Source of the DNA: an uncultured Pseudomonadota bacterium
Lineage (GTDB): Bacteria; Pseudomonadota; Alphaproteobacteria; UBA9219
Assembly (NCBI GenBank): GCA_903869345.1
Contig: CAIPYM010000053.1
Coordinates: 98-64,097, forward strand
Reading direction: 5' to 3'
Length of the DNA: 64,000 nucleotides
Shown here: in pieces, positions 1 to 64,000 of the stretch
Position numbering within the stretch: the stretch's first letter is position 1
Layout: every line of letters begins with the position of its first letter
Made by a program: the position numbers and the translations under genes
Notes under the pieces: generated by a model
Database searches by the model: none
Told to the model about the DNA's origin: nothing
What the model saw: only the letters and a program-made list of their open reading frames with translations

Positions 1-94
1 AAGGCCGGGACCTCGCGCCGCCGAGGAAGAGCCTCACGGCTCCCCGTCCCCAGCCGTCCCTCCCGCGTAAGGACGAGGGGAGGAGATGAGGGTT

Positions 95-631
95 TTAAAG
101 ATTGAGAGCTGGGGCGAAAGGTGTTTTAACACCATTTCCAAGTCCGCCAGGTGTAGAGGGTTGAGGTATTGGCTGCAGCCATGTCTCATCCCCTGGTTCA
201 ACATGCTTCACCCCCGATCTCCTGTCGTCAGCAGACACTTCCCTGTAGCGATCAATGATTGCACGCTGATGCTCAAGGGGCAGCACATTATTGTCAATGC
301 TTGCCAAGAATTCCTTTGCCGCGCCAGGTATCTGTGTACGTGTAAAGGACCCTGCTACGATCAAGTGGGGGAAAATTGGAGTTTGGCCATCAGCTCCTTT
401 CACTCCAGGCTCTGTTGTCTGTGTGAGTGTCCAAGAACTTCCTTGTGCCTCGGTGATATTCCTGACACGTGCGTGCAAAAGATCCAGTTCTGTCTGTTCT
501 ACTGCGTTCGAAGCAAGCTTTAGGATCAACCCAATCTCCGCTCCGATTGTGCGCCCTGTGCCCTGATCTCTCACCTCATGGATTTCCACGGCAGTGAGTG
601 GAGTGCTTTCTAACCGTAAACTATAGTGCAT
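95..631 (-). CDS. Orphan hypothetical protein, AT-rich
   Basis: Open frame with GGAGG 5 nt upstream of ATG at 631 (ORF track extends to 643); visibly lower GC than flanks; no recognisable motif. Confidence 0.6.
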   Translation of the reverse strand: MHYSLRLESTPLTAVEIHEVRDQGTGRTIGAEIGLILKLASNAVEQTELDLLHARVRNITEAQGSSWTLTQTTEPGVKGADGQTPIFPHLIVAGSFTRTQIPGAAKEFLASIDNNVLPLEHQRAIIDRYREVSADDRRSGVKHVEPGDETWLQPIPQPSTPGGLGNGVKTPFAPALNL

Positions 632-811
632 TTTTTCCTCCATTAATCCTTAGATTTGGCCCCTCTCTGGTCACGAACACCATCTTACCCTACTCCCCTG
701 CAATTAAAGAGCGGTAAATGCGGCCGTTGGCGCAACAAAAACGGAGGATGGAGGACAGGGGGCGGCTGGGCTCCAGTCGGGTCGTTGTCGTTGCGATACA
801 GGAAAAGCCCT

Positions 812-953
812 TGGATTCCGGCTTCCGCCGGAATGACGGCGGAGGGGACGGGGCAAAAAGAGAAACGTCGTCCCGGCGAAGACCGGGACCTCGAGAGGCT
901 GGGCAGAGCGGTTCACGAATCCCTCGGAATTCCGGCTTTCGCCGGAATGACGG
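812..953. repeat. REP-like family A cluster (GGATTCCGGCTTTCGCCGGAATGACG and CGTCCCGGCGAAGGCCGGGACCTCGAGA units)
   Basis: Palindromic units at 812-839 and 866-953 recur at ~9480, ~10440, ~42830-43140 and ~46911; partial copy at 1-15. Confidence 0.85.
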
Positions 954-1099
954 TTTTCTCTTCTAAGCCCCAGCTTTCGCCGGGGGTTTTTGACTCCCCG
1001 TCCTGTCGCCCGCTAGAAGGTGTCTTCGGGTCGGCTCCTTCAAAGGGGTTGGCCTGGACGCGCGGTCGTCCCAAGTCCACACCGGAATCCGGAGGCCCC

Positions 1100-2551
1100 G
1101 TGATCGTTGACGATACCCTCGAAATGCTGGCGTTCAACCTCAAGTTGGTCGGCCAGAAAACGCGCAAAAACGTCTTGGTCAGCATCGGGACGCCTACGGA
1201 TAAGGAGCGGCTCTTGCCCTCCATCCGGCGTCTGGTGGACCTGGGCAACGTGGCGCTCTACGCGACGCACGGCACGAGCCAGTTTTTGACGACCAGCGGC
1301 GTCGCCAACCAAGAGCTTTTCAAAATCGCGGAAAAGAAGGAGCCCAACATCCGGTCCTTCCTCGCGGGCGACCGGTTTGATTGCGTCATCAACATTCTGG
1401 TGGGCGACCACACCGACGAAACCAGCGACAACCGCTTGATCCGCACCGCGTGCATCGAGCACGGCATTCCGCTCATCACGGACTTGGAGGTGGCCGCCGA
1501 GACCATCCGTTCGCTCGTGTCCGTGGCCGAGCGCAGCCGCGAGGTGTTCCGCTACAAAATCGCGGACCCCGAGCGCCCCTGGGATGCGCGGGCGCATTTT
1601 CTGCAGCATGTGGCCGACCTCGGCGGGTTTGCGTGCTACCACGCGCACTTTGATCGGGCCTACATGATGACGCGCGAGAACCTGAAACTCGCGCACATTG
1701 ATATGCAGAAAAAGTGGGACCTCGTGCGGTATTTCAAGGAGAACTTCACGCCCGAAGACTTGATCATGCGCATGTCCCGGTGCCTGGAGACAATGATCCG
1801 GCAAGGCGTCACGGCGTGCCGCACGCACGTGGACGCGGACAAGACCGTGGGGCTCATGTGCCTGGAGGCGGCGCTGGAGGTGAAAAAACTGTTCGCGGGC
1901 CGCATTCGGTTTCAGATCAGCTTGCAACCCGCGCAGGGGCTGCTCGACCCCGAATCGCGGGCGTTTTACGCCAAGGCCGCCGAGCGTGCGGACTTTCTGG
2001 GGGGCTTGCCCTCGCGCGATCGCCCAACGCCCGAGAAGCACCTGGACATTCTGATGGACCTTGCCAAGAACCTCGGCAAAGGGGTGGACGTCCACATTGA
2101 CCAGGAAAACAACCCCGACGAAAACGAGACGGAGCTGCTCGCCCTCAAGACGATCGAACACGGCCTGGAAGGACGCGTGCAGGGCATTCATGCGATCTCG
2201 CTGGCCAGCAAGCCGGAGCACGAACAAGACCGCATCTTCGCCCTGATGAAAGACGCGGGGCTGGCTGTCATCATCTGCCCCTCGGCGGCGCTCAGCATGA
2301 AGGCACTGCCCAAGTACGCACCCTTGCACAACTCCATCGCGCCCATGCCGCGCCTGCTGGAGGCCGGAATCCCGGTCTACCTCGGCGTGGACAACATCCA
2401 CGATGTCTACATGCCGCTCGTGGATGGCGACCTCTGGTACGAGTGCCGCACGATGATGGAAGCCTGCCGATTCTACGACACCGAGCGTGTTGCATCCCTC
2501 GCCTGCGACAAGCGCGGGTTTGAGGTGGGAACAGTAGGCGTTGTTGGCTGA
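1100..2551 (+). CDS. MGS-like domain fused to a cytosine deaminase-like amidohydrolase
   Basis: GGAGG at 1091 then GTG at 1100; N-terminal YATHGT...DCVINI...IRTACIEHGIPLIT (CarB/MGS-like); C-terminal HAHFD, RTHVD, HIDQ, IHAI, GVDN metal-site motifs. Confidence 0.85.
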   Translation: MIVDDTLEMLAFNLKLVGQKTRKNVLVSIGTPTDKERLLPSIRRLVDLGNVALYATHGTSQFLTTSGVANQELFKIAEKKEPNIRSFLAGDRFDCVINILVGDHTDETSDNRLIRTACIEHGIPLITDLEVAAETIRSLVSVAERSREVFRYKIADPERPWDARAHFLQHVADLGGFACYHAHFDRAYMMTRENLKLAHIDMQKKWDLVRYFKENFTPEDLIMRMSRCLETMIRQGVTACRTHVDADKTVGLMCLEAALEVKKLFAGRIRFQISLQPAQGLLDPESRAFYAKAAERADFLGGLPSRDRPTPEKHLDILMDLAKNLGKGVDVHIDQENNPDENETELLALKTIEHGLEGRVQGIHAISLASKPEHEQDRIFALMKDAGLAVIICPSAALSMKALPKYAPLHNSIAPMPRLLEAGIPVYLGVDNIHDVYMPLVDGDLWYECRTMMEACRFYDTERVASLACDKRGFEVGTVGVVG

Positions 2552-3639
2552 TAAGGAATCCATCCAGGAGGTTCAAGCCTTTTGACGGCGGGTTGCTGGG
2601 TTCCCTCGGGCGTTTGGTAAACGCCGAGCCCACCGAGGAGATTGTGAAGGTAAATGCCCTCGAGTGATTCAGGCAAAAACCTTTGGTCTTCTTCCAATGT
2701 TTGAGCATTATGGAGGACGTCTAATATAGGATTTCCTGACGATGGTGAGCCAGGTGTGTTCATGGCTCGCCGTATATTGCCCCAGGCTGCTTGGAGGGCA
2801 GAGGCGGGAGGTTGAGATGCGCTGTGTACATCTTGTGGCATAAAAGCAAGATTGGCGTATTCGTCATTGTTGGTAATGGCATACATAGCGCGTAGGGAGC
2901 GAAACGCGGGTTCAAAGCGTTCAGCGAGCCTCGAGTTGATGTGACGCACGGTATCGTACGCTATCGCGTCAGCTCTGTATTCATCACTGTATCGAATGTG
3001 GGCGACCTCATGTGCAAGGCTCCATAGTCGTCCATACAAAAGGGCATCATGCGAAAATGACATGGCAATCGTGTGCGGTGCAAAGGCGGCTAGCCCTGTA
3101 AGTGACTTTATGGACGGTACGACATCGTGTGGAGTGACGATGAGACGCAGTACGTTTGCGCCGGCTCCAAGCATAAATGTAGGTGATTGTTCGAAAGATT
3201 TATCTTTTTTGCACAGTTTTTGTGCCGATTCCTCCCATGATTTTTGTAATCCAGCGGGGGCTCTTTGTGGAAAGAGAGCCTTAAATCCGTTTGTGCATTG
3301 TTCTTTATTTCCTGAGCTGATTCCATGAGTGATGTTTGCGGTGTGTTCGTTTGGGGTCGTAATAATAATTGTCGATTTTTCATTTGGAATAACATATTTA
3401 ATAACACGTGCGATCTCATTTCGCCAATTAATGTTTGAACTCACATAAACTCTTGGTAGATTGAAGCCTAAGGGTACGGAGCCCATTTTTGTTGGAGGTG
3501 TAACGACTTGAGCTGAAGTGGGGCTCCCTCTGGGTGTCGTGTGTGGGGTCGGAGCCGCATTCACACCCATGGGTGTCGCTAACGCCATGGCAGCAGCTAG
3601 GAAAGCTCCATGCACAAGAGAAGAACGTTGCCAAGACAT
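2473..3639 (-). CDS. Secreted HEXXH metallopeptidase-like orphan, AT-rich
   Basis: Signal-peptide-like N-terminus ending VNA; AHEVAH followed by EYRAD; GAGG upstream of ATG at 3639. Confidence 0.65.
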   Translation of the reverse strand: MSWQRSSLVHGAFLAAAMALATPMGVNAAPTPHTTPRGSPTSAQVVTPPTKMGSVPLGFNLPRVYVSSNINWRNEIARVIKYVIPNEKSTIIITTPNEHTANITHGISSGNKEQCTNGFKALFPQRAPAGLQKSWEESAQKLCKKDKSFEQSPTFMLGAGANVLRLIVTPHDVVPSIKSLTGLAAFAPHTIAMSFSHDALLYGRLWSLAHEVAHIRYSDEYRADAIAYDTVRHINSRLAERFEPAFRSLRAMYAITNNDEYANLAFMPQDVHSASQPPASALQAAWGNIRRAMNTPGSPSSGNPILDVLHNAQTLEEDQRFLPESLEGIYLHNLLGGLGVYQTPEGTQQPAVKRLEPPGWIPYQPTTPTVPTSNPRLSQARDATRSVS

Positions 3640-3787
3640 CAAATCGCCTCACTGTTCCATTTTATGCGAAAAAACTGAAGAAAAAGTAACGTTTCCATGA
3701 AAAATACTTCAACACATCGGCCAGCTTGACCTTCAGCCCGCGAACGGACAAAACCGGGCGCATCTTTCCTTCTCTTGGAGCCTCCCC

Positions 3788-4663
3788 ATGATCCAACCCG
3801 TTCGCCAAGCCGTGTTTCCCGTTGCGGGTCTCGGGAGCCGCTTTCTGCCCGCGACGAAGGCCATGCCGAAGGAGATGCTCACGCTCGTGGACCGTCCGCT
3901 CATTCAGCACGCGGTGGACGAGGCCAAGGCCGCTGGGATCGAGCGGTTTATTTTTGTGACCAGCCGGGGCAAGGGCTCGTTGGAGGATCACTTCGACGCG
4001 AACAACGACTTGCGCCGGTCGCTCGAAAGCCGGGGGAAAAAGCGCGAGATTGAACTTTTGGACATGACCGAGATTGAATCGGGGCGGTTGGTGTTCACGC
4101 GCCAGCGCGAGCCTCTGGGCCTGGGGCATGCCGTGTGGTGCGCTCGGCATTTGGTGAACAACGAGCCCTTTGCGGTGCTGCTGGCCGACGACGTGGTGTT
4201 GGCCAAGAAGCCCTGTTTGCAGCAGATGATGGGGGCGTACGCGACCGTCGGCGGGAACGTGCTGGCCGTCGTGGACGTGCCGCGCGAGCACACGAGCCGT
4301 TACGGGATTCTGGACGTCGCCAAGACCGACGGGCGCTTGGCCACGGTGAAGGGCCTGGTGGAAAAGCCGAAACCCGAGGACGCGCCGTCCACGCTTTCGG
4401 TCATTGGGCGGTACATCCTGCAGCCCGACATTTTCAACAAACTGGAGGCCAAAAAAGCGGGCGCAGGCGGCGAGATTCAGCTGACCGACAGCATCGCGCA
4501 ACTGATCGGCGAGCAACCCGTTCACGGATTTCGGTATGAGGGCGAGCGCTACGACTGTGGCGACCGCGTGGGATTCATCGAGGCCAACGCCGCCTTCGCC
4601 CTCGCTCACCCCGAAATTGGCAGCAAAGTCCGCGTCGCCCTGAAGAGGTTGTTGGAGACGTAA
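3788..4663 (+). CDS. galU: UTP-glucose-1-phosphate uridylyltransferase
   Basis: AVFPVAGLGSRFLPATKAMPKEML, VEKP, GEIQLTD. Confidence 0.97.
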   Translation: MIQPVRQAVFPVAGLGSRFLPATKAMPKEMLTLVDRPLIQHAVDEAKAAGIERFIFVTSRGKGSLEDHFDANNDLRRSLESRGKKREIELLDMTEIESGRLVFTRQREPLGLGHAVWCARHLVNNEPFAVLLADDVVLAKKPCLQQMMGAYATVGGNVLAVVDVPREHTSRYGILDVAKTDGRLATVKGLVEKPKPEDAPSTLSVIGRYILQPDIFNKLEAKKAGAGGEIQLTDSIAQLIGEQPVHGFRYEGERYDCGDRVGFIEANAAFALAHPEIGSKVRVALKRLLET

Positions 4664-4769
4664 GCAAGGATCTTGTCCGAGTCACGAGGAGAGGGGAACG
4701 TTCCCTCTTTGCTCCTCCCCCGTCATCAGCCCTGTTGAAAGGGGGGGGTCAGACCCCTCCCCTCACCCG

Positions 4770-5384
4770 TCAATCGCGAGGTCCCGGAGGGGGCTCCAGA
4801 TCCTCGCCAAGGGCTTCCCGCACATGGCGCAAAAACGCCTCCCGCTCACCCCGCACAAGCAGGGGAAACGCGGTCGGAAGAACCTCCAACAACGGCTGAA
4901 CCCACGTTTTCTCGTCATGACCTGAAAAGGGCCCCAAGACGTAATCCGTCACAGCATCCTGCCGCCCCGGACCTGGGTGGCCGATGCCCATCCGCACGCG
5001 CTCATAGTCGGGCCCCAGCGCCGCATCCAGCGATTTTAGGCCGTTGTGCCCGCCCGCGCCCCCTCCCCGCTTGACCTTGACCCGCCCCGGCACCAAATCC
5101 AGATCATCGTGCAAAACGATCAGGGCCACGGGGGTCAGCCGGAAAAAGCGGAGCGCTTGGACCACCGCCTGCCCCGAGAGGTTCATCATCGTCATGGGCT
5201 TGAGCAGCAGGCACGGAATCCCGGCCAGCACAGCGCTGCAGACCGCCGCGTCAAACTTCGCGCTCCACCGTGCTCCGGGAGGGGCAAGTGTCTCCACCCC
5301 CCGGAACCCGATGTTGTGCCGCGTCCGCGCGTACGCCGCCCCCGGATTACCAAGCCCTACAATCAGACGCTCAGGCTGAGTCAT
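4770..5384 (-). CDS. pth: Peptidyl-tRNA hydrolase
   Basis: IVGLGNPG, TRHNIGF, HDDLDL, GGHNGLKS. Confidence 0.97.
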   Translation of the reverse strand: MTQPERLIVGLGNPGAAYARTRHNIGFRGVETLAPPGARWSAKFDAAVCSAVLAGIPCLLLKPMTMMNLSGQAVVQALRFFRLTPVALIVLHDDLDLVPGRVKVKRGGGAGGHNGLKSLDAALGPDYERVRMGIGHPGPGRQDAVTDYVLGPFSGHDEKTWVQPLLEVLPTAFPLLVRGEREAFLRHVREALGEDLEPPPGPRD

Positions 5385-5411
5385 GGCACACGCGGGGCCG
5401 CGACGATGCCG

Positions 5412-6173
5412 TTATTTCTTCTTGGCCGGAGCCGCCTTGTCAGCCGCCGCTGGAGCCGCCGCTGCCGCTCCCGCCTTGGCACCTGCCGCTGGAGCCGCTG
5501 CCGCATCGGTTGCCGCACCTTCCGCCGCCGTTGCCGCCTCCGCCGTCGCAGCAGCCGCCGCCGCTTCTTGCGCTTCGGACCGGATGGCCGAAGGCACCGC
5601 GATGGTCGCGATGGTGTAGCCCTTCTCCGCCGAGGTAAACGCCGCGCCTTCCGGCAGCTTCAACGATTCCAAATGGATGGCATCACCAATGTCACGACCT
5701 TCCAGACTGACCTCAAACGCCTCGGGAATCTTGTCCGGAGCGCAGAGAATCGCGATCTCGTGGTGCACGATATTGAGCGTACCTCCGCGCTTGATCCCCG
5801 GAGCCTTGTCCGCGTCGATGAAGTGAACCGGCACCGCCACGCGCACTTTCGTGCTGGACGAAACGCGCAGGAAATCCACGTGAATCGGCTTGTCCGACAC
5901 GGGATCGAACTGCGCGTCACGCGGAAGGACGCGGTGCTTTTGCCCTTCGACGTCCACATCAAACAAGTGGGTGAAGAATCCGGAGCGCACGACATGCCGC
6001 GCCAAAACGGTTTCGGCCAAGCTGATCGCCATCGGCGCTTGCTTGGCCCCGTAAATCACGGCGGGCACGCGACCCGCACGGCGGAGCGCATGGGAGGAGC
6101 CTTTGCCCGCTTTGCCGCGCTTTTCAGCTTCGAGCGTGGTGGTCGACGGAACGTTTTCTTTGTGCGTGGTCAT
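5412..6173 (-). CDS. rplY: 50S ribosomal protein L25/Ctc with Ala-rich tail
   Basis: LRRAGRVPAVIYG, HVDFLRV; located between prs and pth. Confidence 0.96.
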   Translation of the reverse strand: MTTHKENVPSTTTLEAEKRGKAGKGSSHALRRAGRVPAVIYGAKQAPMAISLAETVLARHVVRSGFFTHLFDVDVEGQKHRVLPRDAQFDPVSDKPIHVDFLRVSSSTKVRVAVPVHFIDADKAPGIKRGGTLNIVHHEIAILCAPDKIPEAFEVSLEGRDIGDAIHLESLKLPEGAAFTSAEKGYTIATIAVPSAIRSEAQEAAAAAATAEAATAAEGAATDAAAAPAAGAKAGAAAAAPAAADKAAPAKKK

Positions 6174-6204
6174 GGTGGTGTCCCCTTAACGTGTCTGGAA
6201 GATG

Positions 6205-6240
6205 GCTTTTGATCGGCCTCCAGGGGTGCCGAACGAAAGG
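6205..6240 (-). promoter_or_regulatory. Candidate rplY leader hairpin (TCGGC-ACCCCTGGAG-GCCGA)
   Basis: Short stem ~40 nt upstream of rplY; resembles a motif I recall upstream of alphaproteobacterial rplY (not verified). Confidence 0.35.
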
Positions 6241-6295
6241 CGCGAACGTCATGGCCCGCCGCGCAAGGCCTTTGGGTCCCCAGGACCTGGGGGCC

Positions 6296-7252
6296 CTAGT
6301 TGAACAAACTCGAAATCGAGGTCTCTCCGCTGATGCGCCGAATGGCCTCGGCCAAAAGCGGCGCGAGGCTGATATGACGAATCTTGGCCGAGGCCGCCGT
6401 TGCAGGCGTTGAGGGAATCGAATCCGTCACCACCAGTTCCTCCATCGGCGAGGCGTTGATCCGCGCCACGGCCTCGCCCGAAAACACACCGTGCGTCACG
6501 TAGGCCGAAACGCTCGTGGCCCCTGCCTCGCGCAGAGCCGTGGCCGCGTTGCAGAGCGTCCCCGCGCTGTCCACAATATCATCCAGCATCACGCACACGC
6601 GACCCTTCACGTCGCCGATGATGTTCATGACTTCCGATTCGCCCGCCTGCTCGCGCCGCTTGTCAATGATCGCCAAGTCCGCGCCGATGCGCTTGGCCAG
6701 CGCCCGCGCCCGCACAACCCCGCCCACATCCGGCGAGATAATCACCATGTCCTCGGGTTTGGTGCCCTTCTTCAGAACATGTTCTTGAAGATCGCGCACA
6801 AACACGGGCGCGGCGTGCAAGTTGTCCAAGGGGATATCGAAAAAGCCCTGAATTTGCCCCGCGTGCAAGTCCACGGTCAGCACGCGATGGGCCCCCGCCA
6901 CCGTGATGAGGTTCGCGACCAGCTTGGCCGTGATGGGCGTTCGCGGCCCCGTGCGGCGATCCTGCCGTCCGTAGCCATAGTAAGGAACAACCGCCGTAAT
7001 GCGCCGCGCCGAGCTCCGACGCAGCGTGTCGATCATGACAAGCAGCTCCATCAGGGAATCGTTGGCCGGAAAGCAGATCGGCTGAAGCACAAAGGCGTCT
7101 TCCCCGCGCACGTTGTCAAAGACTTCAACAAACACTTCCATGTCGGCAAACCGCCGAACGCTGGCCTCGGCAAGCGGAAGCCCCAACTGGCGCGCCATCT
7201 CTTCGGCCAAGGGGCGGTTGCTATTGCCCGCAAGAAGTTTGATGCCTGACAT
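6296..7252 (-). CDS. prs: Ribose-phosphate pyrophosphokinase
   Basis: [30 protein letters not shown]. Confidence 0.98.
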
Positions 7253-7417
7253 CGCGTTTCCCTCACCCTAGCGCCTTGAGGACCCAAGGCGCTTCCGGGC
7301 AGGCGGTGTATACCAGCCCCCGAAGGAGCCTGTAAATCGGCTTTTTATTTGCCTTATTTGACCCCAGGGCGAGGGGTACGGTACGAAACGGGACGATCCA
7401 CCAAACGGTGAGGGGTT

Positions 7418-8305
7418 ATGCGTCAAGATCGGCTTTGTATTGCACTTCAGAAAAGCGGCCGTCTGGCCGAGGAAAGCCTTGCGCTGCTCAAAGCGTGCGG
7501 GCTGCACATCGCACGCGGCAAGGACCAGCTGCTTGTGCGCGTGCGGGAGATTCCGCTGGACGTCCTGTTTGTGCGCGACGACGACATCCCCGCGTTCGTG
7601 AGCCGGGGAGTCTGCGGCCTCGGGATTGTTGGCGAAAACGTGTTTCAGGAGCGGCGTCTTGAAGACAGCTCTGGCTTCCACGCGACCATCCTGCAGCGCC
7701 TTGGCTTTTCCGCCTGCCGCCTCGCTTTGGCCGCGCCGGAGGAAGGCCCCATCACCACGCCCGAGACCCTCGCGGGCAAGACCGTGGCCACAACCTACCC
7801 GCACCTTTTGGGCGCGTTTTTGCGCGAGCGCCATCTTGACGCGACGGTCCTGACGATGAACGGCTCGGTCGAGGTCGCTCCGCGCCTCAAGATCGCGGAC
7901 GCTATTTGCGACCTGGTGGCCTCGGGCGCCACGCTCGCCGCGAACGGTCTGCGGGAGATCACCACCGTCCTCAACAGCGAGGCCCTGCTGATCCGCCCGG
8001 ACATCCCCCTGTCGCCCGCGCACGAATCCGTCATCACGCGCCTTCTGACTCGCATCAAGGGCACCCTGCAGGCCGAGGACAGCAAATACATCATGCTGCA
8101 CGCCCCGCGCGACCATCTGGCCGCTATCACGGCGCTTTTGCCGGGGTGCGAGAGCCCGACGGTCCTGCCCCTCCAAGGGTCCCCCGACAAAGTGGCCGTC
8201 CACGCCGTCTGCCGTGAGACCGTGTTCTGGGAGACGATGGAGCAGCTCAAAGCCGCCGGAGCAAGCTCCATCCTCATCCTGCCCATCGAAAAGATGATGG
8301 GGTAG
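7418..8305 (+). CDS. hisG: ATP phosphoribosyltransferase, long form
   Basis: IALQKSGRL, VRDDDIP, GSVEVAP, C-terminal regulatory domain ending LPIEKMM. Confidence 0.96.
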   Translation: MRQDRLCIALQKSGRLAEESLALLKACGLHIARGKDQLLVRVREIPLDVLFVRDDDIPAFVSRGVCGLGIVGENVFQERRLEDSSGFHATILQRLGFSACRLALAAPEEGPITTPETLAGKTVATTYPHLLGAFLRERHLDATVLTMNGSVEVAPRLKIADAICDLVASGATLAANGLREITTVLNSEALLIRPDIPLSPAHESVITRLLTRIKGTLQAEDSKYIMLHAPRDHLAAITALLPGCESPTVLPLQGSPDKVAVHAVCRETVFWETMEQLKAAGASSILILPIEKMMG

Positions 8306-8424
8306 CCGACCAAAAGACAGGAATCAGCAATGGTCCTGAATCGTGAACCCAGGCTGTCAACACCCGCAACGTTGGACAGCCCTGGCCGCTTGATGCTGCG
8401 GCGCGGCTATGACAGGGTGCGGCC

Positions 8425-9465
8425 ATGACGGACTCGACTTTCCCTTCCTCGTCCTCGTCTCTGCTCGCGTTGGCGCGGGGACGTTTGACCGACACGCTCA
8501 CCGATGCGCAGTTTCCGGACTGGCCCGGATTCAGCCGGGGCAAGGTGCGCGACATCTACGACCTGCCACCCCCTAAGGGCCAAACCGAGGGGCGTAAACT
8601 CTTGATCGCCACGGACCGCCAAAGCGCCTTTGACAAGGTGTTGGCCGCCGTTCCGTTCAAAGGGCATGTTCTGACGTCCACGGCGAGGTACGGGTTCACG
8701 ACCACGGCCGACATTGTCCCTAACCACGTCCTGGATTACCCCGACCCGAACGTGACGTTGGTGCGCACCCTTCGCATGTTGCCGGTGGAAATCGTCGTGC
8801 GCGACTACCTCACGGGCTCGACGGCGACATCATTGTGGTCCCTGTACGCGCAAGGCGAAGCGCATCCCTACGGCCTCACCCTGCCCGAGGGGTTGCGCAA
8901 GAACGCCAAATTGCCGCAGACGGTCCTCACCCCCACCACCAAGCCGACCGATGGTGGGCACGACCGCCCCCTCACACCTGAGGCCATCACGCAAACGGGC
9001 CTGGTGGACGAACGCCTGTGGGCACAAGTTGCCGAAACCGCCCTGGCCCTTTTTGCCCAAGGACGGGAACGCGCCGCCGCGCGGGGGCTCATTTTGGTGG
9101 ACACCAAATACGAATTCGGCCTGGACGCGAGCGATCGCCTGACCCTGGCCGACGAGATTCACACCCCTGACAGCAGCCGGTATTGGCAGAACGAGACCTA
9201 CGCGGCCCGGCATGCGGCGGGACAAGAGCCCGAAAGTCTTGATAAAGAGTTTCTCCGCCTCTGGATTGCCTCGCGCTGCGATCCTTACAACGAGCCCATT
9301 CCAACGATTCCGCCCGCGACCCTGGCCGAGTTCAGCAGCCTTTACGTCCGCCTTTACGAGACCCTCACGGGCGAGCGTTTTGTCCCGCCGCCCGAATCGC
9401 CCCCCATCCGGGAGCGTGTGCGCCTGGCGCTGGAGCCGTACATTCAGAAGACCGGAATCGCCTAA
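8425..9465 (+). CDS. purC: SAICAR synthetase
   Basis: GKVRDIY, TDRQSAFD, LVDTKYEFG, DEIHTPDSSRYW. Confidence 0.96.
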   Translation: MTDSTFPSSSSSLLALARGRLTDTLTDAQFPDWPGFSRGKVRDIYDLPPPKGQTEGRKLLIATDRQSAFDKVLAAVPFKGHVLTSTARYGFTTTADIVPNHVLDYPDPNVTLVRTLRMLPVEIVVRDYLTGSTATSLWSLYAQGEAHPYGLTLPEGLRKNAKLPQTVLTPTTKPTDGGHDRPLTPEAITQTGLVDERLWAQVAETALALFAQGRERAAARGLILVDTKYEFGLDASDRLTLADEIHTPDSSRYWQNETYAARHAAGQEPESLDKEFLRLWIASRCDPYNEPIPTIPPATLAEFSSLYVRLYETLTGERFVPPPESPPIRERVRLALEPYIQKTGIA

Positions 9466-9479
9466 ACTCCCCCCTTCAG

Positions 9480-9560
9480 CGTCATCCCGGCGAAAGCCGA
9501 GATCCATTTTTGTTTCGACACGGAAAGTGGCCCTGGATTCCGGCTTTCGCCGGAATGACG
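9480..9560. repeat. REP-like family A inverted pair
   Basis: CGTCATCCCGGCGAAAGCCGAGATCCA ... TGGATTCCGGCTTTCGCCGGAATGACG between convergent purC and rsmE. Confidence 0.85.
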
Positions 9561-9619
9561 ACGGTGGGGACAGACTTCACATGGATGATCGTTTGATCCG
9601 GGACTGGCGATAAGTCGGA

Positions 9620-10423
9620 TCAAGCAACGGGCGCACGTCCTTCGCCGCAGAACATCTGCCAACATGCAAGGGCCGTCAGAGCCGCTGTTTCGGCCCGCAG
9701 AATGCGAGCCCCCAAGCGCAGCACAAGGACATTCGGCAAGGCGGCCAGACGCTGCAATTCGCCCAGCGTGAATCCACCTTCGGGTCCGGTGAACAGAGCC
9801 AGACTCGGCGGAAGCGGGGCACGATCCCCCAGGGTGGCCCAGGGTTGCAGGGCCTCGGCCACCGGGCGAGCGGGACCAATCTCGGCGCACACGAGGGGCA
9901 GCCGATCGGCGGGCCAGGTTTCCACAACTTGCCGCAAAGGAAGGGACGCATGAATCGTCGGAATCGAAAGCCGCTCCGACTGTTCGGCGGCTTCAAGGGC
10001 GACGGCCTGAAGATGCGCCAGCCCCAGACCCTGCACCTGCGTGCGATCGGTGAGGATCAACTGAAGGTGCGCGATCCCGAGCTCGGTCGCCTTCATCACC
10101 AGAAAATCAACGTGTGCCTTTTTCAAAGGCGCCGCGTAGAGCCAAATCTCGGGGCACGGCGGCTTTTCCGGGGGCCGCAACACGGCCACCACCTCCAACG
10201 CAGCGGTCGCCGCACGTTTCCCCCGCGCGGAGCCCGAGGGCACCAGAGCCAGCCGCGCATGGACCTCGCCATCGCGTTCGTTGAAAAGACGCACATCGTC
10301 CCCCGGCCCCCGCCGAAGAACGCGCCGCAGGTAGTGATCCGCCTCGGGCGTGAGGACAACGTGCACCCCTGGAGCCAACGCGTCGCTTACGGATAACCGT
10401 GGCCAAAGATGAGGGTCTGTCAT
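9620..10423 (-). CDS. rsmE: 16S rRNA m3U1498 methyltransferase
   Basis: HYLRRVLR, KATELG, EAAEQSER, GPEGGF, LGARILRAETA; start at ATG 10423 with GGAGG upstream. Confidence 0.95.
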   Translation of the reverse strand: MTDPHLWPRLSVSDALAPGVHVVLTPEADHYLRRVLRRGPGDDVRLFNERDGEVHARLALVPSGSARGKRAATAALEVVAVLRPPEKPPCPEIWLYAAPLKKAHVDFLVMKATELGIAHLQLILTDRTQVQGLGLAHLQAVALEAAEQSERLSIPTIHASLPLRQVVETWPADRLPLVCAEIGPARPVAEALQPWATLGDRAPLPPSLALFTGPEGGFTLGELQRLAALPNVLVLRLGARILRAETAALTALACWQMFCGEGRAPVA

Positions 10424-10439
10424 CACCACCTCCCCGCCT

Positions 10440-10610
10440 CGTCCCGGCGAAGGCCGGGACCTCGAGAAGCTTGACAGAGACATTCCCGATTCCCTCGAGA
10501 CCCCGGCTTTCGCCGAGGTGACGGTCCTTTTTTCGGCTCCGCCTCCTCCCCCATCATCTCCGTGCCTCCTTCTGGGGCGAACGCGAATCTCGGCTTTCGC
10601 CGGAAGGTCG
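10440..10610. repeat. REP-like family A cluster
   Basis: CGTCCCGGCGAAGGCCGGGACCTCGAGA ... CCCCGGCTTTCGCCGAGGTGACG plus a half unit at ~10586-10610. Confidence 0.8.
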
Positions 10611-10616
10611 GATTGA

Positions 10617-12506
10617 TTACGGTGCACTCTCGCGGTGACGAAGGGCGTTCAGGACGTTTTCGTGCACCGTCACGGTCAAGCGTTTGTTCACGTCACGAAG
10701 AGCCTGGTCCAAGATTTCGTGCGGAAAATCTTTGACCAACGATCCTGCCACTTGGGACCGTTCGGGAGAAGCCTGGGCGGGATCAACGTCCGTTGTTGTC
10801 GCAAGACGCGCCACGATGAATCGCCCACCATCCCTGATGAGCGTCACGTCCCCCCGTTTCAGCGCCAAAAGAGCAGGCAGAGAGTCTTTCGGCAGCCCAG
10901 GGTCTGTGTCTCCCAGGGCCGAGACGGGGCGCGAAAGCCGCGTTTCCACACCTGGACGCGCCGCAAGGGTCGCAAGGGAAGCTTTCTCCCGCAGCGCTTT
11001 TTCAATCTCTTTCGCAGCGACCTCGGCGGTTTGGCGTTTTTGCGCTTCCACCCACGCCCGCCGCACCTCGTCCCGCGCCTCGGCAAACGTACGCCGATGG
11101 GCAGGTGTCACGCTGTCCGAGCGAACGACCAGGGACGCTCCCTGCCGATCATCCAGCACAGGGCTCGTTTCCTCCGCGCTTTGCGAAAAGGCGGTCCGTA
11201 GGATATCCGCGCGTCCGGGGAGGTTTTCCACGGACTTGCCCTCCGGGGTCCGGCCCTCCGCATCCACGGCGGGCCAGGTCACCAGGCGAAGCCCGAGGGG
11301 TTCTTTCAGCGATTCCAACGTTTTCCCGGCGGCCAGCGCATCGTCCAGCTCGTTCACGCGCCGCGCAAGGGCGTCGCCGACACGCTCTTGCTCCAGTTGC
11401 GTACGCAGGCTCGCGCGGACATCATCCAGCGAAGGAACCGTCGAAGGGTGCACCGCCCGGAGCGTGATCACATGCCACCCGAGAGGGCTCTTCACGGGGC
11501 CGCTTACATCCCCGATCTTAAGCGCAAAAACGGTTGTGTAGAGCGCGGGCGGAATCGTGCCTTCCTCCAAGCCCTCCAACACAACGGGCTTGAGCCCCGC
11601 CGCACGAACGGCGGCTTCAAACCCCTCGGGACCTTGGGCGGCCTTGGCCAGGGCTTGCGCCTGCGCCGGGTCTTGAACAACGACGTGCGCCATGTCCCGT
11701 CGCTCGGGCGTGGCGAGGTTAGCCCGGCGATCTTCGTAGGCGCGTTCCACATCGGCGTCGGTCACCGTGCTTTCCGCAGCGGCGGACGACGCGTCCAGAA
11801 TCCCGACCGTCACGGCCCGAAACTCCGGAGCCATAAAGCGATCTTGAGCCGCGTCGTAAAAAGCCTTCAACGTCGCTTCATCGGGAGCTGCCGGTTCCGG
11901 TTGGCGGTCGTTCGGCACCGTGACAACCTCGAAGACACGTTTTTGCCCCCGCGCTTTGTAAAGAGCGTCCATCATGACGCGCGGGACCGTCGTGTTGGCC
12001 ATCAGAGCATCAAAGATCAAGTGACGTGCCGCGTCAGCACGTTCATTCTCCAGAATAAACTTTTCGGCCAGACGGTTGCTTTGCAGAAGGGCCTTCCAAC
12101 GCTCCTTATCAAAGTGCCCGTTTTCATCTTGGAACATGGGGCGCCGCGCCATCCATCGAAAAGCAGTCTTGTCATCCACGCGCAATCCCAGACGCGCCGC
12201 TTCCTGGTCGAACGCCGCATGTTCGATCAACGAGCCGAGGGCCAGGTCCAAAAGTCCCTGGTCGCGGGCTTCTTGCGCGGTCAAGGCACTGCCAGCTTGC
12301 TCGCGCATTTTCTGCAGACTCGCCGAAAATTCGCGCTCCAGCTCATGCGCCGTGATCGTCACACGACCGACCTTGGCAACGGCCCGTTGCTCGGGATGTC
12401 CCCTGAACATGTCGCCGACGCCCCAGACCGCGAAGCTTACAACGAGCAGGATCATCAACAGTTTAACGACCCACGAATGGGCCGCCGAGCGCAGGGATTG
12501 AAGCAT
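10617..12506 (-). CDS. ppiD: PpiD-like periplasmic chaperone/peptidyl-prolyl isomerase (SurA N-terminal domain)
   Basis: N-terminal TM segment SFAVWGVGD, rotamase motif VSGPVKSPLGWHVI, 629 aa. Confidence 0.85.
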   Translation of the reverse strand: MLQSLRSAAHSWVVKLLMILLVVSFAVWGVGDMFRGHPEQRAVAKVGRVTITAHELEREFSASLQKMREQAGSALTAQEARDQGLLDLALGSLIEHAAFDQEAARLGLRVDDKTAFRWMARRPMFQDENGHFDKERWKALLQSNRLAEKFILENERADAARHLIFDALMANTTVPRVMMDALYKARGQKRVFEVVTVPNDRQPEPAAPDEATLKAFYDAAQDRFMAPEFRAVTVGILDASSAAAESTVTDADVERAYEDRRANLATPERRDMAHVVVQDPAQAQALAKAAQGPEGFEAAVRAAGLKPVVLEGLEEGTIPPALYTTVFALKIGDVSGPVKSPLGWHVITLRAVHPSTVPSLDDVRASLRTQLEQERVGDALARRVNELDDALAAGKTLESLKEPLGLRLVTWPAVDAEGRTPEGKSVENLPGRADILRTAFSQSAEETSPVLDDRQGASLVVRSDSVTPAHRRTFAEARDEVRRAWVEAQKRQTAEVAAKEIEKALREKASLATLAARPGVETRLSRPVSALGDTDPGLPKDSLPALLALKRGDVTLIRDGGRFIVARLATTTDVDPAQASPERSQVAGSLVKDFPHEILDQALRDVNKRLTVTVHENVLNALRHRESAP

Positions 12507-12727
12507 CAGAGATCACGCGAAGACAGAGAGGCCGGGACTCAACGGACGACGTGCGCCCGTGTCCCGGAAAACGAGAGGCATGATAAAGGGCTCCTCCGGA
12601 ATCGGCAAACGTCGCGCTGACTCGCCCCGTGGACGCGCCACGCTGACTCGCTACGTTGACTTCGGACCGGAAAGTTGATTGTGTGAGGGTGTTCCTTCCG
12701 TTGTTCAGGATTGAGGAGATTGACGTC

Positions 12728-13519
12728 ATGCGTACACGGCTTGCTCTCGCGGCTCTTGGGGCTTTCATTCTTGTCGCGCCGAACGGCACCGCAAGCGCCT
12801 CGACTCCGACCCTGACCGACGACCAGAAAACCGCCGTGGAAAGCGTTGTGCGTGAGCTCCTGACGCAAAAGGAGCCCGAGATTATCCTGCAGGCCGCGCA
12901 GACGCTCCAAAAGCGCGAAGCCTCGGCCCAAGCCGACAAGAGCGTCGCGGATGTCGCGAAAAACGCCACCAAACTTTTCAACGATCCAACATCACCCGTG
13001 GGGGGCAACCTCAAAGGGGATGTCACGATGGTTGAGTTTTTTGACTACCGATGCGGCTATTGCAAGGCCGTTCACCCCGAAATTCTGAAGGCCTTGGACG
13101 CCGACAAAAACATCCGTTTTGTCTACAAGGAATTTCCGATTTTTGGGCCCGACTCGGTTGCGACCTCCAAACTCGCCCTCGCAAGCGTGCGGCAGGACAA
13201 ATATCCCCTCTTTCACAACGCTCTCATGGCAGCTAAAGGGCATTTGACCGAGGAAGAAGTTCTGAAAGTTGCGAAAGCCGTTGGCCTTGATGTTGCCAAG
13301 CTCCAGAAGGACGCTAAAGACCCAGCCATCGCCAAAGCGGTTGAGGCCAATCAGGACCTCGCGACGACCTTGGGCCTTCACGGAACGCCCGCCTTCATCA
13401 TCGGGGACAAGGTGTACCCCGGTGGTCTCGGCGCTTCGCAGATTCAGGCGGCCGTCGCGGAAGCACGCCGCGACGCTCCTGCCAAGCGCGCCAGCGAAAA
13501 CGTCCCGGCGCAGTCCTGA
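12728..13519 (+). CDS. DsbA-family thioredoxin-fold protein (ScsC/Com1-like)
   Basis: Signal peptide, EFFDYRCGYCK, GTPAFII; GAGGAG upstream of ATG 12728. Confidence 0.92.
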   Translation: MRTRLALAALGAFILVAPNGTASASTPTLTDDQKTAVESVVRELLTQKEPEIILQAAQTLQKREASAQADKSVADVAKNATKLFNDPTSPVGGNLKGDVTMVEFFDYRCGYCKAVHPEILKALDADKNIRFVYKEFPIFGPDSVATSKLALASVRQDKYPLFHNALMAAKGHLTEEEVLKVAKAVGLDVAKLQKDAKDPAIAKAVEANQDLATTLGLHGTPAFIIGDKVYPGGLGASQIQAAVAEARRDAPAKRASENVPAQS

Positions 13520-13594
13520 CGCAGCAACGCTGCGAACGGACGATCCTTTCCCGACGCACCCGTACTCCTGGATTTGATACGAGGGAATCGCACG

Positions 13595-14056
13595 ATGACC
13601 CCCCCGCCGTTTGACATCGCTACCGACGCGATTCGCGAAGTTGCCGCCCTCCTGAAAGAAACGGGCCTCGGCGAGATCGAGTACGCCGAAGGGGATCGCC
13701 GCATTCGTTGCGTGGCGGCGGTGTCGGCTCCTGTTGCCGCCCCAACGCCCCTTCCCGTCGCGTCCACGGCGGGAACTTCGGCTCCTGCGGCAGGACCCGC
13801 CACCGCGTCCAACGACACCGAAGGAACGCCCATCAAATCCCCGATGGTGGGAACGGTGTACCTCGCGCCCGAGCCCTCTGCAAAGCCGTTTGTGGACGTC
13901 GGCAGCGTCGTGAAAACAGGGTCCACCCTGCTCATCATCGAAGCCATGAAAGTGATGAACCCCATCAAGGCCCCTCGGGATGGCACGGTGATCAAGGTGG
14001 TGGTCCAAGATGGGCAGCCCGTTGAATTCGACGAGCCCCTCGTGATCTTGGCCTAA
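13595..14056 (+). CDS. accB: Biotin carboxyl carrier protein
   Basis: SPMVGT, IEAMKVMN biotinylation motif. Confidence 0.97.
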   Translation: MTPPPFDIATDAIREVAALLKETGLGEIEYAEGDRRIRCVAAVSAPVAAPTPLPVASTAGTSAPAAGPATASNDTEGTPIKSPMVGTVYLAPEPSAKPFVDVGSVVKTGSTLLIIEAMKVMNPIKAPRDGTVIKVVVQDGQPVEFDEPLVILA

Positions 14057-14070
14057 GGGAAGGGTTCCCC

Positions 14071-15414
14071 GTGTTCGAAAAAGTCCTGATCGCCAACCGA
14101 GGGGAAAGCGCCCTGCGCATCCACCGCGCGTGCCGCGAGATGGGGATTCAAACGGTCGCCGTCCATTCCACGGCGGATTCGGACGCAATGCACGTTCGCT
14201 TGGCCGATGAAAGCGTGTGCATCGGCCCGCCCTCGCCCCGTGAAAGCTACCTCAACATTCCGGCCATTTTGACGGCGGCGGCGATCACGGGGGCGGACGC
14301 CATCCACCCCGGCATCGGGTTCATGGCGGAAAACGCCACGTTTGCGGAAATGGTGGAAGAGCACGGATTTGTGTTCATCGGCCCCACGCCCCAACATATC
14401 CGAATCATGGGCGACAAGATCACGGCCAAAAGGACGGTCAAGGAACTGGGCCTCCCGACGGTTCCGGGCTCGGACGGCGTGGTCGCAACGCTCGAGGCCG
14501 CCAAGCCTCTTGCGGCGCGGATCGGGTACCCCGTCCTGATCAAAGCCTCGGCGGGCGGTGGCGGTAAGGGCATGAAAGTCGCCTCCAGCGCCAAGGACCT
14601 TGCGGAAGCCTACACGCTGGCTCGCAACGAGGCGCGGGCCGCGTTCGGCAACGACGAGGTTTACCTCGAAAAATACCTCGCGCACCCCCGGCACATCGAA
14701 GTGCAGATTCTCGGCGACACACACGGGCACGCCATTCACCTCGGGGAGCGCGATTGCTCCATCCAACGGCGTCACCAAAAAGTGATCGAAGAGGCCCCCT
14801 CACCGGGACTGAATGACGCCGAACGCGCCCAGATCGGCAAGCTGGCAGCCTCCGTCGTGCAACGGCTCGGGTACCGTGGGGTCGGCACGCTGGAGTTCCT
14901 CTACGAAAACGGGCGGTTCTATTTCATTGAAATGAACACGCGCCTGCAGATTGAGCACACCATCACCGAGATGGTGACAGGCCTTGACCTCGTGCGTGCG
15001 CAAATTCGTGTGGCCGCTGGCCTTCCGCTGGGGATCAAGCAGAGCGACGTGCTCCCCTCGGGCCACGCCATTGAATGCCGGATCAACGCCGAGAATCCGG
15101 AAACGTTCATCCCCTCGCCCGGCCTTGTCACGGATTTTCATGCACCCGGAGGCCTGGGCGTGCGCGTGGACAGCGCCCTTTACAGCGGCTACCGCGTGCC
15201 GCCCTATTACGACAGCATGATCGCCAAGCTCATCGTCCACGGTAAAACACGCAATGAATGCCTGCTGCGCCTTCGCCGGAGCCTGGAAGAATTCGTCATC
15301 GGGGGCATTGAGACAACACTCCCCCTTCACCGCCGCCTCGTGGCCCAGCCGGATTTTATTGACGGGCGCTACGACATTCACTGGCTTGAAGGGTTCCTGG
15401 ACCCCCTGAGCTAA
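14071..15414 (+). CDS. accC: Acetyl-CoA carboxylase biotin carboxylase subunit
   Basis: [33 protein letters not shown]. Confidence 0.98.
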
Positions 15415-16481
15415 GCTTCCTGCAAAGCCGCCATGCGGTCGGCCTCGTCCTGGGCGATGAGGGCGTCCACAAACAAATCCAACGCCGTGCCCTCAATCAT
15501 CTCGCTCAGACGGTAAAGCGTCAGGTTGATCCGGTGGTCCGACACCCGGCCTTGCGGAAAATTGTACGTGCGAATGCGCTCGGACCGGTCGCCCGTCCCG
15601 ACTTGGCCGCGCCGTGCCGCCGCGTGCTCGGCTGCGCGAAGGGCCCGCTCGCGTTCATAAATCCGGGCCCGCAGAACCTTCATGGCCCGCGCCCGGTTCT
15701 TGATCTGTGAGCGTTCGTCCTGCATCGCCACGACCGTTCCCGTCGGAATGTGCGTGATGCGCACGGCGCTTTCGGTCTTGTTCACGTGCTGCCCGCCCGC
15801 ACCCGAGGACCGGTACACGTCGATCCGCAAATCTTTCTCGTCAATCTGAATGTCCAGCTCTTCCACCTCGGGCAGGACGGCCACGGTCGCCGTGGACGTA
15901 TGAACACGCCCGGAGGCCTCCGTCTGCGGCACGCGCTGCACACGGTGAACGCCCGATTCAAACTTGAGCCGGGCAAAAACGCCCTTGCCACCGATGGAGG
16001 CCGTGCCCTCGCGCACGCCGCCGAGGTCGTTCTCCGACAACGCGAGAACCTCAAACGTCCAACCGCGAAATGCCGCGTACTTGCGGTACATCTCCAGCAA
16101 AAGCGCCGCAAACAGAGCGGCCTCATCGCCCCCGGTTCCCGCCCGCACTTCCAAAATCGCGTTACGCTCGTCGGCCGAGTCCTTGGGCAAGAGCAGCCGC
16201 CGCAACGCAAGCTCGACCTCGGGCACGCGGGGACGCAGGAGGTCCAACTCGGCCTTGGCCTCCTCGCGCATCTCGGGGTCCGTCAACAGCGCCTCGGCCT
16301 CGCGTGTTTCCTGGTAGAGGCGCAACAGCTCCTCGGCTTTTTCCGCCGCCGGGATCAGGTCGGAATATTCTTTCGACAACTGCGCCATGCGCGGCGGGGC
16401 CAACCCCTCTTCCGCCAGAGCGTCGCGCAACGCGCGATGCCGCGCCAAGATATGATCACTCGTTTCCGCCAGCGTGGACAT
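15411..16481 (-). CDS. prfA: Peptide chain release factor 1
   Basis: [11 protein letters not shown] recognition loop, RTYNFPQGR. Confidence 0.97.
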
Positions 16482-16606
16482 GCATCGTTCCTAAGCAAAC
16501 ACGGCCGAGGCGTCTCCCCTGCACGTGAGAAGGTGGTTAGGGGGCGACGGCGCAAAAAGCAAGGTTGCCCTCGTTGTGTCCTTAGGATGACGAAAGCCGC
16601 CCTTGT

Positions 16607-16745
16607 CCGTCATTGCGAACCCGCGTAGCGGGTGAAGCAATCCAGGGCCGTTTGTCCCGTCCTCTCCGTTGTGAGGTAAGAACAGCAAGAACAGTTTTGT
16701 GCGGCCCTGGATCGCCACGCCCCCTTCGGAGGCTCGCGATGACGG
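16607..16745. repeat. REP/RPE-like family B element
   Basis: CCGTCATTGCGA...GCAATCCAGGGCCG ... CGGCCCTGGATCGC...TCGCGATGACGG long imperfect palindrome. Confidence 0.85.
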
Positions 16746-16769
16746 TGGAAGGGACAGGACCCTAAAAAC

Positions 16770-17744
16770 CTACCACCGCACCAGCGCCGAAGCCCAGGTG
16801 AGGCCTGCGCCGAGGGCGTCCAGCAGCACGAGCTGCCCCGGTTGCAACCGTCCGTCGGCCTCGGCCGCCGCCAGCGCCAAGGGAATGGAGGCCCCCGACG
16901 TGTTGGCGTGTTCGGCCACGGTCAGCACCACGCGTTCGGGCCCAAGGCCGAGTTTTTTCGCGGTGGCCTCGATGATGCGTTGGTTGGCCTGATGCGGCAC
17001 AAACCAGTCCAGGTCCTGAGGCGTCAGGCCGTTCGCCGTCAGCGTTTCCTCGACAACCTCGGTGAGTTTTTCAACGGCGTGGCGAAAAACCTCCCGCCCG
17101 CGCATCCGAACTTTTCCCGTCGTGGCCGTGCTGCCCGCCCCGCCGTCCGTTTTCAGAATGTCATAGAGCCGCCCATCCGCATGAAGCCGCGTGTCCAGAA
17201 TCCCGCGATCCTGGATCGAGCCCGTTCCGGGCGCGGCTTTCAGAACAACGGCCCCCGCGCCGTCCCCAAAAAGGACGCACGTCGTTCGATCCGTCCAATC
17301 CAAGAGGCGTGAAAAACTCTCGGCCCCGATCACAAGAATCGTCTCGGCTTGCCCCAAACGAATCGCGTTATCGGCCATGGTCAGCGCGTACAGGAACCCC
17401 GAGCACGCGGCCTGCACATCAAACGCAAAACCTTGTGTAATCCCGAGAGCCCCCTGCACGCGCGTGGCCGTGGCGGGCATGGTCTCGGCGGGGGTTGTCG
17501 TCGCCAGCACAACGCCCTGAACGTCCCGCGCCTCAACCCCGGCCCGCACCAACGCCGCCCGCGCCGCCTGAATCGCAAGGTCCGCTGTGGTCTCCCCGTC
17601 CGCGACAAGGTGCCGCCCCTGAATGCCGGTACGCTCTCGAATCCAGGCGTCCGAGGTCTCAACGCGCGATTCGAGCGCAGCATTCGGCACCAACGGTCCG
17701 GGCAAGAAGCTCCCGCACCCCGCGATCACGGAACGCCGAATCAT
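16770..17744 (-). CDS. fabH: 3-oxoacyl-ACP synthase III
   Basis: AACSGF, FGDGAGA, PHQAN, NTSGASIP. Confidence 0.97.
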   Translation of the reverse strand: MIRRSVIAGCGSFLPGPLVPNAALESRVETSDAWIRERTGIQGRHLVADGETTADLAIQAARAALVRAGVEARDVQGVVLATTTPAETMPATATRVQGALGITQGFAFDVQAACSGFLYALTMADNAIRLGQAETILVIGAESFSRLLDWTDRTTCVLFGDGAGAVVLKAAPGTGSIQDRGILDTRLHADGRLYDILKTDGGAGSTATTGKVRMRGREVFRHAVEKLTEVVEETLTANGLTPQDLDWFVPHQANQRIIEATAKKLGLGPERVVLTVAEHANTSGASIPLALAAAEADGRLQPGQLVLLDALGAGLTWASALVRW

Positions 17745-18853
17745 ACGGCGCTCCCCAGCAGGGAAATCGGTGGGACGTTCGCGCCCTCGATCCCCGCCGG
17801 GTCGGGCGCACCCCCCGCAGAAAGGGAATCGAGCACCCCGTAATGGACGGCCAGTTCGTCCCGAAGACGCTCGTTAAAGCGCCGATCCACCAGGTCAAAG
17901 GCCTCGCCAATCGCGTTCGCAAAACCTTCCCCGTCCGTGCCGCCGTGACTCTTGACGCACACGCCCTGCAACCCCAGGAACATCGCGCCGTTGTACCGGC
18001 GAGGGTCGGCGCGGGCTTCCACCCGGCGCAACGCGCTCCGCGCTAGCAGGTACCCGAGACGAGCGGGCAGCGAGGACATAAACGCCATCCGCAAAAAGCC
18101 CGTCACAAGACTCGCCGTGCCCTCGATGGTTTTCAGGGCGACGTTGCCGCTGAACCCGTCGGACACGATCACATCCACCGTCCCCGCCGTGATGTCGTTG
18201 CCCTCGACAAAGCCATGGAAAACGCCCGGCAACGGACGGTCGCGGAGAATCGCGGCGGCCGTGCGAATTTCGTCGTGGCCCTTCATTTCTTCGACGCCAA
18301 TGTTCAAAAGGCCAATCAGCGGCTGATCCACACCCCCCACGACGCGGGAGTAAATCGCACCCATCAGAGCAAATTGCACAAGATTCTCGGCGTCACATTC
18401 GATGTTCGCGCCCAGATCCAGCATGACGCACTCGCCGGTCCGCGTCGGCAACAGCGAGGCAATCGCGGGTCGATCAATCCCCGGCAAGGTCTTGAGCACA
18501 CGCTTGGCCAGCGCCATCAGCGCACCCGTGTTGCCCGCCGAGACCGCACACGCGGCCTCCCCCTTGGCGACGGCTTCCAACGCAAGCCGCATGCTGGAGC
18601 GGCGACCCTGGCGCAGCGCAAGGGACGGCCTCAGGTCCGAGGCAATCACCTCGTCCGTGTGGCAAATCTCGCTAACGCGGCGCAAAGCCTCGGGCGCAGC
18701 GTCCAGCAACGGGCGCACACGCTCCCGATCCCCGTAGAACAGGAAGTTCACGTTCGAGGCACGTTCCCGCGCTCGCGTGGCCCCTTCGACGATGATCGAG
18801 GGGGCGCAATCCCCCCCCATCGCGTCAAGGGCGATGATGGTTCGAGCAGTCAT
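17741..18853 (-). CDS. plsX: Phosphate acyltransferase
   Basis: IALDAMGGD, SAGNTGALM, DGFSGNVALK, KSHG. Confidence 0.97.
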   Translation of the reverse strand: MTARTIIALDAMGGDCAPSIIVEGATRARERASNVNFLFYGDRERVRPLLDAAPEALRRVSEICHTDEVIASDLRPSLALRQGRRSSMRLALEAVAKGEAACAVSAGNTGALMALAKRVLKTLPGIDRPAIASLLPTRTGECVMLDLGANIECDAENLVQFALMGAIYSRVVGGVDQPLIGLLNIGVEEMKGHDEIRTAAAILRDRPLPGVFHGFVEGNDITAGTVDVIVSDGFSGNVALKTIEGTASLVTGFLRMAFMSSLPARLGYLLARSALRRVEARADPRRYNGAMFLGLQGVCVKSHGGTDGEGFANAIGEAFDLVDRRFNERLRDELAVHYGVLDSLSAGGAPDPAGIEGANVPPISLLGSAV

Positions 18854-18895
18854 CCAAGGCCAAAAGACGGGCGACGACCGAGCCGTCCCCCACGG

Positions 18896-19084
18896 TTAGG
18901 AACGCTGACGTTTAACCGAGACGATTTTCTTCGTCCCGTAAGACCCACACGCCGCGCAAACATGGTGCGGGCGCTTCATATCGCCACACGTCGGGCACTC
19001 CACAAGACCCACCGGTGACAAAGCGTGATGCGAACGGCGTTGGTTCCGCACGGATTTCGATGTTTTTCTCTTCGGAACAGCCAT
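18896..19084 (-). CDS. rpmF: 50S ribosomal protein L32
   Basis: MAVPKRKTSKS, CPTC...HHVCAACG; upstream of plsX. Confidence 0.96.
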   Translation of the reverse strand: MAVPKRKTSKSVRNQRRSHHALSPVGLVECPTCGDMKRPHHVCAACGSYGTKKIVSVKRQRS

Positions 19085-19222
19085 AACACCCCTCGCGTTT
19101 TGCAGGAGGTCCCGTTCGCCTGTGCGCACGTCCCCCTTGATCTTCCCGGCCCCGAACCCCGAGGCCCTTGCAACCCGCCCCTTCTAAAGCAACGCGCCGA
19201 AAAAGCAAGAGGGGCCAAAAAA

Positions 19223-19298
19223 TGGTGCCCAGGGACGGAATTGAACCGCCGACACGGGGATTTTCAGTCCCCTGCTCTACCGACTGAGCTACCTGGGC
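19223..19298 (-). tRNA. tRNA-Phe (GAA)
   Basis: GCCCAGGTAGCTCAGTCGGTAGAGCAGGGGACTGAAAATCCCCGTGTCGGCGGTTCAATTCCGTCCCTGGGCACCA; cloverleaf with encoded CCA. Confidence 0.98.
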
Positions 19299-19507
19299 AT
19301 CACAGAGAAGCCCCCCAACAAACCGGGGGCCCTTTTGCTGCGAAAGGGGATTGTATACCCGCACCTCCCTCGGATTCACAACCTCTTTCTTGCGCCTCGC
19401 GCAGGGCTTGGCGAAACGGGACTGTTAATGCGGTCTTGCCGCGCACACGGCAGCGGGCGCATACTCGGGGGACCACAAACGTTGTTCTGACGATTCCAGA
19501 GGTTTGC

Positions 19508-20101
19508 ATGCCCTTCACTCTGCCCCCTCTGCCCTACGCCCCGGACGCGCTCGCGCCCCATATTTCCGGGCAAACGTTCGCGTTTCACCACGGCAAGCAC
19601 CATCAGGCGTACGTGAACAACCTGAACGGCCTGGTGCAAGGAACGCCGCTGGCGGATGCGCCCCTGGAGGACGTGATCCGCGCCAGTGCGGGCAAACCCG
19701 ACCAAGCCGGGGTGTTCAACAACGCCGCGCAAGTCTGGAACCACACGTTTTTCTGGAACAGCCTGTCCCCTCAAGGGGGTGGAGAGCCAACGGGCGACCT
19801 GGCCGAGCGCCTGACCAAGGCCTTTGGCAGCGTTGCCGCGTTCAAAGACCAGTTCAAGCAAGCGGGCGCGACCCTTTTCGGCAGCGGGTGGGTTTGGCTT
19901 GTTGCGGACCAAGGCACGCTGAAAATCGTCAAAACCTCCAACGCCGATACGCCGCTGGTTCACGGTCAAAAAGCCCTTGTGACGTGCGACGTGTGGGAGC
20001 ATGCCTATTACCTGGATTACCAAAACCGCCGCCCTGATTTTCTTCAGGCGTTTCTGGACCACCTGATCAACTGGGATTTTGCCGCCCGGAATCTCGTCTA
20101 A
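19508..20101 (+). CDS. sodB: Superoxide dismutase [Fe]
   Basis: HHGKHH, AAQVWNH, FGSGW, DVWEHAYY. Confidence 0.95.
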   Translation: MPFTLPPLPYAPDALAPHISGQTFAFHHGKHHQAYVNNLNGLVQGTPLADAPLEDVIRASAGKPDQAGVFNNAAQVWNHTFFWNSLSPQGGGEPTGDLAERLTKAFGSVAAFKDQFKQAGATLFGSGWVWLVADQGTLKIVKTSNADTPLVHGQKALVTCDVWEHAYYLDYQNRRPDFLQAFLDHLINWDFAARNLV

Positions 20102-20136
20102 GTTTCCCCTCCCTCTTTTCCTTTCAGGAGTCATCC

Positions 20137-21141
20137 ATGACATCCTTGTCGTTTGACGTGTGCGCCATTGGCAACGCGATTGTGGACGTGATCGCCGAGG
20201 GCGATGAAGCGTTTTTGCGCCGCCACAGCATCTCAAAAGGCGTCATGACGCTGATTGATGAAGTCCGCGCGCGGGCCCTTTATGACCAAATGGGCACGGC
20301 GGTGGAATCGTCCGGGGGATCGGCAGCCAACACAGCGGCCGGAATCGCCTCGTTCGGCGGAAAGCCAGCGTTTATCGGCAAAGTGCGCAACGACCAACTG
20401 GGCCATATCTTTACGCACGACATGAAGGCCACGGGGGTGCATTTTGCGACCCCGCCGCTCATCCACGGCCCCGCGACGGCGCGAAGCCTGATCATTGTCA
20501 CGCCCGACGCACAACGCAGCATGAGCACGTACCTCGGGGCCACGGTGGAACTGACGCCGGGCGACGTGGACGGCGAAGTGATCGGCGCGGCGCAAGTCAC
20601 CTACCTTGAGGGCTATTTGTTCGACCGTCCCGCCGCGCAAGCCGCGTTTGCGCTGGCCAGCCACAAAGCCCACGAAGCTGGACGACTCGTCGCCCTCTCG
20701 CTCTCCGACCCCTTTTGCGTGGAGCGGCACCAAAAGGCCTTCCGCGAGCTCGTTCAACACGATGTGGACATTCTGTTTGCCAACGAGCGTGAACTGAAGG
20801 CCCTCTACGACCTCCCCACGTTTGAAGAGGCTTTTGATGCGGCCCGCCGTGACTGCGCAACCGTCATCGGTACGCGCAGCGCCAAAGGGGCCGTTCTGGC
20901 ACAAGGCGACCACACGATCCTGGTCCCGGCCCAAGCCGTTCAGGTTGTTGACACAACAGGCGCGGGTGATGCCTTTGCCGCCGGAGTCCTCTTTGGCCTT
21001 ACGCACGGCCACAGTCTGGAAGTCGCGGGTCGCCTCGGGGCCTTGGCCGCCGCCGAGGTTATTAGCCACTACGGTCCCCGCCCGCAAAAATCCCTGAAAA
21101 CCCTCGCCCTTGATCTCGGCCTCCCCGTAGAGGAATCGTAG
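20137..21141 (+). CDS. PfkB-family adenosine kinase
   Basis: GNAIVD, GGSAANT, DTTGAGDAFAAG. Confidence 0.9.
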   Translation: MTSLSFDVCAIGNAIVDVIAEGDEAFLRRHSISKGVMTLIDEVRARALYDQMGTAVESSGGSAANTAAGIASFGGKPAFIGKVRNDQLGHIFTHDMKATGVHFATPPLIHGPATARSLIIVTPDAQRSMSTYLGATVELTPGDVDGEVIGAAQVTYLEGYLFDRPAAQAAFALASHKAHEAGRLVALSLSDPFCVERHQKAFRELVQHDVDILFANERELKALYDLPTFEEAFDAARRDCATVIGTRSAKGAVLAQGDHTILVPAQAVQVVDTTGAGDAFAAGVLFGLTHGHSLEVAGRLGALAAAEVISHYGPRPQKSLKTLALDLGLPVEES

Positions 21142-21170
21142 AGGGTGAAGAGAGTGCGACACGGCACACC

Positions 21171-22436
21171 ATGGCCTCTTCCCCTTCCCTCACCCTCATC
21201 CCCCCACGTCGTCCTCTCACGGGGGCGGTGGACGTGCCGGGGTCGAAGTCGCTGACCAACCGGGCGCTTTTGGTTGCGGCCCTCGCGCAGGGCGCATGCG
21301 TCCTGTCCGGGTTTCTTGCAAGCGACGATACGCGCTACATGGCTGAAGCGTTGCGTCGGATGGGCGTCTCCGTCACCCCCGGCGACACCCCGCACACCGT
21401 GCGCGTCGAATCCTCGGGCACCTTGCACCCGCCGGGGGAAACCCTGTTTCTGGGCAACGCCGGGACCGCCACGCGTTTCCTGACCGCTGCCGCCGCCCTC
21501 GTGCTCGGACCTGTCACCCTGGACGGCGACGCGCACATGCAGAAGCGTCCCCTGAGGCCGTTGCTGGACGCCCTGCGGCTTCTCGGCGTTGAAAGCGATT
21601 CCCCCACCGGATGCCCGCCCGTCACTGTGCACGGGACCGGCGGCACGTTCCCGACGCCGCGCATCACGGTGGACGCCCGCCTTTCCAGCCAATACGTTTC
21701 GGCGCTTTTGATGATGGCGGGGGCCAGCCGGACAGGGCTGGACATTGCGCTGGAAGGCGGAGCCGCTATCGGCGGACGTGGGTACATTGATCTGACGCTC
21801 GCCGTCATGCGCCACTTTGGGGCCGAGGTCACAGAAAGTGAATCCGGCGCGTGGCGCGTGGCCCCGCGCGGGTATACGGCGCGGGATTACGCAGTCGAGC
21901 CCGACGCTTCCTCCTGCACGTACGTTTGGGGCTTGGAGGCGCTGACGGAAAGCACGTTGCCCGTGCCGCTCGACCCCTTAGCCAGCCTTCAGCCGGACGC
22001 CCGGTCGCGGGCGCTCTTCCGGCTTTTCCCGCATATGCCCGCCATCGTGGACGGCGCCCAGATGCAGGATTCCGTCCCCGCCCTGGCCGTGGTCGCCGCG
22101 TTCAACGCCAACCCCGTTCGGTTTGTTGGCATTGCTAATTTGCGCGTCAAGGAATGCGACCGCATCCGTGCGCTGGCCGAGGGGCTGAACCAAATCAAAC
22201 CGGGCCTGGCCACAGAAGAGGGCGACGACCTGGTGGTGCGGGGCGATCCCACGCTCACCAAGGCGGCTCCGGGGGCCGTGATCGACACGCACGACGACCA
22301 CCGCATCGCCATGAGCTTTGCCCTCGCCGGTCTCCGCGCCGAAGGGGTCACGATCCAAAACCCCGCTTGCGTCGCTAAAACCTTCCCGACGTTTTGGGAT
22401 GAACTCACGAAGCTGGGTGTTATCCTTAAGGCATAA
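21171..22436 (+). CDS. aroA: EPSP synthase
   Basis: PGSKSLTNRA, GNAGTATRF, SSQYVS, RVKECDR, DHRIAM. Confidence 0.96.
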   Translation: MASSPSLTLIPPRRPLTGAVDVPGSKSLTNRALLVAALAQGACVLSGFLASDDTRYMAEALRRMGVSVTPGDTPHTVRVESSGTLHPPGETLFLGNAGTATRFLTAAAALVLGPVTLDGDAHMQKRPLRPLLDALRLLGVESDSPTGCPPVTVHGTGGTFPTPRITVDARLSSQYVSALLMMAGASRTGLDIALEGGAAIGGRGYIDLTLAVMRHFGAEVTESESGAWRVAPRGYTARDYAVEPDASSCTYVWGLEALTESTLPVPLDPLASLQPDARSRALFRLFPHMPAIVDGAQMQDSVPALAVVAAFNANPVRFVGIANLRVKECDRIRALAEGLNQIKPGLATEEGDDLVVRGDPTLTKAAPGAVIDTHDDHRIAMSFALAGLRAEGVTIQNPACVAKTFPTFWDELTKLGVILKA

Positions 22437-22439
22437 AGC

Positions 22440-22465
22440 ACTACCGCCTATAAGTCGGTAGTTTG
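22440..22465 (+). terminator. Putative aroA terminator hairpin
   Basis: ACTACCG-N9-CGGTAGT then a short T run, immediately after the stop codon. Confidence 0.5.
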
Positions 22466-22715
22466 AAAATACGCTTGGAAAGCAGATGATACGCCTGAAG
22501 GCCTCCATCTCCCATTCCCGTTCGGAAACATTCTAAAATCTTATGCCCATAAAAACGACCCTCCATTTTGGGGCACACGAATTGCGGGGGCACGGTGGGA
22601 TTCCCTCTCTCCCAAGGGGCGAGGGAGCCGCGCTGCGCTTCGCCTGATTCCGTGCTCATGCGACACGAGCCGAGCTCTCATCCACCCGTTCGCCCTGGTT
22701 TCCCGGCCCTCTCCC

Positions 22716-24521
22716 CTACTTCTCCCGATCCGTTTTGAGGACCGCGACGAAGGCGGACTGGGGGATTTCGACATCGCCGAACTGACGCATGCGCTTTTTG
22801 CCCTCTTTCTGTTTGTCCAAAAGTTTGCGCTTGCGGCTGATGTCGCCGCCGTAGCACTTGGCCGTCACGTCTTTGCGGAGTGCCGGGATGGTCTCACGCG
22901 CAATGATCCGGCCCCCCAGCGCGGCTTGAATCGGAATCTTGAAGAGGTGCCGGGGGATCAGTTCCTTCAGCCGTTCACACAGCGCCCGCCCTCGCCGGTC
23001 GGCCTGCTCCCGGTGAACGATGCACGCGAGCGCGTCCACGGGCTCGTCGTTCACGAGGATGTTGAGGGGCACCAGATCGCCCTCGCGGTAATCCGCAAAC
23101 ACGTAATCAAAACTCGCGTAGCCACGGCTGACCGACTTCAGGCGATCGTAAAAATCGAACACCACTTCGTTGAGCGGCAGGTAGTAAATCACGAGCGCCC
23201 GTTGCCCGACGTACGTCAGCTCAATCTGCACGCCGCGCCGTTCACTGCACAAAGCCAGAATATCGCCGAGGTACGTGTCGGGGGTGAGGATCGTCGCCTT
23301 GATCCAGGGCTCCTCGATGGTGGTAATCGTCGAGGGGTTGGGCATGTCGGCGGGGTTGTGGAGCGTGAGGATCGAGCCGTCCACGCGATGCACACGGTAG
23401 ATAACCGAAGGGGCCGTCGTCACAAGGTCGAGGTTGAATTCACGCTCCAGGCGTTCTTGCACAATTTCAAGATGCAGTAGCCCCAGGAACCCGCACCGGA
23501 ATCCGAACCCCAGCGCAGCCGAGGTCTCGGCCTCAAACTGGAAACTCGCGTCGTTCAGCGCCAACTTGCCCAGCGAATCCCGCAAGCGTTCAAACGCGCC
23601 CGCATCGGTCGGGAACAAGCTGCAGAACACGACAGGCACGGAGGGCTTGAATCCCGCGAGCGGCGCGGACGCGGGCCGACGCTCTTCCGTCACCGTGTCG
23701 CCCACGCGCGTTGCGCTGATGTGCTTGATCCCCGCCGTCAGAAACCCGATCTCGCCGGGGCCGAGTTCATCCACCTCAACCTTTTTCGGCGTGAAGACGC
23801 CGACGCGGTCCGCCTCGTGCGTGGAGGCCGTGCCCATAAAACGCACCTTCATGCCCTTGCGCAGAACCCCGTCCACGACGCGCACGAGCACCACAACACC
23901 GAGGTACGCATCGTACCAGCTGTCCACGAGCAGCGCCTTCAGGGGAGCGTCGGCCTGGCCCTGCGGCGCGGGCAGGCGCGTGACGATGGCCTCCAGCACG
24001 TCCTCGATCCCAATCCCCGTCTTGGCCGAGATCAACACGGCGTCCGAGGCGTCCAGCCCCACGACGTCCTCAATCTGCTGGCGAATGCGGTCGGGCTCGG
24101 AGGCCGGGAGGTCAATCTTGTTCAAAAGGGGCACCAGCGTATGCCCCGCATCAATCGCCTGGTAAGCGTTGGCGAGCGTTTGCGCCTCAACACCTTGCGT
24201 GGAATCCACGACGAGCAGCGAGCCCTCGCACGCGGCCAAGCTGCGGCTGACTTCGTACGCAAAGTCCACATGCCCCGGCGTATCCATCAGATTCAGAACG
24301 TACGTTTTCCCGTCTTTCGCGAGGTACCGCAGGCGCACGGTCTGGGCCTTGATCGTGATGCCGCGCTCGCGCTCGATGTCCATGCTGTCGAGCACCTGGG
24401 AGCGCATCTCCCGCGCCTCCAGCGCACCGCAGCGCTCGATCAGCCGATCCGCGAGCGTGGACTTACCGTGGTCAATGTGTGCGACAATCGCAAAATTGCG
24501 GAGGCTTTCGAGGGATTCCAT
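22716..24521 (-). CDS. lepA: Elongation factor 4
   Basis: [35 protein letters not shown]. Confidence 0.98.
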
Positions 24522-24728
24522 CGCGTCCTGTCTTTCGGGGGCCTGTCCGCCGCTGGGTCTAGCAGGAAACCGCCCCGCGCGGAACAGAGGGCAAAGCGTG
24601 GACCAGGGCTGTTCCGTGCCAACCGCACGTCAAGCACGACCGTCCGGTTAACTTTTGAACACATTCAACGGGTTAGCGAGTTGTCGTGATGGGTTTTGTT
24701 TTTGCTCACGCTGGAAGGTGGAGCTTGG

Positions 24729-25715
24729 TCACGGCGTGACGGGAGCCGTGCGTCGGCCGAAGACGCCGCGCCCTTCCCAGACCTGCCACGCGATAAGCCC
24801 TGGAACGTACAGCACCACATCTCGGCAACGACGGATGACGGCCAGGGCACCTGCGATTTCGGGTGTCAGCCCCAGGGCCGCGCCGAAGACAAGAAATCCC
24901 GCTTCTTGAACGCCCAAGGCTCCGGGCACAAAGAATGCGGCTTGGCTTGTCGCCTGAATGAGGGCCTCGATCATCACGGCCTCGGTCAGCGTCACCGGGT
25001 GGCCGAGGAAAAACAACGCGAGCGCGATTTCCCCGCTGCCCGCCGCCCATGATGCGAATTGGAACACACTGCAGATCAGCACGCGCTTGCGCCTTCGGTA
25101 AAGAATCCGCACGCCTCGATCCCAGCGACCAAAGGCCCCCGCAAGCCGAACCGCTTGGTCATGAAACAAAAGCCCCAGAATTCGACGCGCGAGACCGAAG
25201 AACCCGATCCGCTGAACGATGACGAACGCCGCCAAAAGAGGAATAACGACCAAGAGTCCGATGGTCAGCGCGAGGGTGGAATCGTGGGACCCCATCCGGA
25301 GGGTAAAGAGCGCCACCCCCAAGAGGCTGAATAAAAAGACCGCGATGACGGACAGCGTAATCTCCACCATCGTGCTGGCGACCGCGACCGAGGGCGCGAC
25401 GCCTCCGCGCGTGAGGATTCGCACGGACACGATCTCGCCCCCGATCCGCGCGACGGGCATCAGGTTGTTGATGGCGGCGCGAATCCACAGGACATAAAGG
25501 AAAAACACATACCCCGGCCCGCGCCGTCCCAAAAGCGCCCGCCACCCGATCACGCACAGCGTCATGGGAACCAGGTGCGCGAGGCACGTCACCAGAATCC
25601 CCCCCAGCCCCGCCTTTTCAAGCGCGGCCAGCACAGCGCCCGCGCCGCTCCACGCAATCACGCCCGTCGCACCGACAAGACCCGCGAGTCCCACGAAAAA
25701 CGCTAACCGCTTCAT
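24729..25715 (-). CDS. Flippase-like membrane protein (LPG synthase TM/HpnL family)
   Basis: Multiple TM helices, PVARIGGE, VPGALGVQE. Confidence 0.8.
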   Translation of the reverse strand: MKRLAFFVGLAGLVGATGVIAWSGAGAVLAALEKAGLGGILVTCLAHLVPMTLCVIGWRALLGRRGPGYVFFLYVLWIRAAINNLMPVARIGGEIVSVRILTRGGVAPSVAVASTMVEITLSVIAVFLFSLLGVALFTLRMGSHDSTLALTIGLLVVIPLLAAFVIVQRIGFFGLARRILGLLFHDQAVRLAGAFGRWDRGVRILYRRRKRVLICSVFQFASWAAGSGEIALALFFLGHPVTLTEAVMIEALIQATSQAAFFVPGALGVQEAGFLVFGAALGLTPEIAGALAVIRRCRDVVLYVPGLIAWQVWEGRGVFGRRTAPVTP

Positions 25716-25743
25716 GCTGGGGTTCCTCGACAGGCCACTTCCC

Positions 25744-26619
25744 TCAACATCCCCGAGTGTACCGGATTCCGGGGCGCAAGACGTAGCGGTTGGGATCAAA
25801 CGTCGCAAACAGCGATTCCAACTCGCCCGAGACAATCATGCGCTGGAGGTTGTTGTTCAAAAGACTTTTCAGCATTTCCTCGCCGGGTTTCAAAGCGAAC
25901 GCGATGGCGAACACGTGCAACGGCTCTTCCGAGGGCAGCGGTTTCAAAAGGCCGGGGTGACTTTCTTCAAACGCGGCGAACACCGTCGGAATCAAAAACG
26001 CGACATCGGCCTTGTGGTTCACGACGTTCAGCAAGAGGTCCGGAATCAAGGTCCCTTGCGGTAAGTCCAAAAACGCCGCGCGAGGAAACCGCCGGTGCGC
26101 GATGGCCGTGGCCCCTTCGCCTTCAAGCCCCACAATGCGGTAAGCGGGATCGTCCAACGCCGCGAGGTCAGCGCCAAAGCGTTTGTCATTCGCGCGCACA
26201 TACCCATGAACGGGCACGTAGGCATACGGCATCGTGTAATCCAGCCGCCCCGCGCGGGGCATCATGAACAGGCTCGCGCACACGGCATCGCACCGCGCGT
26301 GTTCCAGGTCATCCACCAACGTCGCAAAATTCACGTCCACCCATTCAAGGCGCAGGTTGACACTGGAGGTCAGCGATTCAGCCAGCGCGACCGTCAGGCC
26401 TTTGCGGGTGTTCGTCGCGGCATCAAAAAACGTGAACGGCGGTTCGATGAACGAGCCCGCGCGCAACACGCCGCGCTTCATGACGCGTTGGTAGGCCACG
26501 GTTCCGGAAGAAGGGACGGGCTCCGTTCCCGGAGGTTTCAACGCCAGGGACGTGGCCGCTGCCACAGGGGCGGCAACAAGTGCGCTCGACAGCACTTTTA
26601 AGAAACCGCGTTTGTCCAT
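25744..26619 (-). CDS. Family 3 periplasmic substrate-binding protein
   Basis: Tat-like KRGFLK signal, GVLRAG...PPF, DYTMPY; GGAGGA upstream. Confidence 0.8.
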   Translation of the reverse strand: MDKRGFLKVLSSALVAAPVAAATSLALKPPGTEPVPSSGTVAYQRVMKRGVLRAGSFIEPPFTFFDAATNTRKGLTVALAESLTSSVNLRLEWVDVNFATLVDDLEHARCDAVCASLFMMPRAGRLDYTMPYAYVPVHGYVRANDKRFGADLAALDDPAYRIVGLEGEGATAIAHRRFPRAAFLDLPQGTLIPDLLLNVVNHKADVAFLIPTVFAAFEESHPGLLKPLPSEEPLHVFAIAFALKPGEEMLKSLLNNNLQRMIVSGELESLFATFDPNRYVLRPGIRYTRGC

Positions 26620-26787
26620 CACGTCCTCCCCTTTGAGAATCTATCCCGTGCCCGACCTTGCGTCCGCAGCAACCGGAGCCTAGGGCCACGTCCGGGACTT
26701 GCCAAGACGTATCCCCGCCAGGATGTTTCCGGCTTGCCTTCGCGGGACTCCGAGGGACAAGGCCAGGGTCCCAACCTTCACTTTCCG

Positions 26788-26889
26788 CGTCATTGCGAGC
26801 GAAGCGAGGCAATCCAGGGGACTGGACTCGTGGCCCTGGATTGCTTCGTTGGCCCCAGGCCTTCGGCCCGTTGCCGCCTCGCAATGACG
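26788..26889. repeat. REP/RPE-like family B element
   Basis: CGTCATTGCGAGCGAAGCGAGGCAATCCAGGG ... CCCTGGATTGCTTCG...CTCGCAATGACG. Confidence 0.85.
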
Positions 26890-27022
26890 TCCAGAAGCCC
26901 CGCGTGGTAGGAAAACACTCGTAGAACAGCCCCGTCCTCCCCACCCCCAAGATTCACTTAGGCACGGCCAAGCGCTTGCGGTAGAATTCCCTCCTTCGCC
27001 GCTCTCCTTGAGGTCCGTGTTC

Positions 27023-28492
27023 ATGACCATTCCGTTTCCCTCGATCAGCCGGTCCTTTAGTCCCCTGGCCGTTGGGACGGTGCATTTTGTCGGAATCGGC
27101 GGAATCGGCATGAGCGGCATTGCCGAGATTCTTCATGCTCTCGGGTACACGGTGCAGGGCAGTGACCTCCACGAAAACGCGAACGTCAAACGCCTTCGCG
27201 CCAAGGGCATTTCCGTTGTCTGCGGGCACGATGCGGCGAATCTGGGTGCAGCGCACGTTGTTGTGGCCTCCTCCGCCGTCAAACCCAACAACCCCGAGAT
27301 TGTTGCGGCTCGTGCAGCCCGGCTGCCGGTCCTCCCCCGCGCCGAGATGCTGGGCGAGCTCATGCGCTTTCGTTGGTCCGTCGCGGTCGCGGGGACGCAC
27401 GGCAAGACGACGACCACCTCGCTCGTCGCGGCCTTGTTTGATGCGGCCAAGCTTGATCCGACGGTGATCAACGGCGGGATTATCAACGCGTACGGCACCA
27501 ACGCTCGTTTAGGTGCGGGCGATTGGATGGTTGTGGAAACCGATGAATCGGATGGCAGTTTCACGCGCCTGCCCGCGACGATTGGCATCGTCACGAACAT
27601 GGACCCCGAGCACCTGGACCACTACGGTACGTTTGAGTCCGTGCGCGAGGCGTACCGCGCGTTTGTGACCAACCTTCCCTTTTACGGCTTTGCGGTCCTC
27701 TGCGCCGACCACCCCGAGGTGCAGGAACTCATTGCTCGCGTGTCGGACCGCGCGGTGGTCACGTACGGGTTTTCCCCGCAAGCCGACGTGCGGGCCGTGA
27801 ACCTCGTCCCCTCGCCGGAGGGCACGCGGTTCGATGTGCGCTTGGCGGAATCGCTGGGCGGCTCTGTGCGCGAGATTCACGATCTGTTTCTCCCCATGAT
27901 GGGGCAGCACAATGTGCAAAATGCGCTGGCGGTTGTGGCCGTCGGCTGGAAACTGGGGTTTGGCGAGTCCATTCTCCGGGCGGCGTTCGGCCATTTTCAA
28001 GGCGTGAAGCGGCGGTTCACCTGCACGGGCGTTGTCGGAGGAGTCACGATCATCGACGACTACGGGCATCATCCTGTGGAAATTGCGACAACGCTCCGCG
28101 CGGCGCAGCAGGCCAAGGGCGAGCACGGGCGCGTGTTGGCCGTCGTGCAACCGCACCGCTACAGCCGCGTGCGCGATTTGTTCACTGAATTCTGCACTTG
28201 CTTCAACGACGCCGACAGCGTGATCCTGGCCGATATTTACCCGGCGGGGGAGGAACCCTTGCCCGGCATCACACGGACCGCCCTGGCCGAAGGGCTCCGC
28301 GCCCATGGGCACAAGGATGTCGTTGAAATCGCGGGGCCCGAGGACCTGGCCCCCCTTCTTGCCGAGCGGACCCAACCGGGTGATTATGTCATCTGCCTCG
28401 GGGCGGGGTCGGTCAGCCAGTGGGCGCAGGCCCTGCCGGGCGAGCTTCAGGGGCTTGTCGCTCCCGGTGCCCTCCGCGCATCGGGCGCATGA
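27023..28492 (+). CDS. murC: UDP-N-acetylmuramate--L-alanine ligase
   Basis: [36 protein letters not shown]. Confidence 0.98.
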
Positions 28493-28531
28493 CGGGCTTG
28501 CGCGGAAACGCCTCCGAATGAAAGGTTGGGA

Positions 28532-29530
28532 ATGTTGGCCGCCCTCCGTTCCGATCAGCAGTTGCACGGCCTCCGAGCCGATGACTTCCTGCCCGAGGGG
28601 CTTTTGGAACGTCTTCCGCCTGCGCGGGGATCGCTGGTTCCCAACGCGCCGCTCGCGGGACACACCTGGTTCCGTGCAGGTGGACCTGCGGAAGTTTTGT
28701 TCAAACCGGCGGACGTGGACGACCTTGCGTGGTTTCTTGCGCATTGCCCGCAGGACATTCCCGTCACGGTCCTCGGCGTGGGCTCCAACATCCTGATCCG
28801 CGATGGCGGGATCAAGGGTGTGGTCGTGCGGCTGGGGCCTGGGTTTGCCAAAATCAAAGTGGAAGGGGCCGTCATCACGGCGGACGCCGGGGCGCTGGAC
28901 CTGAACGTGGCGCGCGCGGCTCAAGCGGTGGACCTGACGGGGTTCGAGTTCCTGTGTGGCATTCCCGGCACTGTCGGCGGAGGCCTTCATATGAACGCCG
29001 GGGCCTACGGGCGTTGTTTCGCGGACATTGTGGAAAGCGTCATCGCGCTGGATCGGTCCGGAGCGCGGCACACGCTGAAAGCCGCCGACGTGGGATTCGG
29101 GTATCGCCGCAGTGGTCTGCCCGACGATTGGACGTTCCTCAGCGCCGTTTTTCTGGAAGGTGAGCCCGGCAAGCCGGAAGCCATTCGCGCCCGGATGCGG
29201 GAGATTCAGGAATCCCGCGCCCGCAGTCAGCCCTTGCGCGAACGGACAGGCGGCTCGACGTTTGCCAACCCCGAGAACGATCCCCAAGGACGCAAGGCTT
29301 GGCAGCTAATCGAAGCTGCGGGGTGCCGGGGGCTCAAGATCGGTCAGGCCAAGGTTTCGGAAAAACACGCCAACTTTTTGATCAACACGGGCTACGCGAC
29401 CGCCGCCGAGATCGAACACCTGGGCGAAGAGGTCCGCCGTCGCGTCAAAGCCAAAACGGGGATTGACCTGCGCTGGGAAATCAAGCGCTTTGGCGTGGAG
29501 AAGCCGCCTCGGGAGAAGGAAAAAGGGTAA
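28532..29530 (+). CDS. murB: UDP-N-acetylenolpyruvoylglucosamine reductase
   Basis: GSNILIRDGG, GIPGTVGG, MNAGAYG, GSTFANP, SEKHANF. Confidence 0.97.
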   Translation: MLAALRSDQQLHGLRADDFLPEGLLERLPPARGSLVPNAPLAGHTWFRAGGPAEVLFKPADVDDLAWFLAHCPQDIPVTVLGVGSNILIRDGGIKGVVVRLGPGFAKIKVEGAVITADAGALDLNVARAAQAVDLTGFEFLCGIPGTVGGGLHMNAGAYGRCFADIVESVIALDRSGARHTLKAADVGFGYRRSGLPDDWTFLSAVFLEGEPGKPEAIRARMREIQESRARSQPLRERTGGSTFANPENDPQGRKAWQLIEAAGCRGLKIGQAKVSEKHANFLINTGYATAAEIEHLGEEVRRRVKAKTGIDLRWEIKRFGVEKPPREKEKG

Positions 29531-29662
29531 AATTTTCCTCGGACGATTGGTAAGTTCCTGTTTTCAGAGGGCCTTTTGCCCGTCACACCGTGAAAGCAAG
29601 GGTCAACGGAGGCTTTTCGAGCGACGTGGACAATTTGGGGCGATTTTTGCCAAAAATTCCTC

Positions 29663-29745
29663 TTGACTCGAGGGGGCAGAAGGCGTATTGAAAAACCCAT
29701 GGCGAACTGTACCCGCGATTCCTCAGGAAGGGCGCGGGTTTTTTT
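29663..29745 (+). ncRNA. Candidate small RNA: sigma70-like promoter, ~48-nt transcript and intrinsic terminator
   Basis: TTGACT-17 nt-TATTGA, then ACCCGCG...CGCGGGT and a T run, between convergent murB and glmM. Confidence 0.4.
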
Positions 29746-29759
29746 GTGCCTCCGCTCTC

Positions 29760-31106
29760 TCACCCGGCCCTTTGCAACGTCTGCGCCAGGCTTTCCACGA
29801 CGTGGCGCACGAGGGGCTCGTCCTCGCCCTCGGCCATGACGCGCACCAAGGGCTCGGTCCCGGACTTGCGGATCAGCAAGCGCCCCGTGCCCTTCAGTTG
29901 GTCCTCGGCGGCCTGAACAGCGGCGCGAACGTTGGGGAGATCCAGCACGCTGGCAGGGGCTCGGACACTTTGCAAAACCTGGGGCAGAGGCTCAAAAAGG
30001 TGGCACACCTCGCTGGCGGGGCGGCCCTGGTTGCGCAGCACGGCAAGAATCTGCAGGGCGGCGATCAAGGCGTCGCCTGTGGGACTGTAATCGCTGAGGA
30101 CAATATGCCCCGACTGTTCGCCCCCGACGTTGCCCCCCTCGGCGTGCATGGCCTCCACCACGTACCGATCCCCCACGGCGGCGCGTGTCAGGCCGATACC
30201 TTGGGCGTTTAGGTACCGCTCGAGGCCCAAATTGGACATGACGGTGGCGACCACGCGCCCCCCCTTGAGACGGCCCGATTCGGCCCATGCGCGGGCAATC
30301 AGGGCGAGCAGTTGATCCCCGTTGATGACGCGGCCTTTTTCGTCGGCCAGGATGAGGCGATCCGCGTCGCCATCGAGCGCGAGGCCAAGGTCGGCCTTGT
30401 GCGCGATCACAGCGTCTTGCATCGATTGGGGGTGCGTAGCCCCACAGTTCAGGTTGATGTTGAGCCCGTCGGGGGCCACGGCCAGGGGAACGACCTCCGC
30501 GCCGAGTTCCCAGAGAATCAAGGGGGCGGCCTTGTACGCCGCGCCGTTCGCGCAATCCACAACAATCTTGAGGCCGTCCAGACGGAGGCCCGTGGGGAAC
30601 GTGCCTTTGACGTATTCCACGTACCGGCCCAACGCATCGTCCAAACGGCTTGCGCGACCGAGGTCTTTGGAATCGACAGGTGGCTCGGTCCGCGGGGTGG
30701 CGGGGTCCATCAGGTGCTCAATCTGCGTTTCCTTGTCGTCGGACAGCTTGGAGCCGTCGGGCGCGAACAGTTTGATGCCGTTGTCCTGGTAAGGGTTGTG
30801 CGAGGCCGAGATCATCACGCCCAAATCTGCCCGCAGGCTGCGCGTCAGAATCGCAACCGCCGGGGTGGGCAAGGGCCCGAGAAGGGTCACGTCCATGCCT
30901 TCCGCGATAAATCCCGCCGTGAGCGCGGGCTCAAGCAGGTACCCCGAAAGGCGCGTGTCCTTGCCGATCACGACGCGGTGACGGTGATGGCCTCGCCGGA
31001 AAAGCCGCGCTGCTGCCATGGCGACGGACAACGCCGTGGCTGCCGTCATGGGCTCTTGGTTAGCCTGTCCGCGAATCCCGTCGGTGCCGAAGAGTCTGCG
31101 AGTCAT
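29760..31106 (-). CDS. glmM: Phosphoglucosamine mutase
   Basis: [27 protein letters not shown]. Confidence 0.98.
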
Positions 31107-31245
31107 GGAACGCCTTGATCACGAGGGTAAGGGGCTGCTTCAGGGGTGGACGTCGTGTCGCCAAACCGCTAGGGCAGACGGGGGCTTGTTTCGGAGGGCA
31201 GAAGACACCCAAGGCCCAAAAGTCTCGGTCCTTTCGGCAGTGGGG

Positions 31246-31983
31246 TCAAGCCTTTTTCAGCCCTTTGTCGGCCTGTCGTGGCCAGGCGGTCAGAAAGGCG
31301 CGTGTTGTGAAAAAAGGTGTTTCAAACGGCGTGTAGCGCCTGAGTTCTTGGACAGTCACCTCGGCGGGCAGAGGAAGACTTCGGCCCGGAACATCGTTCA
31401 CCACGACGGCGGCCAGGGGCACATCCCGAGCGCGGAGGACCTCGAGAGCCGTGAGCGTTGGGCTGAGGCTCCCCACGAAACTGTCCGTGACAAGAAGAAG
31501 GGGGATCCGAAGGCCCTCCGCCCAGTCCAAGACCGTGGCGTTGTCCGTGATGGGGCTCATGATGCCCCCAAGACTTTCGAGGAGCACGACGTCCTCAGGC
31601 CCTTCCAGAGCGCGACGGCACCACGCGAGGAGTTCACGGACGATGAGGGGCCGTGTCGCCGCCAGGGAACGTGCCCCCGCCGCACGAGCCGCCATGGAAG
31701 GCGCGCGCGCGGCCTCCCACCGCCACGGGGACAGAGCTTCCAGGGCAGCAAGGCTCGACCCATCGTCCTCAGCGGGAGGGCGGAGAGGTCGCCCGAGCGC
31801 AGCACTCAACACACCTGCGTCGCTGGTCGCAGGGTCGGCGGGAGCATACCCGCTCATCAGGGGTTTGAACGCCGCGACGGTGCGCTGTTCGTGCCGTGTG
31901 GCGCGGATCAGGGAGGCCGTCACAAACGTTTTGCCGACGCCGGTCCCGGTCCCGGTGACGAAAAATCGCCCCTGGGACGTCAC
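31246..31983 (-). CDS. bioD: Dethiobiotin synthase
   Basis: FVTGTGTGVGKT, FKPLMSG, ESLGG. Confidence 0.9.
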   Translation of the reverse strand: MTSQGRFFVTGTGTGVGKTFVTASLIRATRHEQRTVAAFKPLMSGYAPADPATSDAGVLSAALGRPLRPPAEDDGSSLAALEALSPWRWEAARAPSMAARAAGARSLAATRPLIVRELLAWCRRALEGPEDVVLLESLGGIMSPITDNATVLDWAEGLRIPLLLVTDSFVGSLSPTLTALEVLRARDVPLAAVVVNDVPGRSLPLPAEVTVQELRRYTPFETPFFTTRAFLTAWPRQADKGLKKA

Positions 31984-32456
31984 ATGCCGTCCCCGTCATC
32001 GCCACTGCGCTCTTCGGGGAAATCCACACTGTCGGCCTTGAGCCCCGCGCTCATTTCATCGGCGTAGTTGATCCAGCGGCGTTTGAAAGCAACCCAGCAA
32101 ATTGCGGCCCACAGAATCCCCGGCCCCACCAAGAGCATAGCCGTCCACGCCGCTTGTTGACCCACGTCCTTGCCAGCCGGACAGAAAAGGGTGCCCCATT
32201 CGGTGGCCGCTGCGGAGCAAAGCCCCAGGCCCGAAACGCGACTGCCCACAACGGCGGCCATCCAAAGAGCGATGAAAGGCACTAAAACGGCCAAGATGCC
32301 CCGGAAGATATACCGTTGGCGGCTGATTTCCTGCACAAGCGCCAACTTGGACAGCCAACGCGCCAGGCGCACAAGCCCCCAAAACGCGAGGACAATCAGG
32401 AGCAGACCGGGCAAACGGTGCAAAAGCTCGGCGCCAAGGGAAGCAGGAGTGGGCAT
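31980..32456 (-). CDS. Hypothetical membrane protein (about 3 TM)
   Basis: Hydrophobic segments; stop overlaps the bioD start. Confidence 0.6.
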   Translation of the reverse strand: MPTPASLGAELLHRLPGLLLIVLAFWGLVRLARWLSKLALVQEISRQRYIFRGILAVLVPFIALWMAAVVGSRVSGLGLCSAAATEWGTLFCPAGKDVGQQAAWTAMLLVGPGILWAAICWVAFKRRWINYADEMSAGLKADSVDFPEERSGDDGDGM

Positions 32457-32582
32457 CGCGTCAGGTCCGTTCAAGGTGGGAAGGGGAACACAGGGGAAGG
32501 GATAAGGCGCTTTCGATCCGCGAAAGCCTAAGAATCCCACAGAAACGCCCCCGATTCAAGGACGGGGTTTTTACGTTCTCCC

Positions 32583-32622
32583 TTGACGAGAATCTGCCCC
32601 AGGTGATACTTTTAGTCATCAC
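32583..32622 (+). promoter_or_regulatory. Methyltransferase promoter with overlapping C-box-like site
   Basis: TTGACG -35 and GATACT/TACTTT -10; TACT-TTT-AGTCATC at 32607-32620 matches the C-boxes at 34968-34993. Confidence 0.6.
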
Positions 32623-32638
32623 TGCGGGGGGTGTCTAA

Positions 32639-33928
32639 ATGGTCTGCTCCAAGTCCACTGCTTCAAAACAATTGACGTTCATCGACCTGTTTTCCGGCGC
32701 GGGAGGCATGAGCTTTGGATTTCATGCTCATCCCGCCTTCCAAGTCACGGCCGCTTTAGACGGTGAGTTCGGAAAACCGAGCAGCGGGAAGGGAAAACTT
32801 GGCTGCAACAATACTTACCTCGCGAATATTTCGGTGTCTCCCATCGCCGTCGACTTAGCACACATTGAAGACCACGACATTGAGTCGATTCGAATGCAGC
32901 TCTTGGGGGGGCATAACCTTGATGTTCTGTCTGCCTGTCCTCCATGCACGGGGTTCTCGCGCACGAACCCAAACAACCATCTGACAGACGATCACCGCAA
33001 TAGTCTCGTTGTCCGGACTGAGAAATGGGTGCGTATTCTCAGCCCTAAGGTTCTTGTCATGGAAAATGCAAGAGAACTATTGAGAGGAAATTTCTCACAC
33101 CATTTTCGTGTGTTGAGACGATCTCTTGAGGAAATGGGATATGATGTGCATGCATCAATCCATATGCTGAATGAGTTTGGCCTTCCACAACGTCGCGAAC
33201 GAGCTTTGGTGATTGCAACTCGTCTCGCCAGTGGAGCAAAAAGTCTGGAGGACTTGTGGATGGGGCACCGGGTTGAGGAGGAGGCCACTACAGTTCATCG
33301 TTGCATAGCTCATCTCCCAAAGATCACAGCAGGTGAGTGTGATACTTTGGATCGTTTCCATGTGTCGCCAAGCATGAACCCTGATTCGTTAATTCGGCTC
33401 AGGGCTATTCCCAGGGATGGAGGTTCATGGATAGATTTGCGTCTCCGCAAAGATGGCCATCATTTGATGACTCCAGCCATGCGCCGATACGTTGAGGCTG
33501 AAGATTACGGCTCTCACCCCGACGTTTATGGACGGATGGCTTGGCAACGCCCAGCTGTAACGATTAAGAGAGAATGTGCTCATATTGGCAATGGGCGATA
33601 TGCACATCCCGACCAAGATCGCCTTTGTAGCGTTCGTGAAATGGCACTTCTTCAAGGGTTTCCTGAGACTTACAAGTTTGGAGGAAGGGCTATGTCGAAC
33701 ATGTATCGACATATAGGTGATGCTGTTCCTCCGCTGATTTCTTTCCAACTCGCACACCTCATCCATTGGATGTTTTCGGGCATTAAACCAGACATTAAGA
33801 GTTGTGTTTTGCCGAGGACAAGCTTGCATCCGGAGGATATCAGACCTGCTGAAAGAGCATGGAACAGACAACTTGCCTGGTTGCCTGAACCTGCCGAGAG
33901 CTCCGAAAAATTGTTGGCTTCAGTCTAA
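32639..33928 (+). CDS. DNA (cytosine-5)-methyltransferase of a Type II R-M system
   Basis: Motif I DLFSGAGG, motif IV PPCTGFS, motif VI ENA, motif VIII PQRRER, motifs IX/X REMALLQGFP...IGDAVPP; AT-rich. Confidence 0.95.
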   Translation: MVCSKSTASKQLTFIDLFSGAGGMSFGFHAHPAFQVTAALDGEFGKPSSGKGKLGCNNTYLANISVSPIAVDLAHIEDHDIESIRMQLLGGHNLDVLSACPPCTGFSRTNPNNHLTDDHRNSLVVRTEKWVRILSPKVLVMENARELLRGNFSHHFRVLRRSLEEMGYDVHASIHMLNEFGLPQRRERALVIATRLASGAKSLEDLWMGHRVEEEATTVHRCIAHLPKITAGECDTLDRFHVSPSMNPDSLIRLRAIPRDGGSWIDLRLRKDGHHLMTPAMRRYVEAEDYGSHPDVYGRMAWQRPAVTIKRECAHIGNGRYAHPDQDRLCSVREMALLQGFPETYKFGGRAMSNMYRHIGDAVPPLISFQLAHLIHWMFSGIKPDIKSCVLPRTSLHPEDIRPAERAWNRQLAWLPEPAESSEKLLASV

Positions 33929-34680
33929 TGACTAAGAAGGGAAACTTCCCATGTCGCGTGAATCTTGCATAGTCGCAGGGGGAGACTACGGACGGTTATT
34001 TTTTCAACCGAGCCATCTAAGCTTAGAACAAACCACACGCTCCCGTCGCTTCCTCGCACAGTAGCACGACTTGAACCGTTGGCTGTTTTTTTTGAAAAAT
34101 CGTTTGGGCACAATCGAGAGATTCCCAAAAGAATTTCTTTGGGAATCTCGACAAATTCATATTTAACAATCGAATCAGCAAGAAAAGAGCGAAGCGAAAC
34201 GATTCGCTCGTAATGCGCTAGGTGCGCCTTAACCCTTGTTTTTGCGTGCGTGCAAAAGTCATCTTGGGTCTCGCACTCGCGAATCCATCGGGCTTCCATG
34301 AGTTTTGATACATGGATGGAGGTTCGGCTAATTGACTGGCCACTTTCCGTTTTTAACGAAAACTTCTGCCCATCAACAACGACATCCTCCCCAGAATAGA
34401 CAGAATTTGATGTCTGATATGCTTGTCTGCCGGCCGCTCGCGAAGAACCACAAAAGAAATACTCGAATGTTTTCTTGGTCAGCGCGGCATCATGCATCGC
34501 ATGAAACAGTAAGAGACGGCCAGAAAAATCGTGCTCGAATGCCCTTACGACGATATCCGATTCTGCTGAAACATCCGCCACCACAGAGCGTGTCAGGGCA
34601 TGCCCCATTTCGATGAGAAGCCTGGTACGCTCAGGCGAAAGCTTGTTGACAAGGCTGGCAATTTCCTTTTGGGCACCCAT
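33925..34680 (-). CDS. SmaI-like Type II restriction endonuclease
   Basis: ALTKKTFE, GED-x7-FSLKTE (PD-(D/E)XK-like), IHVSKLME, YERIVSLR and VEIPK match my recollection of R.SmaI; AGGAG RBS. Confidence 0.8.
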   Translation of the reverse strand: MGAQKEIASLVNKLSPERTRLLIEMGHALTRSVVADVSAESDIVVRAFEHDFSGRLLLFHAMHDAALTKKTFEYFFCGSSRAAGRQAYQTSNSVYSGEDVVVDGQKFSLKTESGQSISRTSIHVSKLMEARWIRECETQDDFCTHAKTRVKAHLAHYERIVSLRSFLADSIVKYEFVEIPKEILLGISRLCPNDFSKKTANGSSRATVRGSDGSVWFVLSLDGSVEKITVRSLPLRLCKIHATWEVSLLSH

Positions 34681-34681
34681 T

Positions 34682-34942
34682 TCAACTCCTCCGTAGGAGA
34701 CCTGACTTCTCGTTTTCAACACAGCTCAGTAATGCGGGGGCAGAAAGCCCAAGGGCATAAGCAATCTTGGTTAAATTCAAAATCGATATATTTCGCTCTC
34801 CACGTTCCACGGACCCGATATAGGTTCTATGGAGCCCAACATTCTCTGCGAGGGCTTCTTGGCTCAAGCCCAATTCTACCCGATGGCGCCTGACTGTATT
34901 CCCAAGCCCAATGAGAATCGCTCGTTCGCTGTTCGTATTCAT
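34682..34942 (-). CDS. R-M controller (C) protein, XRE HTH
   Basis: [32 protein letters not shown]; directly upstream of the endonuclease. Confidence 0.92.
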
Positions 34943-34967
34943 AGCTTGAGCAGATTGAGGATTAGAT

Positions 34968-34993
34968 GACTTTAAGTCTAGAGACTATAAGTA
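34968..34993 (-). promoter_or_regulatory. Tandem C-box operator
   Basis: Minus strand TACTTATAGTC-TCTA-GACTTAAAGTC, matching the GACT-N3-AGTC-N4-GACT-N3-AGTC C-box of PvuII-type systems, ~25 nt upstream of the C gene. Confidence 0.88.
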
Positions 34994-35037
34994 GCATTGT
35001 GGGGCCGGAGGTGCAGGATGCACACTTTATCTGAATA

Positions 35038-35415
35038 GTGGAGCAAAAACGAGGGGCTGCGATTCTTTCCCTGCCCCTGCTGGCTGTTCTCTCCCCCGAA
35101 ACACGGGCTTTTTCGCTCACCCCCGAGAAATGGGGCCTGTTGATCGTGTCATCGACCCTCATCATCGGTATCGGGACAAATCTCTATTACAAAGGACTTC
35201 GGCGCGTGGACGTTCCGACGGCGAGTTTTCTGGAGATGACCTCGCCCCTTGTGTGCGTTCTGATGGGCTGTCTGTTTTTGAACGAGACGCTGACGCCTTC
35301 TCAGACCGCCGCCATGGTTGTCCTTTTGGCCGCCGTCTATCAGATCGTCCGTGTGAGCAGTTTGTCCAAAACGTCGACCAAGAGCCCGGCACCGATCTGT
35401 GAGAAGCAAGGATAA
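35038..35415 (+). pseudogene. C-terminal fragment of an EamA/DMT transporter
   Basis: LYYKGLRRVDVPTASFLEMTSPLVCVLMGCLFLNE = end of an EamA repeat; no N-terminal part; abuts the R-M cassette. Confidence 0.6.
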
Positions 35416-35508
35416 CGCGGGCTTTTTTCCTGAAGTTTAAGGTGAGAGGTTGGGATGAACCCCTTTGTCAAAAGCGGAAAACGGGTTTGACCTTCCCCAG
35501 ACCTCAAC

Positions 35509-36387
35509 CTACCCCCGCTCTGCTTCGTCCCTCTGTTTGCGCTCGTAGTGGCGCAGGTAGCGTTGGGCCATAAGGTTGGTCCGCACGATGATGCACACGT
35601 CCGTTGTGTTGAACGCCGTGTCCACGACCGCGCCGTCGCCGACAACCCCCCCGACGCGCAGGTAGCCTTTGATCAACGGAGGGAGCTGGTTCCCGCCGCT
35701 GCGTGGATCCAGCTTCAGCGTGTCAAACGCCTGTTCGGGGTTGAAGGCCTCGCGTGGCAAAAGGCGCATGTCCACGTACTTGTCGGGGAGCGCTCGGCAT
35801 CGAAGGCTTGGGGGCGCGAGATGGTCGTAATAGAGGTAGGACAAGGGGACCGCGAGCGCCTGAGGGTCCGTCCCCGGTAGACTCGCGCAGCCAAACATCA
35901 GCCGAATGTCGTGCTGGAAAATGTAGGCCGCGAGGCCTTTCCAAAGAATCTGCATGACCGCCCCGGTGCGGTAGTCGGCATCAATGCAGGATCGCCCGAG
36001 TTCCAGAATCTCGCCGGGGTAACGTTCGAGCGGAGACAGATCATACTCGCTGGCCGAATAGAACCCGCCGTGTTGGTGCGCGACGGCGCGGCGCAAAAGC
36101 CGGTAGGTTCCGACCACGCGCGGGGCGCGATCGTTTTCCCCCTGGTCCAAAACCAACAGATGATCGCAGATCGCATCAAACGAATCGTGGTCGCGCCGAG
36201 CGGCACGAAGGGCGGGCAAGGGTTGCGCCCCCATCTCGTCGTAAAAAACGTGGTAGCGCAGCTCTTGGGCGGCCTGAATCTCGGCCGGGCTTGCCGCGAG
36301 GCGAACCTCCAGCGTTCCCGCGGTGATCCGTTCAGGCAGTGCGGACGGGGAACAAACGCCAAGCGGGGGCACAAACGAACACTCCAC
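35509..36387 (-). CDS. olsB: Ornithine lipid N-acyltransferase (GNAT); start uncertain
   Basis: AQELRYHVF, DSFDAICDHL, VVGTYRL, ELGRSC, LPPLIKGYLRVG. Confidence 0.85.
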   Translation of the reverse strand: MECSFVPPLGVCSPSALPERITAGTLEVRLAASPAEIQAAQELRYHVFYDEMGAQPLPALRAARRDHDSFDAICDHLLVLDQGENDRAPRVVGTYRLLRRAVAHQHGGFYSASEYDLSPLERYPGEILELGRSCIDADYRTGAVMQILWKGLAAYIFQHDIRLMFGCASLPGTDPQALAVPLSYLYYDHLAPPSLRCRALPDKYVDMRLLPREAFNPEQAFDTLKLDPRSGGNQLPPLIKGYLRVGGVVGDGAVVDTAFNTTDVCIIVRTNLMAQRYLRHYERKQRDEAERG

Positions 36388-36604
36388 GGAAACCAACCTG
36401 ACGATGATCCTACCCCGCTTTCGCTCGCGAAGCCAGCGCAGGAGCGGCAGCGCAGCGGCGGTTCCCAGCCCCCCTTTGTTGCCAACGTGTTGCAAAGGGC
36501 TTGCTTTCGCGGAAAGGCGACGGTAGAAAGGGGGCTTCGGCGCGTCCGGGCCTCCGACATGCCTGGCCGCCTTTTGTTCAACATCCAACCCTCAGGGGAT
36601 CCAA

Positions 36605-36805
36605 ATGTCGAAACTCAAGACCCACAGCGGGTCCAAAAAGCGCTTTCGCGTCACCGGGGGCCGTCTTGTGAAAGCCGGTGCCGCCGGACGCCGTCATGGA
36701 CTACGGAAGCGGCCCCAGAAAATGAAGCGCGAGTCGCGCGGGGTGATGATCCTGTTCAAGACGGACGGGGACAACATCCTCAAGCATTTTCTGCGCAACG
36801 CTTAA
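36605..36805 (+). CDS. rpmI: 50S ribosomal protein L35
   Basis: [18 protein letters not shown]. Confidence 0.96.
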
Positions 36806-36823
36806 GCCCGAGGGAGATCCGCT

Positions 36824-37207
36824 ATGGCACGTGTCAAAAGAGGCGTGACGACTCACGCCCGTCATCAAGAAATGGTCAAGCTGGCTGCCGGGTACCGTGG
36901 GCGGTCCAGCACCAATTTTCGGATGGCGATTGAAAAAGTTGAAAAGGCCCTTCGCTACGCCTACCGCGACCGTCGCAACCGCAAGCGCGACTTTCGGGCC
37001 CTCTGGATCGTTCGCATCAACGCGGGCGTCCGGGCGGAAGGCCTGACGTACGCGCGTTTCATGAACGGCCTCAAGAAAGCCGGGATCACGGTGGACCGCA
37101 AGCAGCTGGCCGAGCTCGCGGCCACGCAGCCCGAGGCGTTCTCCGCCCTGGTCCAGCAGGCCCGCGCTGCGTTAGAAGCCCCCGCTGCTTCGCCTTCCGC
37201 CGCCTGA
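36824..37207 (+). CDS. rplT: 50S ribosomal protein L20
   Basis: [25 protein letters not shown]. Confidence 0.98.
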
Positions 37208-37234
37208 TGGTGGCCCTTTCCTGATGGAACGGCC

Positions 37235-38971
37235 ATGCGGCTAGAGCGCCACAGCTCGCGGACGCTTGAGCCCCTGTCCTCCGGGGGGCTTTCCAGGTTT
37301 GGGATTGTGTTGGTTGTTCTGGGCACACTGCTGCTCGGCTTTGCGGCGATGGCCGTTTTGCCGATGTTTGAGGGCCCCGACGAGGAGGCGCATGTCTCCA
37401 GCGTCCTCCAGATTGCCTCCACCGGGCGGGCCCCCGTTTACGGGGAGGACGGGTTTGCACGTGCCGTCACCGCCTATTGGCATCACGGTCCTCTGTTTAT
37501 CCCTGCCGCCGCAACGTTCCAGCATCCCGGCAGTGTGTTTTACCGGGCTTTTTTCCAAGATTCTCAAAAGGTCGCGGCCTACGGCCCCCTGTACCGCGAG
37601 GGACCCGCGCCGCACGATTACGTGTCCGACCCCGCGATAGTGAACTGGCAGGCTCAACATCCTCCCGCTTATTACGTCCTGATGGCGGGCGTGATGCACC
37701 TCACGCAAGCCCTGCCCTGGGTCACACAAACGTTCGTGCTCCGTGGGTTTTCGTTTTTGCTCGCGTACGCGGGCTTGCTTCTTGGGCTCATGGGGGCTCT
37801 TCGCGCCGCGTCGTCGTCCGACGAGCGCCGTTGTCTCACATGCGCTTTTCTGTTGTACCCGGTTCTTTTCCCGTCCTTTTTTGCCGAGTTTGGGCGGATT
37901 GGAAACGATTCCTTGTGCCTGTTTCTGACGGGAGCCATTGCCGCGCAGCTGGCCCTCGAACCCCGGCAGCCTCACCGTCCTTTTCATCATGTTCTTTTAG
38001 GGGGTTTGTTTGCCCTTGGACTTCTGACCAAAGGCTTTTTCCTGCCGTTCACGGCGGGCTACGTGGCGTGGCGGCTCATCCCCCTCGTCCGGGACCGTCG
38101 TGATCAAGCCCTGACTCGCGCCCGGTGGGAGGAGCTGGAATACTGGGGAGCCCCCGTTGTTCTGACGATGATCTGGTACGCTTCCAAGGCTCTCGTCTAC
38201 GGTTCCTTCCTCGGCGGAGCTGATGGGATCGTGCTGAAGGGGTACGGGGGGCTCACGGTTGAGACCCTTGCGTGGCGTTTTGATCCCCCCGTCTTTCTCC
38301 ACATCCTGGCGAACATCTTGCAAACATGGAGTTGGTTCGGAGGGGGAAGCTATTGGCAAATGCCGCTTGGATTTTCACTGCTTCTTCTGATGCTTCCGCT
38401 GGGCTTGCTTGTCGCCGCCCTGAAACCCCTCCGGCGTGAAAAACCGACAGCCTTCGCGTCACTCGGATTCTTTTGGATAGGGTTGATGGTTCTCGGCTTT
38501 TTGCACCATATTTTGGTGTGTTTGGCGCTTGCAGGGTTTGGAGCCACCCCCGGATGGTACCTCAACATCCTGATCCCTGTGTGGGGCGTGTGGCTCGCCA
38601 AAGGCCTCGGGGTCGTCGTACCTTCACGCCCCCTTCGGGGAATCGTCGTCGCGCTCGCAACCCTTCATATCCTCGCTCTGCCTGTCTTGATGATCGCCCA
38701 AGCGTTTTTCTTTGCAGGGCTTGCCGATCTCAGCCCCGACAGGCACGTGGTGCTTAACGCCGGATGGGACTCGCCCGCGACATGGGGCCTGCTCCGCGAA
38801 CGCCTGGGGGTTCTCGGATGGCCCGACCTTGCGGCGGTCGGCCTTGTCGTTGGCGGGATCAGCTTGGCGATGGGGGCTGCCCTCGTGGGACGCTCCCTTT
38901 TCCGGTCTTCAACGGCACCGCAAACCCTTAACCCGCGACGATGTTCACAATCTTGCCCGGCACAACGATGA
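37235..38971 (+). CDS. GT-C fold membrane glycosyltransferase-like protein (DUF2142/PMT-like)
   Basis: [26 protein letters not shown], more than 10 TM segments. Confidence 0.7.
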
Positions 38972-41549
38972 CCTTGCGGACGATTTTACCTTCGAGAGCG
39001 CGAAGAACACCCGCATCGGTCCGAGCAGCGGCCTCAGCAGCAGCGTTATCGGCATCCGCCGGAAGCGTGATCGTGCCGCGCAATTTGCCGTTGACCTGAA
39101 CGGCCAGCGTGACGGTTGTAGCCTCCAGCAACGTGGGATCGGCCTCGGCCCAGGGCTCTCGGACCAACGGTATCGTGCGCCCCAGGCGTTCCCACAATTC
39201 TTCCGTGATGTGCGGGATCATGGGGTTCAAAAGCCGCACCGCCGTTTCGATCCCTTCGCGCAGAGCCCAGGCCACGTCCGCCCCTGACGCGCCCTCCCCT
39301 AGCCGCACGGCCTCCAGCGCGTTCGTGAGCTCACGGATGCGGGCAATCGCACGGTTCAGGTGGAACCTTTCAAGGTCTTGCGTGAACGCCGCGCGCGTGC
39401 AGTGGCTGAGTTGCCGCAGGGCAAGCGCCTCGGGGCCGAACGTCCCCGGCGGGGGAGCGTCCGGCGGGGGAAGCATGCCCGCTGCCTCGGTCCCAAGTTT
39501 CCACAAACGGTTGAGGTACCGCCACGCGCCCTCAACGCCCGCATCGGTCCATTCCAAGTCGCGCTCCGGCGGGTTGTCGGACAGAATGAACAGCCGCGCC
39601 GTGTCCGCGCCATAGCGGTTGATGATCGCGCCGGGGTCCACGACGTTCTTTTTGGATTTGCTCATGACCTCGACACGGCCCACCGTCACGGGCTCGCCCG
39701 TCGTGACGTGCGTGGCCGAGCCGTCGGGGTTCTTTTGAACGTCCTCCGGGTAGAGCCATTTGCCCGCCGCGTCTTTGTAGGATTCGTGGCACACCATGCC
39801 TTGCGTAAAGAGTCCCGCGAAGGGCTCCGACAGCCCGACGTGGCCCGTGGCCTTCAGCGCGCGGGTGAAGAACCGCGCGTACAGCAGGTGCAAAATCGCG
39901 TGCTCCACGCCACCGATGTACTGGTCCACGGGGAGCCAACAATCCGCGTCCTCGCGGCGCAAGGGCACATCGGTTGCATCCGCCGAGGTGTACCGCGCGA
40001 AGTACCAGCTGGAATCCACAAACGTGTCGCACGTGTCGGTTTCGCGCTGCGCGGCCTTGCCGCACACGGGGCACGGGACATGTTTCCACGTGGGGTGACG
40101 ATCCAAGGGATTGCCGGGTTTGTCGAACGTAACGTCATCCGGCAACCGCACGGGAAGGTCCGGAGCGGGCACCGGGACGGGGCCGCACGATGGGCAGTGG
40201 ATGATCGGGATCGGGCATCCCCAATACCGTTGGCGGCTGATGCACCAATCGCGCAAGCGGAACTGCACGTGGCCCCGCCCCGCGCCGAGCGATTCCAGCC
40301 GTGCAATCACGGCTTTCTTCGCGTCGTCCACCGTCAAGCCGTTCAGGAAATCGGAGCGAACAATTCGGCCGGGTCCGGTGTAGGCCTCCTCCGTGACCTC
40401 AAACGTCGCGGGGTCGGTGCCCTCCGGCGCGACAACGGTTCGCACAGGCAAGCCATAGCGCCGCGCAAACTCAAGGTCGCGTGGGTCGTGCGCGGGGCAA
40501 CCGAAAATCGCCCCCGTGCCGTAGTCCATCAGAATGAAGTTCGCGACGTAAACGGGCAGACACTCGGTCGGGGCGACCGGGTTCGTGACCTCCAGCATCG
40601 TGCGATAGCCCTTCTTCTCGCCCGTTTCCAAAAGCACCTCGGACGTGCCAACGCGTCCGCAGTCCTCCATGAACGCCGCAAGCTCGGGGTCCGTCGCGGC
40701 AAGGCGCTGGGCGAGGGGATGCTGCGGAGCGAGCGCCAGAAACGACGCGCCAAAGAGCGTATCGGGGCGCGTGCTGTAGACTTCGAGGTTTTCGCCCGAA
40801 GGGGAGCCCACGATGGGGAACCGGAGAATCGCCCCTTCCGACCGCCCGATCCAATTTTCCTGCATCAGGCGGACTTTCTCGGGCCAGCGCGTGAGGTCCG
40901 CGAGTCCGTCCAACAAATCGTCCGCCGCCGAGGTGATGCGAAGGAACCACTGCGAAAGTTTCCGTTTTTCCACGAGGGCACCGGATCGCCAGCCGCGCCC
41001 GTCAATGACTTGCTCGTTCGCCAGCACCGTGTTGTCCACGGGGTCCCAGTTGGCCCAGGCCTCCTTGCGGTAGAGCAGGCCCGCTTTCAGAAAATCCAAA
41101 AGCAATGTTTGCTGGTGCTTGTAGTACGTCGCATCGCACGTCGCGAACTCACGGCTCCAATCCAGCGCGAGTCCCATGCGGCGCAACTCGCCCCGCATCG
41201 TGCGAATGTTGCCGTACGTCCATTCGGCGGGGTGAACGCCCTTTTCCCGCGCGGCGTTCTCGGCCGGAAGACCAAAAGCGTCCCAGCCCATCGGGTGCAG
41301 GACGTTGCACCCTTGCGCGCGGCGGAACCGCGCCATGACGTCGCCCAGCGTGTAATTCCGCACGTGCCCCATGTGAATGCGCCCCGACGGATAGGGCAGC
41401 ATGGACAGCACGTACGCCTTGCGCCGCGCGGGGTCGCGTCGGGCCTCAAACGCCTTTGTGCTGTCCCACAAATCCTGCCACTTGGTCTCGGTGGCGTGGA
41501 CGTCGTAGGGGGACGCGGGTTCAGGAGGGGAAGAAAGAGGCGCGGTCAT
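38928..41549 (-). CDS. leuS: Leucine--tRNA ligase
   Basis: [31 protein letters not shown]. Confidence 0.98.
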
Positions 41550-41733
41550 CACACAACGTCCTTAGGCCTTGAACAGGTCGGGCCCCTGAGGGAGCTTGAA
41601 CCGAAGGGCGGACTTTAATGCCTTTTGTGCCCGAGGGGGAGGGTGTTTGTGGGGGGATGTCGTCGGGGCTTTGGCGTGTGCAAAAGCCAACCGCCAACCC
41701 CAAGGGGCCCAAGGACCGCACCCTGCTGAAAGC

Positions 41734-42942
41734 TCAAACGACGTCCTCACACCCCGTTGCTTCTGAAGCCCTTGCGCTCTTCAGCTGCCCGCAAGCGGCG
41801 AGAATGTCCCGCCCACGTGGGGCACGGACGGGGCTCGCGTACCCCGCGCGGTGGATGATGGCGGCAAAGCGTGCGACGGTCGCGTCGTCGGAAGGCTCAA
41901 ACGGTGAGCCCGGCCACGCGTTGAAGGGGATCAGGTTGATCTTGGCCGGAATCCCCGAAAGAAGCCGCACGAGCGCTCGCGCGTCGTCGGGGCTGTCGTT
42001 GATTCCCTTCAGCATGATGTATTCAAACGTGATGCGGCGAGCGTTGGAAATCCCTGGGTAAGTGCGGCAGGCGGCTAACAGCGCACGGATCGGGTATTTG
42101 CGGTTGATCGGCATGATCGTGTCCCGCACCGCATCGGTGACGGCGTGCAAGCTAATGGCCAGGTTCACGCCGAGCTCGCGCCCGCAACGCTCAATCAGGG
42201 GCACGACGCCCGAGGTGGACAGCGTGACCTTGCGTTTCCCCAGCGCCAACCCCGAGCCGTCCATGATGATCCGCACGGCCTTGGCGACGTTGTCGTAATT
42301 GAAAAGCGGCTCGCCCATGCCCATCAAAACGAGGTTGGAGATTTTCCGGGTTTCGCGCGTCGAGGGCCAATCGTCCAGGGCATCCCGCGCCGCCAAGACT
42401 TGGCCCACAATCTCGCCCGCCGTGAGGTTCCGCGTCAGACGCTGCGTACCCGTGTGACAAAAACGACACGTCAGCGTGCATCCGACCTGGCTGGAGACGC
42501 ACAGCGTCCCACGATCCTCTTCGGGGATGAAGACGGTCTCGATGAACTGGCCGTCCTCCAGCGCCAACAGCCATTTCCGCGTGCCGTCCGTGGACACCTG
42601 TTCCGTCACAACGCGGGGCCGCGCCAGAGAAAACCGCTCGGTCAAAAGAGCCCGAACGGGCTTGGCGAGCGTCGTCAAGGCGTTCCAGTCCTGCAAGCCC
42701 CGATCGTACACGCCCCCCCACGTTTGCGCGACGCGAAAGGACTCCAGCCCCAGCGCCGCGAACGCCGAGGCAAGGTCCGCCCGGTCACGACCGATGAAGG
42801 AAGTCGGGGGGGCAGGATTCCCCACCGTCCCCTCGGCGAAGGCCGGGGTCCCGAGGGATTCCTCACCGCCCATCGCAACGTCTCGCGATTCCGGCTTGTG
42901 CCGAGATGACGGTGCTTCGTTTTGTTGTGCGTCTTGCGTCAT
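41734..42942 (-). CDS. rlmN: 23S rRNA m2A2503 methyltransferase (radical SAM); start uncertain
   Basis: [27 protein letters not shown]. Confidence 0.96.
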
Positions 42943-43143
42943 TCGTCCCTGTCCTCTGTCCCTCGCGGTTATAGGGCCTTTTTTCAGTCCCGGCCCCCTC
43001 CCCCGTCGTCCCGGCGAAGGCCGGGACCTCGAGAGACTGAGAGAACGCAAAGGACTCCCTCGGGATTCCGGCTTTCGCCGGAAGGTCGATTTTTTCTGCC
43101 CCATCCCCCCACCGACAATCCCGGCGAAGGCCGGGGTCCCGAG
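42831..43143. repeat. REP-like family A cluster (three units)
   Basis: Units at ~42831-42912, ~43004-43090 and ~43114-43143. Confidence 0.8.
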
Positions 43144-43179
43144 CCGTTTTTCCGGGGCGGCGTGAACTTTCCCCCGCCC

Positions 43180-43473
43180 TTACGTCGCCCCCGGCAACAT
43201 GAACCGACGGAGGGTGTCGGCTTCTTTTTTATCGGCCTCCAGGTGTTTTTGAAGGTCCGCGTTGGTGGCGGGCGACGGCACGTCCGTCGGGCGCGGAGGC
43301 ACCTCGGCCAAGTTCGGCCACGAGCGCTCGCCCTGGCGCGAAGGCGTTGCCACGTTGCGCGGCGCGGCAAAGACCTCGGCCGGGGGCTCCCCCGTGATCC
43401 ACGACGGCAAAGGCACGTTCGCGCATCCGCTTAAAAAGACGAGGAAGAGGACTGATGAGAATCGCCCTTTCAT
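43180..43473 (-). CDS. Small lipoprotein
   Basis: MKGRF + hydrophobic stretch + LSGC lipobox; WPNLAEVP. Confidence 0.7.
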   Translation of the reverse strand: MKGRFSSVLFLVFLSGCANVPLPSWITGEPPAEVFAAPRNVATPSRQGERSWPNLAEVPPRPTDVPSPATNADLQKHLEADKKEADTLRRFMLPGAT

Positions 43474-43522
43474 GGTAAAAGGAAAGTCCCTCCTTCGTCG
43501 CGTCTTTCGTGAATCGTGTGCC

Positions 43523-45652
43523 ATGACCCTAGCAGATCGCCGCTCTAAAGCCAAAAAGAAGGCCTCCAAACGGAAGGCCGCACCGCCCGTCGCCGCGCCC
43601 TCGGCCGAGCCCGACCCCCTGAAGGCCCTCGCCTCGGCGATGGCCAAGGTCCGCGCTAAACCGGGCCCTGGCCCTAAGTCGGCCACGCCCCGTGCCAAAT
43701 CGCGTCGGAGCCGCCCAGCCCCTGCCGCCTTGCCGACTGATCCTGCTCCGGTCCAGGCCGCCCCTGCCGCCACAGCGTCCAGGCCGGAGGCACCTTCCTC
43801 CCCCCGCCGGGGTTCGCCCCCCCCTCCCCCTCCCCCTCCCCCACCGTCGGAATCCGGGACGTCCTGGCCGGACGCGAGCGAATGGGCCGCGATTCTTGTG
43901 CGCGTGGCCCTTCAAAGCCGGGAGCGCGTGCAGGATTACCTGAGCCACCGCCCGGCTTCGCCCGCCGTGCTCCCTGTGTCGGACTTTGCGCCCATGATCC
44001 AGGCGTTTTCCGAACTCACCGGGCGTCTGCTCGATGAACCCGACCGCCTGACCGAGGCGCATCTCGCGTTTTGGCAAGATTACGTGCGCCTCTGTCAGGC
44101 CGCGCTGGCCCGTGCAGCGGGGCAAGAAGCCGAGCCCGTCGTGACACCCCGCGCGGGGGATCGTCGGTTTCAAGACCCCGCGTGGCGCGAGGTCTGGCTG
44201 TTCGATTTCATCAAACAGTCTTACCTGTTAGCCACACACTTGGTGCAGGACTTGGCCGCAAAAGCCGACGGCCTCAGCCCCCTCCAGGCTCAACGAATCG
44301 AATTTTACACGCGCCAAGCAACCGACGCGTGTGCGCCCACGAATTTTTGGATCACCAACCCCGAAGTGCTTCGGAAGACCGCCGAAACGCACGGCGAAAA
44401 TCTGATCAAGGGCCTGGACAACCTGTTGACGGATCTGGAGCGCGGCCACGGCCGCTTGGCCATCAGCCTCAGCGACACGCAGGCGTTTCGCTTGGGCGAG
44501 ACCCTGGCGACCACACCCGGAAAAGTTGTGTTTCAGAACGAGCTGTTTCAGCTTTTGCAGTACACACCGCAGACGCCCAAGACGTTCCAAACGCCGCTTT
44601 TGATCGTGCCGCCGTGGATCAACAAATACTACGTTCTCGATCTGCGGGAGAAAAACTCGTTCATCCGGTACCTCGTTGCCGAAGGGCACACCGTGTTTTG
44701 CGTGTCGTGGGTTAACCCCGACGCGCGGCACAAGGCCATTGGGTTTGAGGACTACCTCGACCTCGGCTTGTTGACGGCGCTGCGTGAAGCTGGCCGCGCG
44801 GCCGGGGCGCACGAGGTCAACGTGATGGGGTACTGCATCGGGGGCACGCTGCTCGCCTCGGCCCTGGCGTACATCGCCGCGCTCGGGCCCAAGGCCCCTG
44901 CGGACCTGCCCCATGTCCGCAGCGCAACCTACCTGACAACCCTTGTGGATTTTTCCGAACCCGGCGATCTCGGCGTTTTCATCAATGACGAGCAAATCAG
45001 CCTGATTGAAGAGCGCATGGAGGAGCAAGGCGGCTACTTGGACGCGTATGCGCTGACGTCCACGTTCAACATTCTCCGCGCGAACGACCTTGTGTGGTCC
45101 TTCGTCATCAACAATTACCTGCTGGGCAAGGAGCCCTTTCCGTTCGACCTTTTGGCCTGGAACATGGACGCCACCAACCTCCCGGCGGCCATGCAGAGCT
45201 TTTACCTCCGCAACATGTACCTCAAGAACCTTTTAATGCAGCCGGACGGATTGGCGATGAAGGGCGTGCCGTTGGATATGCGCCGCATCACAACCCCGAC
45301 GTTCCTCATGGCCGCGCGCGATGACCATATTGCCCCGTGGCGGTCCGTGTACACGGCCACGCAGCTTTACGGCGGCCCCGTCACGTTTGTGTTAGCCGAT
45401 TCGGGCCATATCGCGGGGGTTGTGAATCCACCGGCCGCCAACAAGTACGCCTACATGACCAACGCCAAACTGCCCCCCGAACCCGAGGCCTGGTTAGCCG
45501 ATGGCGAAAGCCAGCCGGGGTCCTGGTGGCCCGCTTGGATGCAGTGGCTTGCGGATTATGCCGGACCCCGCGTTCCCGCCCGCGAGCCCGGTGCCTTGGG
45601 TCCCGTCATTGAAGACGCCCCCGGCAGTTACGTGAAAGTCCGAGCGGGATAA
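43523..45652 (+). CDS. phaC: Class I PHA synthase with long K/A/P-rich N-terminus; start uncertain
   Basis: DRRF, PPWINKYYVLDL, lipase box GYCIGG, DHIAPW, SGHIAG. Confidence 0.95.
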   Translation: MTLADRRSKAKKKASKRKAAPPVAAPSAEPDPLKALASAMAKVRAKPGPGPKSATPRAKSRRSRPAPAALPTDPAPVQAAPAATASRPEAPSSPRRGSPPPPPPPPPPSESGTSWPDASEWAAILVRVALQSRERVQDYLSHRPASPAVLPVSDFAPMIQAFSELTGRLLDEPDRLTEAHLAFWQDYVRLCQAALARAAGQEAEPVVTPRAGDRRFQDPAWREVWLFDFIKQSYLLATHLVQDLAAKADGLSPLQAQRIEFYTRQATDACAPTNFWITNPEVLRKTAETHGENLIKGLDNLLTDLERGHGRLAISLSDTQAFRLGETLATTPGKVVFQNELFQLLQYTPQTPKTFQTPLLIVPPWINKYYVLDLREKNSFIRYLVAEGHTVFCVSWVNPDARHKAIGFEDYLDLGLLTALREAGRAAGAHEVNVMGYCIGGTLLASALAYIAALGPKAPADLPHVRSATYLTTLVDFSEPGDLGVFINDEQISLIEERMEEQGGYLDAYALTSTFNILRANDLVWSFVINNYLLGKEPFPFDLLAWNMDATNLPAAMQSFYLRNMYLKNLLMQPDGLAMKGVPLDMRRITTPTFLMAARDDHIAPWRSVYTATQLYGGPVTFVLADSGHIAGVVNPPAANKYAYMTNAKLPPEPEAWLADGESQPGSWWPAWMQWLADYAGPRVPAREPGALGPVIEDAPGSYVKVRAG

Positions 45653-45698
45653 AGCCACCGTTCCCCTCTCTGTCTTGGGGAGGTAAGGGGGTCCGGGA

Positions 45699-46049
45699 TC
45701 AAGGGGCGTGGCTTACGTTGTCCCCTTCCGTGAACCAGAGACGGCCTCGGCGGTCTTCAATTTCCAAAATCCAAGCGTCCGAATCAAAGGATCCGTAGCG
45801 CTCAAGACAGGCCTCAGCCTCGGCATCGGGCAAGGGGTCCGTCGCGCCCAGGGGGTTCCAGGCGGGGGAGCCGTCATCGCGGGCGACTTGTTCCAGGACT
45901 CGCGCCGTGCCGTTTAAAAGGTTGATTTTGATCAAAAGACTCCCGCTGTCGGGATCCCCTCGGTGACGCACGACGATGGGCACGCCTTCGCTGGCCGCGC
46001 GGCGAATCGTGGCCGCGACCCAGAGACCTGGGGGCAAGCGGTCCGTCAT
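45699..46049 (-). CDS. DUF1491 family protein
   Basis: RLP.GLWV.A, RGDPDSGSLLIK, FDSDAWILEIEDR. Confidence 0.88.
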   Translation of the reverse strand: MTDRLPPGLWVAATIRRAASEGVPIVVRHRGDPDSGSLLIKINLLNGTARVLEQVARDDGSPAWNPLGATDPLPDAEAEACLERYGSFDSDAWILEIEDRRGRLWFTEGDNVSHAP

Positions 46050-46873
46050 GGGGTCAAGGTCGGCACAAAATCGGGGTACGGCACATCAACGTGGCGATCC
46101 AGGCCAAGGGCCGTCAGCGAAATGTAGCCAGCTGCAAGAGCTTCGCGTTCACTGCCAGGGGGTGGTGGGGGACAGCGATGGCCAACCATCAGCCAATAAT
46201 AGGATTGGCCACGGGGATTCTTGTTCTCCTCAACCACCACCCCTGAGATGTTCCCTCGTTCCTGGTGGCGGCTCCAACGAAAGCCCTTGATGGCTTCAGG
46301 AGAACAGTCCGGGAAATTTACGCTTAGGCATGTGTCCTTCGGCCATGCCTGCCGGATAAGGTGGTGAAGGGCACAATGAGTCCACGCCTGAGCCGTCTTT
46401 AAGAAGGCGGGATTTCGTTTGGCATACCGTTGGCTGAGGGCGATTCCGGGCACGCCCAGCATCAAGCTTACAAGCACGGCTCCGACAGTCCCCGAGGGCG
46501 TGTAATCATCGCCCATGTTTGCGCCGTCGTTGATGCCCGAAAGGATCAGGGTGGGCGGCAAGTCTTTCATCACATGGTTGATCGCCAACGCCACACAATC
46601 GCCCGGCGTGCCCGTCACGGCCCAACGCCGAGGCCCCCCTTTGTTTAACAGAAAAAGGGGTCTTGTGGTGGTGATGGCTTGGCTGGCTCCGCTTTGGTCA
46701 TGGTCGGGCGCGACAACCCACACGTCGTCGGCAAACGCGTGGGCGATTTCCTCCAGCATCGAAAGACCTGGAGCCTCAATGCCGTCATCGTTGGTGATGA
46801 GCACCCGAGGAAGTTTTTCGCGGAGCGAATCACCGGGCAAAAGCGGCGGAGCAAAGGAAGGGGGGGATATCAT
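46046..46873 (-). CDS. surE: 5'/3'-nucleotidase SurE
   Basis: LITNDDGI, QSGAS, GTPGDC, SGIN.G.N, SGTVGA. Confidence 0.95.
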   Translation of the reverse strand: MISPPSFAPPLLPGDSLREKLPRVLITNDDGIEAPGLSMLEEIAHAFADDVWVVAPDHDQSGASQAITTTRPLFLLNKGGPRRWAVTGTPGDCVALAINHVMKDLPPTLILSGINDGANMGDDYTPSGTVGAVLVSLMLGVPGIALSQRYAKRNPAFLKTAQAWTHCALHHLIRQAWPKDTCLSVNFPDCSPEAIKGFRWSRHQERGNISGVVVEENKNPRGQSYYWLMVGHRCPPPPPGSEREALAAGYISLTALGLDRHVDVPYPDFVPTLTP

Positions 46874-46910
46874 GGGGAATCAATCCTTTTTGTCGTCGCA
46901 TCTCTTTTTC

Positions 46911-46996
46911 CCCGTCACCCCGGCGAAAGCCGGGGTTCCTGGTTCATCTGTCACGGAAAACGGCTCTGGATCCCGGCTTTCGCCGGGATGACGGGG
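46911..46996. repeat. REP-like family A inverted pair
   Basis: CGTCACCCCGGCGAAAGCCGGGGTTCC ... GGATCCCGGCTTTCGCCGGGATGACG. Confidence 0.88.
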
Positions 46997-47062
46997 GAGA
47001 GGGCCGGGTTGAGAAACAGGGTCATGTTATGTTGTGCCGCAGTATCCCCTTTTTCTTCCGCC

Positions 47063-48334
47063 CTACGCCTGCGCCAAACGCTGCGCGGGCTTGCGGTCGC
47101 TGTGCACGAGCAGGGGCGGGACCTTGCCTTCGACCACGTCGCGGTTGACGACGACTTTTTCAAGCCCCGCCGTACCGGGAAGATCGAACATGGATTCCAA
47201 GAGGACGTTTTCGAGAATGGACCGCAGACCCCGCGCCCCGGATTTCCGCAGGATAGCTTTTTGCGCAATCGACTTAAGGCCGTCCTCGGTCACTTCCAGA
47301 TTCACGTTTTCCATCTCAAAGAGGCGCTGGAACTGCTTCACAATCGCGTTCTTGGGGCGAACGAGAATGTCCACCAGCGCGGCCTCGTCCAAATCGGCCA
47401 ACGTTGCGACCACGGGCAAGCGCCCAATGAACTCGGGGATCAGGCCGAATTTGAGCAAGTCATCGGGCTCCACGTCGCGCAAAACGTCGCCCACGCGCCG
47501 ATCATCCGGCCCGCGCACGTCCGCGCCGAAGCCAATGGACGAACCGCGCCCGCGCGCGGCCACGATTTTATCGAGCCCGGCGAACGCGCCTCCGCAAATG
47601 AACAGAATGTTCGTCGTGTCCACTTGCAGGAATTCTTGCTGCGGGTGCTTACGTCCACCCTGCGGGGGGACCGAAGCCACCGTGCCTTCCATGATCTTCA
47701 AGAGCGCCTGTTGAACGCCCTCCCCCGACACGTCCCGCGTGATCGAGGGGTTGTCGGATTTGCGGCTGATCTTATCGATTTCGTCAATGTAGACGATGCC
47801 GCGCTGCGCCCGCTCCACGTTGTAGTCCGAGGCCTGCAGCAGCTTGAGGATGATGTTTTCGACGTCCTCGCCAACGTACCCGGCTTCGGTAAGCGTGGTC
47901 GCATCCGCCATGGTGAAGGGCACGTCAATGATTCGGGCGAGAGTCTGCGCCAGCAGAGTCTTGCCGCATCCCGTCGGACCGATCAGCAAGATGTTTGATT
48001 TGGCAAGTTCCACGTCGCTGCTGCGTGAGCCGTGCGCGAGCCGCTTGTAATGGTTGTGCACGGCGACGGACAGAACGCGCTTGGCGTGTTCCTGGCCCAC
48101 GACGTAGTCATCCAAGACGGTCTTGATGTCGCGGGGCGTAGGGACGCCATCGCGCGATTTCACAAGCGTTGTCTTGCTTTCTTCGCGGATGATGTCGGTG
48201 CAGAGCTCGACGCATTCATCGCAGATGAACACCGTCGGGCCCGCGATGAGCTTGCGGACCTCGTGCTGGCTCTTGCCGCAGAAGGAGCAGTAGAGCGTGC
48301 TCTTGGCGTCGCCGCCTGTCGTCTTTGCCGTCAT
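47063..48334 (-). CDS. clpX: ATP-dependent Clp protease ATP-binding subunit ClpX
   Basis: CSFCGK zinc finger, [19 protein letters not shown] loop. Confidence 0.98.
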
Positions 48335-48495
48335 ACCCCTCAACGCCTCCCACCGGACCGAGCCCGAGGACCACACTCGCCAAAGCCCCTGACCCGAGTC
48401 TTAACCGTTGGACCCGTCCGCCGTCAATCAAAAGGCTCAAAAAGTGCTCTTCCTCTCAACGATCCCAACGGGAACCCTGGAAGGGCCGTCATCTG

Positions 48496-49653
48496 CTACG
48501 TGGCGTTCCACCCGGCCAGCCAACGCTCAAAGGCGTCGGGAGGAATCGGAGGGCTCATGTAGATACCCTGGGCAAAATCGCAGCCACGCGCGGCAAGCTG
48601 ACTCCAAATCTCCTCGTTTTCGACGCCCTCGGCGATGATTCGGAGCCCCAGGTTATGCCCAAGATCGATAATGGCCTTCACAATCACGGCGCAATCGGGA
48701 TGGTCCACCATGCCCATGACGAAGCTTTTATCAATCTTCATTTCGCTAAAGGGCATACGTTGGAGTTCGCGCAGCGACGAGTGCCCCGTGCCGAAATCAT
48801 CCACCGACACGCCGATGTTGCGCAAACGCATGCGCAACAAGACGTCCATGGTGCGCGTGACGTCGCGCATGGCCTCAGTTTCCGTGACTTCAATGACCAA
48901 GCTTTCCGGGTGGACGTTGTTCTGCAGACACTGGGACGCGATTCGATCCGGAAGCCCGAGCTCCAAAAGGGACGAGGCGGTGACGTTGATCGACACCGTC
49001 AGAGAATACCCCGCCCTGTCCCACGCGGCGGATTGCCGCACGGCCGACGTGATGGCGAACTCGGTCAGAGGCTGCATGAGGCCTTCTTGGGTGATTTGAT
49101 CCAAGAAGGAATCCGGCGCGAGAATGCCGCGCGTGGGGTGATTCCACCGCATCAGGGCTTCGGCCCCTTTGACGCTCCGGGTCGCGATGTTGACGACCGG
49201 TTGGTAGTACAAGAGGAACTCGCCCGACGCGATGGCTTGGGCCAGACGCGACTCGCCGCTCGACCGCGCAGGGGCGAGGGCAGGCGGTTCAGCTATTTGA
49301 TCCAGGAGGGTGCGTAACGCCCCAACATCAATAGGTTTTTCAAGGGTCGCTACAACGTTCAGCCCATGAGCATTGCCCAAGCGTCGTGCACTGCTCAAAA
49401 CCCGCGCGTCACTTCCGCTCATCAAGGCAATTTTGGATTCACGCACATGATCGCTGAGGAGCCGTAACAGCTCGACGCCGTCGGTGCCCGGCATCATCAA
49501 ATCCAGAAGAATCACGTCCGGCACGGCGCGAAGAACCTCACCCGCGACCCTTGCAGGATCCGAGATCGTTGTGACGTCAAAGCCCTTCTTTTCAGCAACC
49601 TCCGCGATCATCGCGCACAGGTCTTCTTCGTCATCAATGACAAGTAGGCGCAT
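48496..49653 (-). CDS. Response regulator with EAL c-di-GMP phosphodiesterase domain
   Basis: REC (VIDD, LDLMMP, EKP) + EALMRW, DDFGTG, KIDKSF, AEGVE. Confidence 0.93.
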   Translation of the reverse strand: MRLLVIDDEEDLCAMIAEVAEKKGFDVTTISDPARVAGEVLRAVPDVILLDLMMPGTDGVELLRLLSDHVRESKIALMSGSDARVLSSARRLGNAHGLNVVATLEKPIDVGALRTLLDQIAEPPALAPARSSGESRLAQAIASGEFLLYYQPVVNIATRSVKGAEALMRWNHPTRGILAPDSFLDQITQEGLMQPLTEFAITSAVRQSAAWDRAGYSLTVSINVTASSLLELGLPDRIASQCLQNNVHPESLVIEVTETEAMRDVTRTMDVLLRMRLRNIGVSVDDFGTGHSSLRELQRMPFSEMKIDKSFVMGMVDHPDCAVIVKAIIDLGHNLGLRIIAEGVENEEIWSQLAARGCDFAQGIYMSPPIPPDAFERWLAGWNAT

Positions 49654-49751
49654 AGGGACGGTCCTGGAGAATCAGAGGCGGGGTGGACACGAAGGCAGAC
49701 GCATAGTGCGCCCTCTCGCGTGGGGCTTCAACGTGTTGTTAACGCTATTTT

Positions 49752-51122
49752 TCACGGCGCGGGACAGAGAAAACCCACCTTCGCCCGCAGGTACGCGGCG
49801 AGGTCAGTGGCCGGGATATCGGCCTGAGTCTTTTGGGCCAGGTCTTTGACGGCCACAACGCCTCGGGTGGCCTCGGCGCTGCCCAAAATCACGACAAACG
49901 GGATGCCCAGCTTGTCGGCGCGGCGGAGTTGCTTGTCGAGCTTCGTGCCCTCCAGGTGCGTCTCCACATTCAGCCCCGCGCGGCGAAGCTCGGCCCCAAG
50001 AGCCAGGCACGCCGGGCGAAGCGCGGGCTCAACTTGGGCGATCAGCACGTGCGTGCCCTCGGTGACAGAATCCGGCGGCAACGCTCCGATGCTGCGAAGC
50101 TGCTCGAACAGCCGCGTCGCGCCGATGGAGATCCCAACCCCCGGCAGACGGGAGCGCGTGTAGTACCCCGCGAGGTCCTCGTACCGCCCGCCCGAGCAGA
50201 TGCTGCCAAAGCCAGGATGGTTGTCCAGAAACGTCTCGTAGACCGTGCCCGTGTAGTAATCGAGCCCCCGAGCAATGCGGAGATCCAACCGCACGCGCCC
50301 CTCGGGAACGCCCAGTGCCTTCAGCGCAATCCCCATGGCGGCCACTTCCTGCACGCCTTCGGTGTAAAGAGGCTGATTGAGGGCCAGCGACTGCAGAGCC
50401 CGCGTGACCTCGTCCGAGGTGCCCTCCAAGGTCACCAGCCGTCCCAACGGTTCGGCCAGCTCCGTCCGCCCAAGGGCCGCAAGGGATTCCCGCAGCCCCT
50501 CCATCCCCGTCTTGTCCAGCTTATCAATCGCCCGCAGAATGGGCTCTTGCGCCTCCGGCCCCACCGCGCCGTGCGCCTCCAGAAACCCGCGCAGCACTTT
50601 GCGGTTGCTGAAATGGATCGTGAAAGGCGGCAAGCTCAGGTCCGTAAAAATCCCGACGATGATCGCGGGGATTTCAGCATCGTGCAGCGGATCGAGCGCG
50701 TCCTTGCCAATCACGTCAATGTCGCACTGGGTAAACTCCCGCTCCCGCCCCAGCTGGGGACGCTCCCCCCGGTAAACGCGCTGAATCTGGTAGCGCCGAA
50801 AGGGAAACGCCAGGTCGCGCTCGTGCATCGCCACGTACCGAGCGAGCGGGACCGTCAGGTCAAACCGCAGCGCAAGCTCGGGCGCGTGCCCCTGCTGCAA
50901 CGCCCCCGTGGACTGCACAAAGTACACCTGCTTTTCCGTCTCACCGCCCGATTTGGTGAGCAACACATCTTTCATCTCAAAGACCGGCGTTTCGATGGGG
51001 CCGAACCCAAAGCGCTCAAACCCCTTGCGGATCACGTCCAGCATGCGTTGAAACTGCCGCTGCTCGCGGGGGAGGAGCTCAAGCGTGCCCGAGGGAATCC
51101 GAGGAGCAATCAGCGGCGGCAT
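49752..51122 (-). CDS. hisS: Histidine--tRNA ligase
   Basis: LRFDLTVPLARY, YRGERPQ.GR.REF, RGLDYYTG, GGRY. Confidence 0.97.
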   Translation of the reverse strand: MPPLIAPRIPSGTLELLPREQRQFQRMLDVIRKGFERFGFGPIETPVFEMKDVLLTKSGGETEKQVYFVQSTGALQQGHAPELALRFDLTVPLARYVAMHERDLAFPFRRYQIQRVYRGERPQLGREREFTQCDIDVIGKDALDPLHDAEIPAIIVGIFTDLSLPPFTIHFSNRKVLRGFLEAHGAVGPEAQEPILRAIDKLDKTGMEGLRESLAALGRTELAEPLGRLVTLEGTSDEVTRALQSLALNQPLYTEGVQEVAAMGIALKALGVPEGRVRLDLRIARGLDYYTGTVYETFLDNHPGFGSICSGGRYEDLAGYYTRSRLPGVGISIGATRLFEQLRSIGALPPDSVTEGTHVLIAQVEPALRPACLALGAELRRAGLNVETHLEGTKLDKQLRRADKLGIPFVVILGSAEATRGVVAVKDLAQKTQADIPATDLAAYLRAKVGFLCPAP

Positions 51123-51307
51123 AGCGAAAACGCACCCTTTCGTGGGGGAAAACGAGGCCAGGACCTTCCACTTATAGCCGACCTAAGTGGAAAAAATCCA
51201 CGGCCTGACACGGTCTGAAGGCGTTCAAGAGGCTTGTCGAACCAAGGGTTGATCGCCAAAATGCCGTCTTTTCGCCCTCTAGGACGTTTGTGAAGGATCC
51301 TTTCACG

Positions 51308-53068
51308 ATGTCTCCCCCCCCGGATCGCCTTCGTGCGTTGCACGAACACCTGATGATCGCGACCTTGATCGCGACCGATTACGTGGCGCCCCACAAAGCG
51401 GAGGCGCTGGCCAGGTCCCTTGCGGAATCGGCAGCGGATTCCGAGGGCTTCTGCGATGACCAAGTCCTCTTCGACGCCCACGGGTACGCGCTCAACCTCC
51501 TGCTGTTTCAGCCCTCACCGAGCGGCCAGAGGGCGGTTGACCGTGCGCGTCGTCAGGGACGGTTTCAGACCCCCGAGGACCAGGAGGCCGCTGACCTTCT
51601 GTCCTCGTCCACGTTTCGCCTGATTCAGCTGGAGGCCCCTTTAGGCAACGAAAAATTCCGTGCCCGTGATCTTGTGGACGGAGAGAGCCTTGTCTTTTGC
51701 GATCTCCGGGAAGCCCCTCATGCCCCGATGGAAGGAGCCTGGGCGTTGAACGGCTGTAGGTTCGAAGGACTCTTTTTGGCAACAGGTTTTCTCACCCCGC
51801 TCAGCGATGCGATGTTGGAAGCGGCGAGGCCCTTTGTCGTGCCGGGGCAAGGGCTCAAAAATCCCGAGCGCTGCGCGGAAACCCTGGCCCGCGTCTACCT
51901 GCACGCGATGAACGCAGCGTTGGCGCACACGTTTCCGTTTACGGCAGCGGATGGCCCCCTTCACGTGATCGCCCTGCGGTGGGCCGAGGCCACCACGTTG
52001 CCGGAGCCAACGCCAAACGATCTGACGATTCTTCGCTTGGTCACCGACTCGCACGCTATTTTTGAGACCTTGGCGGGTCTGCATGCCGGACACGCGCTGA
52101 ACCAGCCGGGGCATGCCGCCGCTTACGAACGCGTTCTGGTGATCCAGCTGGAAACCGTCCACCGCCGCACCCTTTTGGGGCTTCACCTGGAGCTGGAGAC
52201 TCTGGAGATTCTGACCGCCCATCTTCGCCAGGGCATCGCGCAGGGCCACCTCCCTCCGGAATGCGAATCGTTGTTTGTCCGCGCCTGCCAACGCGCGCGA
52301 TTGGCTGTCTCGGCCAAAGCCCCAAACGTCCCGAATCGCGATGGGCTGGACAAGGTTCTCATGCGCATTCAAGCGTTGCGTAGCAAGACGTTGGACCAGG
52401 GGTGTACCGAGGAGGAGGCCCTGGCCGCCGCCGATAAAGTCGCCGAACTGCTCGAGCGTTACGGCCTGTCGCTCAGCGCGATGGACCTTCACGAGCAAAG
52501 CTGCGGCAGTGAAGGTTTTGAAACGGATCGCCGCCGCCCCAACGCGTTCGATCAGTGCGTTTCGATCCTCGCCGAATTTTGTGATTGCCGAACGTGGACG
52601 GAACGCACGGTCTCGGGGTGTTTGCGGCACGTCGTGTTCGGTCTTCCCGCCGACGTTGCGGGCGCTCGCTGCCTTTACGAAAAAGTCGACAAGGCTTTTG
52701 AAACGGAAACGCGGGCGTTCAAACAAGGGAAGCTTTACAGCCAGCACCCGTCCTCGCACCGTCGCACCGCCACCACATCGTTTCAGGCGGGTCTGCAGCA
52801 GGGAATTTGCTCCAAACTTCGGGCCCTGAAAACGGCCCGGACACGAGCATGCCTCACGACAACAGGGCGCGACCTGGTGCCGGTGAAGGAGGACATCATC
52901 GCGGACGAGATGTCCGCCCTCGGCCTGAACCTGACGTTTAAAACAGTCCGAGCCTCCCGTGTGCTCGGCAAGGCCTACCACCTGGGCCGCGTCATCGGCG
53001 AAAACCTGGCGTGGGACGACAAAATCAACGATCACCCCGAGGGCTATAGCCGACCTCTAACAAAATGA
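51308..53068 (+). CDS. DUF2786-containing protein with long N-terminal extension
   Basis: LDKVLMRIQAL...TEEEALAAADKVAELLERYGLS (DUF2786-like), followed by FGLPADV and SFQAG. Confidence 0.72.
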   Translation: MSPPPDRLRALHEHLMIATLIATDYVAPHKAEALARSLAESAADSEGFCDDQVLFDAHGYALNLLLFQPSPSGQRAVDRARRQGRFQTPEDQEAADLLSSSTFRLIQLEAPLGNEKFRARDLVDGESLVFCDLREAPHAPMEGAWALNGCRFEGLFLATGFLTPLSDAMLEAARPFVVPGQGLKNPERCAETLARVYLHAMNAALAHTFPFTAADGPLHVIALRWAEATTLPEPTPNDLTILRLVTDSHAIFETLAGLHAGHALNQPGHAAAYERVLVIQLETVHRRTLLGLHLELETLEILTAHLRQGIAQGHLPPECESLFVRACQRARLAVSAKAPNVPNRDGLDKVLMRIQALRSKTLDQGCTEEEALAAADKVAELLERYGLSLSAMDLHEQSCGSEGFETDRRRPNAFDQCVSILAEFCDCRTWTERTVSGCLRHVVFGLPADVAGARCLYEKVDKAFETETRAFKQGKLYSQHPSSHRRTATTSFQAGLQQGICSKLRALKTARTRACLTTTGRDLVPVKEDIIADEMSALGLNLTFKTVRASRVLGKAYHLGRVIGENLAWDDKINDHPEGYSRPLTK

Positions 53069-53138
53069 TGCCTGGATTTTCGAGCACAAAAGTTGAGGAA
53101 GGCACGGCGCGACTCCCTCAACTGCCCACCCCAAAAAT

Positions 53139-54098
53139 TCACAGTCCCGTCAGGTACGCGGTGAGGGTCCGGCCCACGGCTTCTAAGCTGGTTGTCGAGC
53201 ACTTGTCCGGTGTGTCGGCGGTCGTGTTGTAGAAAGGCTCATAGTCAAAATCAATGACAAGGAACGCAGGGATTCCGGCCTGGATCAACGGCACGTGATC
53301 ATCGTTGATCGGGAACCGCGTAGGCTTGAGGGTGAAGGCCGAGGGCGCGAGTCGCGTGCCAATGTCCCAAAAGCGACGTGTCTCCTTGGGCGCGGCCTGC
53401 AGCGAATGTCCCTCGGGCCGTAGGGCCAGGTCACGGTCGCAAACCATGTCCACCACCACCGCGCCTTCGGGCCGTTGGCCCGTGGGGTAAAGGGCGTCCA
53501 GCTGCTCGTGGGCGAACAGTGTGGACCCCAGGGGGCTCCAATGTGGGTCCCCGGCTCCCAACGCTGCGGGGCCCTCTTCCCCATCGAAGAAGACGAAATC
53601 CACCCCCACGGTGAGCGGTTTGGGCAAGGCGTGCAGGACACGCAGCGTTTCCAGAAGAACCGCCACGCCCGAGCCGCCGTTGTTCGCGCCAGGCATGGGA
53701 GCGTCCGGGGTACGCTTGTCCCGGTAGGCTCGGACGATGCTGTCATAGTGCGTGGCGAGGATGATGCGGCGCGGAGCCTCAGGATTCCAGCGTCCGATGA
53801 GATTCACAAGCGAACGCACGGTGCCGTCCGCCGTCGTGATCGTGCCTTTTTGAAAGAGAGGCTCAGCGATTCCGGCGGTTCTGAGGACCGCCACAATAAA
53901 GTCTCGTGCCTTTGCAAGCCCTGGGGTTCCCTCGGCTCGGGGGCCAAAGGCGACAAGAGTTTGGATGTCCTTCAGGGCTCGGGCTCCGTTCCAGGAGACG
54001 CTGACGTCGTCCGCGCGCGCTTCGTTTGAAATTCCTCCCAGGCTAAGAAGGACCATGAGAACGTTCAGTCCCGATCCAAAGGAGAAACGCTTTTTCAT
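53139..54098 (-). CDS. Secreted M28-family (glutaminyl cyclase/aminopeptidase-like) protein with degenerate metal site
   Basis: Signal peptide, FGPR, HYDS, PGANNGGSG, FFDGEE, DMV, DDH, YNT. Confidence 0.85.
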   Translation of the reverse strand: MKKRFSFGSGLNVLMVLLSLGGISNEARADDVSVSWNGARALKDIQTLVAFGPRAEGTPGLAKARDFIVAVLRTAGIAEPLFQKGTITTADGTVRSLVNLIGRWNPEAPRRIILATHYDSIVRAYRDKRTPDAPMPGANNGGSGVAVLLETLRVLHALPKPLTVGVDFVFFDGEEGPAALGAGDPHWSPLGSTLFAHEQLDALYPTGQRPEGAVVVDMVCDRDLALRPEGHSLQAAPKETRRFWDIGTRLAPSAFTLKPTRFPINDDHVPLIQAGIPAFLVIDFDYEPFYNTTADTPDKCSTTSLEAVGRTLTAYLTGL

Positions 54099-54150
54099 GG
54101 ATGGAATCTTTCTTCCCTCGCGTGTCGGGTGATACGTCTTTTCCAAAACC

Positions 54151-54729
54151 CTACCGTTGGTATTCCAAGGGGATTTGGTCAAGTTGGCGTTTGAGTTCAT
54201 CCAGGTTAGCGGAAACGGTTTCGTTGCTATGAACACCCGCGCCGGATTGCTGTTCCCACCAGGCCATTTCCGCTTCGATTTTTTGCGCTTCGGAACGGTA
54301 CGTTGCCGCCTTTTCGTTGATTTCAATTTCTTTGGCTTGGTCTTGTTGTTGATCATACTCCTTCCTATCAGCTTCTTTTTTGGCCTCGTCTGCAAGAAAT
54401 TGTTCGTGTTTACGTCGAGATTCATTCTGGTAGCGTTTGACGTAGTCGGTCCCTTGTTCGTTGGCCTCAACGAGGAGACCGTGAGCTTTCAATTTTGATT
54501 TCTTGTAACTCTTGAGGTAATTTTCGCCGGTAACGGTCTCGGGAGCGTCGGTTTGAGAGTTTTTATCGCCCGACGCTTGAGTGCGACGGGATTGTTCCCC
54601 CAACGTGCTCAGGGACAAAACTTCGAACCTTGACGGGGGTAGAGGGGCGGACGACTCGCTACGATCCGGCTTCTCTTCAATCAACGAGCGCGGCATCAAA
54701 CGGCTGTTCGGATCGAGGGTGTCGGTCAT
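54151..54729 (-). CDS. Hypothetical charged coiled-coil protein
   Basis: 192-aa ORF rich in E/K/Q, lower GC, fills the gap between recX and the M28 gene. Confidence 0.6.
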   Translation of the reverse strand: MTDTLDPNSRLMPRSLIEEKPDRSESSAPLPPSRFEVLSLSTLGEQSRRTQASGDKNSQTDAPETVTGENYLKSYKKSKLKAHGLLVEANEQGTDYVKRYQNESRRKHEQFLADEAKKEADRKEYDQQQDQAKEIEINEKAATYRSEAQKIEAEMAWWEQQSGAGVHSNETVSANLDELKRQLDQIPLEYQR

Positions 54730-54781
54730 GGCCTGATTTTATCACGACAGGTTATGGTCTGCGAAGGGGGGGGGCGCGTTC

Positions 54782-55414
54782 CTACGTGTCCCCGTTTTCC
54801 GTTTCGGGGTCCCAAGCATCGCGGCCCAGAACCTGCCGCGCGGTGGTGTACGAAAAGCCCGCGCGGAGGAGAATCCCTGTCTCGCGGCGTAGGCGTTCGG
54901 GTGAAGAATCTCCCTCGCGGAACGGCCCCAAGCGGCGGCGACGCGCGAGGGCGCGGGCGGCCTTGAGCTCGGCGTCTTGGAGGGCCTCGGCGGAATCGGG
55001 GGAATTTTCCTCCGGGTCCACCGATTCGTTCGCATGATGTGCGAGGGCTTGGCGCACAAGGGGCTCTGCCACCCCGTCGGCCCGCAGACCCGCCGCGATG
55101 CGCTGAGCGGACCGCCCCGCGCGGCGAAGACGGACGACTTTGGCGGCGGCAAAAGAAGCATCGTTCAACACGCCCGCGTCGCGGTAACGCACAATCAAGC
55201 TTTCAATGTGCGCCGCGAGTCTTGCCTGTTCCTCGGTGTCCTCGGCCCAGGTGGGGTGGGCGTGCGCAGCGCGGATCAAGCGGTTTTTGAGGACGCGCCG
55301 TAGACGGCTTTCGGACGCCGCGAACTTTTCGAGGTAACGCAGCGCGGCCTCGGTCAGCTGCTCGGGCGTCGGGCACGCGACGGACGGGAAACGCCGGGGC
55401 GGTCGGGGACTCAT
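54782..55414 (-). CDS. recX: Regulatory protein RecX
   Basis: AALRYLEKFAAS, LND..FA, ARRRRLGPF, LRAGFS. Confidence 0.9.
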   Translation of the reverse strand: MSPRPPRRFPSVACPTPEQLTEAALRYLEKFAASESRLRRVLKNRLIRAAHAHPTWAEDTEEQARLAAHIESLIVRYRDAGVLNDASFAAAKVVRLRRAGRSAQRIAAGLRADGVAEPLVRQALAHHANESVDPEENSPDSAEALQDAELKAARALARRRRLGPFREGDSSPERLRRETGILLRAGFSYTTARQVLGRDAWDPETENGDT

Positions 55415-55450
55415 GACTGTTTCACTCTATTCGGCCGAGAGGCCCTGAGC

Positions 55451-55479
55451 TGGATCGCTTCGCTCCGCTCGCGATGACG
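55451..55479. repeat. Family B half element
   Basis: TGGATCGCTTCGCTCCGCTCGCGATGACG. Confidence 0.7.
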
Positions 55480-55525
55480 ACGGAGAGGACAGGACACAAA
55501 GGAGAACTCCTACCGTGCCGCACTA

Positions 55526-55564
55526 TAAAACGCCCCTCACCCCCTTTGCCGAGGGCGAGGGGCG
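55526..55564 (-). terminator. serA intrinsic terminator
   Basis: CGCCCCTC...GAGGGGCG stem followed by TTTT on the minus strand, ~10 nt after the serA stop. Confidence 0.6.
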
Positions 55565-55574
55565 GCGTTGGGGG

Positions 55575-57155
55575 TTAGTCCTCGAACTTCAAGGCGTGGG
55601 CGCTGACAACGCCCGGAAGGGCCTTGAGTTTCGCAAGCAGGCCCACCGGGATGGCACCGTCCACCGCGACAAGCGCCATGGCGTTTTTCCCAGGCTTGCT
55701 ACGTCCGAGCGTGAAGTTTGCGATGTTGACCTTGGCTTCGCCGAGCGCCGTACCGAGGCGACCCACAAAGCCGGGTTTATCCTCGTTGTGGATCAGCAGC
55801 ATGCTGGGCGTGAGCTCGGCCTCGCACATCAGATCATCCAGTCCGACCACGCGCGGCGCGTGGTTGAAGAGGCTCCCCACGACACAGGCCGTTCCCTTGT
55901 CGGTTTCGACCTTGAGGCGCACGAGCGTTTGGTAATCGCCCGCACGTTCATGCTTGGTCTCACTCACCGCAATCCCACGCTCCTTCGCCAAAGCGGGCGC
56001 GTTCACCTGGTTCACGCCTTCGAGCGAGGGCGACAGAAGCCCCTTCAGCAACGTGTTCGTCAGCGGCTTGGGGTTGAGCGTCGCCGCGTGGCCTTCGTAC
56101 TCGACGGTCACAGCCTTGATCGCGCCTTCCAGCATTTGCCCCGCGAGGCTCCCCAGTTGCCCGACAAGCGCCAGGTAGGGGCGGAGTTTCGGGGCTTCTT
56201 CGGCCGAGACCGAGGGCATGTTGACGGCGTTCGTCACGGCTCCCGTCAGCAAGAAATCACTGATCTGCTCGGCGACTTGCAGGGCGACGTTTTCCTGCGC
56301 TTCCGTTGTCGACGCTCCAAGGTGGGGCGTGCACACGACGTTCGGTTGGTTGAAGAGGATGTTCTGTTTGGCGGGTTCCTCAGCGTACACGTCCACCGCT
56401 GCACCCGCGACGTGGCCGCTTTGCAGAGCCGCGAGAAGGTCGGGCTCCACCACCAAAGCGCCACGGGCACAGTTGATGATCCGCACGCCTTTCTTGCACT
56501 TCGCAAGGTTGGCCGCGTTGATGATCCCCCGCGTTTGATCCGTGAGAGGTGTGTGCAACGTGATGATGTCGGCCCGCGCGAACAGGGCGTCCAGCTCCAC
56601 CTTCTCCACGCCCAGGCTCGCGGCCCGTTCAGCCGAGAGGAAGGGATCGTACGCCAGAACGTGCATCTTCAGGCCAAGGGCGCGGTCGGCCACGATGGAG
56701 CCGATGTTCCCGCATCCGATGATGCCCAACACTTTGCTGGTGAGCTCAACACCCATGAACTTGGTCTTTTCCCACTTTCCGGCGTGCGTCGACGCGTTGG
56801 CCTCAGGGATCTGGCGAGCGAGAGCGAACATCATCGCCAGCGCGTGCTCGGCGGTTGTGATGGAGTTGCCGAACGGCGTGTTCATAACGACGATTCCACG
56901 GGCCGTGGCAGCGTCTTTATCCACGTTGTCAACGCCGATTCCCGCGCGTCCAACGACTTTCAGGTTCTTGGCGGCGGCCAACACATCTTTAGTCACCTTG
57001 CTGGCTGAGCGAATGGCCAAACCGTCATACGCGCCGATGATGGCAAGGAGTTCCTCGGGCTTCAGGCCGGGTTTGTAGTCCACGTCAACGCCGCGCTCTT
57101 GAAAAATCGCGACAGCGCGAGGGGACATTTTGTCGGAAATCAGAACTTTGGGCAT
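55575..57155 (-). CDS. serA: D-3-phosphoglycerate dehydrogenase
   Basis: MPKVLISD, RAGIGVDN, GCGNIG, TPHLGAST, C-terminal ACT domain. Confidence 0.97.
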   Translation of the reverse strand: MPKVLISDKMSPRAVAIFQERGVDVDYKPGLKPEELLAIIGAYDGLAIRSASKVTKDVLAAAKNLKVVGRAGIGVDNVDKDAATARGIVVMNTPFGNSITTAEHALAMMFALARQIPEANASTHAGKWEKTKFMGVELTSKVLGIIGCGNIGSIVADRALGLKMHVLAYDPFLSAERAASLGVEKVELDALFARADIITLHTPLTDQTRGIINAANLAKCKKGVRIINCARGALVVEPDLLAALQSGHVAGAAVDVYAEEPAKQNILFNQPNVVCTPHLGASTTEAQENVALQVAEQISDFLLTGAVTNAVNMPSVSAEEAPKLRPYLALVGQLGSLAGQMLEGAIKAVTVEYEGHAATLNPKPLTNTLLKGLLSPSLEGVNQVNAPALAKERGIAVSETKHERAGDYQTLVRLKVETDKGTACVVGSLFNHAPRVVGLDDLMCEAELTPSMLLIHNEDKPGFVGRLGTALGEAKVNIANFTLGRSKPGKNAMALVAVDGAIPVGLLAKLKALPGVVSAHALKFED

Positions 57156-57219
57156 GGGATGGGTCCTTTCGTGCAGAGAGTAAGGGGACAAGAGGGGATG
57201 CGGCGTAAAAGGACCACCC

Positions 57220-57328
57220 TTGCGAGGCCCTGAAAGGGCCGTGGCGATCCAGGGAAACCTTTTGAGCCCCCTGGATTGCTTCGTCGGCCTTCGTCTCCTT
57301 CGGAGACGGGGGCCTTCTCGCAATGACG
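57220..57328. repeat. REP/RPE-like family B element between serC and serA
   Basis: TTGCGAGG...GGCGATCCAGGG ... CCCTGGATTGCTTCG...TCGCAATGACG. Confidence 0.8.
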
Positions 57329-57345
57329 ATTCCTTTGCCGTTGTT

Positions 57346-58530
57346 TCAGGCTGCCTTGCGGAGCGTGCTGGCACCTTCCGCGTAGGACCAATCGATCCAC
57401 GCGGTGAGAGCCGCGATATCGCTGGCCTCCGCCGTTGCGCCGCACCAGATCCGAAGACCGGCGGGAGCATCACGGTAGCCGTTGAAATCGTAGCCTGCGC
57501 CTTCGGCCTCAATCCGGGCCACAAGCTTTTTGCAAAAGCCCAGTTGGTCCTCGGAGCTGAGATCCAAGAACGCCGGATCCACAATCTTGAGGCAGACCGA
57601 GGTCGGTGACCGCGAGGCTGGATCCCGCGCGAGGAAATCAATCCACGGCGTTCTCTTCACCCAGGCCTCGACCGCGGCAAAGTTCGCGCGCGTGCGGGCG
57701 ATTGTGCCCTTCTGCCCACCAACCGATTGCGCCCAGGCCATCGCGTCCAGCACATCTTCCACGCAGAGCAGGGAGGGCGTGTTGATCGTCTCCCCTGCAA
57801 AGATGCCTTCGACCACTTTGCCCTCTTTCGTCATGCGGAAGAGCTTGGGCATTGGCCAGGTGGGCTTGTAGCTTTCCAGCCGCTCCACGGCGCGGGGGCT
57901 GAGGATCAAGATCCCGTGCGCACCTTCCCCGCCCAGGCACTTTTGCCAGCTGTACGTGATGACGTCGCACTTGGCCCAGGGGATGGGCATGCCCAAAACG
58001 CCCGAGGTCGCATCGCACAGCGTCAGCCCCTCGCGGGTATCGGGAATCCAATCGCCGTTCGGCACGCACACGCCGGACGTCGTCCCGTTCCAGGTGAACA
58101 CGACGTCATGTGTGAAGTCCGCTTGCGTCAGGTCAGGCAGTTCCCCGTAGGGGGCAACGAAGGACCGCGTGTTCGGAAGCTTGAGCTGCTTGGTGATGTC
58201 CGTCACCCAGCCTTTGCTGAACGATTCCCACGCGAAGACGTCCACGGGGCGCGGACCCAAAAGGCTCCACATCGCGGCCTCAAACGCGCCGGTGTCCGAG
58301 CCCGCCATGAGCCCCACGCGGTAGTCCGCCGGAAGTTCCAGAAGGGCTTTGGTGTCGTCGATAACTTTCTTGATACGTCCCTTGCCGAGCTTGCTGCGGT
58401 GCGAACGACCGAGTGATTCCGTGGGCAGGGCCGCGAGCGACCAACCGGGCCTTTTGGCGCACGGGCCGCTGGAGAAGTTCGGACAGCGGGGACGAACGGT
58501 TGGCTTGGAATCCGAAGAAGGAGACGACAT
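57346..58530 (-). CDS. serC: Phosphoserine aminotransferase (alphaproteobacterial type)
   Basis: [30 protein letters not shown]. Confidence 0.96.
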
Positions 58531-58544
58531 GGTAAAGACCCCTT

Positions 58545-58590
58545 ACACGCTTGAACGTGGCTCGGTGGGGAGCCACAACCCGCGCCGACG
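58545..58590 (-). promoter_or_regulatory. serC leader RNA element
   Basis: Minus strand GCGGG-TT-GTGGCTC-CCCACC-GAGCCAC hairpin ~25 nt upstream of serC; resembles the alphaproteobacterial serC leader. Confidence 0.6.
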
Positions 58591-58766
58591 CTAGGCCCGC
58601 CCAAGGGGGTAAGTCAACGCCGGGATGACACGCCGGAATGACAGACCTTTGCTAATGCTAACAGTGCCTAGAGTGTTTTTCGGCTCAACGTAACATCCCT
58701 CGTAGGCGCATCGAAAAACCGCATGGGAAGCGCGTGAATTATGCATTTTTTCAAGGGTGGACAGGG

Positions 58767-59285
58767 ATGTTGCGCGTGCATACCGTCCAAGACGTCATGG
58801 TCAATGCTGTCGCCCGCCTCCGAGCCGCCCGTGGATGGTCGCAAACCGCGCTTGCGCGGAAGCTACCCGGTTGGCACCAGTCCGATGTTTCGCGTGTCGA
58901 AAAGGGCAAAACACGCCTCACGGATCACGACATCCGCGACCTTGCGCGGGTGTTCCAGGTGACCGTTTCCGTCGTTCTGGGCGAAGAGGTGTCCGCCGAG
59001 CCGGGGCGTACACCTGCCCATCCCCCGGTCTCCAAGGGATTCCGGGAGCATGCTGTGCAGGTCGAATCCTCGCCCGCATTCCAAAGCTCGCTGAAAAGCC
59101 TTGCGCGGGGCTACGTGGCAGCGGCGTTGACGCGCCTGGACGAGCCGCCAACAAGTCGCAACCAGATTACGCGGGCGCGGGCGCGTCTGGCGGCGTACCT
59201 GGAGGCCGATATGCGGGCCGGGGAGGATGTGGACCATGATAAGATGGTGGTGTTGGCCCGCATGATTCTGGACGGGACGGTCTAA
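58767..59285 (+). CDS. XRE-family HTH transcriptional regulator
   Basis: LRAARGWSQTALARKL..WHQSDVSRVEKG. Confidence 0.85.
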   Translation: MLRVHTVQDVMVNAVARLRAARGWSQTALARKLPGWHQSDVSRVEKGKTRLTDHDIRDLARVFQVTVSVVLGEEVSAEPGRTPAHPPVSKGFREHAVQVESSPAFQSSLKSLARGYVAAALTRLDEPPTSRNQITRARARLAAYLEADMRAGEDVDHDKMVVLARMILDGTV

Positions 59286-59343
59286 AACAAGGCCCTCCAA
59301 CGTTCGGGAGAGCCGTTGAAGCGGTTGGGGTTCAAAAAATCCC

Positions 59344-59376
59344 TTGACGTTTTATGCGGTTTATGCATAAATAAAT
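59344..59376 (+). promoter_or_regulatory. Promoter with TTTATGCATAAA palindrome
   Basis: TTGACG -35 and AT-rich -10 region overlapped by a perfect 12-bp palindrome at 59360-59371. Confidence 0.55.
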
Positions 59377-59400
59377 CTCCCTTTCACGCCGGGAGGTTCC

Positions 59401-59730
59401 ATGGCCACACCTGCGAGGATTCGCACGTTTTTCGCCAACATCTGCAACGACACCATCGCGCGGTCGCCGTTGGATGATTACCTGGCGGGTTCGTTTGAAA
59501 ACCGGGAGCTTGCCGTCCAGTCGCTTGCCGCGCCTCCCAGCGACGAGGACCGTGGACGAGCATGGGTGATCAACGCGGCCTACCGCTACACGCTTGTGAT
59601 CAGTTTTGATGACGACGGCCAGCCACGTTTTCTGCAAGCCACAAACCTTCTGCCAGAGGTTCGCGCGTACGCTCGGGCACAAGGGACTGCGACTGGACGT
59701 TCCTCGCGCGACAAAAATCGGTTGGAGTGA
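59401..59730 (+). CDS. Hypothetical protein
   Basis: GGAGG RBS and own promoter; 109 aa; no motif recognised. Confidence 0.65.
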   Translation: MATPARIRTFFANICNDTIARSPLDDYLAGSFENRELAVQSLAAPPSDEDRGRAWVINAAYRYTLVISFDDDGQPRFLQATNLLPEVRAYARAQGTATGRSSRDKNRLE

Positions 59731-59866
59731 ATCAGGAAAGGACACGCGTTAAGGAAGAATCAACCTCTCGGGTGTACACTCGGGCGCATCGGCCGATTCG
59801 CGGTTTTCACAGGCTGCGTTCCTTCCTTCGGTCGCGTCTCGGGTTCATTCCTGCACGGGGGCTGAC

Positions 59867-60646
59867 ATGCTTCAAGGAAAATCGGCCGTTATCACGGGCT
59901 CCACCAGTGGCATTGGGTTTGGAATCGCCAAGGTTCTCGCCCGCGCCGGGGCCAACATCATGCTCAACGGCTTTGCCGATGCCGCGACCATCGACGCGTG
60001 CAAGGCCGAGATTGCCGGACTGAACGTAAAGGTTGCGTTCAACCCGTGCGACGTGTCGAAAGCCGATCAGGTCGAAGGCATGATTGACTCGACCCTGCAG
60101 GCGTTGGGCAGCGTGGACATCATGGTCAACAACGCCGGGATTCAGTTTGTCGCCCCTGTTGAAGAGTTTCCCTTGGCCAAGTGGGACGCCGTGCTGGGCA
60201 CGAACCTTTCTGCGGCGTTCTATGCGACGCGCAAGGTTGTCCCCTTGATGAAAGCCAAGGGATGGGGGCGGATCATCAACATCGCCTCGGTTCAGGGATT
60301 GGTCGGGAGCCTTGGCAAGGCCGCCTATGTCGCCGCCAAGCACGGCCTTGTCGGTCTCACGAAAGTCGTGGGGCTTGAGACCGCCGGGAGTGGTGTGACG
60401 TGCAACGCCATTTGTCCAGGATGGGTTTTAACGCCGCTTGTGCAACAGCAAATTGACGCCATCGCCGCTCGGGATGGATTGGACAACACGGCGGCGTCGG
60501 AAAAACTGTTGTCGGAAAAACAGCCCTCGCTGCAGTTCGTCCAGACCGAGGATGTCGGGGCCATGGCCCTCTACCTCTGCTCGGACGCCGCACAGCAAGT
60601 GACCGGCACCGCCCTCAGCATTGATGGAGGGTGGGCCGCGAGGTAG
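59867..60646 (+). CDS. bdhA: D-3-hydroxybutyrate dehydrogenase
   Basis: TGSTSGIG, NNAGIQ, YVAAKHG, ICPGWVLTPLV, EKQPS. Confidence 0.93.
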   Translation: MLQGKSAVITGSTSGIGFGIAKVLARAGANIMLNGFADAATIDACKAEIAGLNVKVAFNPCDVSKADQVEGMIDSTLQALGSVDIMVNNAGIQFVAPVEEFPLAKWDAVLGTNLSAAFYATRKVVPLMKAKGWGRIINIASVQGLVGSLGKAAYVAAKHGLVGLTKVVGLETAGSGVTCNAICPGWVLTPLVQQQIDAIAARDGLDNTAASEKLLSEKQPSLQFVQTEDVGAMALYLCSDAAQQVTGTALSIDGGWAAR

Positions 60647-60653
60647 GGGATCG

Positions 60654-61838
60654 TTAACGATAGAGGGTGTCAGCCATAAGGCCCCTTGAATCAACCGTCC
60701 ACGGCTGCGCGCCTGCGGCGACGAAGGGCGCGAAGACCTCGGGGTCGGTGCCCGTGAGCCAGGCCTGAACGCCCAGCGACGTCAGTTCTTCAAACAGCGC
60801 GGCGCGGCGAAGGGAATCCAAATGCGCGGCGATATCATCCAATAACACCAGCGGCGCAAGGCCGCGCGTTCGCGTCACAACGCGCGTGTAGGCCAGGACA
60901 ATCGCGACCAGCAGCGCCTTTTGCTCGCCCGTTGAGCAGTGCGCGGCCAGGCACGCGTGAACGGGGTGCGTGACGCGCAAATCGCTCCGGTGCGGCCCGA
61001 TCGACGACAGGCCTTGTGCGGCGTCCTCGCGCCGGGCACTCGCCAACGCCTCGCGGAAATGATCTTCCACAACAAGCGCGGGGGTGCGATCCAGGGCTTC
61101 CTCGGCCAGACCCTCCAGCGCCAACTCCGCCTGAGGAAACGCGCTGGTGGTCTCCGGCATGACCGCCTGCAATTGGCGCACGAGGTGCCGCCGCGCGGCG
61201 GCAATCGCCACGCCCGTTTGCGCCAGATCGTTTTCCAGCGCCCCGAGCCACGTCGTGTCCGCGACCCCGTCCCGCAGCAGACGCAGGCGCTCGCGCAAAG
61301 CGCGTTCGTAACGTTGCACGCGGCCCCCGTGCGCCGGATCGAAACTCGCCGCCAAGCGGTCCAGAAGCTTACGCCGCGCCCCCGGCCCCTCGGCCAACAG
61401 GCGGTCCATCGTGGGTGTGATCCAGGCCACCGCGACGTGCTCGCCCAGAGCCTGTTGGCTGGACACAGGGCGACCGTCCACGCGCAAAACGCGCCGTCCC
61501 GTCGGGCTCCCTTCCGGGTCGCGCCCGGTCCCCAGCGCCACGATCCCCGCCGAAGTCTCAACGTGCGCGGCGACGGCCCAGGGCTCGGCGCTGGTGCGGC
61601 ACTGGAGGTCACCGCCCCCGGCGCGGCGAAGACCCCGGCCCGGCGCAAGCAAGCTAATCGCTTCCAAAAGGTTCGTTTTACCGCTGCCGTTGGGACCCGT
61701 AAGGACGACGGGGGAGCGGTCCACGGTCAGCCGCGCCTCGCGGTAGCTGCGAAACGCCCGCAGGGTCAGCTCCAGGACGGCCAGCGCCCGAGGCTCCTCC
61801 TCCAGGGCGGGGCAAGGCGAGGCGGCGGTGGACGGCAT
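60654..61838 (-). CDS. recF: DNA replication/repair protein RecF
   Basis: FRSY, GPNGSGKTNLLEA, GPHRSD, STGEQK, LLDD. Confidence 0.96.
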   Translation of the reverse strand: MPSTAASPCPALEEEPRALAVLELTLRAFRSYREARLTVDRSPVVLTGPNGSGKTNLLEAISLLAPGRGLRRAGGGDLQCRTSAEPWAVAAHVETSAGIVALGTGRDPEGSPTGRRVLRVDGRPVSSQQALGEHVAVAWITPTMDRLLAEGPGARRKLLDRLAASFDPAHGGRVQRYERALRERLRLLRDGVADTTWLGALENDLAQTGVAIAAARRHLVRQLQAVMPETTSAFPQAELALEGLAEEALDRTPALVVEDHFREALASARREDAAQGLSSIGPHRSDLRVTHPVHACLAAHCSTGEQKALLVAIVLAYTRVVTRTRGLAPLVLLDDIAAHLDSLRRAALFEELTSLGVQAWLTGTDPEVFAPFVAAGAQPWTVDSRGLMADTLYR

Positions 61839-61886
61839 GCGCCCCTTCTCCCACGCGCCCTTCCCGCCGTCAACGCGGGGGACGGA

Positions 61887-62978
61887 TTAAGCCCCCGCCT
61901 CCCGTTTCAGCAACCCCAGGACATTCAGCAAGACGGTTTTGCGGTCGAGGTGGACGGTGTCGGCCTCGGCAAACAGGCGGGCGATGCGCTCGGCCAGGTC
62001 CACCAAATGACCTGCGGGAACCGATGCCGCCAAACGCGCCGCGAACGCGGGCAGAGCGTGCGCGTCGGCTGCACTCGTGCCCGCCCCACCCGGACCTCCG
62101 CCAAGAACGGCGGCGCGTGCGGCACAGCGGAGCATGTCCACAATCAACGCGGTGATCAAACCAAACGCGCGGGAATCGGCCTTCCGGCTCACGCGGTCGG
62201 CCAGCGCGTGCAACGTCCCCCCATCGCCGCGCGACCCGGCGGCAAGCCACGCCACGATATCCTCGTAAAGCGGCACGATGCCGCTGGCCCGCAACCGCAG
62301 CGCAAACCCCGGACTGCCACGGGCAAGCTCCACCAGACGCTGCCCCTCTCTGGCGTCGGTCGGCCACGCCCCGAGGCGCTCCAGCGCCTGCCGCACGTCT
62401 TCGGGCGGCAACGGACCCAGAGGCATGACGCGGCAGCGTGATCGGATGGTCGTGAGCAACGTCCCGACCGAAGGAGCCGTCAGAAGGATCAGGGTCTTTG
62501 GAGGTGGCTCTTCAATGACCTTCAGCAGGGCGTTTTGGCCCGTGCGGTTCAGGGACTCGGCCTCCTCAATCAGGGCGACGCGCCAGCCGCCGCGCGTGGC
62601 GGTCTTGCTGAGAAAAGGCGTGAGTTTCCGGGCTTCTTCGACGGGCAACGTGTCGCGCGGGAGGCCCGTTTTCTCGTCCATCGGGCGGCGAAGGACGATC
62701 AGATCCGGGTGGCTTTCGGCGGCGACCAAACGAGCGGCGGGTGTTTCCAGATCCACCTCGCGCGGGCCGTTGCGCCCGTCCGACAGCACGTAATGCGCCC
62801 CGTGCCACGCGAGCGTCGCCTTGCCGATTCCCGCCCGCCCCGTAAAAAGCCACGCATGCGGCATGCGGCCTGAATCGTAAGCTTGCGTGAACGCCTCGAG
62901 CGCCGCCGTATGCCCGACCAAAACGGGCGTCGCGGCGGAGGACGGGATGGTGACGGCAAGATCAGGATCAGCGGCCAT
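61887..62978 (-). CDS. holB: DNA polymerase III delta' subunit
   Basis: PHAWLFTG..GIGKAT, HPDL, NALLKVIEEPP, TIRSRC. Confidence 0.93.
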   Translation of the reverse strand: MAADPDLAVTIPSSAATPVLVGHTAALEAFTQAYDSGRMPHAWLFTGRAGIGKATLAWHGAHYVLSDGRNGPREVDLETPAARLVAAESHPDLIVLRRPMDEKTGLPRDTLPVEEARKLTPFLSKTATRGGWRVALIEEAESLNRTGQNALLKVIEEPPPKTLILLTAPSVGTLLTTIRSRCRVMPLGPLPPEDVRQALERLGAWPTDAREGQRLVELARGSPGFALRLRASGIVPLYEDIVAWLAAGSRGDGGTLHALADRVSRKADSRAFGLITALIVDMLRCAARAAVLGGGPGGAGTSAADAHALPAFAARLAASVPAGHLVDLAERIARLFAEADTVHLDRKTVLLNVLGLLKREAGA

Positions 62979-63005
62979 GCAATGCCCCTTCTCGCCCTTG
63001 CCCCC

Positions 63006-63464
63006 TTAGCCCCCGAGCCGCGCCTTGACCTGCGGGCCGACGGTGGCGAAATCAAGGACATCCGCGTGCGTGGCTTTCAGCGCGGCCATCACCTTGCCCA
63101 TGTCCTTCAGCGTCGTCGCACCCGTGGCCTGAATCGCGGTGGCAATGGCCGCATCGGTTTCCTCCGCGCTCAAAAGCCGGGGCAAGAAACGCTCAATCAC
63201 GGTGATTTCGGCGGCTTCCTTTTGCGCGAGTTCCGGGCGGTGGCCCTGCTCGTAAAGCGTCATGGACTCGCGTCGTTGCTTGACCATCCCGCGCAGCATC
63301 GTGACCAGCTCGGCGTCACCGACCCCTTGCGTGTTGCCACTGGGCCGGGCCGCAATGTCCAGGTCTTTGGCTTTCGCAAGAATCTGACGAACCGTGCCAA
63401 CCGTCGTCTCATCCTTGGCCAACATCGCGACCTTCAGGGCTTGGGTCAACGTCTCACGAAGCAT
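63006..63464 (-). CDS. GatB/YqeY domain protein
   Basis: MVKQRRES, KDMGKVM; divergent from carA. Confidence 0.92.
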   Translation of the reverse strand: MLRETLTQALKVAMLAKDETTVGTVRQILAKAKDLDIAARPSGNTQGVGDAELVTMLRGMVKQRRESMTLYEQGHRPELAQKEAAEITVIERFLPRLLSAEETDAAIATAIQATGATTLKDMGKVMAALKATHADVLDFATVGPQVKARLGG

Positions 63465-63549
63465 CGGGAACCTCCTTCTTACGCAAGGGAAAAACACCTC
63501 TCGGGATGGGTTGCCTCCTACCACGCGGGACGCCATAGTGCCAACCGCT

Positions 63550-64000
63550 ATGCTTCCCACGGACCCCTCTTTGGCGCTCGGCGCCCTTTCCCCACCCCCT
63601 TCCGGCACGACGGGGGCGCTTGTTTTGGCCGACGGCACAACGCTTTGGGGCCGGGGTCTCGGGGCCGAGGGGCACGCGGTGGGCGAGGTCTGCTTCACCA
63701 CCGCCATGAGCGGCTACCAAGAAGTCCTGACCGACCCCAGCTTTGCGGGCCAAATCATCACGTTCACGTTCCCGCACATCGGCAACGTGGGTACGAACCC
63801 GGACGACCTGGAAAGCAAGCGTCCCGCCGCCCGAGGGCTTGTGATGCGGGCGCATCCGACCGAACCCTCCAACTGGCGCGCCAAAGAGCCGTTGGAGGCG
63901 TGGCTCCGGCATCACCATCTGATTGGCCTTTCGGGAATCGACACACGCACGCTCACCCTCCGCATCCGTGAGAACGGAGCCCCGACAGGAGTTATCGTCC
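63550..64000 (+). CDS. carA: Carbamoyl-phosphate synthase small subunit (5' part, runs off window)
   Basis: Manual translation from ATG 63550: LVLADG...GEVCFTTAMSGYQEVLTDPS...FTFPHIGNVG. Confidence 0.95.
   Translation, partial: MLPTDPSLALGALSPPPSGTTGALVLADGTTLWGRGLGAEGHAVGEVCFTTAMSGYQEVLTDPSFAGQIITFTFPHIGNVGTNPDDLESKRPAARGLVMRAHPTEPSNWRAKEPLEAWLRHHHLIGLSGIDTRTLTLRIRENGAPTGVIV

Follow-up and report, generated by a model that had tools for sequence, protein, structure and literature searches.

Domain architecture of an MGS-amidohydrolase gene

The 64,000-nucleotide stretch of contig CAIPYM010000053.1 analyzed here (the window), from an uncultured alphaproteobacterium of the UBA9219 lineage, contains a gene that raises a functional question: what does a protein do in which an MGS-like regulatory domain precedes a barrel resembling cytosine deaminase (CodA), with glutamine in place of the CodA catalytic glutamate? 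ORF analysis of the window gives an open frame spanning positions 656 to 2551, within which a GTG codon at 1100 yields a 483 aa product of the same length as database entry P0002 (100% identity and coverage); homolog alignments to the 483 aa protein begin at residue ~1–6. The gene and its features are as follows.

1100..2551, + strand: whole gene, MGS-like domain and PRK06886-family amidohydrolase (GTG start, stop codon 2549–2551, 483 aa)
1112..1159, + strand: N-terminal helix, residues ~5–20, aligning with the C-terminal helix of argininosuccinate synthase in ArgG-MGS fusions (MAFFT)
1160..1537, + strand: MGS-like domain of the CarB allosteric type, residues ~21–146 (PF02142, CarB models, AF2 alpha/beta fold)
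1538..1585, + strand: low-confidence interdomain linker, residues ~147–162 (AF2 pLDDT 55–73, below 50 at 151–155)
1586..2506, + strand: (beta/alpha)8 amidohydrolase barrel, NF005365/PRK06886, residues 163–469 (NCBIfam score, Foldseek)
1640..1654, + strand: H181-A-H183-F-D185, first two metal ligands and invariant Asp (invariant in 41/41)
2093..2104, + strand: H332-I-D334-Q335, third metal ligand and Gln at the CodA Glu position (codons cac att gac cag)
2189..2191, + strand: H364, equivalent of the CodA catalytic His (invariant; by alignment)
2390..2404, + strand: D431-N-I-H-D435, metal-binding/catalytic Asp and second invariant Asp (D431 and D435 invariant, N432 near-invariant)

Pfam detects MGS (PF02142) on residues 38–127 (E 3.6e-14, 53.1 bits, cut-off 24.1) and Amidohydro_1 on residues 176–455 (37.8 bits, cut-off 25), bearing out the fusion that a first-pass annotation had proposed from sequence alone, including the MGS assignment of the N-terminus on which its proposal depended. 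The AF2 model of the 483 aa protein (pLDDT 91.7) predicts a helix at residues 7–17 followed by the MGS domain (residues 23–146), most of it at pLDDT >90 and with an alpha/beta fold, and passes through the linker directly into the barrel, confirming the suspected absence of a beta-sandwich. The NF005365 family model comprises 327 positions, and Foldseek alignments to CodA chains of 410–423 residues comprise ~300–310 columns. More than 120 full-length homologs of the fusion are spread across several phyla, at a cross-phylum identity of ~60%, and the fusion is therefore no assembly chimera, a possibility that the first-pass annotation had raised: the best 120 of 1405 matches are 457–510 aa long, cover 93–100% of the query and all contain PF02142. 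A weak search at E ≤ 1e-20 returned no fused forms longer than 846 aa.

The architecture is thus real and, as had been supposed, uncharacterized: family NF005365 is named "hypothetical protein", and the open-access literature (subscription journals and supplements lay outside the scope of the search) yielded neither a description of an MGS-amidohydrolase protein nor a function for the PRK06886 family. The gene does lie between two orphans of lower GC, since a Pfam scan of the flanking ORFs at 95–643 (−) and 2473–3642 (−) gave no match and their DNA has 44–53% GC versus 61–63% in the gene. RNA sequencing runs were sought, and the listing gave pond and peat metagenome DNA only.

Active site and family of the barrel

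The barrel scores 404.8 bits against NF005365/PRK06886 (cut-off 340), with residues 163–469 on model positions 9–315 of 327, and 405.3 bits in a search of the six-frame genome. The top Foldseek matches are 4r7w, 1k6w and 4cqb/2qt3 (E 1e-18 to 2.5e-20), and by alignment the ligand pattern appears to be of the mononuclear CodA type; dihydroorotases (DHOases) have a binuclear zinc centre bridged by a carboxylated lysine. The barrel is predicted to be a mononuclear-metal amidohydrolase of the PRK06886/HI0842 family, which probably groups as sister to cytosine deaminase and AtzC.

Conservation was counted in an alignment (A1) of 41 family sequences. Residues H181, H183, D185, K205, W206, G301, L303, P304, D334, Q335, H364, D431 and D435 are invariant in 41/41, and H332 is conserved in at least 90% of the aligned sequences. 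The protein carries the full family signature (HxHxD, KW, GGLPS, HxDQ, H and DNxxD), and HxDQ is also found in the Hyphomonas, Haemophilus-type, Gilliamella, Flavobacteriales and CPR proteins as well as in that of genome G043. HMMER aligns 'vhidqe' of the target with 'vhcdei' of the Klebsiella cytosine/5-methylcytosine deaminase 4r7w. In CodA numbering, we take Glu217 to be the catalytic glutamate, Gln156 the substrate-clamping glutamine and His246 the catalytic histidine. The glutamine reported at the catalytic Glu position on first inspection (HIDQ versus HCDE, codon cag) is no sequencing error, as it is invariant in all 41 family members. The adjacent glutamate had been considered a possible substitute; the residue after the glutamine varies across the family (DQL, DQF, DQK, DQA, DQM and DQI besides Glu336), so Glu336 cannot be a displaced catalytic glutamate. 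At the clamping position, 'fpqeg' of 4r7w aligns with 'qpaqg' of the target (family consensus QPLxG), and the CodA models score far below their cut-offs: 106.9 bits against 403 for NF005759, 98.8 against 438 for NF005748 and 74.9 against 483 for NF006685. With an invariant Gln in place of the catalytic Glu217, no counterpart of Gln156 and low scores against the CodA models, the barrel cannot be a canonical cytosine deaminase, which agrees with its initial description as a non-canonical CodA-like enzyme.

CodA (1K6W) and 4R7W share with the target the same (beta/alpha)8 barrel (rmsd 2.5–3.0 Å over ~300–310 columns, 24–26% identity), the four metal ligands (H181, H183, H332 and D431), and the His364 and Asp equivalents, but CodA has a beta-sandwich, the catalytic Glu and the clamping Gln (FPQEG), none of which is present in the target (family consensus QPLxG). 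AtzC (2QT3, 4CQB; sequence E 3.4e-22, Foldseek E 1.5e-18 at 25% identity), like the target, is without Glu at the CodA position (HIHD in AtzC), and displaces an alkylamine hydrolytically from an amidine-type carbon, the kind of chemistry that we propose below. It differs in its beta-sandwich (~400 aa), its s-triazine xenobiotic substrate and the lack of any link to arginine or pyrimidine genes, and no curated AtzC model matched the target in the NCBIfam scan. The HI0842 type (NF005365/PRK06886; Haemophilus influenzae Rd, UniProt P44058) has the same signature and 39% identity over residues 175–468; the Haemophilus, Flavobacteriales and most Patescibacteria forms are ~320–340 aa long and without MGS, whereas the target has it at the N-terminus. 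A table in one report labels HI0842 an 'N-isopropylammelide isopropyl amidohydrolase' by bioinformatics only (PMC3877243).

Loss of the CodA catalytic glutamate could also be read as the mark of a non-catalytic pseudoenzyme or sensor, in which the barrel would only bind a ligand and the MGS domain would regulate. We regard this as very improbable, given that neither the four metal ligands nor the counterparts of the catalytic His and Asp nor ~16 further positions vary between phyla, where sequence identity is ~60%, that the stand-alone form has no regulatory or DNA-binding domain, and that AtzC is active despite having no Glu there.

Origin and affinities of the MGS module

The CarB models NF003671 and TIGR01369 cover residues 21–141 with their C-terminal allosteric end (model positions 933–1048 of 1058), and the human CPS1 MGS domain 2yvq matches the 483 aa protein with E 5e-5. 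Identical residues (Asp-Lys, Ala-Thr-x-Gly-Thr, Lys and Asn) occupy the aligned CarB positions in MAFFT alignments; from E. coli CarB structures, we take these positions to be the contacts to the phosphate and ribose of IMP/UMP. A nucleotide-binding regulatory role of the MGS domain is plausible on these residue identities. The domain thus has in common with the CarB/CPS1 allosteric domain (2YVQ) the Pfam family, the CarB-model matches and the aligned putative nucleotide-contact residues, but in CarB and CPS1 it is part of the carbamoyl phosphate synthetase (CPSase), whereas in the target it is detached from CPSase and placed on an amidohydrolase. An MGS-like domain directly before an amidohydrolase barrel is likewise found at the CAD junction.

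The target MGS domain is nearer to modules found on ArgG and on an AsnA-like ligase (tblastn E 1e-16 to 8e-18) than to that of CarB (2e-8). Residues 419–552 of the ArgG-MGS protein of locus L040 match target residues ~7–141 (tblastn E 1.2e-16), the ArgG model stopping at residue 433 of the L040 protein; we read the N-terminal helix of the target as a vestige of the ArgG C-terminal helix. The MGS domain is missing from the Haemophilus, Flavobacteriales and many Patescibacteria forms and is found elsewhere on ArgG or the AsnA-like ligase, and the module appears to shuttle between ArgG, AsnA-like ligase and amidohydrolase.

Pyrimidine and arginine genes in the host genome

The genome carrying the gene is 99.31% complete with 0.13% contamination. 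No aspartate transcarbamoylase (ATCase, PyrB) was found in it, its sole transcarbamoylase being a true ornithine transcarbamoylase (OTC; 393 bits, cut-off 306). Neither type of DHOase (TIGR00857, TIGR00856) was detected anywhere in the genome, the target locus included, in a search whose controls were positive in 14/14 and 10/14 genomes, and the target is the only Amidohydro_1 match. CarA, CarB, ArgG and PurA are present, as are ArgH (511 bits), PyrD (277 bits) and PyrF (178 bits). Neither Upp nor Udk was found in the genome, which therefore has no recognized salvage route to UMP.

PyrE was not found in the assembly. Candidate phosphoribosyltransferases were rejected: the one beside argH is Apt, the one on contig C71 is ComF, and the other Pribosyltran matches are only Prs and PurF. 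PyrE-like ORFs of relatives, used as queries on this genome, gave no match, and two ORFs beside pyrD (295 and 203 aa) were rejected as frames rich in Arg and Pro that run over REP-like DNA and match neither a family nor a PDB entry.

Distribution of the family and of PyrB and PyrC

Of the 71 genomes of the host's own order, two, G000 and G043, from different families, have an NF005365 match above the cut-off, and the others have none. Among the genomes at least 90% complete, these two are the only ones without ATCase; both DHOase types are absent from them too, and no other genome of the order lacks PyrB and PyrC together. A genome of the same genus as G043 (G042) has ATCase and PyrC and is without PRK06886. 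The different neighborhoods and different tree clades of the G000 and G043 copies indicate independent acquisitions.

In a phylum-level sample of 401 genomes at least 90% complete, ATCase is missing in 16/16 carriers versus 12/385 non-carriers, and family f18 has the gene in three of nine genomes and ATCase in exactly the other six, a split that also holds within genus g67. Five carriers of this sample, three of them closed genomes, are without a real DHOase, and PyrD is present in 16/17 carriers (absent in G150).

In a multi-phylum set of 33 carriers, PyrB and PyrC are both missing in 27, with one more uncertain, and PyrD is kept in 25 of these 27. ATCase is above cut-off in five of the 33 and a true DHOase is present in the same five (G014, G026, G029, G030 and G033), which means that the family does not always stand in for PyrB and PyrC. 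PyrD occurs in 31/33 (absent in G015 and G018) and ArgG in 22/33. The idea that Planctomycete carriers have PyrC while lacking PyrB was discarded, as the matches in G012 and on contig C45 of G009 are dihydropyrimidinases beside PreA; one further DHOase-model match in G009 (C11, 208 bits) was left unassigned. Among the carrier lineages are Pasteurellaceae (H. influenzae HI0842), Hyphomonas, Competibacteraceae, large sulfur bacteria, cable bacteria, Verrucomicrobia, Planctomycetes, Flavobacteriales and many Patescibacteria. Many carrier genomes are metagenome-assembled; they range from some reduced genomes to others of 5–7 Mb, and closed Hyphomonas genomes are among them.

These distributions bear on two other explanations. 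The protein might be only a new, non-homologous dihydroorotase, with carbamoyl-aspartate supplied by an OTC-like transcarbamoylase accepting aspartate or by an unknown enzyme. Its fold belongs to the superfamily that contains DHOase, it is the sole amidohydrolase of a genome without PyrC, and most non-CPR carriers in the multi-phylum set retain one transcarbamoylase. We nevertheless find this explanation unlikely, because ATCase and DHOase are missing jointly from the same genomes, the host's own transcarbamoylase is a high-scoring OTC, and 11/33 carriers have no transcarbamoylase at E ≤ 1e-10, nine of these 11 keeping PyrD. Alternatively, a deaminase serving salvage or catabolism (cytosine-, creatinine-, isoguanine- or pterin-like) could persist in genomes whose loss of pyrB and pyrC merely reflects a salvage lifestyle, in line with the cytosine and 5-methylcytosine deaminases being the nearest solved relatives, with the reduced genomes among the carriers, and with the salvage dependence reported for H. 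influenzae in the sources cited below. This is improbable in our estimate: Gln takes the place of the catalytic Glu throughout the aligned family and CodA Gln156 has no counterpart, CodA models give 75–107 bits against cut-offs of 403–483, the host has neither Upp nor Udk to take up a deaminated base or nucleoside, PyrD is kept in 31/33 and 16/17 carriers, and the carriers include genomes of 5–7 Mb and closed Hyphomonas genomes.

Gene neighborhoods of family members

Clustering with arg or pyr genes is seen neither in this window nor in most other genomes with the fused form. The stand-alone form directly adjoins a Lyase_1 gene in 21/70 loci, and the five of these 21 scanned with NCBIfam all exceed the argH cut-off. 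In L040, L045 and L068, its neighbor is an ArgG that bears an MGS domain at the C-terminus, and operons of the stand-alone form also hold a tRNA-synt_2 (AsnA-like) ligase, which in L068 itself carries an MGS domain, together with PyrD, PyrK, PyrE and PyrF. In L086, a tRNA-synt_2 gene lies close to HI0842-type genes; it presumably encodes EpmA/GenX rather than the AsnA-like ligase, and is for that reason not counted as evidence. The possibility that the ArgG-like protein and the lyase aminate uracil to cytosine nucleotide was rejected, since ArgG and ArgH score as bona fide equivalogs.

The clusters and domain swaps thus involve ArgG and ArgH-like genes and not transcarbamoylases, a further argument against a dihydroorotase-only role. 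They could fit an arginine-branch hydrolase with no part in pyrimidine synthesis, for example an analog of an arginine or citrulline deiminase or of a ureohydrolase, or a recycler of argininosuccinate in an aspartate-deaminating ArgG/ArgH cycle: ArgH-like and ArgG-MGS genes adjoin family members, and the MGS module has a relative in the CarB domain that senses ornithine and nucleotides. There is little probability in this explanation, which would leave unaccounted for both the near-perfect complementarity with PyrB/PyrC and the co-operonic PyrD, PyrE and PyrF.

The absence of PyrB/PyrC, together with clustering or domain swaps with ArgG, ArgH-like and late pyrimidine genes, points instead to a biosynthetic bypass and not to a regulated deaminase. 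Of the regulated deaminase or hydrolase first envisaged, the non-canonical amidohydrolase stands, and deamination of a nucleobase, nucleoside or pterin finds no support. Homolog neighborhoods show ArgG, ArgH-like and pyr genes, and the family occurs where PyrB/PyrC are missing.

A possible pyrimidine route through argininosuccinate

Because it is found almost only in bacteria without PyrB/PyrC, the family probably marks a pyrimidine route so far unrecognized, most likely via argininosuccinate. We consider the chances evenly balanced that the PRK06886 family supplies the central enzyme for bypassing PyrB and PyrC, which catalyze the first two committed steps of de novo pyrimidine synthesis, via argininosuccinate under nucleotide control by MGS; from the domain anatomy, family membership, active-site pattern, complementarity and clustering described above, we infer its substrate, products and regulatory ligand. 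The wider proposition, of a widespread de novo pyrimidine route with ornithine as the carbamoyl carrier, a PRK06886 enzyme replacing ATCase and dihydroorotase, and feedback through MGS, is put forward tentatively, at a little under an even chance.

Among standard metabolites, only argininosuccinate is known to combine the N-C-N carbon with the aspartate skeleton, and so one enzyme could conceivably replace two. It would be made by the ordinary arginine enzymes, with CarAB and OTC giving citrulline and ArgG acting next; in some ultrasmall bacteria, it may come from arginine and fumarate via an ArgH-like lyase working in reverse, and there the AsnA-like ATP-dependent ligase may act as the ring-closing enzyme. 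The amidohydrolase would attack the amidine carbon of argininosuccinate and displace the delta-amino group of ornithine, a reaction that would parallel those of arginase with arginine, of AtzC in releasing isopropylamine and of creatinine deaminase with a cyclic acyl-guanidine. We know of no superfamily precedent for acyclic guanidino hydrolysis or for combined cyclization and hydrolysis. The products would be ornithine and N-carbamoyl-aspartate, or dihydroorotate formed with or after ring closure; dihydroorotate would next be oxidized by PyrD, and ornithine would be recycled, carrying the carbamoyl group in catalytic amounts. The MGS domain would be an accessory module, most likely sensing a nucleotide such as UMP, and could provide feedback control at the arginine/pyrimidine branch point.

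The proposed net function, dihydroorotate for PyrD, is that of PyrB plus PyrC, to which the phyletic pattern is complementary. PyrB and PyrC are not family-level homologs of the target (which is not hit by TIGR00670, TIGR00857 or TIGR00856), and their substrates are carbamoyl phosphate and aspartate, whereas that proposed for the target is argininosuccinate. In the open-access literature (again with subscription journals and supplements outside the scope), we found no description of an argininosuccinate-to-pyrimidine route. ArgG is missing in 11/33 carriers, for which the bypass needs the extra assumption of ArgH working in reverse. Also counting against the bypass are the five carriers that have canonical PyrB and PyrC, the lack of PyrE in the host assembly, the absence of PyrD from G015, G018 and G150, and the rarity of arg or pyr neighbors around the fused form.

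H. influenzae, which carries the family member HI0842, is described in two sources as a salvage-dependent pyrimidine auxotroph, for which defined media contain uracil (PMC11024254, PMC13328217). If this auxotrophy holds even with citrulline, the bypass is not sufficient there. Citrulline can reportedly spare uracil for H. influenzae, in work said to be by Herriott et al. in 1970, which we do not count as evidence.

Implications

PyrB and PyrC are treated as near-universal, and an organism without them is as a rule taken to be a pyrimidine auxotroph. This has been the case with H. influenzae from the first genome comparison onward, and also with Patescibacteria and with cable and sulfur bacteria known only from uncultured material. 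If the proposed bypass is real, those calls and many genome-scale metabolic models would be wrong, and the long-noted puzzle of genomes with pyrD, pyrE and pyrF and without pyrB and pyrC would have an answer. The route would constitute a third metabolic link between arginine and pyrimidines, with a regulatory logic of its own in which a CarB-type module moves among three enzymes, and an unstudied enzyme of a human pathogen would become a defined target for study.

Domain architecture and active site

The plus-strand frame is open throughout from 656 to 2551, and the GTG start at 1100, about where homologue alignments begin, gives a 483 aa protein identical and equal in length to database entry P0002. 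The first-pass annotation had read this gene as an MGS-like domain joined to an amidohydrolase barrel, apparently without the beta-sandwich, with Gln in place of the catalytic Glu, and profile searches recovered both domains:

1100-2551, + strand: gene under study
residues 38-127: MGS-like domain (Pfam, E 3.6e-14)
residues 176-455: amidohydrolase barrel (Pfam)
2093-2104, + strand: HIDQ codons (cac att gac cag)

With NCBIfam models, the C-terminal allosteric end of CarB matched residues 21-141, and residues 163-469 fell into NF005365/PRK06886, a "hypothetical protein" family (404.8 bits against a cut-off of 340). The nearest solved structure is the Klebsiella 5-methylcytosine/cytosine deaminase 4r7w (E 3e-24), followed by AtzC (E 3e-22) and E. 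coli CodA (E 2e-17); for the N-terminus it is the MGS domain of human CPS1. A confident AlphaFold2 model built from a 41-sequence alignment (pLDDT 91.7, pTM 0.83) places an MGS domain of alpha/beta fold at residues 23-146 and joins it by a flexible linker to a (beta/alpha)8 barrel that lacks the beta-sandwich, and Foldseek superposed the model on the CodA/AtzC barrel (rmsd 2.5-3.0 Å over ~300-310 columns, 24-26% identity). The protein is a member of an uncharacterised family inside a known superfamily. A salvage deaminase would fit these structural relatives; the NCBIfam cytosine-deaminase models, at 75-107 bits against cut-offs of 403-483, all fall far short.

In HMMER alignments HIDQ pairs with HCDE of the deaminase and HIHD of AtzC, and the CodA substrate loop FPQEG is replaced by QPLxG in PRK06886. 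Across 41 fused and stand-alone family members from many phyla, H181, H183, D185, K205, W206, D298, D334, Q335, H364, D431 and D435 are kept in 41/41 sequences, and H332 is nearly invariant. Loss of the catalytic Glu might point to a pseudoenzyme; the invariance of Gln335 makes it a defining feature of the family rather than a lesion. The next position is variable: it is Glu336 in the target, and Leu, Phe, Lys, Ala, Met or Ile in other members, so Glu336 is no stand-in for the catalytic Glu.

Distribution of fused and stand-alone forms

The 120 best of 1405 database matches are full-length homologues of 457-510 aa (query coverage 93-100%, identity 58-67%), all with PF02142; among their sources are Competibacteraceae, Candidatus Kentron, Magnetomoraceae, Acidobacteriia, Telmatocola, Zavarzinella and Magnetoovum. 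The fusion is therefore real and widespread, and an assembly chimera does not account for it. Every observation in the first-pass annotation is confirmed, and none of the three outcomes it had named as refuting (an N-terminus without an MGS match, a chimeric fusion, or substitution by the adjacent Glu in an unregulated cytosine deaminase) was encountered. Scanning species-representative genomes yielded 70 loci, in which the fused form occurs in Competibacteraceae, relatives of Thioploca and Beggiatoa, cable bacteria (Electronema), Planctomycetes, Verrucomicrobia and others, and a stand-alone barrel of ~320 aa mainly in Patescibacteria and Flavobacteriales. Neither PRK06886 nor an MGS-amidohydrolase was found mentioned in the open-access article texts searched.

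Pyrimidine genes of the host genome

The metagenome-assembled genome (MAG) holding the window (1.74 Mb, 76 contigs, 99.31% complete, 0.13% contaminated) encodes CarA, CarB, ArgG, PurA, a true ornithine carbamoyltransferase (OTC; 393 bits against 306), a true ArgH (511 bits), PyrD (277 bits) and PyrF (178 bits). The genome belongs to the same class as Hyphomonas, which makes it alphaproteobacterial. Aspartate carbamoyltransferase (ATCase, PyrB) is absent from it, the sole model match being OTC (130 bits against a cut-off of 237), and no dihydroorotase (DHOase, PyrC) of either type was found (controls positive in 14/14 and 10/14 well-known genomes), nor Upp, Udk or any amidohydrolase besides the target. 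With PyrD and PyrF present, and PyrB, PyrC and recognised UMP salvage missing, the organism needs another source of dihydroorotate, for which the target is the only new candidate. PyrE was also not found in this genome, where phosphoribosyltransferase matches comprise Apt, Prs, ComF and PurF only; either a MAG gap, the sole explanation at hand, or another unrecognised replacement would account for it.

The flanking ORFs at 95-643 (-) and 2473-3642 (-) hit no Pfam family, and their DNA has 44-53% GC, against 61-63% in the gene and ~62-67% farther out. Since relatives lack the gene, it and its AT-richer flanks may be what is left of an island acquired from elsewhere. The 450-nt upstream region also carries REP-like palindromic repeats, ATTCCGGCTT[C/T]CGCCGGAATGACGG, an element that, read as GIPAFAGMTV, recurs beside pyrD (L090:4459-):

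815-839 and 929-953: REP-like repeats
911-935: degenerate copy

Complementarity with PyrB and PyrC

Among 71 genomes of the same order, the family exceeds its cut-off only in our MAG and in G043, a 100% complete genome from a different family. ATCase was above cut-off in 64/71; the other seven are these two carriers, three genomes 54-83% complete and two with the gene split over contig ends. DHOase of one or other type was present in 67/71 and missing in the two carriers, G062 and G040. Both enzymes are thus missing only in the two carriers, and G042, from the same genus as G043, encodes the two of them and no PRK06886 member. The G043 gene, also fused, lies in a different neighbourhood, groups with Hyphomonas in a quick tree (support 98) and is 57.8% identical to the target, which groups with Competibacteraceae and Kentron (96) and is 65.5% identical to Competibacteraceae; the two genes are therefore independent acquisitions. 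G059 has a weak paralogue (235 bits) of 424 aa, without MGS, that keeps an HVDQ motif and lies between purN and purM; PyrB and PyrC are normal in this genome.

L085:6104-7378, - strand: divergent NF005365 paralogue of G059

In a phylum sample of 401 genomes, each at least 90% complete, 16 carry the family and 373 have ATCase at E <= 1e-50. ATCase is missing in 16/16 carriers versus 12/385 non-carriers, several of the latter being ~1 Mb genomes. Absence was listed directly for 11 carriers and assigned by elimination for G350, G410, G430, G460 and G472, which with G400, G444 and G462 make up exactly the eight ATCase-negative genomes left over; G084 and G427 enter the tallies only as genomes with canonical enzymes. 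In one family (f18), three of nine genomes have the gene and exactly the remaining six have ATCase, a split that holds even inside one genus (g67). Exact-sequence look-up matched the f18 proteins to Hyphomonas/Henriciella entries, those of a second family (f46) to Haemophilus influenzae, Aggregatibacter and Rodentibacter, and that of G150 to Gilliamella. No real DHOase was found in five carriers (three closed genomes), where N-terminal motif matches reached at most 34.5 bits. All but one of 17 carriers encode PyrD.

Thirty-three carriers from many phyla were reached via the loci. ATCase was above cut-off in five (G014, G026, G029, G030, G033); strong pyrC_multi matches came from these and from G009 and G012, and no type-II DHOase was found in the 33. 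The PyrC candidates of G012 and of G009 contig C45 were rejected as dihydropyrimidinases next to PreA; one further G009 match (208 bits) is unclassified. Both enzymes are missing in 27/33 carriers (28 if the 208-bit match is not PyrC), 25 of which keep PyrD. Among the carriers without PyrB and PyrC are 5-7 Mb genomes (G001, G002, G011) and one cable bacterium with a complete chromosome of 3.2 Mb (G010). The pattern recurs in separate lineages, at least in our lineage and G043, Hyphomonadaceae, Pasteurellaceae with Gilliamella, Competibacteraceae, Thiotrichales, Desulfobulbaceae, Verrucomicrobia, Planctomycetes, Flavobacteriales and Patescibacteria. We attach no p-value to this complementarity because kin genomes are not independent. 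The gain of one gene accompanies the loss of two enzymes; a new DHOase only would cover the missing PyrC and leave the missing PyrB.

The dihydropyrimidinase and PreA genes of the Planctomycete carriers (L092 in G009; L093 in G012, contig C2) form a reductive pyrimidine-catabolism cluster, joined by a GltD-like subunit (G012) or an aminotransferase (G009); this dihydropyrimidinase imitates a DHOase match in family scans.

Gene context and domain shuffling

Clustering every ORF of the 70 loci placed a Lyase_1 gene directly beside the family gene in 21. The NCBIfam scan of adjacent lyases covered five of these (L042, L057, L061, L062, L067), which scored 301-325 bits on the argH model (cut-off 279.5). 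In three loci the stand-alone barrel adjoins, inside a pyrimidine operon, an ArgG with an added C-terminal MGS domain (458-518 bits on ArgG models in L040 and L045). In Patescibacteria, a truncated class-II aaRS-core (AsnA-like) ligase lies beside the amidohydrolase/ArgH-like pair, in L068 fused to an MGS-like domain:

L040:6747-8426, L045:8983-10620, L068:6804-8417: ArgG-MGS
L068:9301-10719, L042:10356-11210, L051:10359-11204, + strand: AsnA-like ligase

Operons with the stand-alone barrel also hold PyrD, PyrK, PyrE and PyrF among the loci listed, and CarAB, PyrB and PyrC or OTC in at least two loci. The MGS modules of the target, ArgG-MGS and the AsnA-like ligase are closer to one another (tblastn E 1e-16 to 8e-18) than to CarB (2e-8), and target residues ~5-20 align to the ArgG C-terminal helix preceding MGS in the ArgG fusions; on this evidence the fused gene resembles a rearranged ArgG-MGS/amidohydrolase operon, a Rosetta-stone link to ArgG. 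Such neighbours would also suit an arginine-branch hydrolase.

In L040, from a small gammaproteobacterial MAG, the operon has two further genes separating the amidohydrolase from pyrF, pyrE and upp: one aspartate ammonia-lyase-like (487 bits, just below the cut-off of 510), the other encoding a PyrD-like protein of 363 aa that is divergent and extended by ~115 aa at its N-terminus. In a Flavobacteriales MAG and a Haemophilus-type genome alike, a gene for a 37-kDa nucleoid-associated protein (NA37/NdpA) is either the neighbour of the amidohydrolase or two genes away, which may be coincidence or a relic of joint transfer.

L040:10916-12196: aspartate ammonia-lyase-like gene
L040:9828-10919: PyrD-like gene
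L061:9070-10158, L086:10416-11441: NA37/NdpA genes

Proposed role

The target very probably acts in place of PyrB and PyrC, and we consider it likely that the family as a whole substitutes for early pyrimidine steps. The first-pass reading, a nucleotide-regulated deaminase or hydrolase, was right in outline and missed this main point. Less likely readings are a new DHOase only, a salvage deaminase, an arginine-branch hydrolase and, least likely, a pseudoenzyme.

To our knowledge, argininosuccinate is the sole standard metabolite that already combines the N-C-N carbon of dihydroorotate with its aspartate skeleton. It would be supplied by OTC and ArgG, kept by carriers, or by adjoining ArgG-MGS and ArgH-like genes. 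Water would attack its amidine carbon and displace the ornithine delta-amine, yielding ornithine and N-carbamoyl-aspartate, an arginase reaction transposed to argininosuccinate, with ring closure before or after hydrolysis giving dihydroorotate. Argininosuccinate forms cyclic anhydrides spontaneously, including a six-membered one; CodA accepts creatinine, a cyclic acyl-guanidine, as a further substrate for deamination, and AtzC displaces an alkylamine. Speculatively, Gln for the proton-shuttling Glu would suit a substrate whose amidine is already protonated. In four Patescibacteria (G021, G023-G025) with neither ArgG nor any transcarbamoylase, the adjacent ArgH-like lyase could form argininosuccinate from arginine and fumarate, and the AsnA-like ligase could power ring closure with ATP. 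We rate this specific chemistry at an even chance or slightly less.

The MGS domain would be dispensable for catalysis, because many family members have none. The target keeps the residues aligning to CarB positions that we take to be nucleotide-phosphate contacts, and the most economical reading is that the domain serves feedback sensing where the arginine and pyrimidine pathways branch.

Several observations count against replacement. Five of the 33 carriers retain both PyrB and PyrC, our own assembly has no PyrE, PyrD is missing in G015 and G018 (present in 31/33) and in G150, and ArgG, present in 22/33, is missing in 11. Most fused-form genes lie apart from arg and pyr genes. H. influenzae carries the family (HI0842) and is described as a pyrimidine auxotroph living on salvage (PMC11024254, PMC13328217).

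If true, replacement of PyrB and PyrC by this family would give a core pathway a new entry route, one that a model pathogen possesses and that can be tested directly.

Follow-up and report, generated by a model that had tools for sequence, protein, structure and literature searches.

What does a restriction endonuclease of the SmaI family recognize when its partner is a C5 cytosine methyltransferase? Such a pair lies within the window, the whole 64-kb stretch of DNA analyzed here, and its genes encode a methyltransferase (M), an endonuclease (R) and a controller protein (C). We propose that the locus was acquired horizontally and forms an intact restriction–modification cassette of Type IIP and of the controller-protein type, a reading that we hold with good but not full confidence, and that its most likely site is CCCGGG. 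The R/C5 methyltransferase pairing is not a local event but marks an old and large clade.

Architecture of the cassette and its flanks

The cassette fills a low-GC island of 2.5 kb (approximately 32541–35037) that holds M on the plus strand and the C-R operon on the minus strand (Table 1). The AT-rich block described in the earlier note is clearly visible, with a GC fraction of 0.46–0.50 in the cassette block versus 0.62–0.67 in the flanks and 0.61 genome-wide. M and C-R are convergent, and the stop codons of M (TAA, 33926–33928) and R (TAG, 33927–33925) agree with the overlap claimed in that note, so that the ORF ends share 4 nt.

Table 1. Features of the restriction–modification cassette and its borders (window coordinates)
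Feature	Position	Strand	Basis
G+C-rich hairpin followed by a T-run, terminator-like on the minus strand	32541..32573	.	sequence, terminator-like scan
Predicted sigma-70-like M promoter (TTGACG 32583–32588, 16-nt spacer, GATACT 32605–32610)	32583..32610	+	consensus match
Putative single C-box (O_M-like), TACTTTTAGTC, overlapping the M promoter -10	32607..32617	.	pattern scan
M, C5 cytosine DNA methyltransferase, 429 aa	32639..33928	+	PF00145, TIGR00675, PADLOC MTase_II
R, SmaI-family Type IIP endonuclease, 251 aa	33925..34680	-	PF17411, PADLOC REase_II
C, controller protein, 86 aa, HTH_3	34682..34942	-	PF01381 4.4e-14, PADLOC Control_protein 4.9e-23
Shine-Dalgarno GGAGGAG for R, within the 3' end of C	34686..34692	-	sequence
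Putative double C-box operator, ATGC-TACTTATAGTC-TCTA-GACTTAAAGTC-ATC	34965..34997	-	sequence, pattern scan
EamA/DMT transporter C-terminal fragment, 125 aa	35038..35415	+	PF00892, TIGR00950

At the left border, the terminator-like scan places a hairpin on the minus strand (32564 to 32546) at the point where the GC drop starts, and this hairpin would halt read-through out of the cassette. The other border adjoins a transporter fragment that covers positions 41–134 of 135 in PF00892 and 170–263 of 264 in TIGR00950 and misses approximately 170 N-terminal residues. The fragment is probably an insertion or deletion scar outside the restriction–modification system.

The low GC content of the island suggests a recent arrival, which sits oddly beside the 33-fold depletion of CCCGGG in the host genome. 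A search for an empty site with the DNA of 31000–37000 against 20 relatives returned the flanking genes only, on separate contigs, with neither synteny nor the cassette. The contigs of four pond-metagenome runs, two of which may come from the source sample, were compared with 30500–37500 and contained no junction that skips the island, and the search for direct or inverted repeats flanking the island found none of note.

The methyltransferase and the endonuclease

M is a C5 methyltransferase by profile and motifs, and its catalytic activity is predicted accordingly from family membership. It matches PF00145 (1.5e-43), TIGR00675 and PADLOC MTase_II (7.4e-69), and it is the sole PF00145 match in the host genome, in which no close homologue of a SmaI-type (N4/N6) methyltransferase was found. 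FSGAGG, PPC (PPCTG), ENA, QRRER and GDAVPP are all present, and motifs I, IV, VI, VIII and X are kept in the family form. The earlier note had pointed to ENA in place of ENV among the C5 motifs; this substitution is family-wide, as ENA occurs in all 120 proteins matched by the variable (target-recognition) region and GDAVPP in 118 of them. A search with the variable region itself (residues 196–300) returned generic names only.

R was first listed as an ORF of 33925..34722 on the minus strand. The GTG at 34722 was rejected as the start codon, and the likely start is the ATG at 34680, which has GGAGGAG upstream and follows the C stop codon (TGA, 34684–34682) after a gap of 1 nt; C and R would thus be translationally coupled. 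Homology of R to SmaI, as proposed in the earlier note, holds at the level of the Pfam family rather than of the type enzyme R.SmaI: R scores 64.5 bits against PF17411 (cut-off 27.3; 1.3e-17; model positions 32–239 of 240) and 2.2e-26 against PADLOC REase_II, and all 120 of the R homologues listed carry PF17411, some of them at 63–80% identity, for example in records of Aquitalea and Limnobacter. The blocks that the earlier note attributes to R.SmaI are present in the translation (ALTKKTFEY, SLKTE, IHVSKLME, YERI and VEIPK). They coincide with conserved columns of the high-scoring SmaI clade, for which the consensus is LSKxxFEYA, SLKTQ, IHISKFME, YxRIF and YELVEIPK.

The AF2 model of R (pLDDT 93.8) has a predicted PD-(D/E)XK nuclease fold. 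Its best structural match in VIA-align is ThaI (3ndh; Z 9.3, rmsd 4.1 over 169 residues), followed by MspI, NhoI, HinP1I, NaeI, EcoRV and PvuII. Usable matches came from VIA-align only: the R sequence had no meaningful hit among solved structures (best E 0.048), and Foldseek with the model found none in the PDB at E <= 0.001. The phage collection contained no counterpart of R. Over 20 sequences of the C5-partnered clade and 15 of the N4-partnered clade, 22 columns are invariant, including E73, D99, S108, K110, K126 and E129, and we infer E73, D99, S108-x-K110 and E129 to be the candidate catalytic residues.

The controller protein and its operators

Is the cassette under the control of C? The nearest solved structures of C are the controller proteins C.BclI (4e-15), C.AhdI (8.7e-13) and C.Esp1396I (7.5e-7). 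A double C-box ends 25 nt before the C start, with O_L at 34993–34983 and O_R at 34978–34968. It fits the consensus GACT(N3)AGTC(N4)GACT(N3)AGTC given in the available part of a published study (PMC3488213) and is a putative operator. The arrangement is kept elsewhere, with ACT(N3)AGT matching before C in 10 of 20 homologous loci as a regular expression.

The M promoter is the only promoter-like site found by the promoter scan in 32400–35200, and the single C-box over it sits within the 20-nt sequence GTGATACTTTTAGTCATCAC (32603–32622). Across the 64 kb of the window, the pattern ACTTNNAGTC gives 4 strand-wise matches versus 0.89 expected; these correspond to 3 places, none of which lies outside the two promoter regions of the cassette. 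By regular expression, the same single box is found approximately 31 nt before the M start in 5 of 43 loci (L006, L008, L009, L011 and L014); further near-matches before M were seen by eye in homologous loci. A single predicted operator at a convergent M promoter would correspond to the dual-control layout of the Esp1396I type. The profile and PADLOC matches, the structural relatives of C and the C-boxes together uphold the description of the locus in the earlier note as a C-controlled cassette that combines a SmaI-family endonuclease with a C5 methyltransferase.

Two clades with different methyltransferase partners

Is the combination peculiar to this genome? R homologues adjoin an orthologous C5 methyltransferase in 54 of 57 loci in other genomes, and a Deinococcus plasmid likewise carries an R homologue with a C5 methyltransferase. 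The sister clade has the highest scores on the SmaI model; there, the partner is an N4/N6-type methyltransferase in 77 of 80 loci and a C5 enzyme in none of the 80. An N4-methylcytosine-forming partner is absent from the cassette, and the N4 type is confined to the sister clade. In a quick tree search with 122 rows, a branch with 100% support and a length of 3.07 divides the C5-partnered from the N4-partnered set, and R proteins of the two clades are 27–31% identical. The swap of methyltransferases suggested in the earlier note thus stands insofar as a SmaI-family R has a C5 partner, but it is a clade-wide feature rather than a local replacement.

A 4.4-kb Klebsiella plasmid of the N4-partnered clade carries C-R with a convergent PF01555 methyltransferase, and its R and C are 32% and 55% identical to those of the cassette. 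Some homologous loci have broken R genes, seen as split matches (L038, L046 and L053) or a truncation (L044). A cluster look-up of ten SmaI-like representatives returned no names other than 'hypothetical protein' and 'type II restriction enzyme', and the literature search found no characterized system that pairs a SmaI-family endonuclease with an m5C methyltransferase, although REBASE annotation may exist. The C5-partnered branch is widespread in sequence databases and orthodox in mechanism.

Target specificity

Which site does the cassette recognize? The earlier note had offered two choices, a CCCGGG system with a different methyltransferase class or a SmaI fold with another specificity, and word statistics favor the first; on balance, we think it probable that the cassette recognizes CCCGGG. 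In the host genome, CCCGGG, which is the name-giving site of the family, is the most depleted hexamer of all (23 observed versus 767 expected; ratio 0.03), and the pentamer CCCGG is not depleted. The ratio of CCCGGG to its reverse GGGCCC (23 versus 830) is the most extreme among 21 related genomes, of which the host alone contains PF17411. Among palindromic hexamers, CCCGGG likewise shows the strongest depletion when the 57 carrier loci are pooled (25 versus 88).

The association is strong in cyanobacterial carriers (n = 26), for which the median is 2.4 CCCGGG per Mb versus 56.6 in a 120-genome sample of the class; values below 5 per Mb occur in 19 of 26 carriers versus 11 of 120 sampled genomes. 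This is a raw comparison without correction for phylogeny or base composition, and GGGCCC, too, is reduced in the carriers, by a factor of 3.5. An AvaI-type CYCGRG system was considered as the source of this depletion and ruled out because CTCGAG is not comparably depleted in approximately 12 of these carriers. Conservation within R points in the same direction: across the two clades, no variation is seen in many columns, those of the candidate catalytic residues among them.

However, the C5-partnered SmaI-fold clade could read another sequence, probably a GC-rich palindrome that contains CG, with the same architecture and mechanism, in which case the depletion of CCCGGG in the host would have been left by other CCCGGG enzymes, either past or external. 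We regard this alternative as rather unlikely, although several observations speak for it. The two clades are separated by the low identity and the long branch described above. Many non-cyanobacterial carriers are undepleted in CCCGGG (G022, 2902 versus 2209; G027, 1049 versus 716; G035, 836 versus 668; G054, 2806 versus 1701), and three of these genomes (G022, G027 and G035) hold the nearest tree neighbors of the R in the window (L002, L007 and L015). Four relatives that lack PF17411 (G019, G018, G001 and G003) nevertheless show a 4- to 15-fold depletion of CCCGGG. Furthermore, the host depletes CCGCGG, GCCGGC, GGCGCC and GCGCGC, for which no resident Type IIP system was found in its genome, so that a site can be depleted even where no enzyme for it is resident. 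Against these points stand the rank of CCCGGG in the host and in the pooled loci, the cyanobacterial association and the shared columns of R.

The same question can be put to the whole branch. That the C5-partnered SmaI-fold branch is a separate lineage in which some or all members read a site other than CCCGGG is a tentative and rather unlikely possibility. Oscillatoriaceae carriers G036, G042 and G043 show no CCCGGG depletion; candidate sub-branches of this kind are the alphaproteobacterial and Oscillatoriaceae ones, whose hosts lack the depletion. An identity of 27–31% is a level at which restriction endonucleases often differ in site.

No deamination signature (an excess of CCTGGG/CCCAGG and similar words) was found, the ratios being 1.03–1.09. 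A 5mC CCCGGG motif was called by nanopore sequencing in one Vibrio isolate, according to the available part of a preprint (bioRxiv 10.64898/2026.09.10.750592), and m5C methylation of CCCGGG thus exists. M.MmnI was considered as an m5C CCCGGG methylase and rejected, being of the CCNGG type in the accessible portion of its report (PMC10082018).

A decaying or silent remnant, with R or M inactive or M an orphan and no restriction today, is very improbable: the truncated transporter gene at the island border, the broken R genes at other loci and the lack of the stretch from any RNA run fit such a state, but the three ORFs are open and of full length relative to their orthologues, R keeps 22 of the 22 columns invariant over 35 family members, the M motifs are in family form, and neither the predicted M promoter nor either of the putative operators is disrupted.

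Proposed mechanism

How would a CCCGGG-specific cassette of this type work? We propose the following sequence, in which the regulatory steps, the specificity, the methylated cytosine, the cut position and the dimer state are all predictions. M would be expressed from its own sigma-70-like promoter and methylate the target site. C, a small HTH protein, would build up slowly and bind the double C-box ahead of its own gene, where it would first activate the C-R transcript and later limit it. R would be translated from the Shine-Dalgarno sequence within the 3' end of C, and C bound to the single box over the -10 element would turn M down, as in Esp1396I. R, a SmaI-family enzyme with the PD-(D/E)XK fold and presumably a homodimer, would cleave unmethylated sites, most likely CCCGGG, which would be shielded by m5C rather than by the m4C of SmaI-type systems.

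Implications

The SmaI endonuclease family consists of two old lineages. Both share the nuclease core and include C-R units with a convergent methylase, but protection is by m4C in one and by m5C in the other. Should CCCGGG be the site, the family would be a naturally occurring example of two methylation chemistries that serve a single restriction fold. SmaI is sensitive to CpG methylation, and m5C protection of CCCGGG would fit this sensitivity. A different site would mean that the fold and the controller circuit had persisted through a change of both methylase class and target, and new specificities could then be drawn from the C5-partnered branch. The branch is present in at least 57 species-level genomes, none of them characterized in the literature searched, and is therefore an easy source of reagents, possibly with new specificities. 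The cassette leaves the understanding of restriction–modification itself unchanged.

Comparison with known systems

A close counterpart is the SmaI system of Serratia marcescens (C.SmaI, R.SmaI and M.SmaI), whose endonuclease belongs to the same family, PF17411, as R. Its relatives place C ahead of R with a convergent M, as in the Klebsiella plasmid member, and the SmaI-like clade shares the D...SxK...E columns with R; we infer that the site CCCGGG is probably common to both systems. They differ in the partner, which is a C5 methyltransferase (PF00145) in the cassette and a PF01555 enzyme of the N4/N6 type in the SmaI-like clade.

The earlier note takes the CCCGGG enzymes SmaI, XmaI and Cfr9I to be protected by N4-cytosine methyltransferases. 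This picture is incomplete: all six SmaI-family members in REBASE in 2007 had m4C methyltransferases, but TspMI (C^CCGGG, Thermus sp.) uses an m5C methyltransferase (M.TspMI, GenBank EF426476), as far as the available part of one paper goes (PMC1920265). Thus, m5C protection of CCCGGG is already documented. R.TspMI, however, is described there as a member of a third endonuclease family, remotely BsoBI-like and apart from SmaI and XmaI, and R of the cassette falls in PF17411 instead. TspMI also carries a V (mismatch-nicking) gene, whereas no Vsr (PF03852) was found in the host genome.

In structure, the best match to the R model, ThaI (CG^CG), and the lower-scoring EcoRV, PvuII, NaeI and SwaI (Z 5.9–7.7) are blunt-cutting PD-(D/E)XK endonucleases without detectable sequence similarity to R. 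Z values below 8 may reflect the common nuclease core only.

In regulation, the cassette resembles Esp1396I, in which M and C-R are convergent and C represses M at O_M, according to the accessible part of the study (PMC3488213). Each combines a double C-box (O_L and O_R) in front of C with one operator where M is promoted, the boxes of the cassette being putative. The enzymes and the specificity are unrelated, and the C protein of the cassette is nearer to C.BclI and C.AhdI than to C.Esp1396I. O_M of Esp1396I overlaps the transcription start, whereas the box of the cassette overlaps the predicted -10 element.

Organization of the cassette and identity of its proteins

The genes for the C5 methyltransferase (M), the endonuclease (R) and the controller protein (C) are the three intact ORFs of a low-GC island (~32541-35037; GC 0.46-0.50) embedded in flanks of 0.62-0.67, in a 1.74 Mb host genome with an overall GC of 0.61. 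The convergence of M on the C-R operon with a 4-nt stop overlap, described in an earlier note on this DNA, is confirmed by the ORF ends and the stop codons (TAA at 33926-33928 for M; TAG at 33927-33925 for R). ATG 34680, one base beyond the C stop codon (TGA, 34684-34682), is taken as the R start because GGAGGAG (34692-34686) precedes it and because the resulting protein has the length of its own database entry and is similar in length to its orthologues.

Features of the restriction-modification cassette
Feature	Coordinates	Strand	Description
Promoter of M	32583-32610	+	sigma-70-like, TTGACG-16 nt-GATACT; upstream of M, sole one found in 32400-35200
Putative single C-box	32607-32617		TACTTTTAGTC; overlaps -10 of M promoter
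M	32639-33928	+	429 aa ORF
R	33925-34722 (ORF)	-	251 aa from preferred start ATG 34680
C	34682-34942	-	86 aa ORF
Putative double C-box	34997-34965	-	ATGC-TACTTATAGTC-TCTA-GACTTAAAGTC-ATC; upstream of C

M matches PF00145 (1.5e-43), TIGR00675 and the PADLOC Type II methyltransferase model (7.4e-69), and its translation contains the motifs FSGAGG, PPCTG, ENA, QRRER and GDAVPP. ENA and GDAVPP are family features rather than signs of decay, given that they occur in 120/120 and 118/120, respectively, of the listed proteins matching the variable region of M. R scores 64.5 bits against PF17411 ('SmaI'; cut-off 27.3), with the match spanning positions 32-239 of the 240-position model, and matches the PADLOC Type II endonuclease model at 2.2e-26. 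The earlier reading of a SmaI-like endonuclease beside a partner with C5 motifs, including ENA, thus holds for both proteins. The AlphaFold model of R (input alignment of 20 sequences; mean pLDDT 93.8) most closely resembles ThaI (Z 9.3, rmsd 4.1, 169 residues), followed at Z 5.9-7.7 by MspI, NhoI, HinP1I, NaeI, BglI, SwaI, EcoRV, DpnI and PvuII, and R is accordingly predicted to be built on the PD-(D/E)XK restriction-enzyme core. For C, which belongs to the HTH_3 family and matches the PADLOC control-protein models (4.9e-23), the nearest solved structures are C.BclI (4e-15), C.AhdI (8.7e-13) and C.Esp1396I (7.5e-7).

On its right the island borders the 3' remnant of an EamA/DMT transporter gene (35038-35415, +): 125 codons remain, which cover positions 41-134 of 135 in the Pfam profile and 170-263 of 264 in TIGR00950, and the first ~170 are missing. 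This truncation suggests that the island arrived by insertion with deletion. No integrase, transposase or flanking repeat was found at the cassette, and an empty insertion site was not recovered among the relatives, which lack synteny here. Contigs from two pond-metagenome runs, possibly the source sample, are continuous over both island junctions, and none of them contains a joint that skips the island. Elsewhere in the genome, contig C64 matches 77 nt of the EamA fragment at 74% identity. Exactly on the left GC boundary, a G+C-rich hairpin with T-runs on either side (32541-32573) lies between the M promoter and the start of a divergent membrane-protein ORF (31980-32540) that has no Pfam match.

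Methyltransferase partners across the SmaI family

Homologues of R at E <= 0.001 number 185 in a 90%-clustered database, with PF17411 present in all 120 listed, and a 50%-clustered library contains 347 matching clusters. Among the matches listed, the closest (63-80% identity) derive from Aquitalea magnusonii, Limnobacter and metagenomes. Scanning one genome per species gave 57 homologous R loci, and in 54 of them a match to M (tblastn, 42-60% identity) lies beside R. Most of these pairs are convergent; in eight cyanobacterial loci the M match precedes R and is on the other strand. The exceptions to the pairing are L051, truncated by a contig end, and two loci, L018 and L056, where no M match follows in several kb of downstream sequence. 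A Deinococcus plasmid likewise encodes an R homologue (32% identical) convergent with an annotated C5 methyltransferase that is 47% identical to M.

PF17411 bit scores of 142 representatives separate 16 proteins at 170-301 from all others, at most 137; R shares 27-31% identity with the high-scoring proteins. A 4.4 kb Klebsiella plasmid encodes an R of 246 aa that scores 173 bits with PF17411, a C of 80 aa and, convergent with them, a PF01555 methyltransferase (282 aa); identity to the window's proteins is 32% for this R (E 1e-25) and 55% for this C. When the alignment of the high-scoring set was used to scan metagenomes, 80 loci were returned. A convergent PF01555-type methyltransferase, 59-70% identical to the Klebsiella enzyme, was present in 77, the remaining three stop at contig edges, and a C5 methyltransferase was found in none of the 80.

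Candidates for a quick maximum-likelihood tree of R were 141 loci and the window, of which 20 were omitted for short or interrupted matches. The resulting 122 proteins are split by a branch of length 3.07 (SH-aLRT 100%) into 78 rows, with 74 N4 partners and four without a detected methyltransferase, and 44 rows, with 42 C5 partners, one without a methyltransferase and one from an Arthrobacter plasmid, whose branch is 4.75 long and whose placement is unreliable. The Arthrobacter R is 26% identical to that of the window and has an N4-type methyltransferase in tandem. G045, the unpublished genome that holds locus L025, contributes one row each to the M-pairing, carrier-word, C-box, M-box and tree counts, and none of the conclusions depends on it. 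A 2007 paper states that m4C methyltransferases accompanied all six SmaI-family members then in REBASE (PMC1920265). The high-scoring clade is named 'SmaI-like' on the basis of its Pfam scores, its N4 partner and this REBASE statement. The earlier note had considered a methyltransferase swap; its C5 partner is upheld, and judging from these gene neighborhoods the pairing is a character of the clade and not a local event.

Recognition site

What is the recognition site of R? Specificity was approached through word statistics. CCCGGG occurs at 23 sites in the host genome against 767 expected (ratio 0.03), making it the most depleted hexamer among those expected 60 times or more, and it is absent from the 64-kb contig. 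The pentamer CCCGG is not itself depleted, with 1542 CCCGGA, 2646 CCCGGC and 1100 CCCGGT versus 46 CCCGGG on both strands. The reverse word GGGCCC occurs 830 times, and the CCCGGG/GGGCCC ratio (0.028) is the lowest of 21 related genomes, among which the host alone has a PF17411 gene. Four relatives without PF17411 are also depleted in CCCGGG, 4- to 15-fold. Deamination products of CCCGGG show no excess.

The host genome contains one C5 methyltransferase and no close homologue of a SmaI-type (N4/N6) methyltransferase. The rest of its methyltransferase repertoire consists of one CcrM-like and one Eco57I-type enzyme, three Type ISP enzymes, a PF01555 protein of 715 aa (C66), a Type III mod gene adjoining a res gene, and two N6_N4 methyltransferase-Mrr_cat fusions, one on C21 and one on C75, the latter broken by an in-frame TGA. 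The GC-rich palindromes CCGCGG (0.09), GCCGGC (0.11), GGCGCC (0.21) and GCGCGC (0.29) are strongly depleted as well, and no resident classical Type IIP system for these four palindromes was found in the host genome.

CCCGGG is also the most depleted palindromic hexamer in the pooled 57 loci (484 kb; 25 versus 88 expected). Its median is 2.4/Mb in 26 cyanobacterial carriers versus 56.6 in an even class sample of 120 genomes, and it falls below 5 per Mb in 19/26 and 11/120, respectively; this comparison takes neither phylogeny nor base composition into account, and GGGCCC is lower in carriers as well (3.5-fold). An AvaI-type CYCGRG enzyme is ruled out as the cause in about 12 of these carriers, because CTCGAG is far less depleted there (CTCGAG versus CCCGGG: 392 vs 15 in G028, 636 vs 16 in G040, 2690 vs 24 in G052, 239 vs 7 in G055). 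Depletion of CCCGGG is absent in many non-cyanobacterial carriers, including G022, G027 and G035, the genomes of the nearest tree neighbors of R, as well as G039, G044 and G054, and in three Oscillatoriaceae carriers. In two Oscillatoriaceae, G036 (L016) and G042 (L022), it is GGGCCC that is strongly depleted (9 and 24 sites, compared with 215 and 400 for CCCGGG), which is probably unrelated to the system because many cyanobacteria without it show the same. Counting against CCCGGG are the carriers without depletion, the depleted relatives that lack PF17411, the four other palindromes depleted in the host and the uncorrected carrier comparison. On balance, we consider CCCGGG the probable site of the window enzyme.

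Predicted transcriptional control

The box region upstream of C agrees with the published double C-box consensus GACT(N3)AGTC(N4)GACT(N3)AGTC (PMC3488213). The pattern ACTTNNAGTC occurs at three places in the 64-kb window, all of them cassette boxes (4 strand-wise matches versus 0.89 expected). Of 20 homologous loci with C adjoining R, 10 have ACT(N3)AGT at a distance of 30-50 nt before the C start, and the others have degenerate versions, as judged by eye. On the M side, GATACTTATAGTCATC recurs ~31 nt upstream of the M start in 5 of the 43 loci where this start could be placed (L006, L008, L009, L011 and L014), with near-matches in L005, L046, L047, L053, L001, L004, L010 and L044; L021 and L052 each have a further regex match that is probably fortuitous.

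These boxes and the family matches of C support the C-protein control proposed earlier. The layout, convergent M and C-R plus a single box at the M promoter, is that of Esp1396I, in which C represses M via a single operator (PMC3488213). By analogy, we infer an M-first timing circuit with a C switch: M would be expressed first, C would then accumulate and turn on C-R, and C would finally limit C-R as well as M.

In five cyanobacterial loci (L028, L037, L038, L039 and L043), M precedes R on the other strand and C was not detected; the region upstream of M there carries another conserved repeat (...CATTGTGTTACA... and ...TCTCACAATGTGTTACA...), which hints at another control mode in that sub-branch. 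Several mostly cyanobacterial homologues (P0051, P0055, P0059, P0066, P0069, P0099, P0168 and P0222) fuse an N-terminal C-like HTH domain to the SmaI domain in a single polypeptide of 333-359 aa; C-endonuclease fusions have been characterized among PvuII relatives (PMC3850674).

Comparison with known systems

A SmaI-family endonuclease with a C5 partner was not found in PMC open-access papers and bioRxiv, although REBASE may well list such genes as putative; nor do these sources appear to recognize that the pairing defines a large sister clade. A preprint describes a 5mC CCCGGG motif in one Vibrio isolate with no linked enzyme (bioRxiv 10.64898/2026.09.10.750592). Protection of CCCGGG by m5C is already documented for TspMI (PMC1920265), whose endonuclease belongs to another family than R (PF17411). 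By analogy, the predicted mechanism is orthodox, namely Type IIP, C-controlled and with Esp1396I-like dual control.
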